Of a DNA stretch of 64,000 nt, positions 1-64,000 are shown piece by piece; positions within the stretch are counted from its first letter, which is position 1; every line of letters begins with the position of its first letter. A program made the translations under genes and the position numbers. Source of the stretch: Cladosporium halotolerans (taxonomy: Eukaryota); the NCBI RefSeq assembly GCF_011745625.1, contig NW_027191459.1, positions 372,001-436,000 on the forward strand, read 5' to 3'. The notes beneath the pieces are model-generated. The model worked only from the letters and a program-made list of their open reading frames with translations, searched no databases and was not told the origin of the DNA.

Positions 1-984
1 TCACACGCCTTACGATCCTCCACTACTGGGCTTCAGGATTCTCCAATCCTGTCATGCATGATCTTCAGGGAGAAGTACGTGATTCTTGCTGCTATGTCCG
101 GACAGATAGTCATCGCAGACTTGGCAGGAAACGTCATCGAAAAGCGACGCGACCACACGAAGTACGTCGTCAACATCAAGGTTTCACAGGGGTCAGATAG
201 GACTTTGCTTGCAACTGCCGCATGGGACAACAAAGTCAACATATACTCTTTGCCGACTTCGGAGCCCCCAATGCTCGGAGAACCGATAGCAACTATCGAC
301 CTGCCATCGAAACCAGAGAGCATCGTCTTTCTTCAGCATCCTGAGTCGCAGCAGCCGATCTTGCTGGTCAGCCGGACCGACTCTACCCATCTCTACTACT
401 ACAGCACTGAGAAAGAGCCCAGGCTTCTCGGCCGGCAGAATCTTGCGCCTCATTCTAATGCTTGGGTTGCCTTCACGCCCTCCGCCCTGGCAGTCTGCCC
501 GACGGATTCCAGCCTCTTAGCATGTGCGACCTCTGCGGTACCGTCGATGAAATTGCTCATCGTCCGCATGCTCATTCCGCCTTGGGACGGCAAAGCAGAG
601 TCTGCTCCCGCGCCACTGCTTCGTACTTCCCTCTTGGATGACACCCCAGGTGCCACCGAAACACAGGCTTCGCAAGCTCGAGCGGCGCTTGCTCTAGCAG
701 ACAAAGAGGACGCGGCTATCCAGATCCACTGCACTACTCTTGCGCCGCAGACTGCCTACTCTACTCCCGCTGTCGCTTGGCGACCAGATGGCAGTGGTGT
801 GTGGGTAAACGGTGACGACGGAGCAATCCGCGGAATCGAGGCTGTGTCGGGCAAGATTGTCGCTACGCTCAAAGGACATGAAGCTGGGAGCAAAGTGAGA
901 TGCCTGTGGGCTGGCATGGTGGGCGAGGAGGAAAAGCTTGTTAGCGGTGGCTTTGACCAGAAGCTGATTGTTTGGAAGATCTAG
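1..984 (+). CDS. WD40-repeat protein (5'-truncated by window edge)
   Basis: Frame is open from base 1; WD40 motifs LLATAAWDNKVNIY, TLKGHEAGSKVRCL and LVSGGFDQKLIVWK. Confidence 0.85.
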   Translation, partial: SHALRSSTTGLQDSPILSCMIFREKYVILAAMSGQIVIADLAGNVIEKRRDHTKYVVNIKVSQGSDRTLLATAAWDNKVNIYSLPTSEPPMLGEPIATIDLPSKPESIVFLQHPESQQPILLVSRTDSTHLYYYSTEKEPRLLGRQNLAPHSNAWVAFTPSALAVCPTDSSLLACATSAVPSMKLLIVRMLIPPWDGKAESAPAPLLRTSLLDDTPGATETQASQARAALALADKEDAAIQIHCTTLAPQTAYSTPAVAWRPDGSGVWVNGDDGAIRGIEAVSGKIVATLKGHEAGSKVRCLWAGMVGEEEKLVSGGFDQKLIVWKI

Positions 985-1023
985 GCAAGGTGATCAGGTA
1001 ATCTAAGATGTATAATAGAGATC

Positions 1024-2760
1024 TCACAGCTTCATATTCCGTCGGCCATCTCCCACCAACCAGACCTGCACGTCAGATGACGACTGATAATCCTTGGGAA
1101 AAAACTCTGGACCGAGCGTCTTCTTCTGGACTTTCCCTGTTCCAGACTTCGGCAACTCGCCTGGAATAACTCGCAGCAACGTTGGCATTTTGTAACCCGC
1201 CAGTCTCGCTCTCAAATCTTGCCGCAATCGCTCAATTGTGAGCCTTTGTAGCGGCTTGTCGGTGTCTTTCGCTCCCTTCAAACACACCGCGGAGGCCACT
1301 CGCTGTCCGAACTCGTGGTCTTCGACTCCAACGACCATCACCTCAGCCACATACGGCAGCGCCATGATTTCTCGTTCTATGTCTAGAGCGCTGATCTTGT
1401 ACCCTCCACTCTTGATAATATCGACGCTCGCTCGGCCAAGAATCCAATAATATCTCCCTTCCCTTCGAGCAATATCCCCCGTCTTGTAGTAGCCCTCTTC
1501 ATCATGGGCTGCAGCCGTGGCAGCGGGGTCGAAGATATACTTCGAAAACATCTCGGGTCCTTTGATAAGAATCTCGCCTTGCATTCCAGTGCCATCCGAG
1601 CCCTCGCCTGTCGTTGACAGCTTGACATCGTAACCCGGAAACTTCGTCCCAACACTACCATCGGGAACATTTGGATCTGACAATGAGACTTTGAACACAG
1701 CGCCGATCTCCGAAGCGCCATAGCGAAGCAGGATTTTCCGTCCAAGAATCCCGGTCCAGAAATCTGCAATAGGTTTGGGCAGAGCGCTCGTACCGCAGAG
1801 ACAGGCTCGCAGCTTCCTTGCTCCCTCGATATACTTCCGCACATCAGTACGGTGAGCGATGGTCCGCTGATAGTACCGCATCATGCGCATATAGATTGTG
1901 GGAACGCCGGAGAAGAATGTCAGGCCGCCTTGCGCCCATCGGTTCCACGTCCATTCCGGGCTGAAGGAGCCGGAGCGGAATTCGATCAGAGCGCCGCTGA
2001 CTAGGAATGGGAAGAACATGATGCCTAAGCCTGTTGCGTGGTGTACAGGTAATAGATGAAGAAGGACGTCGTCTTGGGTGACTCGGTAGTGGTCCGCCAC
2101 TGCTAGGGCGCCGTCGAAGGTGTATGCTCGTCTCATGACGCTTCCTTTTGGTGGGCCGGTGGTTCCGCTCGTGAATATTACGACCCCGGGAGCGTTGTCG
2201 TCAAGGTATGGGTCTGTGGATATGACGATATCTTCAGGGTTCAAGACCGGTGTCCAAGTAGATGGTGATACCGGCAGGCACGTAAATCTGCTATGCGGAT
2301 CTTGGTCTCTGACCAGCTTCTCCAGATCGAGCCCTAATCGCAGAGCACCTGCTGAGACCAGGACTGCCGCGGCTCGAGACTTTTTCGCGAAGTAAAGTGC
2401 TTCCTCTGGTGGCAAAGCAACAGTCATTGGCACCGCCGCAGCACCAAGAGCGAGAACTGCAAGCATCGCCACTGCGTACTCGTGGCCACCAGGAGCGAGA
2501 ACGGCGATGTAGACCTCTTCACGGCGCTCGAGAGCGATCTGAACATCTTTGCTGAGCTCCGCCCATATCTTTTCCCTCAGAGCTAAAACATCGCTGAGGA
2601 GCTGAATGTGCGTTGCCTCTTTGCCGGTATTGCTGTCTCGTATCGCCAGTCTCGCGGGTTGCTGATGTGCAAACCGGAGCAGTCGCTGGAAAAGAGAGTG
2701 GCATGGCAAAATAGTTCGACCAGTATGTCGCGGTACATGGAGTGTACGGTCGTCCATCAT
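1024..2760 (-). CDS. AMP-dependent acyl-CoA synthetase (ACSF3/malonyl-CoA synthetase-like), possibly peroxisomal
   Basis: AMP-binding motifs IFTSGTTGPPKG, RYGASE, YYKTGDIA, GRASVDIIKSGGYKIS and LPKSGTGKVQK; first ATG at 2760; C-terminus -MKL resembles PTS1. Confidence 0.9.
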   Translation of the reverse strand: MMDDRTLHVPRHTGRTILPCHSLFQRLLRFAHQQPARLAIRDSNTGKEATHIQLLSDVLALREKIWAELSKDVQIALERREEVYIAVLAPGGHEYAVAMLAVLALGAAAVPMTVALPPEEALYFAKKSRAAAVLVSAGALRLGLDLEKLVRDQDPHSRFTCLPVSPSTWTPVLNPEDIVISTDPYLDDNAPGVVIFTSGTTGPPKGSVMRRAYTFDGALAVADHYRVTQDDVLLHLLPVHHATGLGIMFFPFLVSGALIEFRSGSFSPEWTWNRWAQGGLTFFSGVPTIYMRMMRYYQRTIAHRTDVRKYIEGARKLRACLCGTSALPKPIADFWTGILGRKILLRYGASEIGAVFKVSLSDPNVPDGSVGTKFPGYDVKLSTTGEGSDGTGMQGEILIKGPEMFSKYIFDPAATAAAHDEEGYYKTGDIARREGRYYWILGRASVDIIKSGGYKISALDIEREIMALPYVAEVMVVGVEDHEFGQRVASAVCLKGAKDTDKPLQRLTIERLRQDLRARLAGYKMPTLLRVIPGELPKSGTGKVQKKTLGPEFFPKDYQSSSDVQVWLVGDGRRNMKL

Positions 2761-3033
2761 CTCAAGCGTATTCAATCATCCACCGAGAAGTTGATTAATT
2801 AATAGAACGGTCATCCCTGGCTTCGGTACTGGGATAATTCAGATAATCAATTCCAACGTGACCCTCTTGTTTTGATCTTGAATAAATTTCGAAAAGCCAC
2901 TCCAGAGTTCATGTTCATATCTTTGACCTGATGTCGTCGACCGCCGGAAATAAACTTGCCTTCACTCAATGGTGGGGCTTGTTGCGGGGTGCTGATCTTC
3001 GTGCCGACCGCGCCGACTTCGCCTAAATCACGA

Positions 3034-3039
3034 CCGAGG
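3034..3039. promoter_or_regulatory. CCGAGG (=CCTCGG) FarA/Ctf1-type fatty-acid response element in bidirectional promoter
   Basis: Exact hexamer in the 439-bp gap between the divergent acyl-CoA synthetase and oxidase; a single hexamer can occur by chance. Confidence 0.45.
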
Positions 3040-3199
3040 ATATCATGTCAGCTAATGTCGAGATGTGAATGGAGATTTGGAGACAGTACTCTAGACAATG
3101 GCAGTTCAATGAACGCGCTCGTAAAATTTAATCAATCATCAGACTTTCGAATACAGGAGGGCTATCTTGTGTTGTCACCGGTTTCTAAGGGTCGCCACC

Positions 3200-5376
3200 A
3201 TGCCAGACTTCACGGACAACCTCAAACCGGCCGAACCATCAGGTCCATCGATCCTTGCTAAAGAACGCGGGCAATCAGACGTCCCAGTCGAAGAGCTTTC
3301 AAAACACCTCCTATCCAGCAACGGCTTTCTAGAACGACAAGCTCGCATCTTACCGATTCTGGAAAATGACCGTCTGTTCAGCAAAATCAAGCAAATGAAC
3401 CTCTCTAGACCAGAACGATATCACCTGGGACTTGCTCGAGCAAAAAAGCTACGACGACTCGCAGACCAGCATGGATGGGACCAAGATGATCACGACATGG
3501 CTGCCTACCTCTGTGATGACGTGAGCCCTTACATGGTTCATGTAGCCATGTTCATCACCACAGTCAAAGAACAGGGAAGTGACGAGCAAAGAGCTTATTG
3601 GATGCCGAAGATCAACAGCTGGGAAGTGATCGGGTGTTACGCTCAGTAAGTCCACTCTTCGCAATCAAAAGATGTGATCTGATGTTTGCTGCAGGACAGA
3701 ACTGGGCCACGGGAGCAACGTCCGCGGCATCGAATGCCAGGCACGCTGGTCGCCTGAGACGCAAGAGTTCATCATCCACAGCCCAACACTTACCGCCAGC
3801 AAATGGTGGAACGGCACCATGGGCCGCACAGCGAACCACGCTATAGTCGTCGCACAGCTAATGGTGCCGAAGTCGCGAAACTCCAAGGAGTTAGTCAGTC
3901 ACGGTCCGCATCCCTTCATTGTCCAGATCCGGGACATGAAGACTCACAAACCTCTGCCGGGAATCGCCGTTGGCGACATTGGCCCGAAGTACGGCTATGC
4001 GCCGATGGACAATGGTTACATGCTGTTCGATAACGTTAGGGTGCCGCACAACGCTATGTTGTCCAAGTATTCGTGGGTTGACCCGAATACTTGCACTTAT
4101 TCCAAGCCTTCGAATCCGGCCGTGGTGTACGGAAGCTTGACTGCCGTTCGAGCGAGCATTGTAATGCACGCTCGTCTTGTGCTCGCGCGCGCAGTCACTA
4201 TCGCAGTGCGCTACACTGCCATCCGACGGCAGTTTGCAGACCGAGACGATCAGTCAAAAGCAGCACCTGAGTTGTCAGTGCTCGATTACCGTATGTTTGC
4301 AATGCTGTCTGACATTTGAAACACGCCCTGCTGACAATGATTTTACAGCAACTGTTCAGATCCGCATATTGCCCCTGCTGGCGACAGCCTTCGCGTTGCA
4401 CTACACTGGCTCTGCCATGCAAGCCTTGTACCAGCGAACACGAGCAGACATCTCGAAAGGCGACTTCAGTAGACTTGCCGAGCTTCACAGCCAATCTTCG
4501 GGTCTGAAAAGCTTGTGCACAGACTACGCAGCCAACGGTATCGAGACTTGCCGTCGTGCGTTAGGCGGTCATGGGTTCGGCGGCGGATCAGGACTTATCC
4601 AGCTGAATTCAGATTACCTCTCAAAGCCGACAGTCGAGGGCGACAATTGGATGATCACGCAGCAGACTGCCAGTTACCTTATCAAGCGAATGGCAGCCGC
4701 AGAAGCTGGCAAGGGAGAACCGATCGACGAGGTTGAGCGATCATCCCGCGAATATCTCGCAGCGAAAAATCAGCTCTCTTCAGAGGACTTTAGAGTCCTC
4801 CGATCTGATGCTGACATTGTGTCAGCCTTCAAGAGGCGCTCAAGATACCTGACGTATGTCGCGTATGCTCAGCGCAACAAGGAAAACAAATCTTGGAACG
4901 ACCTTCTGCTCTTGCTGCGGAAGGTCTCAGTAGCCGAGTCTGAGTCTTTGCTCGTGGCGAACTTCCACATTGCTCTGGTTTCAAACGACGCAGGCTTGTC
5001 ATCGCAGTCGAAGAAACATCTCGAGAGGCTCTTCCGCCTCTACGCATACTACACCATGGACGCAAGCGCACGTGACTTCGCGAAAGCGCAGGCGGCCTCG
5101 GACAAGGACCTAGATCGCTTGCCCCATGTGATCCAGGATCTCATGGCACAGGTCCGCCCGCATGCTGTGAATCTGGTGGACGCATGGTGCATCCCAGACT
5201 TCTTGCTTGACTCGGCACTTGGTAGATACGATGGGAAGGTGTACGAGGACTTGTTCAACCGCGCACACAGGCTGAATCCGCTGAACGAGATCACGTTCAA
5301 TTCGGACTATCGCAGCGAGGAGATTGTGAGAGGCGGCGATGGGAAGGAGCTGGACAGGATACTTGCGAAGCTGTAG
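3200..5376 (+). CDS. Peroxisomal acyl-CoA oxidase (3 exons; introns 3646-3694, 4291-4348)
   Basis: Spliced IGCYAQ|TELGHGSNV, KWWNG, GDIGPKYG, AVRYTAIRRQF and CRRALGGHGF motifs; C-terminal PTS1 -AKL. Confidence 0.95.
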
Positions 5377-5484
5377 GCTTCGAATATTCGTGGTATTGGA
5401 AATTGAGAAGGCTCGTTCTAGCGCCAGCTGATAAAATGCCTCGAGGTAGGTGCGCTCATACTCGTACATTCGGAAGCTGTGGAT

Positions 5485-6282
5485 TTACTCCGTGCTTGAA
5501 GGTGCAAATCTCGCTTTTCTCTTTTCGGCGGCCTGCTTGTCGGCCTCCGTCATCCAGCTGCCAGGAACGGCATTGGCAGGCTTCTCCTTCTTCTCGGTGG
5601 GTTGTCTCTTCCCAGCGCCAGGCCTGACGCGGCTCCTCTTGCGGATCCCACCGTCCTGCGCTCCCTCTGCCGCCCTCTTCTTCTCCCTCTCCTTGCGCTC
5701 TGGGAGAGCCTGGTTCAGCAGACCAGGCACGTTTGTAGTACCAAACCTCTTCGCGCGCTCCAGCTGCTTGAGCGTCTCGTCGCTGCTGGGGTCAATGCCA
5801 AACTTCTCCGCGCGCTTCTTGCGCTTCGCGATCTCCTCTTCCAACGTCCGCTCCTGCAAGCCCAATGTGAATTCTTCAGGCGCCTTCTTCGATTCCGAAG
5901 CAGCCTCCGTACCCTGCGGCGCGTCGTCGGTCTTCGGCGCAGCGGGCGCGGCTCCCACTGCGGTGTCGGGCTTCGCAGGGTCCTCGCCTACCTGCTGGTT
6001 GGGCACAGCTTGAGGGTTCTGGGGTTGTCCAATGCCACCTGCGGCGATGGCAGTCGCATTTGGTTCGCTGGTAGCTGCTTTGGCGGTTTCGGTCGCGGGC
6101 TCCTCGTCCCAGTCGATCTCGTCTTCGGCGGCGGCGGGTTTAGCGGGCTCAGCGGTCTTGCCCTGCGCGTCGTGTTCTTCAAGGCGCTTGACGAGGTCCG
6201 CTTTCTTTCCGGTGTGGGCGAGACCGCGCTCCTTGCAGAGGGTCTGGAGCTCGTCGTTCTTTTTCTTGGCGTAGTCGGCCAT
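5485..6282 (-). CDS. THO1: SAP-domain ribonucleoprotein (Tho1/SARNP-like)
   Basis: N-terminal SAP domain (YAKKKNDELQTLCKERGLAHTGKKADLVKRL); repeated KKRAEKFG/RAKRFG/KRKARF motifs; ATG at 6282. Confidence 0.8.
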   Translation of the reverse strand: MADYAKKKNDELQTLCKERGLAHTGKKADLVKRLEEHDAQGKTAEPAKPAAAEDEIDWDEEPATETAKAATSEPNATAIAAGGIGQPQNPQAVPNQQVGEDPAKPDTAVGAAPAAPKTDDAPQGTEAASESKKAPEEFTLGLQERTLEEEIAKRKKRAEKFGIDPSSDETLKQLERAKRFGTTNVPGLLNQALPERKEREKKRAAEGAQDGGIRKRSRVRPGAGKRQPTEKKEKPANAVPGSWMTEADKQAAEKRKARFAPSSTE

Positions 6283-6881
6283 GGCGGTCGCGGAGGGTCG
6301 CCTTTTCCTAGTTGTGGACGGGTGGGACGTGTGAGAGGAATGCACTTGACGCGAAATCGAGAATGGGATGTTGTGGCTCAAGTGAGGGGAGAAGTGAACG
6401 TCTGCGAGAGCAACAAGAAGTCGCGCCTGGCGCGCGCGTTGGCCATCAAGAATGACGGGAAGCTGCAGCAAGCCGGCGGGCCGACTCCACAAACATTGAT
6501 GGCACGTGCATCTGGGAGAGGATCTTGGGCTCACTCGTCCCTCCTATCACATACAGGGGTAAAGTGCTTAGAGTGATGGTCCGGCTAACACAAGTGAGAG
6601 CAGTCCTCAGAAAATGAGAGTTCACCACGCAGTGAAGACGTACGCAAATGAGCGGTCATGTTACGAGCCACATGTCATTGCTGCAGCCAGGCTTGTTCGA
6701 AACATTTCTTCCACATCTAAACATCTTGCTCTGAAGGCTGCTGGATTCATTCGCGGAATCTTGTGTTCATCTCTAACAGCGCTACGCATCCTCGCTCGGG
6801 TATCTCACTCTGGATCTGCTACCTTGCGGTGCCTCTTCCTTTAACCATCCGGTGACCTCTTTTCGTCCGATTGCACCAAAA

Positions 6882-8234
6882 TCAATCCCATCTGTGAGCC
6901 TCGTCCGCCCAAGCCTTCTCCGTATATCCTATCTGTCCCTTTACTTTCTCCACCAAATCTTGGGGACCCATGTTCTTGCCAACATCGTCACTTAGCTTCA
7001 CGGCAGGGACACCCTTGGCTTCCGACAACTTGATCACGATGTTGAGCGGCACGCTCTTGTCATCTTTGCTCAGATGCGTGAAGTCGTTGGTGAAGAAGGT
7101 GCCGACACCGAACGCAGGTGTAAGACCGGCGGCCTCGGTTGCCTTCTTGTAGTGGATGCACTTCTCTACGTTGAGAGAGTCCGAGAACACGATGGTCTTG
7201 GGGTCTTTGATCCCCTGAGCGTCGTAGAACTTGCGCATGAGCTGGATGAAGTCCAGAGGGTCGCCGCTGTCTTGACGGGTGCCGGTGAATATCTGTGCGT
7301 AGGTCGGGTTGTTCGAGCCAATCTCGCTCGTAGTGTGGCTCTTCGGGGCTGGGCGAGTGAAGGCTTTGAGGAAGGCAGGGGTTCCAAAAGTGTCGGTGAG
7401 GGCGATGCTCAGTACGCCTTGACCGAAAGCACCTGTCCAATATTGTAATGCCTGTTCGTTTGCACCGGCGTAGTCGCCTGTGAGGGCAGCGATACCCATG
7501 AACCATTCGTGCGCCACGGTTCCGACTGGTGCAACGCCATACTTCATGGCGAAGTGTACGTTCGACGTTCCAGAAAATTTGCCGGCGAAGCCCTTGCCTT
7601 CTGCATCTCTTTTAGCATCGAGAAGCCCGGTCATTACGAGCTCGTGTGTTTTGTAGTCACGCCTCCGACGGCTGCCAAATTCGCTGAATGCGCACCCACC
7701 CTCCAGCAGTTGCATGGCTTTTTGCTTTGCCTTTTCGCGCTGACCGTCATGGTTCCAATCGGTGTCGACGAACTTGAAGTAAGCTTCTGAGACAAGGGCG
7801 AGCAGAGGAATCTCGTACAGGATGGTTTCAACCCAGAGACCAGAGATGGAGAGAGCAACTTCACCAGGCTGGTGGTCATTTTCCCCTGCATTCGAATCCG
7901 GCGAGAAAGTGAGCTTGAGCTGCTCATCGGGCCTCAAGTAAAAGGTCTTAAGATACTCGAGGTACTCTTTGCTCAAGTACGGACACGACTTCTCCAGCCA
8001 CGCGATTTCCTCGTCTGTGACTCGTATGTTGCCGAGTTTTTCGACCTGGTTCTGAAGCCATTTGAAAGCAGCCCGGTTGAGCTTCATGTGCGGTGTGCGG
8101 TTGGTAAATTTGTAAGAGACCGAGACATCCGGAAAGTATTTAAGTACTGCACATTGCATAGTCAATTTGTAGAGATCCGTGTCGAGCAGTGAGATCACGC
8201 CCTCAGGCGACGGCTGGCCGTCAATGGTAGTCAT
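6882..8234 (-). CDS. NPT1: Nicotinate phosphoribosyltransferase
   Basis: SLLDTDLYKLTM, SEFGSRRR, GTSNV, GTVAHEW, RQDSGDP, FSDSL and VKLSD motifs. Confidence 0.96.
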   Translation of the reverse strand: MTTIDGQPSPEGVISLLDTDLYKLTMQCAVLKYFPDVSVSYKFTNRTPHMKLNRAAFKWLQNQVEKLGNIRVTDEEIAWLEKSCPYLSKEYLEYLKTFYLRPDEQLKLTFSPDSNAGENDHQPGEVALSISGLWVETILYEIPLLALVSEAYFKFVDTDWNHDGQREKAKQKAMQLLEGGCAFSEFGSRRRRDYKTHELVMTGLLDAKRDAEGKGFAGKFSGTSNVHFAMKYGVAPVGTVAHEWFMGIAALTGDYAGANEQALQYWTGAFGQGVLSIALTDTFGTPAFLKAFTRPAPKSHTTSEIGSNNPTYAQIFTGTRQDSGDPLDFIQLMRKFYDAQGIKDPKTIVFSDSLNVEKCIHYKKATEAAGLTPAFGVGTFFTNDFTHLSKDDKSVPLNIVIKLSEAKGVPAVKLSDDVGKNMGPQDLVEKVKGQIGYTEKAWADEAHRWD

Positions 8235-8987
8235 CGTGAAAGCCGCACCGGATTCCAGTCTGGCTCTTGGTGGATGTTGATTGAGTGCCAGGCGAAGAAC
8301 TGAAAGCTGCTAATATAAGTGTGATGAAGACAGATCCGAAGTGTGGTTAACAAAAGTGTGGCCGGCGTTTGCTACAGAAACCCGCCAAAAAGCGCCGAAC
8401 GAATTGACAATCTAAGAACAGCAAAGGCCTTGACACTCTGATCGATTGAATAGAGTCAGTGAAACGCAGCTTGATAGTTTAGAATCTTTCACTTCATGTT
8501 AAGCCTTGACACGTGAATGCTCATCAGGATGTCATTTGATAGCGAGCAATCGAACAGTCATGCATCGATGCAGCAGCGTCGTCCCTTGCTTGAGGTTCAC
8601 CTGCGACCGCGGGCCGGATGACGCCAACGCGCGCGAAGTTCAGCCGCCGCATGCAGGAGCGCGCGCGCGGCGAAGATCGATAAGGAAGGTCCGACATCAT
8701 AGGGGACTATCAGTTTTCTGAGCTTCAGTGCGTATCGCGGTGCGACACTCATCACAAACACTCCGTGCGCACTTCACTTCTTCTTCGCTTATCACCAGCT
8801 GCAGGAGCACGGAGTGTTGTCTGTGCCGGCTTCTGATTGCTTCACGTCTCGGCGCTCTCACTGTCCAACGGCTCGGGCATTGCACTTCCTGAGTTCCCAC
8901 GCTCATTGGCTTCCCTACTCTTCTAAACCTTCTCCAACTCCAACCTAAACACCAAACACCAGACACCAAGCACCATATCCAATCAAG

Positions 8988-9653
8988 ATGTTGCGCTGGT
9001 AAGCCCACCTTCTCGACAACCAGACAATGCATTCGCTAATCGAAACGCCAACAGGTACCAATCCAAGCTGGCCTCGAGCCCGATCCTCACTCAGGCCATC
9101 ACCACTGGCGTCCTCTTCGCGACCGGCGATACTATGGCACAGCAGCTCGTTGAAAAGAAGGGTATCAAGAACCATGACATGGCTCGCACCGGTCGCATGG
9201 TCTTCTACGGCGGTTGCATCTTTGGTCCGGCTGCCACGAAGTGGTTCGGCTTCCTGCAGAAGAAGGTCGTCATCCCCGGCCGTCCCAATGCTCAGATCGT
9301 CGCACGCGTCTTGACCGATCAGACCGTGTTCGCCAGCACCAACCTGTTCTGCTTCCTGAGCACCATGGCACTGCTGGAGGGAACGGACCCGCGCAAGAAG
9401 TTGGAGAGCACCTACTTCAACGCGCTGTCCAAGAACTGGATGGTCTGGCCTATCGTCCAGTTCACGAACTTCAAGTTCGTGCCGTTGCCGCACCAGGTTC
9501 TCTTCGTCAACTTCATTTCCCTCGGTGAGTGCAATCGTTTGGAGTCCTCATCCATAATGCAAAACGTTGACCCACATGACAGGCTGGAACTGCTACCTCA
9601 GCATGCTCAACAGCCAGCCCCAGGGCGAGCCGGAGTACCCGCCGAACATTTGA
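8988..9653 (+). CDS. SYM1: Mpv17/PMP22 family protein Sym1 (introns 8999-9054, 9525-9582)
   Basis: Spliced MLRWYQSKLASSPILTQAITTGVLFATGDTMAQQ...DQTVFA...NWMVWP..QFTNF..VP...GWNCYLS. Confidence 0.92.
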
Positions 9654-9979
9654 GGAAATCATTTCCACGATAACGACACCCAAACACGCGCGCTGTGCCG
9701 ACTGCACAGCATCGGCTGCCGCTCTCTCATTTCCCACCAAAACAGGGCTACGAAGCATCCTGCGAACGCCAGCCCGGCGTTTTCATACAAGCAGCATTGA
9801 ACATTCTGAGACCTTCCTGCATCACGGCGTCTTTCCTCAGTATATACCCCAAGCGCTGCGCGAGGCTCCCGCAACGGCGCCCGGCAGGCGACGCGAGGCA
9901 TTAGTGGCGCATTGAGAGTTTTATCATTGTACAATAGAAGAACACACACAAGCAGAGTAGAATGATCATGACCCTCCTT

Positions 9980-10477
9980 TCATTCCTTCGCCTTCGCCTT
10001 TTCTTCCTCCTCGGGCGTCCGCGTCCTCAGCTGAAGTGCGTGAATGCCGCCTTCCGCCGCCATCTCGTCTTTCAGGAGGCCGTAGACCATCCGGTGGCGC
10101 GCGGGCTGCATTTTGGATTTGAAGGCTTCTGATGTGATGAATAGCCTGTGACTGTCAGCCAATGTCCCAAGTACAGTGACTTTCTGTCAGAATGATCCAT
10201 ACCGGAAATGCGTCTCCTTCGACGTGCTGTCCTTCATCGCCTGGTGGTGCGCGTGCTTGTGCGAGTCGTTGAAGATCTCCAGCGAGCTCGGTTTCAGCGC
10301 TTCGGTGACCTGTTGCACAAACAAGTTCGTCAGTTGAGCCTCCCTCAATCAGCAGGAAAAGCGACGGTGGCATCAAACCTTCGACCGAATCGCATCCTCC
10401 ATGGGCGTCTGGGAATTCGAAGACATGGTCGACAGCGGCCGGCGCAGCGCTGCGGACTGCACTGTTCTGCGGAGCAT
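9980..10477 (-). CDS. BolA family protein (BOLA1/Bol1/uvi31-like), 3 exons
   Basis: Spliced TPMEDAIRSK|VTEALKPSSLEIFNDSHKHAHH...ETHFR|LFITSEAF...ARHRMVY...GIHALQL; upstream in-frame ATG at 10477 adds MLRRTVQSAALRRPLST; second ATG at 10426. Confidence 0.9.
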
Positions 10478-10779
10478 CAAACAAGACCGTCTCCCCTTCC
10501 CTCCAGGGAATTAAGTCTTTTCTAATAAAGCGGGCACACGTGTGAAGTCGCAACAAAGCCGCGGTAGACGACCTTGATACACGACCGGATGACCAAAAGC
10601 GCAGCCAGGGTTCGCGCTCGCGCTCTCGCAAGCTGCAAGCCCACCGACCGGCCGCGCCGCGGCCGAGCTCGCGCGCATGATATCACCGCCTGCCTACCTT
10701 ACCCAGCTACGCTCCGCGCCCTCCCTCCCCCAAAACAACACAGCATGTAATACCCAAGACAGCCACGACCAGAAACACC

Positions 10780-11619
10780 ATGGCCCCAATCCGCCGCTAC
10801 CTGCGCATAACGAAATTCTCCGTCCTCGAAGTGCGCATCTACCCGGAGCAGCCCGCGGACGCGCCCTGGCTGCTCTCGAGCCGGGATCCCGTGCTGCCGC
10901 GCGTGCTCGACGAGGTGCGCCCGCTCGTGCTGCCCAAGCTGCGCGAGGAGAACGAGAACGCGCGCAAGAAGGGCGGCAAGAAGAAGAAGGGCATCAGGGA
11001 TGTCGCGGCGGGGGAGGACTTCGAGGTCGTGATGTTTTTGACGGAGGGCATGGCGAGGCATTCGATTGTTACGCGCGGGAGGGTTGCCGAGGAGGAGGAG
11101 GGGAGGGGGAGGCTGAGGAGTTCGGGGAAGGGGTTGGCGGGGTGGTTGAATAGTGGGGTTCGGGGGGAGGCGATTACGGTGGAGGATGATGAGGAAGGGG
11201 AGAGGGCGCTGGGGGATATTCCTGAGTTTGGAGGGGGCGGGGGGAAGAGGAGGGCCGGGGAGGAGGGTGAGGCGCTGTTCGTGAGTTCGGATGATGAGAC
11301 GGTTCGGACGCAGCGTTCGAAGCGGCGCAAGCGGACTACGAGGCAGCACAGGGGGCGCGACAGCGACGAAGAGGACAATGTGGAAGCGGCCGAGCCGGCG
11401 GATGAAGACGACAAGAAGAAGCTGGCGCTCAAGACGTCCTACGACGGCTTCAGCATCTACGGCCGCATCCTCTGCCTGATCGTCAAGCGCAAGGGAAAGA
11501 AGGCCGCCTCAAGCGCCGCAGCCGCGCCCGTCGCCGGCGGCAGCCAGATGATGGAGAACTGGGTCAGCACGCAAGTCGCGCAGGAGGCCGGTCTGCAGGA
11601 CGACGACGAGGATGGGTGA
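10780..11619 (+). CDS. Fungal hypothetical protein (279 aa, basic/acidic, likely nuclear)
   Basis: Intronless ORF with strong context (caccATGG), biased codon use and NLS-like KKGGKKKKG and RSKRRKR. Confidence 0.8.
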   Translation: MAPIRRYLRITKFSVLEVRIYPEQPADAPWLLSSRDPVLPRVLDEVRPLVLPKLREENENARKKGGKKKKGIRDVAAGEDFEVVMFLTEGMARHSIVTRGRVAEEEEGRGRLRSSGKGLAGWLNSGVRGEAITVEDDEEGERALGDIPEFGGGGGKRRAGEEGEALFVSSDDETVRTQRSKRRKRTTRQHRGRDSDEEDNVEAAEPADEDDKKKLALKTSYDGFSIYGRILCLIVKRKGKKAASSAAAAPVAGGSQMMENWVSTQVAQEAGLQDDDEDG

Positions 11620-14600
11620 AAGACAGGCGAGATGCGCACGCGCGCGCGCGCCGATTTGGTTGTTTCCCCGCCGACCCGGCTTCAATCTCTGTGAAACGTC
11701 TTCTACCTGATACTGGCGACATGCACGCCATATGTACATGTCATGCACGACAGGGACGGCGCTTGTCGTGCAGAACGCAGCGTGTCAACCTGCGACCTTC
11801 ACGCAATCGCGGTGGGGTCCTGTCAATCTGATACTGGCGTGAAGATGCGAGCTTAGCGTGTGTAGCAGGATGTAGTGGGCCATTGCTCGCTTGGTGAAGG
11901 TGAAAATACGCGATGTTAGCCGACGTTCGCACGAAGATCAAAGAATTGATGCGAAAATACTGCCGACCTGCCTGTCGTTCCTTAACGAAAAGAGGCACCG
12001 AACGACAGCGTCACGGAGTTGATTCGGCGTGGGGATCATCAATGCTCCGTGCGAACTCGGCCAGGATTGCGATCTTCGAACCGGGGGATTTTTGGAATGC
12101 CGAGGAAACTGGGATTGTAGAACGATCGCATGGCAAGTGCCGTGAGCTTTGAACGACACGGACGATACGAACGAAGAAAAGAAAATTCTTAGTGCTAGTC
12201 AGACGGCAAAAGCATCTAGGAAACCTGCTCAGAATATGGCATCATTTCGCTAGCACACAGCCTGGGCCTTTCTGTCACGGCGTCACAAAACCTGTTTGTG
12301 ACAGTGCTTGGCGGTAAACCGCGTTGCTCGTGGATCGTAGATATTCGTATGCCCCGCGGCCATCCGCGTCCTGCCATGCCTGCGGGCATTGGCAACGGCG
12401 GGAGTGCAGGATCGTGAAAGCAAAACGAGAAGGATGCCCAAAAGCCAACGCGTTCTTGCGACGTCATGGATGGGAAAGTTTGGAAAGACAGAAAGGCTGT
12501 CTCCTCGAATAGTGCGAGCTTGCGGAGTCAAATGGGCCTTGGGCAGCGAGGGCAGCACCCGCTGACTACTGCGCGTCGTACATACATGGCAACGGCGTGA
12601 CGGTTTGAAGGTCAGCAGGGCTGTGCTGGTCGAGCTGGTGACAAAGTGTTCTACCAAAACCTTGGGATGCGAGCCTGCCCAAACGTCGGCGCGTAACGTC
12701 GATTTCGCTCAGCTACGCGTAATAGCGAGGCGAGCAGTATAGGGAGCGGACGGGAGATCCAGTGGTTGGTAGCGTGGCTGAGGAGCGCGCTCCGCGGCGA
12801 TCATCGCTCCTTGCGCCATGAAATTTCTCCAAGAGGCAACTGGGACTGGTCGTCCACGCACACATGACGGCTGTCTGAGCCGTTCCGCCCAGCAAATACG
12901 AGCAGGTGCCGTGGTGTTCGCAGACGGTACCGACGCGGCGGCGCTGCGGTGGGTTTGGAAGGATTTACGGTGTGAAACAGGCGTCGTCGAATGGCATGGC
13001 AGAACGGGCGTCTGCATGTTCGTGGCACAGGTGGTGGTGTGCCGTCTGGCGTGCGATCCCGATTCGGTTCACAACTTGCCTGTTCCTGTGCCGTCTCGAC
13101 GTGGGATGCCGCAGGCTGCCGTGGGCTGCCACATTTGCAAACCGTATTCGCATAGTCGATGACCACGATGATAGCGCCGCAATGCGCCAGCCGACCGTAT
13201 ACGTGGCTTTTCAGACGATTGGTGATGCGCAGACTGCTAGGGCCGAGCGGCCGATAGCCTTGTCAGTATTGAGGCTAATGGCTGGGCAGATCCAGGATCG
13301 AGCAGCGCGAGGCACCCGACCCTTCGGTTGCGCGACGTTTGTGATCTATTCATGGAGGGGACGGTCGTGTCGCCGTGATGGTGAGAAGATTAATCATGAC
13401 AGCCACGCGAGAGTTTTGGCAGCCTAAGGGCATCGTAAGGGCATCACCACACCAGGCACGCAGCGGATTTGGAGGCCGCGGCTGGAGAGATGAAACGGGC
13501 CTTCAGCCTCGCACTAAGCCAGTCCTTCCGCGGAGTGGGATGGTCAATTAATCATGCGCAGAGCAATCAATGCACAATTTGCGCGGCACTGAAACTGTGA
13601 CAAGCCAGCTGGTTTGCAACACACACCAGAAGCTTCTCCCTCAATAACGCGGTTCGTGGTGGATACTAGGTGAGGCGATCTGTGAGGGCTCCATCGCAAC
13701 GCACAGCCGACACGACACGATCAGCAGGGGCGCGCAGCCGGGGCAGACGACGATGCGCGGATTGACAGGAGAGCATGCCACGGCGTGGTCTCACGTCGCC
13801 CTGCCGACGCTCCGACACGCGACCCTTTGCGCACCCGCAGAGCGACACCGCTCGACGTGCTGATGTCAGGCCCCGGACTATCGAAATGCTGTCTCTGGCA
13901 TTATTGGTGCGGCCGTCGCCAAGTTTTGTCACGCCCGCTTCTAAAAGGGGCACGAGGGGCTCTCGTCGACCCACTGCTCTCACTCCTCCCGCCGGTGGGC
14001 GCTTGCAGGGGTACCGGGGTTGGCGGCCACGTGCCAGCGCCGCCCGTGCCCGAACTCACGGCGGCATGCGGGCGCTGCTTGCTGCATGCTTAGCCGGCAG
14101 ATGCGCCAGTCAGACGCCTCCCGCGCAGCAAATGAACACTCGATACGCTACGACATGGCCGGTCAGTCCTGGCGACCGTTGTCCCGCCGCCCGTACCTGC
14201 CTGGCGGTAACGCATGGCGTTCGGCATCAGGCCAACGTTTGATGCTTTCCCAGCGTCTGACGGCGTCTGGCGTCTCGGCTCTCGCCTGGCAACATTCGAG
14301 CCCGCGCCAACAAAGCAGCCTGCGAGCGCCACTGGCGGTCTGTCTTCTCGAAGGCAGATCATTCGCAGACCGCCACCGCGCGACCGGGGACGCACTTCTT
14401 CTCCCGCTCTTCTCCCGCCAGTCGTGCAATGAAAGCTCGGCCGCATGCTGCACCGCGAGCCTCACGCCCAATTTGCCACTCGAACCATTCGTCGCGAGCG
14501 GACCGGGGTCCATTAGTCAACCGAGGCAGCCGGGGCCTGAAACTTGCAGCAGATCTGGTGCGCCCGCCCTCGCGCAGAAGAAAATAACGAGACGTTTGGG

Positions 14601-15695
14601 ATCGCGAGTCCCTTGACCCACTGCCCCTGGGCACGGTGGACGTCCAGCGCCAGGCGCAAGGCCAGTGTTTCGGGCTGCCCGCGGGCGCCCGCGTGTTCGC
14701 ATGGCCGAGCAAACTCTGTTCCTGTCACCGTGCTTGTGGCACACGCTTTTGACTTTTGTGCCTGCATGGCTCACATCGCCCGCGCCGGCGATCAGGGTTC
14801 TTGGTGCTCGTGTTCGCACCACCGCTACTGGCGGTGGTGAGACACGCAGCCGCGGCACTCCGCCTGGAGCCGTTGCCTCTGCCACGCTGCAGAGCGACTA
14901 TCGGGGAGATCGCGCGGGCGTATAGCGGTCGAGCGTCTATAATGGAGCGTTTGCGCCACGGTACTTACCGCGGTGGCTCTGCGGATGATGCGTGCAAGCA
15001 CGCGTCCCGCGGCCTCGCCGGCCGGCTGGTCGAAGACTGCTGAAACTCTCGCGACGGCTAGTGCTGACCGCGGGCATGGGCGGCACCGCATTGATCTGGC
15101 GGGCGTGTCATGTGCGAGGGCGGGCGGGAGGCTTGCGTCTGGAGAGCAGGCGTGGGCAGGCGGCTGCGCTGTCAGCCCTGCGCGGAGTCAGACGCCCGCC
15201 AGTTTTAGCCCCGGCCAGCGAGCGGCGGCTGCTGCTGGGCGCTCGGCCTCCTATTCCCAGGCACCACCTGAGCAGCAGGCACAGCGCAGGCTCAGGCTCA
15301 GGCACGGGCAGGCACACGGCCGCCCTCACCGCCCGCGCGGATCCAGGGCTAGTTGCCTTGGTCTGCCGTGCTTGCATCATGGGAAATGACGCCCTGCGCT
15401 GACCACGCCCGCGCTCGCCAGCTATATCTATTCCGGAGCCCTCCTGCACTCCTCCTGCCCGCCCTACCATCCAACCAACCAACTTACCACCGCCAGCACC
15501 AGCCTGCCGCCGCCAGCTACGACGTCTCACATCGGCCTCTAATACCACACCTCATCCGCTACCACGGGCTACTCTCCTCTCTTCCGAGATCTCCAACGCC
15601 AACGTCTGCTGCTGCCGGCCTCCCTCGCTGCAGCCAACCGCCACCCACCACCACTACCCCTCCGTCGACTACTCCAGTCGTCACCAAACATCACA

Positions 15696-15767
15696 ATGCC
15701 TGCCGCCAGCTTTCCGCCCTGCCCTGGCCCTCCCCCCACCAGGCCGCTGCCTCCTCTCCCCAAATGA
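15696..15767 (+). CDS. Candidate 23-aa proline-rich micropeptide MPAASFPPCPGPPPTRPLPPLPK
   Basis: Strong fungal Kozak context (acatcacaATG); first ATG after a TATA-like site (~15423) and a ~300-nt ATG-free C-rich leader; contains class I SH3 ligand RPLPPLP. Confidence 0.6.
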   Translation: MPAASFPPCPGPPPTRPLPPLPK

Positions 15768-17077
15768 GCGCGCAATGGTGCACCACGCCCTCTCGCGCCC
15801 TAGGCCCACTGCCGGCGGAGGACCACGCTACATCGCCCATGAACGATCACGGCTCTCTTCTCTCACGACATCGATCATCGATATCTCGGTCGTTATCACA
15901 GCGTCCACGACTTCGATCACCATTTTTTGGCTGCCTCCAGCCCTGGACGTCGATCAAGCCATTGACCACTCCACCCGCGCGTTTGCCGCGCTGCCCACGC
16001 TGATTGGCTCCGCACTCGGCCCCAGGCAGCCCCATCCCACGCCGGGCGTGAATCACACATGGCCGCCCAACTCCACTCGCTTGCATCGCATTTGCATGCC
16101 TGCGCTACTCAGCTATCTCTCGCATCTGCGCAGTCCATCCCGCCTACCCACTGCCAGCTTGCATGTGACCAGGCAGGCCTGTCACCTCACTGAGTCATCG
16201 ACGTCGCCTTTCTATCCCGTCTACTCGTCACCACCCGCTCTCACCGCCCGGTGCTTTCGGTCACTATTACACCATTCTAATCGACTCTTACTCCGCTCGG
16301 AACTTCCACGTCAAGCGTGGCTGCTGGACAGTTTCCGAGGCTTTCTCCCTGCTCCCCCGTCTGTGGGGCTTGCAGCATTTATCTTTTTGTAATGGGTGCA
16401 GTGTTCCTACAAGGGCGCACCACCCCGGGCTTGACCATCGTCGCTCGCTCTTTCTATTCCCTTTCGTTCATGGAGTTTGGCATCGGATGGATATATACCC
16501 AATGGCTGCAGCAGCATACATGCGCGCCTCATCTTGATAGTACCTTTTAGTATCTACTGCCGAGCTTTTAGGCTCGTTTTTCATCTACCCAATCTTCTTT
16601 CATCATCTCCACAACTCTGTCTCCGCTCTCATGTCATGTCTCGATGGTGTTGGGCTCCATCACGAAATAACCTTCGCTCAGCAGGTCTGGGTTGCGTCCA
16701 GCCCGCTTAATCACCACGCGGCTCGGCGTGTACAACCGTCCGCATCCGCAAGCATGCTATCAAACCTTTTATTCAGTCAAAGCTTCCATCACACATCTGA
16801 TACACGAAGGACGATTGTCTAGATCTTTGTGTCGAAGGCGGTCTTCCCATTCGAATCACCGCTCGTCGCCCCGCTAGGGTTGGCGGAACGCTGATTATCA
16901 AGCGTGATGGCTGTGACATCACAACTTTGATGGCGATCTCATTGGAGACTTCAAGACGGGCATAATCTAATGTCTGCATCTATTTGATCAATTAAGCAGT
17001 GTTTGTGCTCGTTGTTGAAACAGCTAGGAAGTTTTCGAAGAATCCAGGCCAAATCCGTCACAAAAGGAATCATCATC

Positions 17078-18164
17078 ATGTCTCTGCAAGGACAGGTCGC
17101 GCTTCTGGTATTGAGGCCCAATCTCCGACCTACCTGACTTGGATTCCCTGAGTACTGACCTTCGCAACCAGACCGGGGCCTCCATGGGCATTGGCGAAGC
17201 ATGCGCTTTCGCATTGGCAGAGCAGGGCGCCAATCTCGTGCTCGTCTCAAGATCAGCTGTACAGTTCCAATTCATAGTAGCCGTCTAGACCCATTGATAC
17301 CAACACCCGCCAGGACAAGCTATCCGCTCTGCAAAAGAAGCTTCAAGATGCCCATCCCAAGAGCAAGATCATCTACAAAGCAGCCGACGTCGGCGACTAC
17401 CAAGCCGTCGACGCAGCCGTCGCCTCCGCCGTCGAACAGCTCGGCAAAATCGACATCCTCATCAACAATGTGAGCAGCATAATCCGGCATCCTCATGCTC
17501 TGAGAACACCACCACCCGAACAAAAAAACTAACCAACCCCACCAGGCCGGCCTCGCCCTCAACGCCCCCTCCCCCTTCCACGCCCTCCCCGTCTCCGCAA
17601 TCGACACCATGAACGCCACCAACGTCTCCGGCTACATGTACGCCGCGCACGCCGTCCTCAACCGCGCCATGCTCTCCCCCTCCGCCAGCGGCCGCGGCAC
17701 CATCCTCAACATCACGTCCACGACCGCCCACGAAGCCCCGCCCTTCCCCGGCGAGGCCGTCTACCACGCCAACAAAGCCTGCCAGGAGGGCTTCACGAAC
17801 TCGCTGCGGAACGAGCTGAGCGGCACGGACGTGAGGGTCCTGGCGCTGAGGCCGGGCGTCGTCGCGGGGCATTTTCATCGGCAGAGGGTTGGCGGGGATG
17901 AGGGGGCTTACGAGGGGTTTATGGAGGGGTTTGAGTATGCCTTGCTATCCGATAGCGTGGAGTCCCCTGTTGTTGTTGAGAGTGGAAAGCTGACGTGATG
18001 TGATTTGCAGGCCGCTTGTTGCTGAAGAAGTCGCGAAATCGGCTGTTTGGGTGTTGTCGCAGCCGGAGAAGATTTCGATCAAGGCGTTGGATGTTGTGCC
18101 GTCGGCGCAAAGGAGTTTGAATGTTTTTGATAGGAAGTGGAATGAGAGGCATCAGGACGCCTAG
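17078..18164 (+). CDS. Short-chain dehydrogenase/reductase (YdfG/YMR226C-like 3-hydroxyacid dehydrogenase type), 5 exons
   Basis: Spliced VALL|TGASMGIG, IDILINN|AGLAL and catalytic YHANK; four GT-AG introns; stop at 18162-18164. Confidence 0.88.
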
Positions 18165-18804
18165 ATCGTGGCTTGGATGCTGCGATCTCTCTTACATTGA
18201 ACAGATAGATACGAGCGCGCGAGAACATAGTGTATGGATAATTCCCTACCATCTCCACATGGAATTCATTTGCGATGTTGGAAATGGGAAAAGCCTAGTG
18301 AACGAAGACTGAAGAGCATTTTGGTTCGTTTTGTGAGTTCGAAAAGGATAGTCATTTGAATGTGCGTACCCTATCGTCTGTTGTATATTTCACTTGCCGC
18401 GTGCACGGGCCACATCCACGGCACACAAGCTGAGCCAACTCGTCCTCCATCCCGCGCACGTCAGAGGCTCCTCGCCAGCCGAGTCGCTACAGCAAACATG
18501 CACACTAATAAGCCCAGCATTTGACTTCGCCTGCGCATCTACCACCGACACCCACCGCGACCAAAGCATGCGCTTTTGTTGTCACGGTCTCCTTCTGCCG
18601 CGCTCCACAGCGCCTGCTGCTCCACGATGAGTGAATGAACGAGAAACTCCGCAACCCGCGCATGGAACCTTCCGCGCATGCCATAGCACCACGGAACCCT
18701 GATCAAGCATTCCATATGAACATCCTTTGACGTCCTCGCGGCGACACAGAAAATCCCAAACATCCTTACGATCGCTCCCCAACACACTGCGAAACCCCGC
18801 CGCT

Positions 18805-20203
18805 ATGCAGCGCAACCCTCGCTCTCGCCCCGTGTCGCAGCACGGCGCTTCGCCCGCCGCCGGACAGCCGCAACAGGGCAGAAAAGTGTTCAATTGCATC
18901 GTCGACGACACCGCCCTCGTGGCCGGTGTGAAAAAGAGCACGCGCAATGGTATCAGGCAGTGGGTAAAGAACGGGCAGATCCGGCTTTTCGTGCCGCTTC
19001 ATGGTATGCTTGGAACCGGGTGAACAACAAGAAGCGTGCCGATCGCGCAGGCGCTGACTATATTTCTAAGCCCTCGAACAACTCAGCCGCCAGAAGGGCG
19101 CAAGTAACCGTCATGGTGAGGACGTGCGCGACACGCTAGAATGGCTCGACGACGCGACTTCGAAATACCCGCATATAGTCACCTTGCAGGGCGCTGAAGA
19201 GACGTACGAGAATTGGTCTGAGGTGGAGCAGTTCGCCGTACCTCGTAGCTTGTTCTCTGAGGCGGATCATGCAAGCGTCGACGAAGACGATCACAGCACC
19301 TCTCAGCTCGAGGAGCAGACCGCACAGAAATTGACCCTGTCGGAGCCGAAGCGGAAGGGCTCCATGAGCTCGAACGCAACTGCTTCCGCGCACTCTGACG
19401 CGCCGTCGTCAATGGAGAGTGTCCGCTCGAGCCTCAGTGCTGTCTCTCCGCCCACGTCGCCTCTCAAGCCTCTGGCATCCAGAGGCAATGAAGCGGTCTC
19501 CAGCGGTAAATCCAATGGTCAGCTCTCCAACAGCGGAAGCGTGCCTGTTCGCCTTCAGCCTCTTTTCAACTACATTCTCTGGCGTATCCATCAGGAAATC
19601 AACCCCGCGGCGGCACTGGAGACCTTCATCTTCCTCTGCAACGATCCCTCGAAGACGAATGCCGCGAAAGGATTCGACATTCGCAGTAAGCGCCTTGAGC
19701 AACTTCGTGATGTCGTTGGTCGTGAGGACCGCGAGTACAGAAACCGCCTGAGCGTACTGAATATGGAAGGCCAGCAGCAAAATGCGACTGCACCAGCCGC
19801 GAACAACACCAAAGCACCGAAATCCCCGCCGACTGCCCCGGCCGCTATGCTCGGTCAGCAGGGTGCAGTGATGGATCCTGATGCCTTCAGCCGCACCGTC
19901 CAGGCTCCCAACAAATCCACCCCAGCTGCTCCGTCGAGCCCGCGGGCAGCCCACGCCCAGCCCGGCCGTGGTGCTTCTCGAGGCAACTTCCGCGGCAGCC
20001 CTCGTGGCAGAGGCGGCTTCGCCAACGGCCCTGCTGCCGCCAACCGCGGCGGGTATAGTTCTCCAGCGGCTCGCCGCGGTGGGGCTGCTGCTGCTGCGCA
20101 GATGGACGGCCAGATCGATCCCAACAGCTTCGAGCGTCCGCGTGGCGGATATACTGGACGTGGCGGCGCTGCTGCCGGGAGGAAACTTTGGGTTCCCACT
20201 TGA
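18805..20203 (+). CDS. PIN-like domain protein with C-terminal RGG-rich tail (intron 19004-19070)
   Basis: N-terminal CIVDDTAL...LFVPLH|ALEQL fits the PIN pattern (hhDT...hhhP..hh.EL); later FLCND; RGG repeats at the C-terminus. Confidence 0.75.
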
Positions 20204-21462
20204 TAACGCGGCGAACGGGTCTGAAGGATCCGAGCACACAAATCATATCATGAGTGTCTATTGAGGCACATCGCCGTGGGAGCGAAATTCACGACCCCCA
20301 AAACAAGGCACACAAACGCTGTGAACTGTCGCGGCAGTATCCTGAGCGTCAGTGAAACGGAGGTCGAACGGAGAGCGTACTCATTGGCGCCACCTGGCTC
20401 TTGACCGGTGTGGATGTCGAGGCACCCGGCACAGCATGGCGCTGCAACCCGTTCGTTACAGAGCTCGACTGGAGCTGAGAGCAATGACTGCCCTGCGGAA
20501 AACGGATGGGAAGCGATGAGAAGTGCGAGAATGTATGGCTGTGTCTTTTCGAATTCGGCAGAGGTGCAAAATCGGCGGTTGCTTTTCTGGGTCTCACACA
20601 CATTGGACGATAGTAGCGGTTGGAGAGGACCGGAGACGGCCGAGTACGTACAGCGAGCGGTGCTACCTGCGTGTGATGTTTCAAAAGCGAGAGTTGCTTT
20701 CACGATCGATCTTTGGAATCATGTTTTCCTGCTTTATGACTGCGAGGTCCAATTGCTCGGTGCGTTGCCGCGAGAGTGTTACGGGGGCTGATGGAAGGTC
20801 TGTAGAGTCTCACGAGAGGACGATCAAGTGGCTGCTTTGTGTTACGTCTTTCTGTCTTTGTCGGTTTTTGGTCCTCGTCTCGCTTTGAGGCTTGTTCTTT
20901 GATGCTCGTTTGGTGGGGCTGTCTTGTCGCATCGTCGAACCGGTGTCAATCGATCACGGCCGATTATGTCGCTTGCCATGTCGCGTACTGGTGCAATCTT
21001 TGATTCAATCGGTCGCCGCTATTTGGCCGATCCTTTCATCGTTATACCTGAATCCTTTAGCTACACCATACGTCGCTCATGCCTTTCAGCTGCGGGGCGC
21101 CTTGTGACCAAGCGTGCCATCAAAGTTCAACATTTCCGTTGTGGACTGACGTGTCCTTCGTCGTTTGCAGACAAAGGACTGGGAACGTGTATGCTGCTCT
21201 GCGGGCCGGTTGGCCATGCCATGCTACACGTCGATGCCCACCATGTCACACAAGACCTCAGCTCTGAAATCACATCGGTATACTCGTACGAAGGAGCGAA
21301 ACACTCGTACAAGTACCGATGTACAATCCATCGAATGAAAGACATATAAACGTCCCCGCTCCCACCCAACATTCCTTACTCCCAACACGACAACCACCGT
21401 CCTCACAGATCAAAGATAAAATTTCCTCCCAAAACCACCAACACCTCCCAACACCTCCAAAA

Positions 21463-21830
21463 ATGAAACTCCCCATCCTCGCCCTCCTCGCCGCCTTCTC
21501 CCTCACCGCCTCCGCCACCCCCATCGCAGACCCCGACTCCACCACCCTCGAGGCCCGCGACGTCTGCGGCAACGGTTTTCCGGCCTACACGCGCCGCATC
21601 GGCACCAAATGCACCAAGTCGGGCGACGGCCGCGAATATTGCAGCTGCGACAGGGAGAAGATCGTGAGTTTCACTTGCCCACTCGGTTTCGTTGGCCTGG
21701 CGATTGCTGATGAGATGATTCCCTGCAGGTGATTTGCAGGAAGGGCAAGTGGCAAAGCAAGAAGAACTGTAAGCTTGATGGGAAGAAGTGTTTTGGCAAC
21801 CCGAATGGGCTGCTTGCTGTGTGCACTTGA
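21463..21830 (+). CDS. Small secreted 8-Cys protein, Bubble protein/PAFC (class C antifungal protein) family (intron 21664-21728)
   Basis: 100 aa: signal peptide, propeptide ending LEAR, mature DVCGNGFPAYTRRIGTKCTKSGDGREYCSCDREKI|VICRKGKWQSKKNCKLDGKKCFGNPNGLLAVCT; DxCGxG..RR..C..CxCDR..V.C..GKW pattern as in Bubble protein. Confidence 0.88.
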
Positions 21831-22472
21831 GGTATTGGGTGATGGGGGTAGGGGAGAGGGGGGCTTGGCATTGGTTGGCGCGGCAGTTGAGCACGTCGTG
21901 AGGAAGTGATGATCTAGAGTGATGAGAGTATGAAGGCTGCAAAAAGGGACATTCGTTAAGATCAACGGAGAGAAAATCGAACATGGATTGTCGTTCAGTT
22001 CATCTTGAGTTTGAGTCGCTGGATCACTGCTGCGAATGCTGTTTGGTTGGATCTCGTCGTGCCATTCGTGCATCCCATCGAGCTTTTGCGCCAATGCAAC
22101 GATTTTTAGTTCATTGGGTAAGCGAAGTGCTGCGTGCAACAGAAAAGTGCAAGAAAACCGAACGTCGTTGGACTCCGTCGACGGACGAAGCAGTGGGGCT
22201 CACGGAATGTGGAGGGCTGGGGTTGACTTCACCTTCGGAAAGCGGCTTGACGATGTTGATCAAATTTCCTGCGAGCATCGTTAGACGGTCGATTGGGACT
22301 ACAGGGAACCTGTATCGACTGTCTCTTCAACTACATGGAATCAGCTGCTATAGCGATCGATTTCAACCCATCCCAACGCTTTGGATTCCCCATTTCCACC
22401 ACGCAAAACACCTAACATAATCCACCACCTTCGCCTGCCACCAAACGGATACAAACACCGCCAACCCCACCA

Positions 22473-23216
22473 ATGCCAACAATCCTCATAACAGGCGCCG
22501 CCTCCGGCCTCGGCGCCGCTTTCCTCGAAGCCTACCTTACCCACCCCGAAACCACAATCCACGCCCTCGACCGCCACCCAATTCCCACCACCCACGCCAA
22601 CATCCACCCGCACACCCTCGACCTAACGCACGAACCCTCCGTCAACGCCCTCTCCACCTCCCTTTCAACAACCCCCATCGACCTCCTAATCCACAGCGCC
22701 GGCATCCGCGGCCTCGTCCCCGCGCTCGAATCCGCGCACCCAGACTCCGTCGCCGCCGCCGAAACCCTCGCGGGCATGGACGCCGCGACTCTCGCGCGGA
22801 CCTTCGAAATCAACACCATCGCCACGTTCACCCTCCTCCGCGCATTCCTGCCCAGCTTGCTGCTCGCGCGGGACCCGAAAGCGATCGTGATGTCTTCCCG
22901 CATGGGCAGCGTGTCCCTCAATGCGCCCCTGAGGCCGGACGGGACGCCGAACCCGGCTGCGGGCGGCGCGTACGCGTATAGGGCTAGCAAGGCGGCGCTG
23001 AATGCGATCGTGAGGAGTTTTGCGGTCGATGTGCCTGGTGTGACGTTCGTGCTGTGTCATCCGGGGAGGGTGGAGACGGGGTTGGTTAGGGGGAGGGAGG
23101 AGGGGGCGATTGAGGCTGGCGAGAGTATGAGGGGGATTGTGAGGTTGATTGGGGGTTGGGGGAAGGGGGAGAGTGGGGGGTTTTTTGATCGGTTTGGGGA
23201 GAGGATCGAATGGTGA
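22473..23216 (+). CDS. Short-chain dehydrogenase/reductase (CsgA/C-factor-like)
   Basis: ILITGAASGLG, SSRMGS, YRASK and HPGRVET motifs; intronless 247 aa. Confidence 0.92.
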   Translation: MPTILITGAASGLGAAFLEAYLTHPETTIHALDRHPIPTTHANIHPHTLDLTHEPSVNALSTSLSTTPIDLLIHSAGIRGLVPALESAHPDSVAAAETLAGMDAATLARTFEINTIATFTLLRAFLPSLLLARDPKAIVMSSRMGSVSLNAPLRPDGTPNPAAGGAYAYRASKAALNAIVRSFAVDVPGVTFVLCHPGRVETGLVRGREEGAIEAGESMRGIVRLIGGWGKGESGGFFDRFGERIEW

Positions 23217-23347
23217 TGTGAGGAGGTGGATGGGAAAATTGGGGAGGCTGGTGGTTATGATAGACGATCACAATTAAAGATATAGCTGTACGAAAGGGAA
23301 GAAGAACAAGAGAGCGTGAGCGTCCGGACGGGTCTCTTCCCCCGCCT

Positions 23348-26300
23348 TCATAACCTCCTCCTCAGCACTCCCCTGTGTCCTCCCGCAGCCTCACCGCCCC
23401 AACTCATAAACCAACACCCTCCCCACCCCCCCACAACTCTCGCTCCCATTCCCCCTACACGCCATCGCACACCCGCCCTCCAACGCCTCCCCCTCAACCC
23501 TCAGCCCCCCCCCGGCCTCCCTACCCCACTAGCACTCCCCCAACACTCCTCCCCATACTCAAGCCCACAAACCCCGAACCCCCTCCCCCCACAAGCGCGC
23601 AAACAATTCCCCACGCTCGCGTTCGCCCCGCCTCCATACCCCGCCAGCGACACCCTGCTCGGCAGCGTGCGCTTAGCCACAGAATCGCGATAACACCCGA
23701 CCAAACTCCAGCGCTCGAAGCTCTCCCGCGCGAAGAACGTCTGCGTCCAGTCCCCATCTTCCACGACCGAAAGCCGATTGCCCGCGCCGCAGTTCTGCGC
23801 TTTGTCGCCGGCGCAGGACATGTTGCATTCTTTTTCGGGCGCGGAGGAGGCAGGGAGGGCGTTGCCGCACCAGCATTCGGAGGCGTATTCGGTGCCGGAG
23901 AATTTGGCGCCGAGGCGGCGGCAGGTTAGGGCGCAGGTGTGCGGGGTTTGGGTGCTGGAGGTGCCGGCGGAGATGGGGAGGGCGCGGGAGGCGGGGGTGT
24001 CGGGGTAGCAGCCTTGGTGGGTGAAGGGAGTGGGGAGGGTGGGAGATGATGACGATGATGATGATGGAGACGAGAAGGAGGATAAGGGTGAGGAGGAGGA
24101 GGAGGTGGTGGTGGTGGTGATGATTGGTAGTGAGGAGGATGAGGTGGAAGTCGTGGTCGGCGAAGGGGTTGTCGTTGAGGTAGAGATAGTCGTCAGGATG
24201 GAGGATGAGCTCGAGGCAGCGGTAAGCGAAGGGGTTGCGGCTGAAGGCGACGAGCTCTGTAGAGAGCTTGTAGAAGAGCTCGCAGCAATAGATGAGCTGA
24301 CGATTAGGCTGTTCGATGTGGCGCTCGTTAATGTGAGTGGAGAAGTCTGCGTGGAGGTCGTTGAGGAGCTCGCAAACATCGACGAGGTTCCAGCTGAGAC
24401 CTCTGCTCCAGTCCTTGAATTCGAGCTCGCCGCTGTAGCCAGTGTGCTGAATCCTGTCCCCGCTGAGCTTGCCAAACTGAATGAAGAAGTCCTCGAAGCC
24501 AAACCCGAACCAGATCCCAACATCGATCCGAACGATGATGTCCCAGACGATCCCAACGACGTTGTCGACGCCGATGAGGAGAAAGATGTCGCCAAGCTTG
24601 TGAAAGTAGTCGGAGGAAACGACGATGTCGCGCCGATCGATGTTGAAGATCCCAAAGAGCTCACGACCCTCGCCCCCCAAACATGCTCCAGCCTCACAGC
24701 CTCCCCGACCTCGCTCTTCAAATAGCACACGCCTCCCGTGAACGCGACGCAGACGCACGAAAGCGTCGCGTCGCACGTCGCGAGACACTCTCCGAACGAA
24801 CTCACAGCTCTGCTTGACAGGTCGCCGGCGCGGTGGTCGATCCCGCACTCGATGAGGAACGTCTTGCCACTGCTTGCGGCGTAGGTCGTGCTGTTCGAGG
24901 CAGGGCACGTGAGCGCCGAAGCAGTTGGAGAGGCAGCAGTCGACGACGCGGTGCTTGCGGCTCTGGAACTGCCGCCGGACGTGCTCCCCGAGCTCGCAGT
25001 GGCAATGGCAGATGAAGTAGTGGAAGACGACGCTTCGACCACGAGCCGCGCGCCCCAGACTCCTCCGTTGACCACCGCAGCCCCAATGCTGCTCTTGAGA
25101 TAGCACGCAGACCCCGACAAACTCACGTCTACGCAGCCGGACGTCTGATCGCAGGCTTCGATGCACTGCTTGAAGGAGCTGACGCTGAGAGAGCTCATGT
25201 CGCCGGCCTGGTGGTCGATGCCGCATTCGATTGCGAAGGCACGGCCACTGTTGGCTGTGTAGGTGCTGCTGTTTGAGGCAGGGCAAGTTAGTGCAGAAGG
25301 CATAGCTGACGAGACTGTGCTCGCTGATCCAGACGCACTGCTGCCAGCAGTGCTCGACTGCGCGCTGGGCGAGCTCGAAGTGGCAGTAGCAGAAGACGCC
25401 CCATCACCCACCAACCTCGCGCCCCAGACTCCTCCATTGGGCACAGCGGGACCGAGAAGGCTCTTCAGATAACACGCCGAACCCGACAAACTGACATCCA
25501 CGCACCGGGCTTCCGCCGCGCAGGCGTCGATGCACTGCCTGAAACTCGAGACGGAGAGCGAAGAGAGGTCGCCACCGGAGTGGTCGATGCAGCATTCGAT
25601 GGTGAAGTTGAGGCCCCGTGAAGTGACGAGGGTGTTGTTTGAGGCTGGGCAAGAGATGTCAGATGAAGCAGCGGTAGGGGTCGAAGTAGGGATAGGGGTG
25701 CCGGAGGTGGTGGAGGGGGAGGGCTGGCTGAAATCTGCATTAGAATAAAGCGTGAGCCGGTTGCCACCGCCGCAGTATTGGAGCGAGTTGTTGGCGCAGG
25801 TCATGCTGCAGTCGCCTGCTGGGACGGGAGTCGAGAGCGAGTGGAGAGTGTTGCCGCAGAAGCATTCAGAGGAGAACTCGGTGCCGAAGTACTTGTAGCT
25901 GGCGCAGAAGGAGGCACAGTATTCCAGGGTCATGGAGGAGCCTGCTGTTGAGCGAGCGGAGAGGGCGCGGTTGCCGTTGGAGGGTTCGGTGTAGCAACCT
26001 GAGGAGTAGAAGCTGCCGATGGTTTCGGGAGTGTTGGGAGGTGGGAGGATGTATGGGGTGCCTTTAGAATAGACTGAGAGGCGGCTGCCGCCGCCGCACG
26101 ATTGTGAGCTATTGCCGGAGCAGGGCATTATGCAGGAGCTCTCGATGACTTTTGTTGTCATGCTGGTCAAGGAGTTGCCGCAGAAGCATTGAGAGCCGTA
26201 TTCTAAGCCGGCGATACTGGAGCCTCTTGCAACGCAGGTTGAGGTGCAGAGCTCGATGGTGTTGGAGCTGCTCTCATAGGCCAGCACAGACAGCGAACGA

Positions 26301-27759
26301 GATGAGCCAGAGTCAGAGTAGCAACCAGCATAAGTCAGATTACCGTCGTAAGTGTTGTTGTTCACAGAAAGCGCCGTCGTGTTGAGAGCAGGATCCGGGA
26401 AAGGGTCATCCCAAGGCGCCTGACGAGGATAACCAAAATCGTAAGAACGATTTCCATTGCCGTGGAAGTTGTCGGTGAACAGGCGAGCTCGACCAGCAGG
26501 CGAGGCCATCATCCCACCTCCGTCATGGCCCATGTTCACCAAATCAACGGTGTCACAATTGGAGCCGCGAGGATCGGAGCAAGAGGGCGGGAAGGCCTTG
26601 ATAAAGTTGAAGAAACGCTCATTGCGATTCCCACCAGTAGTCCCAGGCGCGCATGTAGATGAGTCGTCGCCCAAGTCTTGCATGCCGCGAGCATATGCGA
26701 TCTGTTTGCTGTTGTAGTTGGCAAGGATTGCAGAGCGACCCTTGGACACGAGGTTTTGGCCATACGTCACTAGCGAGATGTCAGCAGGAGTTTCTGCACA
26801 CGGATGCCAGAGTACAAACTAGGATATTCCGTGAAGTTCGTAAACCCTTCGCGGTAATAATCATAAGTCGGGCAAGAGGCAGTCGACAACGGCCGCTCAG
26901 TCGACAACCAAACATAGCTATTCGGATTGCCAATCCAATACGTAACCGGCGACCTCGTATTGAGCTTCTGCCCAACTGCCGCATACCTGTCTCAAAGTCA
27001 GCATTACAATATTGTCCCGCCAGTGACCTCTGCCGAATCATACCGCTGCACAGTCTGTGCACCCAAGGAATGCCCCGCAACAACAATCTGCTTCATGCTC
27101 GGAAACAACACCCTATCGTCAAAATACTGCACCACCGCATCGAGCACAGCGTACGAAGACGTGTTCTGCGAGTAGTACGGAAACTGGTTGTTGCCGCCCG
27201 CGGACCACTGCGAGCCCTTCCAGACGAGCGCGCTGGTCGTCGAGCCGCGCTGGGCGGGCAGGCCGTCGGTCCAGGGGTAGCCGGTGGATTTGTCGTCGCC
27301 TAATGAATCGTCGTCAGTGCCGCATCAGCAAAACTGGAGTTTTCGACACTCGCCATTAGGGAAATAAGGCGCCATGACAGCAACCTGATCCCTCCCCACG
27401 CCCTGCCCCTCCTTCTCCGTAATCGCCAGCGCGCTGAGCATGTTGGCCTCGTACGTGCCTGGGTCTCTGTTCAGCCCGTGGATGATGATCACGGCTCTCT
27501 GGACTTTGCTCTCGACGAGCCGCTTGCCGTCGGAGCCGTGCGAGTAGTAGTTGATGAGGGTGAGGTTGGCGGGCTTCTTCTTGTTGCTGTCGAGGACGCC
27601 GGGGATTTTGAAGAAGGCGATTTCGGAGCCGGGGACGGAGGGGAGGTGGGTGTCGATTGGGTCGCCGGCGTATTGTTGGGCGAGAACAAGGGTTGAGGTG
27701 GGGATGAGGAGGAGGAGGGGGAGCGCGAAGAGCGCTTAGAGAAAAGGGGAGAGGAGCAT
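23348..27759 (-). pseudogene. Secreted alpha/beta-hydrolase + 4 WSC + 3 PAN/apple-like repeat protein, disrupted as sequenced
   Basis: ATG 27759, in-frame TAA at codon 8 (27738-27736), then signal peptide, IIIHG and GHSLG motifs over 3 introns; WSC and PAN-like repeats; last WSC domain broken at a G9 run (23505-23513) and completed in another frame to a stop at 23348. Confidence 0.7.
24665..25660 (-). repeat. Three intragenic ~240-bp repeats encoding PAN/apple-like modules
   Basis: CPASN...F.IEC(G)IDH..GD.SS..VSSF..C...C....CV.V...G..CYLKS..G.AV....VWGAR occurs three times (approx. 25420-25660, 25045-25290, 24665-24910). Confidence 0.85.
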
Positions 27760-29080
27760 TAGGGCGAAATGGGTGGGAGATGATGGATGAGGTGTATAGG
27801 TGCTTGAGGGGTAGTTGGATTCGTAGTGAAGTGATAGTTCCGTAGGAGGCGAGTGGAATGGGTGAAAGGTGCCTTAGCTCATGTGAAGAGCTAGAGGCAA
27901 GAGAAAGTTGCTTGAGAGCTCTGAATGAGGAAGGAGACCAGATATACTTATTGCTCTTCGCAGGTGTGATCTCAGGAACTTACAGAACATACCGATACCC
28001 CTTCGCGAGATCACGCGGTGGCGTAAAGCAACGATGGTCCACAGAAGTTGCGGTGCCAATAGCGTTATATGAGGACAAAAGCAGCCCTATCTCGCTTTTC
28101 TGGGGCCAAGTTGCTTGATTCGGGAATATCAAGCGTACCTTTGGTTCATTATCACTTGGTTTTGGATGATTTGACCGCCGGGTTTGCCGCCATTGGCTTG
28201 AGATGCGCTCAGCCCGCACTCATCCGCCTGAGGGTTTCGGATGGCTGCGATGAAGGACTTCCCCTTCCAGCGTTCAAGGATCGAGGGAAATTCGAATATA
28301 TCAAGGAGACCTGATGTTGACTCTGGAAGATCCGTGCAGCACTTGAACTGGTAAGCGTTGTATCCAGACCTAGGAAGGACGCTCAAAGAGACGGCGAACT
28401 ATTTCATGTCGATCTACCGTGAGCGACCTCGCCATCTTGACAACGAAGCCGTTCAGGGAAGATGTCCTTGTGAATGGACAGTCCAGCACCACAAAGATAC
28501 ACGTCAAGTTCCCTGTGGCCGATTCGTGCACCACGACGGATGTTACACATGATATCAAAGGCTTGGAGGCAGCCACGGCAAACGCCCTGCCTCAGCCAGG
28601 CAAAGTGGCTGAACCAGGCAGCGCCCGACACGCACCTGACAGCCGCCACGGTAGGCCAACGCCCGACGCCTCAGGCAGCAATTTGGATAAGCAACAAGGC
28701 GCGGCAGGTGAAAGGAGAGGCAGGCAGGCAGGCTGGCAGCGCCCGGCCGTGGCTGTGGCCCTGCGAGGCGGACGAGGCGACCAGGAGGCGAAAGAGCCGC
28801 GGCGCACGGCGGTCATCATTGGGCAGAGACGGAGGGAAATGAGGGCTCGCGCGACCAGTGATGAGACGCGGGCACGGCGGGCCTACGACGGCGCTCTTCA
28901 CAGGCCAGGCCCACACACGTCTCGCGCTGGTAGGTGTCGCGCAGCTCCAGGTTGCTGCGGCAGTAGTCCGATCCGAGAGCCAGGCTGCCAGGTGACCGGG
29001 CCGCTCGTGTTGCGGAACAGGGCCAGTAGTGTGTAGTGAGGGCTGGGCTGGGCTGGGCGGAGCAGCAAGTACTGTAGTGA

Positions 29081-29113
29081 GGCAAGGCAAGGCAAGGCAA
29101 GGCAAGGCAAGGC
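29081..29113 (+). repeat. (GGCAA)6 pentanucleotide microsatellite
   Basis: Read directly; a (GGGCT)3 run lies at 29041-29055. Confidence 0.95.
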
Positions 29114-30574
29114 TAACGGCTGCTGCGTCCTCCTGCGAACAGGCGCTCGCCGGGTTGCCCGCCAACCAGGCACCGGCGAGTCTGGCGATCGGAGGGAGTG
29201 ACTTCAGTCGTGGCAGCAACAGTCGCGGCGATGCCATCACAGCCAATTTCCAGCCCGCCCACAGGGAAGAGAGAGGCAGGCCAATCTCGGGTAGGGCTGG
29301 CGGCTCCCTGGATCCACGCGTTGCTCCAATTCCGACTCGCCGCCCCATGGTCGAAACGGCGATGCGCACGAACGGCCGGCTTCGTCTCTTGTTCGCGGCG
29401 AATATAACGCGCTGCTGCGTCGATTGCTCTGAGCGCCGCCTGACAGCCCGCAGTCCGCGCACGCATCGGTGGCATCGTTCTGGCCGTGCTGCCCTGCCGC
29501 CCCGCCGTGCCTTGCATCGCCTCGCGTCTGGCATCAGCTGCGGCGTGTTGGTGCCGGACGGGCTGACCTCGTACACAGCCAATAATGGCCTGGCAGGTCG
29601 CAGGTCGCCGGCGGCGGGTGCCTGCGCAAGACCCGCAAGTGCCCGCCGCGCGACGGCAGAGCAGCGGTGGCAGGGTGGATGCGCGCGCAACACCTCCCGC
29701 CAGCACCGGTGCCATCCATCTCACCTCCTTGCCGGCCGGCCGTTGCAGCGCGCGCACACCCTCCTCCTCCCACCACTCGCTCGCTCGCTCGATCTGCTGG
29801 CCCGGGTGAGTCAGTTGTTGCTGCCCACGCCCGTCCGCGCCCGGGAAGGGTTGCCTCTGCGACGCTTTGGCCGCCGCTCAGCCTCGTCCTTGCTGCCTGA
29901 CCTGCCCAAGGCCCTCCGCCAGGCCTACGTATTCACCACACCCCCCGGCCGGCAGGGCGAGGCTTCGCCCGACAGGTAAGGCAGTGCTGCTGCTCCCGCA
30001 AGGCGCCTGTGACCTCATAAGCCAGCTCCTCGCCAGGCGTCGTATTATTTGACCTCGCTCCCCTGTCGTCGAACCTCTTGTGATCCACACCTCCAGTATC
30101 AACTATCCCAGTCCAGCCCGCCGCAAAACACTCCCACTCCACACATATCTTACAATCCTAGCGCCAAGCCCAGACCATCCATCTTGCCCTTCCGCCCCAT
30201 CGATCGCCTCGTCTTTTCTATAAGACACGGCCTCGTTCTCACGTTGTCGACGATCTATCATCCCAATCAACAACCACCGGATCAACAGCACACACCAATC
30301 GCAGAGCAGGTTCTCTAGCACTCTTTAAATCGTTCATTCCCAACACCAACCTTCTCCCTCAACCTCAACTTCAACCGCCCTGGCCAACGAGCAGGTCCTC
30401 CCAACCAGTGCGAACTCCGATCAAAACCAACCACCACCAACAACAACTCAACCGCCACCCGCCTCTTCGACAGAGCAACCGGGCCACCCAACCAACAACC
30501 AACCTTCCGATCCACCTCCATCTTCATCTGTCACCACCAACTCAAACTCCACCACCCCAACAGCAGCAGCAACA

Positions 30575-30757
30575 ATGGGCGCCCGCGACTCCCGCGCCGA
30601 CTCCGTCCTCTCCGCCCCGGACCCCAGCGCCGCCGTCCGCGTCCCGGCCTCCTCTTCCACCAAATCCAAATCCAAACCCGTCATCCACCAGCACTCCAAG
30701 CCCGCGCCCAAGGAGCACTGCTCCACGAGCGTCATGGACAAGGATCACTGGCGCTGA
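30575..30757 (+). CDS. Candidate 60-aa small protein
   Basis: aacaATGG context, C-ending codon bias; first ATG after ~890 ATG-free nt that contain splice signals. Confidence 0.55.
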   Translation: MGARDSRADSVLSAPDPSAAVRVPASSSTKSKSKPVIHQHSKPAPKEHCSTSVMDKDHWR

Positions 30758-30888
30758 AATTGCTTGCTGTCTTGGAGTCGCTGCTGCATCGATGCGGTGC
30801 ATCTGTTTTGGGAACGGGAGCTAGGGAGTTCTGGGTTGCGCGAAGCAAGGGATTACAGACTGACCTTGGGGGATTTGAGGATTTGAAA

Positions 30889-30911
30889 CGTCGTCGTCGT
30901 CGTCGTCGTCG
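30889..30911 (+). repeat. (CGT)7 microsatellite
   Basis: Read directly. Confidence 0.9.
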
Positions 30912-31803
30912 CACGGCGGGGGGCGTTGTGTACTTTACTGTCGCTTCATCGGGCCGGATCCGTGCGCGCGTATAGATAGAGGGATTTGTTTTGCTTTCTT
31001 TTGTCATGTTCATGGGCGTTTCCGAGGAGCTACTGAGAAAGGGAAAAGATACCACCGACCAACCAAACATCAACCATCACCGTCATCATCGGCGAGAAAC
31101 CGCAAGGTCTGAACGTCACTGTAACGAATAGGATAGAATAGAAATGTACTGCATCGATTGCATCGAACAATATTTCCTTTTTCTCCTCTGCCTTTGACTG
31201 CTACTACCACTCCCAACGCTCTGCACTCCCTTACGGCCTGCACGGCAACTCTGTCTCGCATCATCCAACCCTGCGGGCCTGAGGTGGAGCGTCCCATCAA
31301 CGTTACGCAGCCCTGGAACCGCGCTCGCCCGCGGAGTCCGGCGCGAGAATGTTCGCTGCATGCGCGCTAGGCTGGCTTAGTGTGCTTCGTCGAGGACCCA
31401 TAGTGGCGTTCCAGGTTGATGGGATGGGAGATTTGGGCACTGTGGATCTACCGAGCGGAAAAGCACCGCTGACGATGCATGGGAAACGACGGTGGAGGGT
31501 TTTGTGATGCGATGTGCCGTGCTGTGGTGTTGTCGCGGCAGCTTTTTCGTCCCCATATGTATGTGTGTTTGTTCCATTGGGCGGATGATCCCATGGGCTG
31601 GGCCGAAACGCCCCTCTACTTCTAGAGACCTCCAATCCGCCGTGCGTCTTCTTCAAAACACAGCCTTGGATCCAACGTGCCATGCGCCGCGACGCCCCTC
31701 AAACATCTGAAATCCATAGAAATCCTATCCCAAACCCCAAACGCCCTCGCTAAATCCAAATCCCAAAACGCCGAACCCGACCAAAAACAATCCTCCCTCA
31801 TCC

Positions 31804-31812
31804 TCAGAACCC

Positions 31813-31849
<37 letters not shown>

Positions 31850-32529
31850 CAGCCCCCACACCTCCTCCCTCCCCTCCTCCCCCAAACCGCACACCCATCG
31901 CACACCATCCGCCTGCACTCCGCGCACCCTCTGTCCCCTCCCATGTCCAGCTCCATCGCGTCCTCGCCGACGAGCGAGCCATCGCAGTCTTCGCATCTCC
32001 CAGCCGGTACGAGCAGGCTTCCAGTCGCGGGCGCGGGTTCAGGCACGGGCGCCGAGATGCGCCAGAAGGCGTGCAGGGTGCTTCTTTGCGTCTGCCCTGT
32101 CCCGGTTGCTCCTGCTCCTGCTCCTGCTTCTTGCGTCCGAGCGCCTGGCGTTTCCTCTTGTTGCACTGGCTGGTGCTGCGCATTGTATAGTCTCTGCATA
32201 GTCGACGCTATAATCCGATAAGTGTCAGCGACGTTGGTTGCCCTGTTGTATGTATGCGGCAGGGCGGCCCGGGGCTAGCGAGACATACCATGAATTGAAG
32301 CGATGGGCGGCTTTGTCTGGTGGTAGCGCTTGCGCGTGCGGAGGGAGTCGGATTCGTCGATTGAGGAGGGTTGCAGGAAGGGTTTGGTGGGAGGGAACCA
32401 TGTGGGCGTGGGCTTTGTGGGCGCGTAGAAGGATTGCACGCTGGCTGGTGAGGAGGCGCATGTGCTGCTTGTGAAGGTGGGGGACGGGGAGGAGAGGGTG
32501 TTGAGGGAGCGTTTGCGTTTGAGTTGCAT
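31804..32529 (-). CDS. Fungal hypothetical protein with C-terminal Cys-rich zinc-finger-like region (2 exons)
   Basis: MQLKRKRS...RTRKR...SIH|ASTMQRLYNAQ...TLHAFW...CEDC...CAEC..VCDGC...CGGC; GTATGT-TAG intron at approx. 32210-32288. Confidence 0.75.
31814..31849 (+). repeat. (GCA)12 trinucleotide repeat encoding C-terminal poly-Ala on the minus strand
   Basis: Read directly; lies in the last codons of the zinc-finger-like gene. Confidence 0.95.
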
Positions 32530-32873
32530 TGTCGATTTTCGGTGTACGTCGTTCTGTGGTGTATCGGAAGATATGTGGCAGTTTATTTTGGCGTGGATCG
32601 ATGCGACAGGCAGAATGCAGGGTGAAATGTTGTGAAGATCGAGAGGTTGGTACTCTCAGAGCTGAAGACGCGTGAGCCGGCGGACGCGTTCCGTAGGTAA
32701 AGTGGAAGACGCGAACGTTACGCCATCGAGACGTCGGTCTCAAAAGGCGAGATAATCACTGCTCCACCCCGCTGGTCAGCCCCGCTATACTCCGACGTGC
32801 TATCGTCACGACCTCGTTTGCCATTTGATTACAGGAACTTGATTTTGAAAAGTCATAAAACCAAGATCCTCAA

Positions 32874-34111
32874 ATGGCCTCCAAGCAGATCATCCGTGAT
32901 CCTTCTCACGCAGGCTCGTGGTACACCTCCTCCAAGTCTCAACTCAACTCCCAACTGGACGGATGGCTGAACGACGTCAAGACGCCGGTGAAATGCATCG
33001 GTCCAGAGTCTGAGGGACAAACGGTTGAGCAGCTGCCTGTACCTGGTGCTAGAGTGATTATCGGACCGTGAGTGCTTTGAGATTGTCATACGTCTGGGCA
33101 TCTAGCTGAAGTTGTCCATCAGACACGCTGGCTTCTCGTACTCTGGACCTGCCGCTGCGTGGGCTTACAAGGCTTGGGATGTGAGCAATGCGTGAGTGAC
33201 CTTTGTTTGGTTCTATATCTCCTCAGCCTGTTCTGAGTTTCTGTCCTGGCATCTGCTGGTCATCGACCTTCCTTCGATACACCGGACAAACGCCTCCAAA
33301 ACCCACCCATACTAACAACACCAAACAGCAAACGCGTCTTCCTCCTCGGGCCCTCGCACAAACTCTACCTCGAAAAAGCCGCCCTATCAAAATGCACACA
33401 CTACGGCACGCCCCTCGGCAACCTCCCCATCGATCAGGAAACCACCGCCGCCCTCCACGCCTCCGGCCACTTCCAATACATGACCCGCGACGTCGACGAG
33501 AACGAGCACAGCCTCGAAATGCACACCCCCTACATCTACAAAATCCTCTCTGCGTGAGCCACCCCTTCCCGACACCCCAACCACCCTCCTCATCCCTAAC
33601 AAGCCACAGCGTCCACGGCGCCTCCCCGCCCCCCATAGTCCCCATAATGGTCGGCAACACCTCGCCCGCCACCGAACGCGCCCTCGGCGCCCTGCTAGCC
33701 CCCTACCTCGCGGACCCAGCCAACGCTTTCGTCATCAGCTCCGATTTCGCGCACTGGGGCTCGCGCTTCGGCTACACTTACTACCAGCCTTCGTCCGGCG
33801 ACGCCGTGTCTCTCCGCTCCAGCTCGAAAGCCCCCACGGACCCGCCGATCCACGAGAGCATCAAGCGGGTGGATTTCGAGTGCATGGGCGCTTGCGAGAG
33901 AGGGGCGCATGAGGGCTGGCTTGGGGTGTTGGGCGAGACGGGGAATACGGTCTGTGGGCGGCATCCGATTGGGGTTGTGTTGGCGGGGTTGGAGGGGTTG
34001 AGGGGCGAGGGGAAGGGGGAGTTTAGGTTTGTGAGGTATGAGAGGAGCGGGGAGGTGGTGAGGGTCGGGGAGAGCAGTGTTAGTTACGCGAGCGCTTTTG
34101 CGGTTTTGTAG
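32874..34111 (+). CDS. MHO1: MEMO1/Mho1 family protein (4 exons)
   Basis: SHAGSWY, IIGP|HAGFSYSG, VFLLGPSH, DENEHSLEMHTPY, ISSDFAHWG, NTVCGRHPIG and SSVSYAS motifs. Confidence 0.93.
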
Positions 34112-34220
34112 GCGGACGGGTCTGCGATGGCTTTCGAAGTCTGCACGATGGATGGCGGAGAAGGTGCAGCTCGCTTCGTTGGCAATCAGATTTTCATGTC
34201 TAAACGGCGTCCCACTCTCC

Positions 34221-35867
34221 TCACGCCCCCAATAAAACCTCACACTTGTGGCCCCTCGGCACAACCAAGAAATAATTCTCCATCTCCATCGCTTCCTCCG
34301 TCGCACTCTCCGCCAGCCTCGCGCCCTTGCACTGCCGGAAGAACTCCGCGCTCGCGAGCCGCAATTCCATATACGCGAGGTGCAGGCCGACGCAGGTTCG
34401 CGCGCCTGCGCCGAAGGGGTGGAAAGCCTTCTTCGCTTCGGCGCTGATGCCGTCGTGCAGCCAGCGGGAGGGAAGGAATCTGCGGATGCGTTAGAGTCGG
34501 TGTCATCGGGGGAAGGATTGAAGGGGGCGTACTCGTCTGGGTCAGGAAAGAGGGAGGCGTCGCGGTGGTAGGTGTACGCTTGCGTCGTGACGGTTGTGCC
34601 GGCGTTGATGAAGTGGCCGGCGATGCTGGTGCCGCCGGGCGGGACCGCGCGAGGGAGGCCTGACGGGGCCGCACCATACAGTCGCAGAGATTCCTCGATG
34701 ACGGCGTTGAGGAGGGGGAGTTTCTCGAGGTCCGTGTCGGTGTAGTCCCCTGGCAACTGGGAGACCTCCTGCTCAAGATCCCGCTGCAACGTTGGTCGTG
34801 ATAGGACGGCCCAGGTCAGGTACGTGAGCGTCGTGGAAGTGGTGTCTGTCCCTGCGATGATCAGACCCGAGGCCTCCAGGTGCACGTCGTCCATCCACAG
34901 CTTCTCGCCTTTCTCGGCTTCCGTCGCGATGTTGGAGAAGATGTTGCTCGACGACTCGCTCGCCTGGATGCTATGCAGGAACTTCCGGCCGTGCTCGTAG
35001 AGGGCGTCGTTGGGGCTGAACATGTTTCGCAAAGCCGGGACTGGGAGCAATGTGAGGACGCCGGCGATCGCTTTGATCCAGGGAAGCTCGACGCTGATAC
35101 CCGTGACGATGAGTCGTGTGGTGACGACCCGCATGAAATCGGACACCTGGAGGCAGGATGGTCAGCATCTCCGATTTCGAGTGGCGGTGAGCCATCCTCA
35201 ACTCACAGTGCCCCGCTCCAAATTGTCAAACGAGTGCCCAAACATCAGCCTCCCAGCAACATCCATAGTCATGAACGTCCACCACTGCATCACATCGACC
35301 TTGCCACCGTCCTCCTTCGCAGCCTCCCCCATCCGCCTCACAGCCATCCGCGTCAGCTCGCGAACCGTACCATGCCAATGCTGGTTCAAGAAAGTCTTGC
35401 TGAAAGGCCTCGCCAGTAACCGCCTCCGCGCCGCGTGCTCCTTCGGGTCGGTCATGGTAAAGATGCTGTACCGGCCGTCGCCTTGCGCCGTGAGCTCGTG
35501 GTACCACTCCGTTTTCCTGAATGCGCCGCCAATGCGGTGGATCTGCGCCAGGCCCTCGCGGTTGCTGACCGCGACTTCGTCTGGGGAGATCCGCACTACG
35601 GCGCCGTATTTCTGGTGCAAAGCGTGGACGTGGAAGACACGTCGGCCGGACATAATGGCTGCCTTGAGAGGCAGCCGGGTGAAGGTGGAGTACCATGGTC
35701 CTGGGAGAGAGCGGAGGGGGTTTGTGAGGGCGCGATAGAGGATCTGTAAGTTGTTTAGATTTGATATTCAGGATGCGTGGGATTGTTGTAATCTAACTCA
35801 CTGTGAGTAGAATTAAGACGACGCAGCTCGCGGCTACAACCAAGGGATTCTGCAATAGGGTCTCCAT
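34221..35867 (-). CDS. Cytochrome P450 monooxygenase (4 exons)
   Basis: N-terminal anchor, LPGP, YGAVVRISPDE, AGTDTT, EESLR and heme motif FGAGARTCVG; stop at 34223-34221. Confidence 0.92.
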
Positions 35868-36548
35868 ACTGGGTCACGAGAGTCTGGCACCAGAGCTGAC
35901 AGTGGACGAAGGCCTACATTCGCCATATAGCCAGTCCAGATATGTATGTATGTGCCTTCCCGGAAGCCGGACTCAACACCATCCGGTAGAGCAACGATTT
36001 GAAGCTGCCAACTCCCCCACATTGTCAATTTGTGGGGTCATGCAATAGTCTAAGGTAGGTAGAGCCTGCAGTCTTGCAAGCAGGTCGGACATTCGGGCCT
36101 TACTCCTTTCCACCGCGAAAGTATAGGAAGTGTCTGATCTGCAACGTCTTCCGAATGGTGGTTAGGAAAGGCCAGAAACGCCCTAGCGCGAGAGCCTTGG
36201 GCCCCACCACTGCCGATTTGCCGCTCTGGACGGATGTAGGGTTGTGGCCGACTCCGAGTGGGGACAGGTCCCTTTTTGTTGCGTGGAGGGCAGATCGACG
36301 TGGTCAACACACGGGTATTGGAAATGATGCTCGAATCGATTTGCTGACTACCAAGGGTTGGACGAATGTCGGACTTCGGCGGCAATTTAATGTGCCCGAT
36401 TGGGCACTACCAGACAAGTAACACTCGCTTGCACGAAGCGCCTGACGTGAGTCCGCTGTTTGTGATGCAGATATCTGATTCATCTATCCGTTGTATATCT
36501 AGCCTCCGTCACGACAAAATCGATCCCTCGCCATCTACCTATGCGCGC

Positions 36549-39500
36549 TCATCGCCTTTCCACAAGTAGCAGGTGAATTGCCGCATACCCGAGCACCAAA
36601 AAAACACCACAGACAATCGAAAGACCGACAGCGTCCTGCCATAGCGCCAAGACCTGGAAGCCGAAGGATGACAGGATCGCCGAACCAGGCACTTCGATGT
36701 CGAGGCCGTACTTCTTGTCGATGAGGGACAGGTAGCGAACTTCGTTCACAATGAGGCCCTCGAAGCCGTAGTGGAAGATGGAGAGCTAGGGGATCTGTTA
36801 GCGAGAGGACAAAAGGGAGTGATGAAGATTGCAGAGACGTACCGATTGCAGCCACAGTAGAGCCTTGGGGATAGTCTCATGGTTCAGGAGGAAGCCACCA
36901 AAAAGCAGCGAGAAAAGCATGACGAGAACGCCGAGCAGGTTTGCGACGCCCTGGTTGCGCACGCAGATGCCGATGAACAGGCAGATCATAGCTGCCGCGA
37001 GATTGAAGAGCACCAGGAACAGCATGAACTTGAAGAACTCCGGTGCCGTAGGCACAAGGCCCGTCATTGGGTAGACGATGCAGCCCATGATGACGGGTGG
37101 CAGAATGCGCAAGGGGACGATGTCGAAGACGACCTTGGACAGGTAATATGCGAGAGGATTGTAGTAGCCCTTTGCACGCTCGCGGACGAAAAGAAGACGT
37201 TCTGGAGCGAAGGTCGTTAATGATGTCAAGGTAGAGAAACCGAAGAGTGCGAGCAGGAAGAAGAAGAATCCCAGGCGGTTTTGGAAGCCCTTCAAATCGT
37301 CCGTAAGGCCGTAGAACAGGAATCCGAGGAAGACCGCCAACACGATGGCGATGGCGTAGTGGGTAAGCATAAGCATAGGATTGCGGTAGAGGTTGCGCCA
37401 GGTGCGGCGAGCGAGAATGGCGAACTGAGTGTGAATGCGCGGCTTACGGTAGCCACGCACCTTATTGCTAGAGGTACCGTTAGGCGCACCAAGAGGCCCA
37501 CCATTCGAGTCAGAAGCGTTCGAGACAGCGGTCTGAATATCAGAATGCAGCTCGGACTTGACATCGGAGGCCTCGTACGAAGATACAAGCAAGTCCAAGT
37601 TGGTGTTTCCGTTGGCATCGGGAGGCAAGTCGTGCGCATCTTCATTGACGGAGGAGGCTTGAGCGTTCTGTCTCGCCATCTTGACCCACTTGTTCTTGTC
37701 CATGTCTTTGTCGAGGATGCTGTCACCATCACTCCTCAAGCTAGACGCCGTGGCAGGAGGGTTGTCAGTGTTTTTGCGTCCAAAGAGCTGTCTCTCCTGT
37801 TGTTGGCGAATGCTCGTCTTGCGCTTGCTCTTCGGTCTGGTTGCGCTTGCGATCGATCCATCTTCGATACTTGCGTTACTGATGATGCTAGGGATGCTCT
37901 TCACAGCTATAGTTGAGCTCGCCCTCGTGTTTCTACCGTCGAAGTCGTCATTGTACGGTTGACTTTCTTCCGGAATCGGATTGTCTGGCCTGCTCGCGTG
38001 CATGGTCAGGTCAACGAGGTAGTCAGCGATGTTGAAGCCGGGCGGGCAGGCGTAGCCAATGTTATCGAAGTAACTCTGACACTTGTGGAAGGGTCCGCTG
38101 TAGACTGTGCGACCTTCAGCCAGCAGCACGAGCTGGTCGAAGAGCGCTACAATGTTCGAGCGAGGCTGATGGATAGTGAAGACGACAGTACGGTTGTAAG
38201 ACTTGACGAGTGTGACCAGACATTCGATAACGTTGAACGCGTTGTACGCATCAAGACCAGATGTCGGCTCGTCCAAGAAGAGAATGCTCGGGCTCGTGAC
38301 AAGTTCGCACGCGATGCCCACTCGTCGCTTTTCACCGCCAGAGATGCCACGTCCAGAGCCTTCTTCCGATCCAATGAGTTGATGACGGATGTGGTAGATG
38401 CCCAGCTGCTTCTCGACATCTTCTACCTTCTGTGCTTTGACTGCCCAGCTCATGTCCTTCGGAAGTCGGAGCAAGGCAGAATCCATGATTGTTTCATGGA
38501 CGGTCAGAGTTGGAAGCATCGTGTCGTCCTGATCAACAAATCCAATTGCGCTGCGGAAGTCATCGTCGGAGACCTTCTCTCCGTTGACCCAGAAATCACC
38601 ATTGGCGACACCGCGCTTGTTTTTGCGAGCCAGCAGATCCAGGAAAGTCGTTTTGCCGGCTCCAGAAGCTCCCATAATGGCCATAAGCTCACCAGGGTGC
38701 ACCGCGCCAGAGATACCGGAAAGAATCTGTTTGCCTTTGAGGTAGTAAGAGACATTCTCGAAATACAGGGCGGCAGGCTTGTGATCAGCCAGCAGCTTGG
38801 CGGCGTCGTCCTCCTCTTCCTCGCCCAGCTGAATCGGGCCATAGCGTCGGGCGTTGCGGCGGGAAAGGAAGAAGACGATGAGGATAACGGCAACCACAAA
38901 CAGCGCGCATCCAGCGATGACACCCGCAATCAGAGGCGTGTTGATCTTCTTCACCGGCCGCTCGTATCCAGGCACTTCTGTCTTGTAGAGACACTCTCCG
39001 CTGCCGCATTTGAGCGTGATCGACTCGTCACCGAAGATGTTCTGAATTAGACCGTTCATAGCAGGTTCGGAGAACTTGCTTCCGTCAGAGCCAGAGCCAC
39101 CCTCGGTGCTCACAGAACTGAAACTGGCCGGTCCCTTGATCTCCTGGTCCAGGAAGTCGCCAATGTCCACACTGCCGTCCTCTCCGCACAGAAAGCGGTC
39201 CGGGATACAAGCACACTGAATGTTCTTGCACTTGTAACTTGTGGTGTTCTTTGTATCCGTTGCTTCGGCGCTCCACTCGCACTCGTCCAGACCGCAGTAG
39301 AAACTCTCCCTCTGATCAACCCAGAATTGGAAGTTGCACTCGTGGCGCTCAGCATTACAGCTGAACGTAGCTTGCGCCTTTTTCTCCTTCAATTGGTCCA
39401 AGATCTTGCGGTTCGTGATGTCGCATATCTGGTAGTTCTCGTTCACGACCAGTCCCTCACGATAGCAGACACCATCTTCGCCGCCCGGCATCATCGCGTT

Positions 39501-39899
39501 GCAAGCCTCGTTGGTCTTGCAGACGTTGCAATTTATGCCCTCCCATCCTTCATGGCACTGGCACTCCTTTCCTTCTCTTGGAAGCCTATCCTTTCCTTCA
39601 GCCAGCGAACCGCAAAGCGGCTGGCTGCAATCTTCGCCACCGAAGCCTGACGGGCAGGAGCATTTGCCGCTGCTCTTTGTGCAGTTGGCGAATTGCAGGC
39701 ATGTGAAGTCATCGAGGTTGCAGTTGAAACATGGCGGGCAGTCGTCGGGGCGGTCGCCGTAGATGGAGAGGTAGGGATCGGATGCGAAGAGGGAGTCGGT
39801 TCGGACGAAGGACTTCTGGGATCCTACGCTGACGTCGGCGAGTACCGAAGGCAGAGCCAGCAGCGACGCAAGCGCCACTGCGGTCGTTGCTCGCCACAT
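36549..39899 (-). CDS. ADP1: ABCG half-transporter with N-terminal EGF-like Cys-rich domain (intron 36786-36842)
   Basis: Signal peptide, EGF-like [12 protein letters not shown], Walker [29 protein letters not shown] and an ABC2 membrane domain. Confidence 0.95.
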
Positions 39900-40784
39900 G
39901 ATGGTGAGGCTGTGGTAATTGGCGCAGGCACCAGGCCGCGGCGGACTATGTACTTAGAAGACGGGCAGGATCCAAACGCCGTTACTGCATGTGAACAGAT
40001 GACGAGCAGGTGACGCGGAGGTTGTTGCAGCTGTTAAGCCAGGTGAGGTACCGCGAAGAAGAAGTCAGAGATCAAAAGCAAGTCAATCAGGTAGCGACAG
40101 CGGCGAAGGAGCGAGGTCAGGTGTAGGCGAGATAGAGCGAGGATGTCATGGCGGCCTTGGTATCTCCGTCCCCGCCACCGTTGCGTGGAGCTGCGCACCG
40201 ACGATCCAGCGCAGCGAGCTCAGCTTCACCTTGCAGACGCCGAGGTCCGCCACGTGGGCAACGCCAGCGAGGCTCTGTGCCATGTCATTTGCCGCTACCG
40301 CCTGTTATCGCTTTCACGATACATCTCTGGCCGCAAATGGTGAACGGTTGTACAAGAGACTATCAGGTCTTGTTTCCGCAACATGCATTCACTCGACGGC
40401 TCAAGCAAACGTGCTGCATCCTGTGACAACAGGAGCTGGGAAGCAGGATCAGGATGGTGGCTAGTACCCATCACGCCGGACACGCAAAGATTCCAATCAT
40501 GTCATCTTATAGTCTTTTCAAGCTTAAAGATGACTGTTGAAATGCAACTGGGGCCTGGCTATACGCACATGGACATCAAAGTGCCCCTACAGCATGTCGG
40601 CAAAGGGCGTACGCTAGCCAGAACGCAATGTGGAGTCTAGAAGCCGATCACCACCGCAGCCTGCCAGTCATATTCCATCTAATAATGCCCTTTGGTTATA
40701 AAGATACATAGCTATACCACTTGTCACTTGCTCTCTCAATACCAACACTTCCAATCGCTCTGAGTTTCACCAAGCAACACTACC

Positions 40785-42199
40785 ATGGCTCCCATCCCAC
40801 CTTTTGCAGTTGAACAAGTGAGCATCCTCGGTCGAATGGCACCGAAAGTGACACGATCACAGATTGGCCATTCGTTACGCTACGGGAAGCTGGCGGCAGA
40901 CGCTGACATCAGATGCAGTGGATGGACACCTACGAAACGAGCGCCAAGTACAACCTCGCAGAAACATGCTGTGCTAGCATAACTATCGACGAACTGCTCA
41001 CCCTCTCTGAAGACAAGACCGCGTCTGCAAGCTCTCTCCTCGACACATCAAAAGTTCAAGGCTATGGCGAGATTCGTGGATCTACAGAGCTTCGCAATAA
41101 CCTCAGTCGCCTCTACTCCAGCAAAGTCGGCACGCCTCTGTCACCAGAGAACATCCTCATCACGCCTGGAGCTATCGCTGCGAATCACCTGGCCTTGTAT
41201 GCTTTGGTCGGGCCGGGTGATCATGTGATCTGCCATTACCCGACATATCAGCAGTTATACTCTATCCCTGAAAGTCTCGGTGCCGAAGTCTCACTGTGGA
41301 AGTCGAAGGCGGAGAACAAATGGCTGCCCGACCTTGAAGAGCTCAAGGCACTCGTGAAGCCTAATACCAAATTGATTATCATCAAGTATGTCAAGTCACT
41401 TTTGAAAAAGCAAAGCCAGTACTGACTTCTCACTCCAGTAACCCGCAAAACCCCACCGGTGCTATCCTTCCAAAGTCTCTCCTTCATTCTTTGGCCGACT
41501 ACGCTGAGTCGAAATCCCTCCCAATCATGAGTGACGAAGTCTACCGCCCTCTCTTCCACTCCATCTCGCCCCTAGACTCCGACTTCCCACCCTCAATCCT
41601 ATCGACCGGTAAATCCCACCACACTCCCCAACACCCACCCTTTCCTAACTCAAACTCCAGGCTACGCCAACACCCTTGCCACGGGCTCCCTCAGCAAAGC
41701 CTACTCGCTCGCCGGCCTGCGCGTCGGCTGGATCGCGAGCCGCAACCGGGACTTCATCGAGACGATTGCCAAAGCCCGCGACTACACGACCATCTCCGTC
41801 AGCCAGCTAGACCAGAGCGTCGCGGCCTTTGCGCTCAGCCCAGACACCATCCACGCGCTGCTGGGGCGCAACATCCAGCTCGCGAAAACCAACCTCGAGC
41901 TCTTGGAGCGGTTTGTCATCAAGCACGATGAGTATTGCAGCTGGGTGAAGCCGAGGGCGGGCACGACTGCGTTTGTTAAATTTGAGAGGCAGGGAAGGTT
42001 GGTAGATGCGGAGGCGCTTTGTAAGGCGTTGCAGGAGAAGACGGGCGTTATGTTGTTGCCGGGTGATTGCTTTGGAGAGGAATACACGGGGTATGTGAGG
42101 TTTGGTTATGTGAATCGGGAGGAGGTTGTCAAAGAGGGGTTGGAGAAGTTGAGGCTGTTTATGAGAAAGGAGTTCGATGATTTGCCTCTTCTTGAATGA
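40785..42199 (+). CDS. PLP-dependent class I/II aminotransferase (4 exons)
   Basis: FAVEQ|WMD, YNLAETC, NNPQNPTG (spliced), SDEVYR and SLSKAYSLAGLRVGW motifs. Confidence 0.92.
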
Positions 42200-42362
42200 A
42201 GGGAGGTAGGTTCTGGAAGACGAAGAGATGCGTCACAATCTACCTGATGGAATCGGGATTTTGGGACTGCCAAAGTTCGCTGTCTTGTTCATTTGAATAT
42301 TTGACTGCTACAAAGTTCTCGACCATCAGAACGTCTGACCTCACCCCAACACCGAGTGTTTC

Positions 42363-42830
42363 TCAAGCATACGATCCCATATTGTGGTTAACAACCTCGA
42401 AATTGATACCGCACGCCGGGTCACGCACAAAAGCACCATAGTAGCCAGGATGGTACATCGGTCTCAAGCCCGGAGCACCGTTGTCTTTGCCGCCCGCTTT
42501 GATCGCTGCTTCGTAGAATTTGTCGACGAGTTCATTGCCTTGCATGTTTCAGCTTCTCTCTCATTCTCAGTAATACAAACAAGTGGACCTACTGGACGCA
42601 GAGAAAGCAGGGTGCTGTAACTGCATCACCTTTTCCAAAGTTTCAGCGTCCCCCTCGACTGCTCCGACCCAGAAGAACGGCGTTTGGTCTCCCAGGCCGA
42701 CGGAAGTGGGAATGGGCCGCATCATTTCTTTTAAGCCAAGCGGCTTGAGGGCAGCGAGTAAGAACTGTACGACATCTTCCAGCTTAGATGCCGGAACGAC
42801 GATTGCTGTGTGGTCCAGCGTGAGGGGCAT
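42363..42830 (-). CDS. Glyoxalase/VOC-family protein (2 exons)
   Basis: LDHTAIVV...H.AFSAS|SNELVDKFYEAAIKAGGKDNGAPGLRPMYHPGYYGAFVRDP.GINFEVV. Confidence 0.9.
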
Positions 42831-44056
42831 GATGAAGGCGGGAGAATGGATTGCGTATCGCTGTGGTCTTGGAGAAATGATACAATCGACTTACAGGAGC
42901 AGACAGCGAGTTGCTTTGGGGGCAACCCCTGCAGTCTTATATATACCTATTGCAGTGTTGTTACACTTGCTTGTGGCGCTTTGTAGCTTCGAGGGCTGAG
43001 CACCGCTTTCAGGCAGCCAGACGACCCCGCGAATGAAGCTCTGTTCCAGAAAGCTAAAGCGTCCCTTTGCTTCGAGGCATCGTTCCTTCGAAGATAAGTC
43101 AACACTGATTGGGAAAGTGAGGAGTTCAAAGGGCTCTAGATTCCCTTGGCGATCCAGGCAGAATCCGCAACATCAGGCAGGTGAGCTTTAGGTCACGTAT
43201 ATCAAGGGGAGCGCTCTGTAGATGGCGGTAAACTAGCTGGAGCTGGTATGCCTCCCGCCGACTGATATGATAGCATCTCAAGTGATAGTCGAACGCAACC
43301 GCTGTGCTACGTCAACGTGAAAATGGGAAGCAAACCACATCATTAAGGCAATGGAACGTGCAGTCCGGACCGTCTGGGTCCCACGACCACGATCATCGTC
43401 TTATGAGCGGACGTTGGTCTAATGGAGTTGGGGCCAGTGCAGACCTTGCGGTAGTTGCCGAATGTGATCCCGAGGGCTACTAGGGTTCTGGCCGGAGGAT
43501 CCTGAGCGCATCCCACGTGGGTTCGAAAGAGAGACAGAGACAAGGTCTGGAGCAGGTAGCGCTGCTGAGCGTAGTTGGCGACACGCGCAGACAAGAAAAG
43601 ACTAACAGGCACAGGTCGAAGCGCTCATGTTGCTAGAGCAGGTTGATGCGCGTCGCATGCTGGGCAACTTCGAGTTGCTGCTTGTGAGTAGAGAACAACG
43701 GGCATCCTTATCGACAGGATCGCTTGGCCGCGGAAACTGCCAAGGCATCAAGGAGACTGCCGATTGGCGCGCAGTCGCGCCGTGGCTCCGCTGGCCAGCG
43801 ACTTTCTTGACCTTCCGCCATCGCTGACGATCTTGCCGAGCAATGCTCTTCTGGGCAGCAGTGTTGGAGCCAAAATGCCATGACGCTGAAGTCTGCGGTG
43901 CTCTGGGCGAGGCCTTGTCGCAGCCTTATGGGGCGCCCTATTCAGGTACGATGACGCCGTGGCTCGCTGAAAGGTAGGTATTATTATCTTTCTGTTGTCG
44001 CTTTCGAATCTTGCGAGCCTTGTTGTTGGAAGGGGGTGATTTCGATTACTCTCAAC

Positions 44057-46287
44057 ATGCTTGAGCCAATTCAGGTCGCCAGTGAAGAGTACAAGCCTCT
44101 TACTGACGATGAGATCAACGCTTTCTTCGAGGATCTGGATCGGGACAACAATGGATATGTGGTCTTCGACGAATTAGAGGCAAAGCTACACGAAGTACAC
44201 AAGGAACTCGCTCCAGAGCCAAAGAAACACCACATCTTGCATCCTTCCCGGAGAGATCTGGAGAAAAATGAGAATCACAAAGGTGACGGCCTGCACGCCT
44301 TTCTGTGTCAGCTACTGCCTGAATGCGACTCCAAAATTGGCAAACATGAATTCATGACGCGAGTGAAGAAACTCAGGATACCCAGTCAGAAGCAGACCGA
44401 CAGTTCAGAGCAAGACAAAGAAGACAAGCAGAAAGAGCTAAGGTTGCCGATGCGGCGACGAATACGCGCATACTGGGCCGTCCATGGCCCTATGATATTA
44501 TTTATGACATTCGTCGTGGCATTGCAACTTGGATTTGGCCTTTGGCAGGGTTTGACCTACTTCCTTGGCCAAACGTATCGCGATGCATATGGACTGGGAG
44601 TTGGATTCGCAAAGCTGGCTGCCGGCGCGCTATACCCGACCTTGTTCTTTATGTTGTTGAGCATGAGCAGGCACTTCTCAACTTTCCTGCGGCGAAATTA
44701 CTTGATCAGTCGTTTCATCAATTGGGACCTTAGTCAAGAATTCCACATCCGCATGAGCATAGCTGGTCTTGTCCTTGCAACCATGCATGCCATTGCGCAT
44801 CTTAGTGGCACGTTAGTGCAAGGATCTCGCGCCTCTCGCCAGGACGCCGTAGCTCAAGTTCTCGGACCAGATGCAGTGCCACGCTCATATGCCTCTTACG
44901 TTCGCAGTCTTCCTGGTTGGACTGGCATCGTGGCGCTTGCCCTGTTCTGGCTCATTTCATTGTTCAGCATGCCTTTTATCAGGAGCAAGAGCTATGAGAT
45001 TTTCCAGCTCGGCCATTTGCTAATGTTTCCCATGATTGGCATGCTGTGCGCTCATGGAACTGCAATGCTTCTACAACATCCAATGCTTGGATACTGGCTA
45101 GCATTTCCAACACTGCTAGTGCTATTTGAGCGTTCCTGGCGCTTTCTTCGTGGCTTCATGAAGGTGCCAGCTAGGGTGAAAGTCCTGGATACCGATGCCG
45201 TACTCCTCACCTGCAAGCACCCAAGTGGGAAAGACTGGAAATACAGTGCTGGACAGTACATACTGCTCCAGGTACCTGAAATCTCGTTCTTTCAGTGGCA
45301 TCCGTTCACTGTATCATACTGCCGTGATGATGTACTTCACGTCCACATCAAGTTCGAGGGTGACTGGACAAAAGCGCTCAAAAACCTGCCAGAGGACCGA
45401 GACATCCGAGTTGGTATTGACGGACCGTTCGGCGCGCCAGCTCAGCGCTTCTATGACTACACTCATTCAATCATTATTGGAGGCGGCATCGGGATCACGC
45501 CGTTTTCCGCTATCCTCGCCGATCTCGAAGACCATTTTACTGGGCTTTCAGATCCTTGGGAAGAACGCCGGCAATCTCGTTCATTTCCCGTGAGCCGCAG
45601 TCGCAGCCAGTCAAGAGTACGCATCAGCGGCTCTAGACAAGGTTCGAGGTCAAGGTCTCGTCCTGCGAGCCGCCGCCCGTCGCGCCCGAGCAGCATGACT
45701 CTGGCTCCTTCGGACGAAGAAAAGCCCAACTCTGAGCAGATTCCATCCAAGCACCCCAACCCTGAGCGCCGCGTAGACTTCCATTGGACCGTCCGCGAGA
45801 AGAACAATCTCCTGTGGTTCTCTGACCTGCTCAACCGCACGAGTGAAGGCGCTCGCCCTCTAGCAGACGACGGCAACCTTGAGCTCAACATCAACACGCA
45901 CATCACCGCAAAGCGCAAGAACATCTCGACGCACGTATTCCGTTATCTGCTCGACAGCTATCGTACAGACGCAGCGCCTTATTCGGCTCTCACTGGACTA
46001 AAGCAGCCCAGCCATTTTGGTCGCCCGGACTTCGACGACATCCTAGAGAGGCATTTCCAGGACATGGTAGATGCGGGTATCACTGAGAAGAAAGTCGGCG
46101 TCTTCGTGAGTAGTGTCTGATGCAGGTTTTTGAGATGTACACCTGCTGACTTGGCTTTCCAACGTAGTATTGCGGCACCCCGGTTGTCGGCGAAATTCTA
46201 TCTGATCGTTGTCACCTGCTTACTGCGAAAGCACGCGACATGGGGATGCGGATTAAGTACGATTTCATGATGGAGGTGTTCGGTTGA
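44057..46287 (+). CDS. noxC: EF-hand-containing NADPH oxidase (NoxC/Nox3, NOX5-like; intron 46106-46167)
   Basis: EF hand DRDNNGYVVFDE; heme His pairs; FAD motif QWHPFT; DGPFG and GGGIGITPF; spliced VGVF|YCG; terminal EVF. Confidence 0.88.
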
Positions 46288-46865
46288 TGATATCTGCGGT
46301 CTGGCTCGGCCAACGCTATGATGAACGATTGAGTATCCTTCGCCCACTCAGAGAGTGAGGTCCATGAGGTTTTTTAATAAAGACATTCTATCTAGATTTC
46401 TCTATTCTCCGGAAGAAAAAGGAATTGCTGGTGCTGCTTTTTTGTAATCGGCTGTCGAGGCTGAATTGTTATATGGAGAAGTGAGGATGTTGACTTCGAT
46501 GGAGCGCGTCGTAGTCCTCCAAAGCCTGCAAATTTCGGACACGCGAGGGATGTATGTACTATTGTGCACTGGATCATCATATGATTTTCAATACAAGACC
46601 CATGGACCGTCAAAGCCACCAGACTGACTAGTGAGGTGAATCTGAGTCTACGAGAAGCATCTTCCTCAACGCCGACCACCGTGTACCCGATATCATTCCT
46701 CGGACCAAAAGTGTGGCCGGACGTCGTCCCTCTGTGACTCCTTTCAAAGGTGACATTTAGGTGATGGTGAATTTTCAGCTTTATTGTACAAGTACTTCAT
46801 ACACACTGAGACACAGATTGCCTGCAGCGAGCAACGCGCGATATTCTCGCACAAGTTACCCGCAC

Positions 46866-47783
46866 TCAAAAGTTGTCGGTGTCCATCTTGCCGCCGGTAA
46901 GCGCCTCCGCAATCCTCCTGACTCTTTCCTGGTTGATTGCAATGTACCCTCCTGCGCTCTCGATCGCCTTCGAGCTGCGTGCATTGTTGGCGCGGTTGAG
47001 CATGTCCTGCACGCTCTGAGGTTTGCCAGTCTCCCAGATGCTCATACCTTCACCACGGTCGCCGAAGGTGACGGGGAAGTCATTGGTTCCAAAAGCGTTT
47101 TCGACAGCCTCATCAAGCTGTTTGGGAGTGACAATGAAATTGCGGGCATGGGAGTAGAGGGTGTTGACGGAGTCGAGACGTTCGGCAGTGCGGGTGGCCT
47201 CGAACGCAGCACTACGCTCGCGCTTGAGAGCTAGGCGAGTCTGGCGTGAGGGGTCAGGCACCTGGCCGTGATAGAGGGCGTCAAGATCGAGGCCATGGGA
47301 TGGTGTTGTCAGGCGCTCGTCTTCGCGCTCAGGGCGGGAGAGAAGTTCGTCCTGCTCCCTGTACTTCTCGGCTTGTGCCGTTTCCATTCTCCTCCGTGTC
47401 TTCTGTTGCCGATCCTTGAGTTCCCTCACACCTTCCCTCAGGTTACGCTTGCGTTGCTCAGCCATCCTGGCTTTCCACGCCTCTCTGCTGCCCTTCTCAG
47501 GGTCGCGCTGCCTTTCCGCGGCCTTCGTCTTCCTGGCGAGAGCCTCTTCGCTGGATTGGTCTCCTGCACCCTTTCCGCCAAAGACATCGCGAGGTACGGG
47601 AAGGACACCCTTCATCCATTTGTGCTGTGGTGCGTTTTGTTGCGGCGGCTCCGGGAAGTTAATGTAGCGAGGGTGCTCAGGGCCGACTGATGCGCGCCCA
47701 GCAGTAGAAGTAAAGGTCCGCTGACTGCATGATGGGCACTTCCAGGCGCGCAAAGGCGTCGACAAAGCGGTTCGAGGAGGCAT
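46866..47783 (-). CDS. Probable mitochondrial small-subunit ribosomal protein mS26
   Basis: Presequence-like N-terminus (RTFTST); GPEHPRYINFPEPPQ, KGVLPVPRDVF, WKARMAE..KRNLREG and LY..ARNFI motifs recalled from fungal mS26; ATG at 47783. Confidence 0.7.
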   Translation of the reverse strand: MPPRTALSTPLRAWKCPSCSQRTFTSTAGRASVGPEHPRYINFPEPPQQNAPQHKWMKGVLPVPRDVFGGKGAGDQSSEEALARKTKAAERQRDPEKGSREAWKARMAEQRKRNLREGVRELKDRQQKTRRRMETAQAEKYREQDELLSRPEREDERLTTPSHGLDLDALYHGQVPDPSRQTRLALKRERSAAFEATRTAERLDSVNTLYSHARNFIVTPKQLDEAVENAFGTNDFPVTFGDRGEGMSIWETGKPQSVQDMLNRANNARSSKAIESAGGYIAINQERVRRIAEALTGGKMDTDNF

Positions 47784-48059
47784 GGTGTTTTGGCGGATGG
47801 AGTGATATCGCAGAGCGTATTTCCCTTTCGGGCTCGCAAGCGCTGCTGGGAGTCGGCTTGGTCTGCGGCGTTGTCGGGAGTGAGCGCAGCATGCGGCTTG
47901 GCACAACTTCCGCTTTCTCAAGCACGGACGCTTGGAAGAAATAAATCCTCAAAGCCTCGGCGATCTGCAACTTCTTCCACGCGAGACATCAGGCAATCTT
48001 TGCCTTTTTCTCCCGCAAACTACACCTTCTCCCCACACAGGCACGACACAGCCGTAGCC

Positions 48060-50200
48060 ATGGGTACTGGAAAGAAGGAGGCCACTCGTCGCGAGCGACA
48101 GGGCAAGGATGGCAAAGACGGCATGGGCAACGTCCGTGTCAAGGGCGAGAACTTCTACCGCAGTGGCAAGCGCGTAAAGCAGCTTAACATCTGGAAAGAG
48201 GGCAAGGCAGAGCACAACGCTCGTGGCGACGTAACCAAGGCCGCCAGCTATCAGAGCAAGGAGACGCCCGTTGCACGCATCGAGCCGAACAGGAAATGGT
48301 TCACCAACACTCGCGTGATCAGCCAGGACGCACTGACCGCTTTCCGAGGGGCGGTGGAAGAGCAGAAGAAGGATCCCTACTCGTTTTTGCTGAAGCAGAA
48401 CAAGCTTCCCATGAGCTTGATCAACGACAACAAGGGTAAAGAAAGAGTCGATGGTCTCCTGCAGCATGCTGCAAAGATCAAGATCGAAGGCGAAAAGTTC
48501 GGGGACACTTTTGGACCAAACGCACAAAGGAAGAGGCCTAAGCTTGCTGTCAGCTCGATCGAGGATCTGGCTGCCGCAAGCGGCAACGATCTCGAGACCT
48601 ACGATGAGAGACGAAAAGAGCAGGCCATGCTCTCTGGTCAAACTCTGGACGAAGAGCCTGAAAATGACCAAGCATATTTCTTGCCTGATGCTGGCGCGCT
48701 CACAACCGCACGAGAGGCTATCTTCACAAAAGGCCAATCCAAGCGAATCTGGAACGAACTCTACAAGGTCATCGATTCGTCGGATGTGGTCATCCATGTG
48801 CTGGACGCAAGAGATCCTCTGGGCACCCGTTGTCGGAGTATCGAAAAATACATCCGGGAAGAAGCACCTCACAAGCACCTGCTGTTCCTGCTGAACAAGT
48901 GCGATCTGGTTCCTACGAACGTAGCGGTACGTGACGATCCTTATTTTCCTTTTCCTCTAACCCTACGCCCTTTTTTCTCCTGCGCTCAGCCCGCAGATCA
49001 CGCCACAGTTCTTTGTCAGGGTACCATACCAGCGCCGCTTCTAGGCCACCATTTAATGGTTGGAATCTGTTACAACTTTGGCAGATCAATATCTCGCCCG
49101 CCCAGATCAAACAGCGTTTTGTTGTTTGGTCGCCTTAGGGATGAGAGCCTGTCCCTGTTTTGAGTAGCGATCTTGAGCCTGCGTTCCGCGCGGGCCAACG
49201 TGAAGGACTGCTTAGTCTTGGGACAAACACCTCTATTTTCTTTTTCTGGTTTTGACACATTGCATTTATTCTTGCAATCCTTGCGTTGAATTTTGTCGCT
49301 GACTCGACGCAGGCTCGCTGGGTTAAGCTCCTCTCTCGCGAATACCCTACCCTCGCCTTCCACGCCTCCATCACCAACTCTTTCGGCAAGGGCTCTCTCA
49401 TTTCTCTCCTCCGCCAATTCTCTGCCCTTCACTCCTCCCGCAAGCAAATCTCGGTCGGCTTCATTGGCTACCCGAATACCGGTAAATCCTCCATCATCAA
49501 CACACTACGCAAGAAGAAGGTCTGCAATGTCGCGCCTATTCCTGGTGAGACCAAGGTGTGGCAGTACATCACACTCATGAAGCGCATCTACCTCATCGAC
49601 TGCCCCGGTTGTGTGCCTCCTAGCATGACCGACACACCGGAAGACATCCTCCTCCGTGGTGTTGTCCGCACAGAGAATGTTGAGCACCCTGCACAATACA
49701 TTCCTGCCGTGCTCAAGCGGTGCCAGACTCGTCACCTTGAGCGCACATATGACATCAAGGGCTGGGAGGAGAAGTCTACTGCAACACCAGAAGAGGAGGC
49801 GCAGAAGACAGACAAGACCCGCGTGGACGAGTCCATACGCTTCCTTGAGCTTATCGCCAGGAAGAGCGGCAGGCTGATCAAGGGTGGCGAGGCGGACATC
49901 GACGGTATTGCCAAGCAGGTTATCAATGATTTCCTACGCGGCAAAATCCCTTGGTACATGCCGCCTCCGAAGGCCGAGGGCGCGGAGAAGGAGGAGGAGG
50001 AGACTCAAGGTCGCGATGAGAAGCTCGGTCTGACTGGCAAGAAAAGGAAGGCCGAAGATGAGGCCGAGGCTGGCGAGAGCGACGACGAGGAAGAAGCTGA
50101 CGGTAGCGGTGATGAGGAGTTCGCCGGCTTCGACGACGAAGCCGAAGGCGGTGTGAGCCTTGTCGCTGACGAGAGCAGCGAAGAGGAGGCGAAGGCTTGA
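48060..50200 (+). CDS. NOG2: Nucleolar GTP-binding protein 2 (intron 48927-49312)
   Basis: MGTGKKE, GENFYR, KGQSKRIWNELYKVIDSSDVV, NKCD, GYPNTGKSS and DCPG motifs of the circularly permuted GTPase. Confidence 0.97.
49001..49232 (+). ncRNA. snR191: Intronic box H/ACA snoRNA, snR191/U19 (SNORA74) type
   Basis: In the NOG2 intron; H box AGATCA 49083-49088, ACA 49227-49229; pockets GTCA/GTTAC and GAGT/TAGT, each 14 nt from its box, complement LSU helix 69 GUAACUAUGACUC. Confidence 0.9.
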
Positions 50201-51355
50201 GGACGTCGATCAGTAGAGTTACTATGATACCCCCGGATATATGAATGACTTCTAATGCCCGCCATACTGCTACTGGCTGCGGCTTTCGCTCATCTGGCTC
50301 CCAATCTTTGGCGTTCATAAACTTCCCGGCAAGCTCCAGTCACGACTAATGGATAAAATACCGCCAAAACCTCTTTTGGGACCCATGGCCGCCGTATGTC
50401 TAACTCAAACCACGATTTCCGCGCCACTTGGGCATCCAGCGCTCGTCGATCGTGGTACAGCAGACTAAGAACTCCCCTTTGATGGGTCGCGGCCATATGT
50501 ATGACCGTCGAGCTCAAGGATGAGGACGATAACAACGCCTGCTGACTGCTGGCGCAGCCAGTCTGGCTACGCCCACAGAACGCCCTTGCTCGGCCCCAAA
50601 GGTGCCAGTGTGTGATTTTTCATTCTGATGTGACTTATTATGCTAACGAGGACGTTGGCCTTTCCCTTCTGTCTACCATCGGGCGGGTAATGCGCTCCTA
50701 GGGAGTGTGTTGGAGCTTTACACCTCTATAGCTTGTATTCGGACACTCCTTTTGCCATGAGCTCATTGAATGGATTACTGATGACTTCGATCTGTGATGG
50801 ATGCCATGCCGCATCTGCTTAAAAGCCTTCATAACAGGACAAAATTTTCAATCACCGAACTGGTATGCGAATCTAAATCTACGGAACATATACCGCCCGG
50901 TTTAAGGTTGACTCGAGCCTTCACCCCACGCGATGTTGCAGTTCACAGCAAGCAAGCTTCGGAGTCCAGCGTCTCCACTTTCGTCCTTGCGGGGTTGTCT
51001 TGCCGGACTTGCCCAGGTGACACTTCCACCTTCTCAAAACAGAGGCACTAATCAACCGAGACATTCCTAATGCTTGGCCTATGTGTAGTACCTGCCGCTT
51101 TCCGTCTATCGGAGGCGCATCGCCATGATCGTCGGTGTTGTGGTTACACTGGGTTCCGGGATCGACAGGCACTGGTGAGGTAGTACCAATGGACATGGAT
51201 ATAGTCGTGTTATCTGCGGAGTTGAGATGCATGCAATGTGTCATTGGGAAGTGCAAAGTTTATGAGATGAGTCTGCTTGTTTTTCTCGTCGAGCGCCCTC
51301 CCATTCTCCTCCGAGTTTTGTCACTTTCTTTCCTGCTGGACACGAAGTCGAGAAC

Positions 51356-53541
51356 ATGAAATATTTTGGCGTAACGAGTACAGTATCGCTACTGGCGCTG
51401 GCAGGCCTTGGCGATGCTCAATTCCCATCTATGCCAGAAGGTGTCACCGTGAAGGAATCGAGATTCGGTGACGGGGTCAGCTTGAGTTGGAAAGAGGTAA
51501 GAAGACGGTCAGATTGATCAAGCTTTTGTACTGATGGGATCAGAATGACATTTGTGAGACCACCGAAGGCGTACGTAGCTATACCGGCTATGTCCATCTC
51601 CCACCCGGTAGTCTGGACGACTTGGGCGAAGAGCAGGACTATCCCATCAACACCTTTTTCTGGTTCTTCGAAGCTCGCAAGAGCCCCGAGAATGCTCCTC
51701 TGGCTATATGGATGAACGGCGGGCCAGGTAGCTCCTCTATGCTTGGTCTTTTCGTTGAGAATGGACCATGCTATGTTCACTCCGACTCAAACTCTACTTA
51801 CTTGAGCGAATATTCATGGAGTAACGAGGTCAACATGCTATTCCTGGACCAACCCGTGCAGGTGGGCCTCAGCTACGATACTTTGCAGAATATCACGAAC
51901 AACCTTGTGACGGGTGATGTCGAGCTGCTGAACGACACTGTGCCGGAGCAGAACGCTACATTCTTAGTTGGCACGTACCCGTCGCAGGATGGTAATCAAA
52001 CTGCTCTGGGGTCTGTGAATGCCGCCAAAGCTGCCTGGCATTTCTTGCAGACTTTCACTCAGGAGTTCCCGGCGTACTATCCTAACGACTCTCGCATCTC
52101 TATAGCTACCGAATCCTATGTAAGCCCGACTGACCTCAAATATCGATTGAACGAAATTGACAAAACATAGGGTGGCAGATATGGTCCCGCATTCGCATCT
52201 TATTTTGAGGAACAGAACCAGAGAATTGAAAATGGGACGTTCACCGACGATGACGGGGAGAACGCGATTCTCCACATCGATACTTTGATGATCATCAACG
52301 GTTGCATTGACCGTTTGGTACAGTGGCCTGCATACCCGACGATGGCATTTAACAACACCTACGGCATTGAAGCGGTGAATGAAACCCAATGGCGCAATAT
52401 GACGGACTCTTTCGAGCGCCCTGGAGCTTGCAAAGATCAGATCATCGATTGCAGAGAAGCCGCAGCTGTCGGAGATCCTCAGAATCTGGGTACCAACGCC
52501 ACCGTCAACGACATCTGCGAAGCGGCCGAGACGTTCTGTCGAGCTAACGTCCTCAATCCGTACGTGCTGTACAGCGGACGAAATTACTACGATATCGCTA
52601 CTCTCGATCCGGCTCCCACCCCGCCATCTTTCTACGAGGGTTTCCTAAACCAACAGCATGTGCAGGAAGGTATGGGCGTCCCACTGAACTGGACGCAGAG
52701 CTCAAGCACCGTGAGCGCGGCGTTCAGAGGTATTGGTGACTATCCGCGCGATGGCTGGCTCGATGACCTCGCATATCTACTTGACAACGGAATCAAAGTC
52801 GCGCTCGTGTACGGAGACAGGGATTACGCGTGCAATTGGTGGGTTTTCCAAAATCCCAGGATACCTTGCGGAATCACTTACTAACGCCACCCGCCCAGGT
52901 ACGGCGGCGAGCTCGTCTCCCTCGCAATCAATTACTCTGCCACAGGCGCCTTTGCTGCTTCCGGCTACGCCGGCATTCAGACCAACGCCACGTACACAGG
53001 CGGCCAAGTCCGCCAACACGGCAACCTCTCCTTCTCGCGCGTCTACCAAGCGGGACATGAAGTGCCCGCCTACCAGCCAGAGACAGCATACGAGATCTTC
53101 ATGCGGGTGCTCTTCAACAAAGATGTCGCCACCGGCCAAATCACGACTGGCGCAGGTAGCAATTACTCCAGCTCCGGGCCCGCGGACACGCTCGCGTTCC
53201 GCAACGAGCAGTTCGAGCAGCCGCTGCAGTTCTGCTACACACTCGATCCCGGCTCGACGTGCACAGAGGAGCAGATCGAGAGCGTATTGAACGGCTCGGC
53301 GACAATCTGTAGATATATCGTCAAGGACCGCAATTCGACGCAGCTGTTCCCGGAGTTGATGGGCACGCTGGGCGAGGAGGGATGCGGTAGCGGCAGCCCT
53401 GGGAATGGCACTTTGGGCGGCAACGGTACGATGGGAGTCGGTGGGTCGCCCTCACCATCCCCGTACGAGGGTGATGCGCGGAGTCTGTCGGTGTCCTTGT
53501 TCGCCGTCGTTCTGGGATTTATGGCCCAGACGCTGCTGTGA
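51356..53541 (+). CDS. Secreted serine carboxypeptidase (S10), probable GPI anchor (4 exons)
   Basis: Signal peptide, [35 protein letters not shown] and AGHEVP motifs; hydrophobic C-terminus. Confidence 0.93.
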
Positions 53542-53569
53542 TGGGGTGACCGCACTCGTCACGCCAGGA

Positions 53570-53876
53570 TCCTAAGCGCTCATATGGGAGGTGCTCTCCG
53601 GGAATTGGCAAGTCCGGGGAGCTGCTATCAGCTATTTCGTTGTTATTCTACTTACTTGGTCCTTAGAAAGTACGAACGTTCGCCAGGATTTAGTGAAGCA
53701 TCTCCCCATTCTGATAACGTCGGATTAGTATAAGGGAGTCTCTGGCCGCAGCACAGTGAGTATCTTATAGCGCGGAACGTTCGTCCTAAGCGCTCATATG
53801 AGAGGTGCTCTCCGGGGAATGGCAAGCCCAGAGAGCTGCTGTCAGCAGTCTCATTGTTATCCTATTTACTTGGTCC
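53570..53876 (+). repeat. Diverged ~93-bp direct repeat (53570-53662 and 53784-53876)
   Basis: Ungapped manual alignment gives about 13 mismatches, mostly transitions. Confidence 0.9.
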
Positions 53877-55054
53877 AAAGAAGATTTTGATTTGAGTCGG
53901 CTACTGGTTGTTGGCTTTTTGGCCTGTTTTCTTGATGTGGTTTTGATTTCCTGTATGAATCTGTCGCCTTCGAGTTTTGACTCTCTCGCCGGTAAGCATC
54001 ACATTTGAAACCTCTACGCGTGATGATAGGAGCTCAAATGGGTGTTTATTGGCGGAGATGCGTGTTCGACGTCGAGAATGTCGAGCATCCCCAGCGCAAT
54101 CAAGCCTTCTACCGTCCTATCATCCCTGCCGAGCTTATAAGTATCCACCCATCAACCAGAGTGGCATCGCCATGTTTCCCCGGCTTTCTCTGGTGATTGT
54201 CGCACTGAATATCTATAGGAGATAGTAGTACCTCCATCGCGTAGCTTTCGACGGAGAGGCTGCTGCTTCCTAAGCAAGTGCCCGCACTTGTATCCCCAAT
54301 ATGATTCGATCTCTCATCGTTCTACCATCCTTCCCAGGCCCAAATCTCCACTCGTAATCCGGGAGTTTATGGTGTCGTATTGCTTTGCCGGCACATTCTG
54401 GCGGAAACTGTCCCCAATATCCACGGGAGATGGTAGTGCCTCATACTCGTATTTTGATTACGGAGAAGCTTTTCCATCAAGCACACGCCGAGAAAAGTAA
54501 GCCAGCATGTTTCGACATATGCTCATTCTGATCTTTAGGGGCTCATATAGCTCAATCTCGGTGGGGCGTAGCCCTCCGTGACAATTTGCCCTCAACAGAA
54601 AGAGCGCGTTCCCTCGGCCATCACCGCGAACAGTATGATTTCCAGCGACACCGGCAACTGCAACGAGGCCGCGGCTGACATGCTGGCATGGCCGCGCTGG
54701 ATCATCCCGGTCTCGCCGGGACCCCTATCGCGGGTACTATATACTCTCAGAGTAGGTGCGACCCCTCCATAATCGTCGTAGATTACAGGAAACCTCAATG
54801 GAACTATTCAGACAGGCAAAAGAAAAAACAACGCATAGGAAATTTGCGTGGAAACGCCAAAAAGTGCGAGCGGCAATGAGGAGGTATAATCGTGCTGCAT
54901 CGTGCACGCGTGAGGGCGAAGTCAGTCCAGTCGCCTAAGCCACACCGCACCGCACCGCCACACGCCAACTTTCCCATCTCTCGTCCTCTCAAACCCATAT
55001 CTCCCTCAACCACCTCACCTCCACCTTCACCTCCAAAACACGACCAACGCAACC

Positions 55055-55465
55055 ATGCGCCCTACCCACCGCCTCCTCCCCCTCCGGACCCTCCGCACCT
55101 ACACAACGCACCCCCCACCCGCCCGCCCCTTCCAACCCGGCCCTCCCCCTCCTCGCCCTGAACCCAAGACACCCACCAGCACGACGACCACTACCTCAGC
55201 ACCCTCCAATCCCAACCCGCGCCCGGAACCCCCCAACCCCGCCCGCGGCGCCGCCGCTTCTCTCCGCGCAGCAACAGAAGGCGTCCTGGACCCGCGATAC
55301 CGCGCCGCGTCGCGGAGGGTGATCGCGATTATCTGCGCGGTGCCGATTTTCTTGGTCACGAGCTGGGTGCTGTTCCAGAGGAGGTTTATGGGGGTGGAGC
55401 AGAAGCACTTCAAGGGCCGTGAGGGGGCTGTGGCTGAGGGGGTCGAGGTCGGGGAGGGGAAGTGA
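55055..55465 (+). CDS. Small single-TM protein, probably mitochondrial
   Basis: aaccATG context; presequence-like MRPTHRLLPLRTLRTYTT; one TM segment (VIAIICAVPIFLVTSWVLF). Confidence 0.75.
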   Translation: MRPTHRLLPLRTLRTYTTHPPPARPFQPGPPPPRPEPKTPTSTTTTTSAPSNPNPRPEPPNPARGAAASLRAATEGVLDPRYRAASRRVIAIICAVPIFLVTSWVLFQRRFMGVEQKHFKGREGAVAEGVEVGEGK

Positions 55466-55617
55466 GGGGAGGAGTATGCGGAGTGTGGGAGTTGGTATTA
55501 GGACTGCTATTACTGCTACGACGCTGTGAACTAAGAAAACGCTGGAACAAGACGCTTGGAACGCGGAGATTCGCTGAAGGAAAAACGGGAAGGTCAGGCA
55601 ACGTTTTCGCGCCAGAA

Positions 55618-56804
55618 TCACCACGCGCAGTGTCCGCCGTCGATCCGCAGGTCGCTGCCGGTCATGAAGCTGCTGGCGTCGCTGATGCAGAAGACGGCGG
55701 CGCCGCGGTACTCCTCGGGCACGGAGAGCTTGCCGAGCATGTTCTGCGTGGGCCAGTCGCGGCGGCGCTCCGGGTACTTCTCGAAGAGCGCCTCGACCAT
55801 GGCCGTCTGGATGTAGCCGGGCGAGATGGTGTTGACGCGGATGCCGAAGGAGCCCCATTCGGAGGCCAGGTTGCGGCTGAGCTGCAGGACGGCGGCTTTG
55901 GAGGCGTTGTAGGCGGGGCAGATGAGGCCCTGAGAGGGTGTGTTAGTTTTGTGATGGGAGTTGGGATGTGAAGGAGGAGAGCGAACGTACTCGGTTGGCG
56001 ACTGTGCCGCTCATGGAGGCGATCATTGCGATGCTGCCGCCGTTGCCCCAGCGCATCATCTCTTTTGCGACTGCTTGTGCGGTCATGAAAACACCTGGGA
56101 TAAAGTCAGCTGCCTGTATCGCAAAGAACATGATCGTCCCAGCTACACACCAGTAACGTTGACCTCGAACATCATGTTTGCATCTGCCTGCGTGTAGTCG
56201 ATCGCCGGAGTTTCCTGCTGAATGCCGGCAGCAGCGATGAGGCCGTCCAGTCTGCCCTGCAGGTCGCTGATGTTCTTGACCACCGCATTCAGTCCTTGGA
56301 CGTCTCGGACGTCGATTTGGCGGTAGTGGAGCGTGTTGCCTGGAAATTCAATCAGCCAAATGTTCAAGAGATAACCTCGAGAGAACACTCACCAAGCTCC
56401 TCAGCCGCTCTCTGTTGCACCCTGTAGAAATCCGCACTCGGCTCGGGGAGACGGTCAAGCGCGTAGACGGTTGCACCAGCCTCGAGCAGAGCTTCAGCCT
56501 GGACGAGACCAAGACCTCTAGCGGCTCCAGTGACGAGGACGACTTTGTCATTCAGGTTGAACTCGGGCAGACGCTTCGTGGTACCCAGGTACGATCCGGA
56601 TTTGTAGTTGTCCCTGAGCGCAGCGGCCTCCTCGACGGGAGGGTCTGGGGGCGGGCGGTCGGAGACAATGGGGTTTCCGCGAGGTGGGTCGCGGTGGTCG
56701 TGCATGTCGGTGCGAATGGAGGTCAAGGGAGCGATCTTCTTAGCGACCATTGGGGCGCGGAACTGGCGCAGAGCGCGAGGGGCGGAGCGCATGAGGGAGG
56801 CCAT
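55618..56804 (-). CDS. SDR, D-arabinitol 2-dehydrogenase/sorbose reductase-like, with presequence (4 exons)
   Basis: TGAARGLG, IAAAGIQ, IASMSG, YNASK, VNTISPGYI and TGSDLRIDGG motifs; ATG at 56804. Confidence 0.9.
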
Positions 56805-57826
56805 AATGAGGGCGTTAGGTGTTTTCCTGCTTTGTGGGCTTTTGCGACAGCGAAGAGGTGGTCTTGTAGTTGAACTGTCGAATGTGTATCGCTTTGGAGG
56901 TTGAGATATGCTTTTGTTCTTTGAACACGAGAGAAGACTAACGACAGAGATGAGGAGAGGAATGATGATCGAGGGTCCGGCAACAGGAGGACCGAGATAC
57001 CTTATACCTAGCTGTACCTGACTTGACCGCCCAAAAAACAAAGCCCAAGCCTCTATCCTGATCCGCACAACCCGTGGCTCGCGCGTATTCTGCTCCGCGA
57101 GACCATTGACTCCGAAGGCCGAGAGGCAGGCACAGCCGCCACGGCTATGCTCGAAATGTCCATCCGGCGGGCGGCCTTGCGGCGACGGGAAGGGCGCCGT
57201 GAGCGGTGCCGGGGAGAACAAACGAGTGGCAACGCGTGTCCAGGGCATAACGGGCGTGTCGCGTGGGCAGATGGCAAGCAGAAAGCAAGGCCTGGACCAG
57301 AGCCCAAGACCTTCCCCGCCCTTCCAGTGCCCTGTGTTTGGGGTATGAGCTGAGGTCTGGGAACGGATTACCGGTTACGGAAGACCGGCAGGCAGTGGCC
57401 GGCCGGGACTAGCATTGGCATGAGGCTGCCGGCATATCGGTGAGCGCGGACTGGAGCTTGCTGCGGCGGCCGTTGGGTGCATAGCGATGGTCGGTTGGCC
57501 GTTCCGCAGGGTCTCGTCCACGGGGATCGCGTGTGTTGTGCAGGCGGATGTCCTCTCCCCGGCGCTTGCAGGTGAGGCCGGCTGTCTGGACGGCCATCGC
57601 CCGCATTTTCCCCAGGCTCGCTGGCTTGGCGGGGCTCCAGGCGATCGTGCGCTTGCAGGCCACGCTGTTCATGCACCCCAGCCGCTGGGAATAACATCCT
57701 TCGAGAACCGACTGGACTCGACGGGGGCCTGTCTATCCTGACTCGCGCTGACCGGTGGTGCTGCTATTCTTGGCTAATTGCAGCTCGCCTACGACGGTGG
57801 TTGTTTGTGTCGGCCGGGAGCCTATC

Positions 57827-59280
57827 ATGCCGTCGCCCTCATCGCTGCTCACGAAGACTGCGATTGGGTGCGCTGTGGCTGTAGCCGTCTACGCGATCAT
57901 CTTGGGTGCTCTCTTGACCCCGACCCTTCAACGATTGTAATTGTGAATCCAACGACACTTATCACTGTCTTGAGAGGGTACTGACGACGACAGTGCTCTG
58001 TATGCCCATAAGATCAACTCGCTGTTCTGGCATGATATCAACGATGCCGAACAGTTTGGATTTTCGAGAGGCCAAGTGACGCCGTTCACCATACCAACAC
58101 CGGACGGTGAGACGCTATACGCATGGCACGTCTTGCCTATCGATACGTACTTGCGGAATGAGCAAGTTCTCTCGCAAGGAGAACGACCCAGTGGGCCGGT
58201 CGCGGAGTTTGCAGACACTTTGCAGTTCAAATTACTTGCATCGACGCAACAACCGGCACGAGTCGTAATCAATTGTAAGAAACGATGGACTTCTCAATGT
58301 TCACCTGCGATCGACAACGCTGACACGTCCCGGCGAATAAGTCCATGGAAATGCCGGCCACGTCGCTCAAGGTTGGCGTACCGATACATATAGGAATCTC
58401 GCTCTGCAACCCAACACTCACGTTGTAACCATCGACTATCGAGGATTCGGACATTCAACAGGCTCGCCCACCGAAGCCGGCCTCATCGCCGACGGCACTG
58501 CGATCGTCAACTGGGTAATGCACACCGCCAAAATTCCCCCCGAACGCATCGTCCTCCTCGGCCAGTCCCTCGGGACAGCGGTATCGAGCGCCGTAGCCCT
58601 CAACTTCGCCAATCCCTCGAGCGAGCTCATCCCACGCAGCGACCCTGAATCGTCCTCACTGCTGAACTCCGGCGATCAAATAGCCACTCGCACCGCCTTC
58701 GCAGGAGTCATCCTCGTCGCGCCCTTCAGCTCCCTCCCATCCCTCCTACTAACGTACCGCCTCGGCGGCACCATCCCGCTCCTCCTCCCTCTCCGCCCGT
58801 TCCCAAAGCTCGGCTACGCTCTCACCAGCCGCATGACGGATATCTGGCCCAGCGCTTCACGGCTCGCAGCATACTACAACGGTTTCTCTGCCAACCAGGA
58901 TCTCCTCACGCACAAAGTCGACGATCTGACTGGCGACGGCTCGATCGCAACCCGCGAAATGGGTGCGCTGCAGATCATCCACGCGAAAACGGACATGGAC
59001 ATCTCGTTCCGGCAGACGGAGATAATTTGCGCGGAGATTCTGGGAGACGAGGGGAAGTGTGTTGCTGGTGATGGTGGGCTTTTGTTAGATGTGAAGGAGG
59101 CGGGGAAGCCGAGGGTGAGGGTGCAGATTGTGGAGCATGGAGGTGAGTTTTCGATCGCGTGGTGGTGAGTGTATTTGGACTGAGATTTGCTGACGTGATG
59201 ATGCAGGGCATAATCGGATCGTGACTTATTCACCGGTTGCCTTGGCTGTGGCGAGAGCTGTTGAAGGCGCTTTTGCATAG
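57827..59280 (+). CDS. Membrane-anchored alpha/beta hydrolase (ABHD12/BEM46-like), 4 exons
   Basis: N-terminal TM, TPDGETLYAWH, HGNAG, IDYRGFGHSTG.PTE, GQSLG nucleophile and spliced GGHN. Confidence 0.9.
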
Positions 59281-61159
59281 CCGACTGCTCCATCGCATGC
59301 GGAGATTGTACATACAGGCTTTGGTGCGCTTGATCGTATGCGCAACGTCCTGCATGCAGCAATTGCCTTGCATAATTTGAATCAAGCGATGGGTACATAT
59401 TTCCCGCATTGCACGCAACCCGGAGCTGCTTCGATCATACATAACAATGAGGTCGATAAGCAATGTTCGCAGAGACAAGAGACCTGCATCGTCCACGAAC
59501 AGCACTCCAAGCTCATACCATCTGCCTTAGACGCCTGAGATCCTTCATTTCCTACGAGAGATACATCAGATCCGTGTACACAACACCTTGTTTCAGCTAA
59601 TGTCATCATGCCTAGATTTACGATGTTGAGTGATTCTCTTGCGAAGCATAGAAACCGATCCTGCACAAGCTCCATTTGAAGCTGCTGTAATCGAGCACAG
59701 ACTACCCAAAATGCGTTGTCCTTCAGAAGAAAAGCGAAACTTCTCTCGCATAGGGAAACCGTTGACAATGGCTCGAAAATCGTTGATAATGCTAATTTGA
59801 TTCGCTTAGTCTTAATCTCCGTCTTCGCTTCTTCATCAGTCACTCGCAGACGAAGTTGTGCCTATCTCGCCCGGACTGTCTACACTCACTGGACCCTGGA
59901 GAAGCAGCCTCGTGCCTCGAGAATAGATTTACACTTGAAGCTGCTATCATCATTCAAAAAATATCGTTATCTCTCATCTCCCTGAGAGCAACAGCCATGT
60001 GCGTCATAGATGGACTTGCATTTGTTGCTGCCATCAAGTGGTCTCGGAAGAGGTGGACCTTCGCAGCTTGGGCGTTGCCCATGCTCATCGCGACTAGCGA
60101 CACAGGTGTCCCGTCGAAAAAAAGAACGAGTTGCCAGGTTCTCGGTCCTAGGCTAATAAGGTAGAGAAACGCTCTAAAACAAGGCGCTAGGCCGATTCGA
60201 GCGAGGCTACTGCGGTGGCAGTTCCGGCCGTTCGAATGACAGGAAGGGAAGAGCTTCTCAGCGGCGCCTCGAAGACAGCCAGGCTGCGGAAGTAGACGAC
60301 GTCGACGAGAGTGTTGGGTCGCTTTATAAACGCACGAGTTAGTTTCCTGCGGAGGCTGTCGACGACGTATTACATGTTGAACATGGTGCGCTGCCCAAAT
60401 GGCCTCAGGCCGAGAGGGAAGAGTGGGCAGAAGCGATGGACGAAGTCACGGAATGTCACACATAGTTTGCTCAGACTGCTTGCCTCCGATACTTTTCAGA
60501 AAATAATCGCACACAAAGCTGCTACCATCAAGCATGAGATAATGAGGCCATCTGCTGCCCTTGAGAGAAGCACTCGCATGCTTCGCTTGCTAAGTTGCCC
60601 TTGGAGCTACTACCAACGCACCCATACTGAGATTAGCTAGTTGTCTTGAGAGAGTGTGTGAGGGGGAGAGAGATGGAGAGCTTCATTCCTCCTCACTAGG
60701 ATGAGCACTTGGAGTCGCTGCCATCACGTATAGACTCAAGCGAACGAATGCTCCCCCTGAGACAAACGAACACAGATAATTTCATGTCTCCCACGTAGAT
60801 CTGCACTTCGTGCTGCTGTCATCACCTATAGACTACCTGGAATGGCTGCTTCCACTGAGAGAGCCAGCCTTGCATCTCACTCGCAAAGTTGCACTTCATG
60901 CTGCTACCATCGGGCATAGACGATGAACATTGATTGCTTCTCACAAGAGAAACAGCCATCTTTCTCACTCGCAAAATCACACCTTATGCTGCTACCATCA
61001 CGCATAGAACACTGAGAGACTAAGCATGCCGCTGAGATGTTCATTTTTATTTCGACTGTCGACCGCCCTCTCCGCCCCTCTGCCCCCTCCCCCACGCTCC
61101 TCTCTTCCGCTGCCTCCGCGCTGCCCGGGCCCCCGTCTCTGAGAAAGAAAAAAAAAAAC

Positions 61160-63087
61160 TTACCTCTGCTCGCCGCTCTTCCTCCCCGTCACCCGCCGCC
61201 AAACCGACCCCCTCCCCTCCCTCTCCCTCTCCCCCTCCCTCCCCCTCGCCGCCTCCTCCTCCCGCGCCACCAGCCCAAGCTGCTCTCTCGCCGAGATGCG
61301 AGCGAACAGCTCGTCTCTGCCAGCGCTGAAAGTAGCGCCGGCCGCCCCAGCCTCCATGGGGAGCTCGAAGCCCCCCAGCACCTCCCGGCGGTGCAGTGGC
61401 GCGTCTCCGCCCGCCGACACGTACCGCTGCTCGGCCCTCGCCCGCGGAACGGGGTTCAGCGGGTCTCCCTGAGGGCCGAACGGCGACGGTGCGGTCGGCG
61501 CGGTCGGCGAGCGCGCGGGAGGCGGAGGGCTGGTGGCGGCGACGAGCTGCGCGTCGCCGTCTGACGAGGACGCGGCGCCGGGGCCGGTGCGAGCGGTTTC
61601 GAAGCTCTCGTGGATGTCGGACGAGGGCTGGGTGGAGAGGAGGGGCGTCGGACGCGTGCTGGTTGTGCGCGTCGACGCTTTCTGCAGCTGCGGATCGTTC
61701 TCTCGTTGGGAACGTCCTTCTTCGCTCAGCGTGCTTTTAGCCGGTAGTGGCTTTCTCGAGGGAGTGCTGCCGTAGAAGTAGGGTTTCTTCGGGGCGGGAG
61801 AGGGTGCGTCGATGCGGCTCGTAGCCTCCTGTGGGTAGCGCTGGCCTGAGTAGTCGCGGTATGGGTTGTAATTGCCAATATTGCGCTCTCCGACATATGC
61901 GAGGCTGGCTTCTTTGCGTGCGGATCGACTGCCCTTGGGCTCTGTGCGTCTCTTCGGGCTGCTGCGCTCAGAAGCTGCGTCAAGCTGTGAAAGGCTAGAC
62001 TGTGTGAGCAGCTGCTCGATCTCTGCCCTGACCGTCTTTTGTATTTGTTGATTTCTTGAGCTACTCTGTTCAGTCGAGTCGTCCTTTTTGCTTTGAGTTT
62101 CGATCTTCTGGAGCTCTGTACGCCGCTCGTGCATGGCTGTGTTGCAAGCGAGCATCTCTGTGACCTCCTTCACATTTGTTCGTACTGCAATCTTGACGTC
62201 CTGTGCGTATTTCTCTGCCAGCATTTGGGCGATCTCAGCATAAGAGCGTTGCTGGATATCCTCAAGCCCATCGCTTTGTAAGACTTCGGGCAGCGTTGGA
62301 ACGGCACCATCCTTCCGGCGCATAGCCGCGTGCTGCATAACCGCGTAGTCAAGCGTAGCAAGGAGCCTCGGGTTTGTCAAGATGGCCCAGTGAAGCTCGA
62401 GTAGCTGTGCGAGATCCCAGACGCTTACGGGTGTATTGTGGTTGTCGTTCATGCCATGTTCATGCAGAATGATTCCACCCTGCTCCATTCGCTGGCCATA
62501 CCGAGATTTCAGATCATGATAGAGAAACGTGATCTCGCCGACGACTGCGTAGAAGATGCCTGCCCACTGAGCCAACGGTAGCATGTTAGAGGTAGGGAGG
62601 GTTGGAAGGTCGCATTCGGAAAAATCTTCGGATTTGTTCGGATCGATGTCTCTGAACCATGGCGGCAACGATGATAGATGTTCGAGTGGAAGGGAAGTAT
62701 TGCTGCGACACCCGTAGTTGACGTACGACTCAGCCCTCGACGGCACGATGCGGTGGACGGCGCACAAGAACCAGCCCAAGGGTGTCTCGCCCGTGCGAAC
62801 CTATCTGGTCAGTGGAATCTATGGAAAAATACTAAAGGCGAATATACCCGTTGATGATAGTCTGGCGTGAACTTTTGTTGTTCGTAAATAGCTGTAGCAG
62901 CTTTCTTGATAGATTCTTGAACTTTGCGATCGGAAAAAGGGTGCACAGCGCCTTTGAGCATCTGGGCGCGGTGGTTGAGGAAGTCAAGATCGCCTTCAAG
63001 ACCATGGAGGACAACCGCGACGCCAGTGGACGTCCTATACTCGAGCGTCATAGTAGGAGCGATCAGCATGGACTGCTTTGCGCACAA
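61160..63087 (-). CDS. Hypothetical protein, unknown family; 5' and 3' ends uncertain
   Basis: ~540-codon open frame that joins by a phase-0 GTATAT-TAG intron (approx. 62791-62846) to an upstream open frame. Confidence 0.6.
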
Positions 63088-64000
63088 CGGTTCTTGGCGT
63101 CGAGGCTTGAGAAGGAGCTCGATTGGAGGGATTGGTCAGAGTCAGTGTCGATAATAACTATCGGTAAAGCTTGACTTAGCTTGCTGTAGTTATGTGCTAT
63201 AGGTGCAATTGCGTGCGGCCAAGCGTTGAGGCGTGTTCTGCGCAGAGTGAAAGGCTTTGGTGAAGTGAGGTTAGATAGAGGTGCTGGACTTGGGTGGCTG
63301 CGGGAGTCCGGGCTTCGCGGTGGGCTTCCTGGACTGCGATTGCCTCAAAGTACCACAGTCTTCCTGGGTCGATAGTTGCAGAGACAGGGTCGTATGCTGG
63401 TAGTAGGTATCCAGGTTGTTCGTCGCCGACAGGTGGTCAATCGTATGTGTCGTGAGAAACGTCGGGAAGGATATATGCAAGGAAGTCGCTCACATGTGAC
63501 ATGTGACAGAGCGATTCAATATGTGGAGCCGGTCGGGAGGTGGAGTAGACGCCTTTAATGATTTCAAGGACCATCTGGAGCAGCAGTAGCATGCAGAGGA
63601 GTCCATGCCATGGCCGGAGTGATACGCAACCTGATCGAAGTTCCAAACGATTGGTCCATGTCAAACACTCCTCTGATGGCTATTGCACCGAACGGCGCTT
63701 TGTGCAAAACCAAAAGTCACAGAGTCGTTTTGTAATTTGGAATGGAGATCATCAGGGGCTCTCTCCGGTGGTCGTGCGTTGAGCGCATAGTTCGCGATTG
63801 TAGCTGCTGTGCTTCTGGAGTGGGTGATGCGGAGAAGTGAGCGGCGGCATGGATGAGTGGCGTCTCAACATCGTCGGATCGCAGCTTGAATACGTGACAT
63901 CTTACCTGACCTCACTCTTGTCCAGCAGTGAACGACGTTGTAAGCCGCCCATCGCGAAAAGATGCAATTGAGTGAGAGAACAAAAGTCGGAATGTACCCA

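Follow-up and report, generated by a model that had tools for sequence, protein, structure and literature searches.

The window analysed here is a stretch of 64,000 nucleotides from Cladosporium halotolerans. It contains a gene-poor gap of about 5.5 kb (estimated before at about 5.4 kb), which begins where the upstream gene ends (~11619) and extends to a short-chain dehydrogenase gene (~17115). The original prediction placed in this gap a dedicated gene for a micropeptide, described as little more than an SH3 ligand. Two questions are raised by this locus: whether such a short ORF is a real gene, and what its product might do.

The sequence elements which had been described are all present. 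A TATA-like box (CTATATCT, 15422–15429, plus strand) is located 274 nt 5' of an ATG at 15696, which has the context atcacaATGc and is the first ATG downstream of the box and of a C-rich leader: No ATG is found by scanning positions 15423–15695. This ATG opens an ORF of 23 codons plus TGA (15696–15767, plus strand, with the stop codon at 15765–15767), whose product would be MPAASFPPCPGPPPTRPLPPLPK. The C content is 47% in the leader and 53% in the micro-ORF, and GC skew lies between -0.22 and -0.52 in the windows spanning 15250–16449. The peptide has 12 prolines in its 23 residues, a PPP run among them, and ends in PLPPLPK. Residues 16–22, RPLPPLP, agree with the class I SH3 ligand pattern [RK]xΦPxΦP.

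By itself, a Pro-rich ORF is not above chance in this window. The six-frame translation has 99 occurrences of the [RK]xxPxxP pattern, which is also present in 15 of the 740 short ATG ORFs; the strict RPLPPLP string is found only once in the same survey. The micro-ORF is far above chance because its start, frame, stop and peptide are conserved in relatives, as described below. No match was obtained in Rfam and tRNA scans of 10–22 kb, nor in Pfam with all long frames of 10.6–16.4 kb, and no SH3 domain was found among the 38 window ORFs which were scanned.

The micro-ORF is part of a transcript. Sequences from this stretch are represented in 20 runs from 15 studies. Most of these runs share about 0.5 of the sampled words, a value which is read as the ~98% identity of relatives, as the contigs show, and not as half a transcript. 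Contigs from three studies (X13, X1 and X6) cover approximately 15477–16602 colinearly, micro-ORF included, with no splicing. X13 is an RNA run, and X1 and X6 are labelled as RNA by guess; X1 has GT..AG joints in the neighbouring genes and is hence RNA. The transcribed unit has some 1.1 kb (15477–16602) and is unspliced; the contigs are strand-blind, and its assignment to the plus strand would follow from the TATA box and the ORF. The X13 and X6 contigs share the start position 15477, which points weakly to where transcription starts. The RNA-run contigs end at 16508–16602, in agreement with the UTR-like tail of ~0.8 kb which had been proposed. The three studies have no RNA cover at 11903–15213 and 16719–17019. 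These flanks serve us solely to control for DNA carry-over in the covered part; they do not count as evidence that the flanks are silent or that the RNA ends there, and contig depth has not been taken as an expression rank.

An orthologous metagenome locus, L001, allows the coding region to be compared. It has an identical ATG, frame and TGA, and the 21 nt which include the start context and the ATG (15682–15702, plus strand, with A at -3) are identical. Its counterpart of the TATA-like box, ATATATGTATTC, lies ~270 nt before its ATG, a distance read off the ruler. Peptide identity is 19/23 in the micro-ORF frame and 7/22 in each of the other frames. There are 19 base differences, distributed by codon position as 2/3/14 (sd 14, nd 5), so that dN/dS is ~0.05; this ratio is rough, with synonymous sites near saturation (pS 0.71), and it rests on one independent DNA pair (the window vs L001/L002). 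When 19 substitutions were placed 50,000 times in a neutral simulation, none of the trials gave four or fewer residue changes. Of the 17 core codons, 11 have synonymous differences and one has a conservative replacement, L to V. Beyond the stop codon, the alignment with L001 is near-random.

Two more lineages (P0002 and P0003), known solely from out-of-frame ORF calls which we have threaded onto the window, present the same picture: Third to first position changes are 11:1 and 10:0 within the ORF, against 4:4 and 2:3 after the stop codon. The ~98% identical relatives have a single synonymous change in the ORF (15713 T>C), too little variation for power. The comparisons with L001 and with the threaded lineages show purifying selection in the micro-ORF's own frame.

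The 3' untranslated tail (15768–16602, plus strand) is mostly unconserved with respect to L001, except for small islands in the alignment at 16190–16202 (which contains TGAGTCA), 16490–16534 and 16571–16585. Two ORFs of 205 amino acids have been rejected as genes. The start of the first one (15386–16003) lies upstream of both TATA box and RNA contigs, and the conservation of its apparent homologues (P0001–P0003) is confined to its overlap with a conserved leader block and the micro-ORF. The second one (15775–16392) is frame-broken in the 98% identical relatives, which have a 2-nt indel at 16054 and a 1-nt indel at 16235, and it has no match in L001; a tblastn search of 15768–17100 against L001 gave no match either. 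A long non-coding RNA was also rejected, since a conserved ORF is present. The proposed architecture, with a TATA box, an ATG-free leader, a micro-ORF and a long 3' tail, agrees with both the RNA contigs and L001.

The micro-ORF belongs to a family. Besides L001 and L002, it is kept in 34 further ORF calls from databases: Our searches gave 11 + 10 + 24 hits, corresponding to 34 distinct proteins, all of them with the core. This is an ascertained sample, since a member could be recovered only if its frame had by chance been picked by a gene caller. The members have unrelated upstream parts; what they share is the motif ΦPPCPGPPPx[R]PLPPΦP, which corresponds in the window to FPPCPGPPPTRPLPPLP (codons 6–22, 15711–15761, plus strand), with a ΦPPCPG half and a class I RPLPPLP half. 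A somewhat looser pattern, ΦPPCPGP[PA]P...P[LI]P[PR]ΦP, is kept in 35/35 sequences, with 18 distinct cores. The boundaries are also kept: 33 of the 35 full-core sequences have a Met 5–11 residues before PCPGP and a stop 1–7 residues past the motif, and a purine opens the codon before the Met (-3) in 34/34. Peptide length is 23–32 residues. Tails from the core to the stop (K, SK, KQG and similar) have one residue in 12 sequences, two in 10, three in nine, four in one and seven in one.

The two halves of the core are not equally constant. PPCPG and its Cys are invariant (35/35). On the other hand, the class I motif [RK]PΦPPΦP is kept in 28/35 members; the position of the Arg anchor has R in 26 sequences, K in two, G in five (four of them with K one position earlier) and C in two. 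The non-Pro core residues (Φ, C, G, L and mostly R) are conserved as strongly as the prolines.

Named members come from four orders of Sordariomycetes (Hypocreales, Glomerellales, Xylariales and Amphisphaeriales) and include major plant pathogens. Start, stop and the 17-residue core are kept over these four orders, yet normal annotation has missed the gene, and the few database entries of the family are mislabelled or "hypothetical". A search of the main texts of a limited set of journals did not find the motif PPCPGPPP in print; it gave no report on microproteins in Sordariomycetes and, by title or abstract, no relevant work on SH3 micropeptides in fungi. Within this scope, the family appears to be previously undescribed; it is conserved across Sordariomycetes. 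Bulk protein databases, through their out-of-frame ORF calls, can also be mined in this way to test whether ORFs too small for gene callers are conserved.

The micro-ORF is a real, transcribed small gene, and a strongly conserved one by the comparisons above. The idea of a dedicated micropeptide gene below gene-calling cut-offs is thus strongly supported by the transcript and by frame-specific conservation; a lack of amino acid conservation or of a transcript, named beforehand as grounds for giving it up, is not what we have found. That the ORF arose by chance, within a promoter region or a non-coding RNA rich in C, for which it may be said that C-rich DNA easily gives Pro-rich ORFs and that class I-like motifs abound in the six frames, is extremely improbable given the frame-specific conservation, the synonymous-only divergence and the 35 sequences with a common start, core and stop, and it appears already refuted unless the compared loci prove to be non-orthologous.

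As for its function, our best explanation is the following. An unspliced RNA of ~1.1 kb, driven by the TATA box, would have an AUG-free leader of ~220 nt; its first AUG, in a strong context, would open the 23-codon ORF, followed by a largely unconstrained 3' UTR of ~0.8 kb. The product would be an unfolded peptide of the polyproline-II type with the invariant core ΦPPCPGPPPxRPLPPΦP, which most likely acts in trans: it would be a short linear motif standing free of any larger protein and docking on a proline-recognition domain. The best candidate partner would be a class I SH3 domain, whose normal ligands the peptide would compete with or bridge. In the window's clade, a longer isoform of ~67 amino acids is probably also made, from a conserved ACG in an optimal context located 132 nt upstream. 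We hold this reading as a whole (a genuine micro-gene, a trans-acting SH3-type linear motif and an ACG isoform in the clade) with moderate confidence.

AlphaFold2 gives no fold (pTM 0.16). The 44 C-terminal residues have neither helix nor strand, and pLDDT is highest (~81–82) over the last ~19 residues.

Two known ligands resemble the second half of the core. Residues 93–99 of Pbs2 from Saccharomyces cerevisiae, KPLPPLP, are a type I motif (+PΦPPΦP) bound by the SH3 domain of Sho1, and K instead of R is the sole difference from the RPLPPLP of the window. The settings differ: Pbs2 is a large MAP kinase kinase of which the motif is one small part, while here it forms about one third of a free-standing product of 23 amino acids and is joined to another element, the invariant ΦPPCPG. 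VSL12 (VSLARRPLPPLP) is a ligand of Src-family SH3 domains obtained by phage display, in which the RPLPPLP core forms an SH3-binding polyproline-II helix. Its heptad is identical to that of the window peptide; being synthetic and selected on animal kinases, it indicates what the motif is capable of, not the partner of the fungal peptide.

A role as an SH3 ligand is plausible from the motif, but it leaves the invariant PPCPG half and its Cys unexplained. The action first suggested, as an SH3 decoy in Sho1/HOG signalling or on polarity adaptors, is a hypothesis. The description as little more than an SH3 ligand is too narrow, because the ΦPPCPG half is the most conserved one of the 17-residue block, 7/35 members do not have the Arg anchor, and in the window's clade translation of the frame seems to begin further upstream.

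Several small fungal ORFs with other roles look similar. The arg-2/CPA1 attenuator peptide and the uORFs sensitive to polyamines or eIF5A have ~24 codons, with conserved amino acids, at the first AUG of RNAs with long leaders; Pro-rich sequences need eIF5A, and there is a literature on eIF5A, polyproline, uORFs and polyamines. The micro-ORF shares with them a conserved peptide of about this size at the first AUG. Unlike them, it has no conserved main ORF after it, and we have rejected it as a uORF since no conserved downstream ORF is found in the transcript; its distance from the core to the stop is also variable. A cis-acting regulatory peptide, whose proline-dense nascent chain (PPCPGPPP...PLPPLP) stalls ribosomes depending on eIF5A, polyamines or proline, is for us an unlikely explanation. 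The 12 prolines with their PPP run would fit it, arrest peptides are likewise conserved at the amino acid level, and the dehydrogenase gene, 1.35 kb downstream on the same strand, follows the micro-ORF in L001 too. Such a stall might act on the stability, or on some other function, of the RNA which carries it or of a rare read-through transcript extending to the dehydrogenase gene. However, the fixed spacing from core residues to stop expected of an arrest peptide is not found: It goes from one to seven residues, unlike that of termination-stall peptides, and the non-Pro residues are as conserved as the prolines.

Precursor genes for lipopeptide pheromones (mfa-1/ppg2 type) have ORFs of 23–26 codons which start with MP, much longer RNAs and a long 3' UTR. 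The micro-ORF is likewise small, begins with MP and belongs to an RNA which far exceeds it in length and has an extended 3' UTR. Unlike them, its Cys is internal and there is no CaaX box; we have rejected a pheromone precursor, since a CaaX C-terminus is found neither in the peptide nor in any family member.

If the peptide acts in trans, its partner might not be an SH3 domain. It might be a WW domain (PPLP is a WW-type motif class, and a PPLP-like unit is found within PLPPΦP) or another polyproline reader, or else the Cys might provide the function through lipid anchoring, redox or metal binding. The invariance of PPCPG and the Cys, together with the loss of the SH3-defining Arg in some members, would favour such a partner or chemistry. 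Nothing points positively to any particular alternative, however: No relative was found in Pfam, no hit was obtained with the family profile in the PDB sequence search (0 hits at E up to 10), and the ESM Atlas gave no usable hit. We consider this explanation rather improbable.

The case for an N-terminal extension is compatible with our best explanation. The candidate extension (15564–15695, plus strand) starts with ACG at 15564–15566, in the context ACCACGG common to the window and L001, and is in frame with the micro-ORF; this frame is stop-free from 15543. From 15558 to 15617 (20 codons) there are 6 synonymous and 0 non-synonymous changes with respect to L001 (p~3e-4). The frame survives a 3-nt indel, third to first position changes in block plus linker are 13:3 among the threaded relatives (p~0.011), and P0004 has the same block, in frame. 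This block, which changes only synonymously, suggests an ACG-initiated isoform of ~67 amino acids in the window's clade. A precedent is the conserved ACG start (NCC8) of cpc-1 in Pezizomycotina, which is reported to initiate in vitro. Both have an AUG-free, stop-free, in-frame extension with a conserved ACG in a good context; unlike that of cpc-1, the candidate extension appears to be conserved only within the window's own clade.

The ~67-amino-acid protein could even be the main functional product in this clade, with the 23-amino-acid peptide just its C-terminal part. This is a possibility worth keeping in mind, although we think it doubtful. The wider family lacks the extension, and the linker (15618–15695) is almost neutral with respect to L001 (dN/dS ~0.67). 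In addition, a 36-nt leader block (15557–15592, plus strand) is identical in L001 even at synonymous sites, which suggests a constraint at the RNA or DNA level instead; its predicted RNA fold was not significant (z -1.19), with no covariation.

Returning to the trans-acting SH3-type motif, a more specific version may be put forward quite tentatively, and we would not expect it to hold in full. An ancient Sordariomycetes gene would code for a motif-only peptide of 23–32 amino acids, containing ΦPPΦP twice, together with the invariant Cys, docking on an SH3 domain (of Sho1 type or of a tandem-SH3 adaptor) and tuning signalling or polarity by competition; the ACG isoform would add an N-terminal module in some lineages. 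Should the peptide prove to be a docking motif on its own, nature would provide here a case of pathway control by a gene which codes for a linear motif only, and an SH3-mediated step of signalling in fungi would become directly accessible through it. Microproteins of filamentous fungi are almost uncharted. The part of a 2024 review drawn on here (PMC11413187) names only scattered yeast cases, the fungal examples it describes coming for the most part from work with S. cerevisiae. Among them is Nrs1 of budding yeast, a partner-titrating microprotein. Like microproteins of this type, ours would be a small product standing alone, for which the rewiring of a pathway through binding is proposed; unlike them as that source presents them, it consists of a linear motif and not of a small domain, and its family spans a fungal class.

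Further upstream, four short islands are exact matches colinear with L001, all on the plus strand: a 13-mer (15169–15181, CTGTCAGCCCTGC) and a 12-mer (15198–15209, GCCAGTTTTAGC) with L001 3594–3628, and two 10-mers (15352–15361, GTTGCCTTGG; 15382–15391, GGAAATGACG) with L001 3712–3741. They may have a promoter function. As a separate observation on the N-terminal block, LFR-like strings can be seen by eye in P0010, P0012 and P0028, which might indicate a wider conservation of this block.

The micro-gene is very probably real and coding. Its micro-ORF (15696–15767, + strand) has 23 codons and a TGA at 15765–15767, and the product is MPAASFPPCPGPPPTRPLPPLPK. A TATA-like box, read from the sequence, is found at 15422–15429 on the + strand (CTATATCT), the leader from 15423 to 15695 contains no ATG, and the ATG at 15696 is the first one after the box, in the context atcacaATGc, with an A at -3. 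C content is 47% in the leader and 53% in the micro-ORF, with GC skew between -0.22 and -0.52 across the windows that cover 15250–16449. The TATA-like site, the ATG-free C-rich leader and the 23-codon ORF of the original prediction are all present as claimed.

The orthologous locus is found in two metagenome contigs, L001 and L002, which were retrieved with an alignment of out-of-frame ORF calls and are a near-identical pair (alignment score 3473 for 3475 nt). Positions 4057–4131 of L001 correspond to MPGVTFPPCPGPPPTRPLPPVPTK, with the same start context and a TGA end. In-frame, 19 of the 23 residues are identical, against 7 of 22 in either of the two remaining frames. There are 19 base differences, distributed as 2/3/14 over codon positions 1/2/3: 14 are synonymous and five non-synonymous (pS 0.71, pN 0.10), which gives a dN/dS of ~0.05, a rough figure because synonymous sites are near saturation. 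When the 19 substitutions were placed neutrally, none of 50,000 placements gave four or fewer residue changes. The 17-codon core shows 11 synonymously different codons and a single conservative change (L to V). Two database ORF calls, P0002 and P0003, were threaded onto L001, a procedure to which second-position changes are mostly invisible. Third:first-position changes are 11:1 and 10:0 in the micro-ORF (pooled 21:1, p~5e-6), and 4:4 and 2:3 past the stop. The alignment with L001 3' of the stop is at background level, except for small islands at 16190–16202, 16490–16534 and 16571–16585.

Gene order is kept between the window and L001: upstream gene, gap, micro-ORF, dehydrogenase. By translated match, window 10681–11619, where the upstream gene has its 3' end, corresponds to L001 3–404. 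A gap of 3.65–4.08 kb without window/L001 likeness precedes the micro-ORF, and the dehydrogenase (window 17115–18161, L001 5449–6486) lies 1.3–1.4 kb beyond it. The gene past the dehydrogenase is inverted in L001 (6981–7451) relative to the window (19070–20200).

The micro-gene stretch is present in 20 of the 24 listed public sequencing runs, from 15 studies. Most have about half of the sampled 31-mers, since their contigs come from relatives which are 95–99% identical, as seen in four runs aligned over 11000–20000. Contigs of X13 (recorded metatranscriptomic RNA), X1 and X6 (both RNA by guess) span ~15477–16602, colinear with the genome and without any joint; the strand is not readable from them. 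X1 is RNA, since its contigs have GT..AG joints in neighbouring genes (17258/17314, 17469/17546 and 19002/19070), which place introns at 17259–17313, 17470–17545 and 19003–19069. X15, probably source DNA, gives even coverage of the full 9 kb. The flanks of 15477–16602 have no RNA contigs, which serves only as a control for DNA carry-over, not as a sign of silence. The X13 and X6 contigs start alike at 15477, ~50 nt past the TATA-like box, and contigs stop at 16508, 16560 and 16602, which hints weakly at where the RNA begins and ends. Lack of amino acid conservation or of a transcript had been named as grounds against the micro-gene; we find 19/23 residues conserved and RNA contigs along it.

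A profile of in-frame translations gave 11 matches among 1.84 billion representative proteins, and a motif alignment gave 10 matches at near lengths and 24 at longer lengths in a collection of 5.8 billion clusters. Combined, they amount to 34 distinct proteins, including P0004, which ends at a contig edge inside the core; the full-core set, window and L001 included, has 35 sequences. All 35 contain ΦPPCPGP[PA]P-x-x-P[LI]P[PR]ΦP (Φ, hydrophobic residue); the cores take 18 distinct forms and the whole peptides 31. A Met 5–11 residues ahead of PCPGP and a stop 1–7 residues past the motif are found in 33 (at most three residues in 31); in three MPAM... peptides the second Met was scored. The codon before Met is purine-initial in 34 of 34 family sequences. 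Conservation begins at the start codon, because sequences 5' of Met are unrelated between lineages. The two exceptions, P0020 and P0033, have the motif inside longer ORFs and may represent variant architectures that do not belong to the main family; P0033 also has a second, degenerate copy upstream (SACSGPLPHRPLPHLP). No family member contains a Pfam domain. Named members, which represent four orders in two subclasses of Sordariomycetes, are from Colletotrichum asianum (37 aa), Biscogniauxia mediterranea (69 aa), Seiridium cupressi (125 aa) and Fusarium oxysporum f. sp. albedinis (three entries, two labelled 'Enolase' and 'AC9 transposase'). Fusarium oxysporum-type genomes have several different copies with diverged leaders (P0011, P0015, P0017, P0028); two NCBI entries carry the wrong names 'Enolase' and 'putative AC9 transposase'. 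The string 'PPCPGPPP' was not found in the main texts of the papers searched, and the family appears to be undescribed, as far as our searches reach.

Regarding function, the reading we prefer, at about even probability, is that the micro-ORF is translated into an unfolded polyproline peptide which would act in trans, docking on a proline-recognition domain (we infer a class I SH3 domain as the most likely) and there competing with or bridging its ligands. AlphaFold2 predicts no fold for the 69-residue in-frame translation (pTM 0.16): there is a short helix in the block upstream, no helix or strand across the C-terminal 44 residues, and a pLDDT peak of ~81–82 in the last ~19. In the Src SH3 ligand VSL12, RPLPPLP has been described as the polyproline-II core, and the type I motif KPLPPLP of Pbs2 (residues 93–99) as bound by the Sho1 SH3 domain. 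A scan of 38 ORFs from the window finds no SH3 domain. The SH3-decoy function originally suggested may be considered a good hypothesis.

A polyproline peptide might instead act in cis, as an eIF5A-sensitive stalling peptide. We consider this unlikely: core-to-stop spacing is variable, and the conserved main ORF that defines a uORF is missing, since no translated frame of 15768–17100 matches L001. A non-SH3 partner or Cys-centred chemistry is improbable to a similar degree. The most invariant element is the ΦPPCPG half, with Cys in 35/35, a feature that SH3 binding leaves unexplained; [RK]PΦPPΦP is kept in 28/35, the Arg position being Gly in five (four with Lys one position earlier) and Cys in two. 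The core may also be viewed as a pair of ΦPPΦP units, ΦPPCP and ΦPPΦP, with G-PPP-x-R-P linking them. Sequence alone does not set the micro-ORF apart from chance: the six-frame translation of the window has 99 matches to [RK]xxPxxP, a pattern found in 15 of the 740 ATG ORFs with 10–100 codons, and a single strict RPLPPLP. A chance ORF is nevertheless extremely improbable, and the RNA contigs, the in-frame selection seen against L001 and the 35-sequence family strongly support the claim of a dedicated micropeptide gene.

A longer, upstream-initiated isoform translated in the clade of the window is possible, though less likely than not. The micro-ORF frame is open, without any ATG, back to a TAA at 15540–15542. 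In its favour, the block at 15558–15617 (ATTGYSPLFRDLQRQRLLLP) has six base differences from L001, all synonymous (p~3e-4), a 3-nt indel preserves the frame, and P0004 has the block in frame. An ACG at 15564, in ACCACGG, is present in both the window and L001; a conserved, functional ACG start has been documented for cpc-1 of Pezizomycotina. In the threaded relatives, third:first-position changes are 13:3 over block and linker (p~0.011), and 5' of the block the frame is not maintained, P0002 being frame-shifted there against L001. Against the isoform, the linker (15618–15695) is near-neutral (dN/dS ~0.67) and the wider family shows no such extension; also, the 36 nt at 15557–15592 are identical to L001 even at would-be synonymous sites, with no significant RNA fold and no covariation.

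Two longer ORFs of 205 aa were rejected as genes. That at 15775–16392 is broken in close relatives by a 2-nt deletion at 16054 (X13, X1, X6) and a 1-nt insertion at 16235 (X13, X6), and that at 15386–16003 begins 5' of the TATA box. As a search probe, the latter gave three Logan-derived ORF calls; the distant P0002 and P0003 conserve only two islands, nt ~15557–15601 and the start context with the first micro-ORF codons.

The window itself is unremarkable, GC-rich fungal chromosomal DNA, with short GT..AG introns and genes for acyl-CoA oxidase, NAPRTase, an ABC transporter, a P450 and short-chain dehydrogenases. The micro-gene is separated from the upstream gene by ~3.3 kb of GC-rich DNA (0.51–0.71) at 11900–15210, unusually large for a fungal intergenic stretch, conserved in position and not in sequence: it has no Pfam match, no likeness to the equivalent 3.65-kb gap of L001 and no RNA contigs. 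One X1 contig tracks the window to the base after the micro-ORF stop (15768), followed by 145 unlike letters, and may be a second allele or copy, splitting exactly at the end of coding. The dehydrogenase gene of the X1 relative also has, at 17677, a 9-nt insertion that keeps the frame. In the otherwise unconstrained 3' tail, CTGAGTCAYCGAC at 16190–16202 is conserved in L001; it includes TGAGTCA, which resembles an AP-1/Gcn4-type site, and may be part of the downstream dehydrogenase promoter. Four short promoter islands within 15169–15391 are exact in L001 (CTGTCAGCCCTGC, GCCAGTTTTAGC, GTTGCCTTGG and GGAAATGACG) and are candidate transcription-factor sites.
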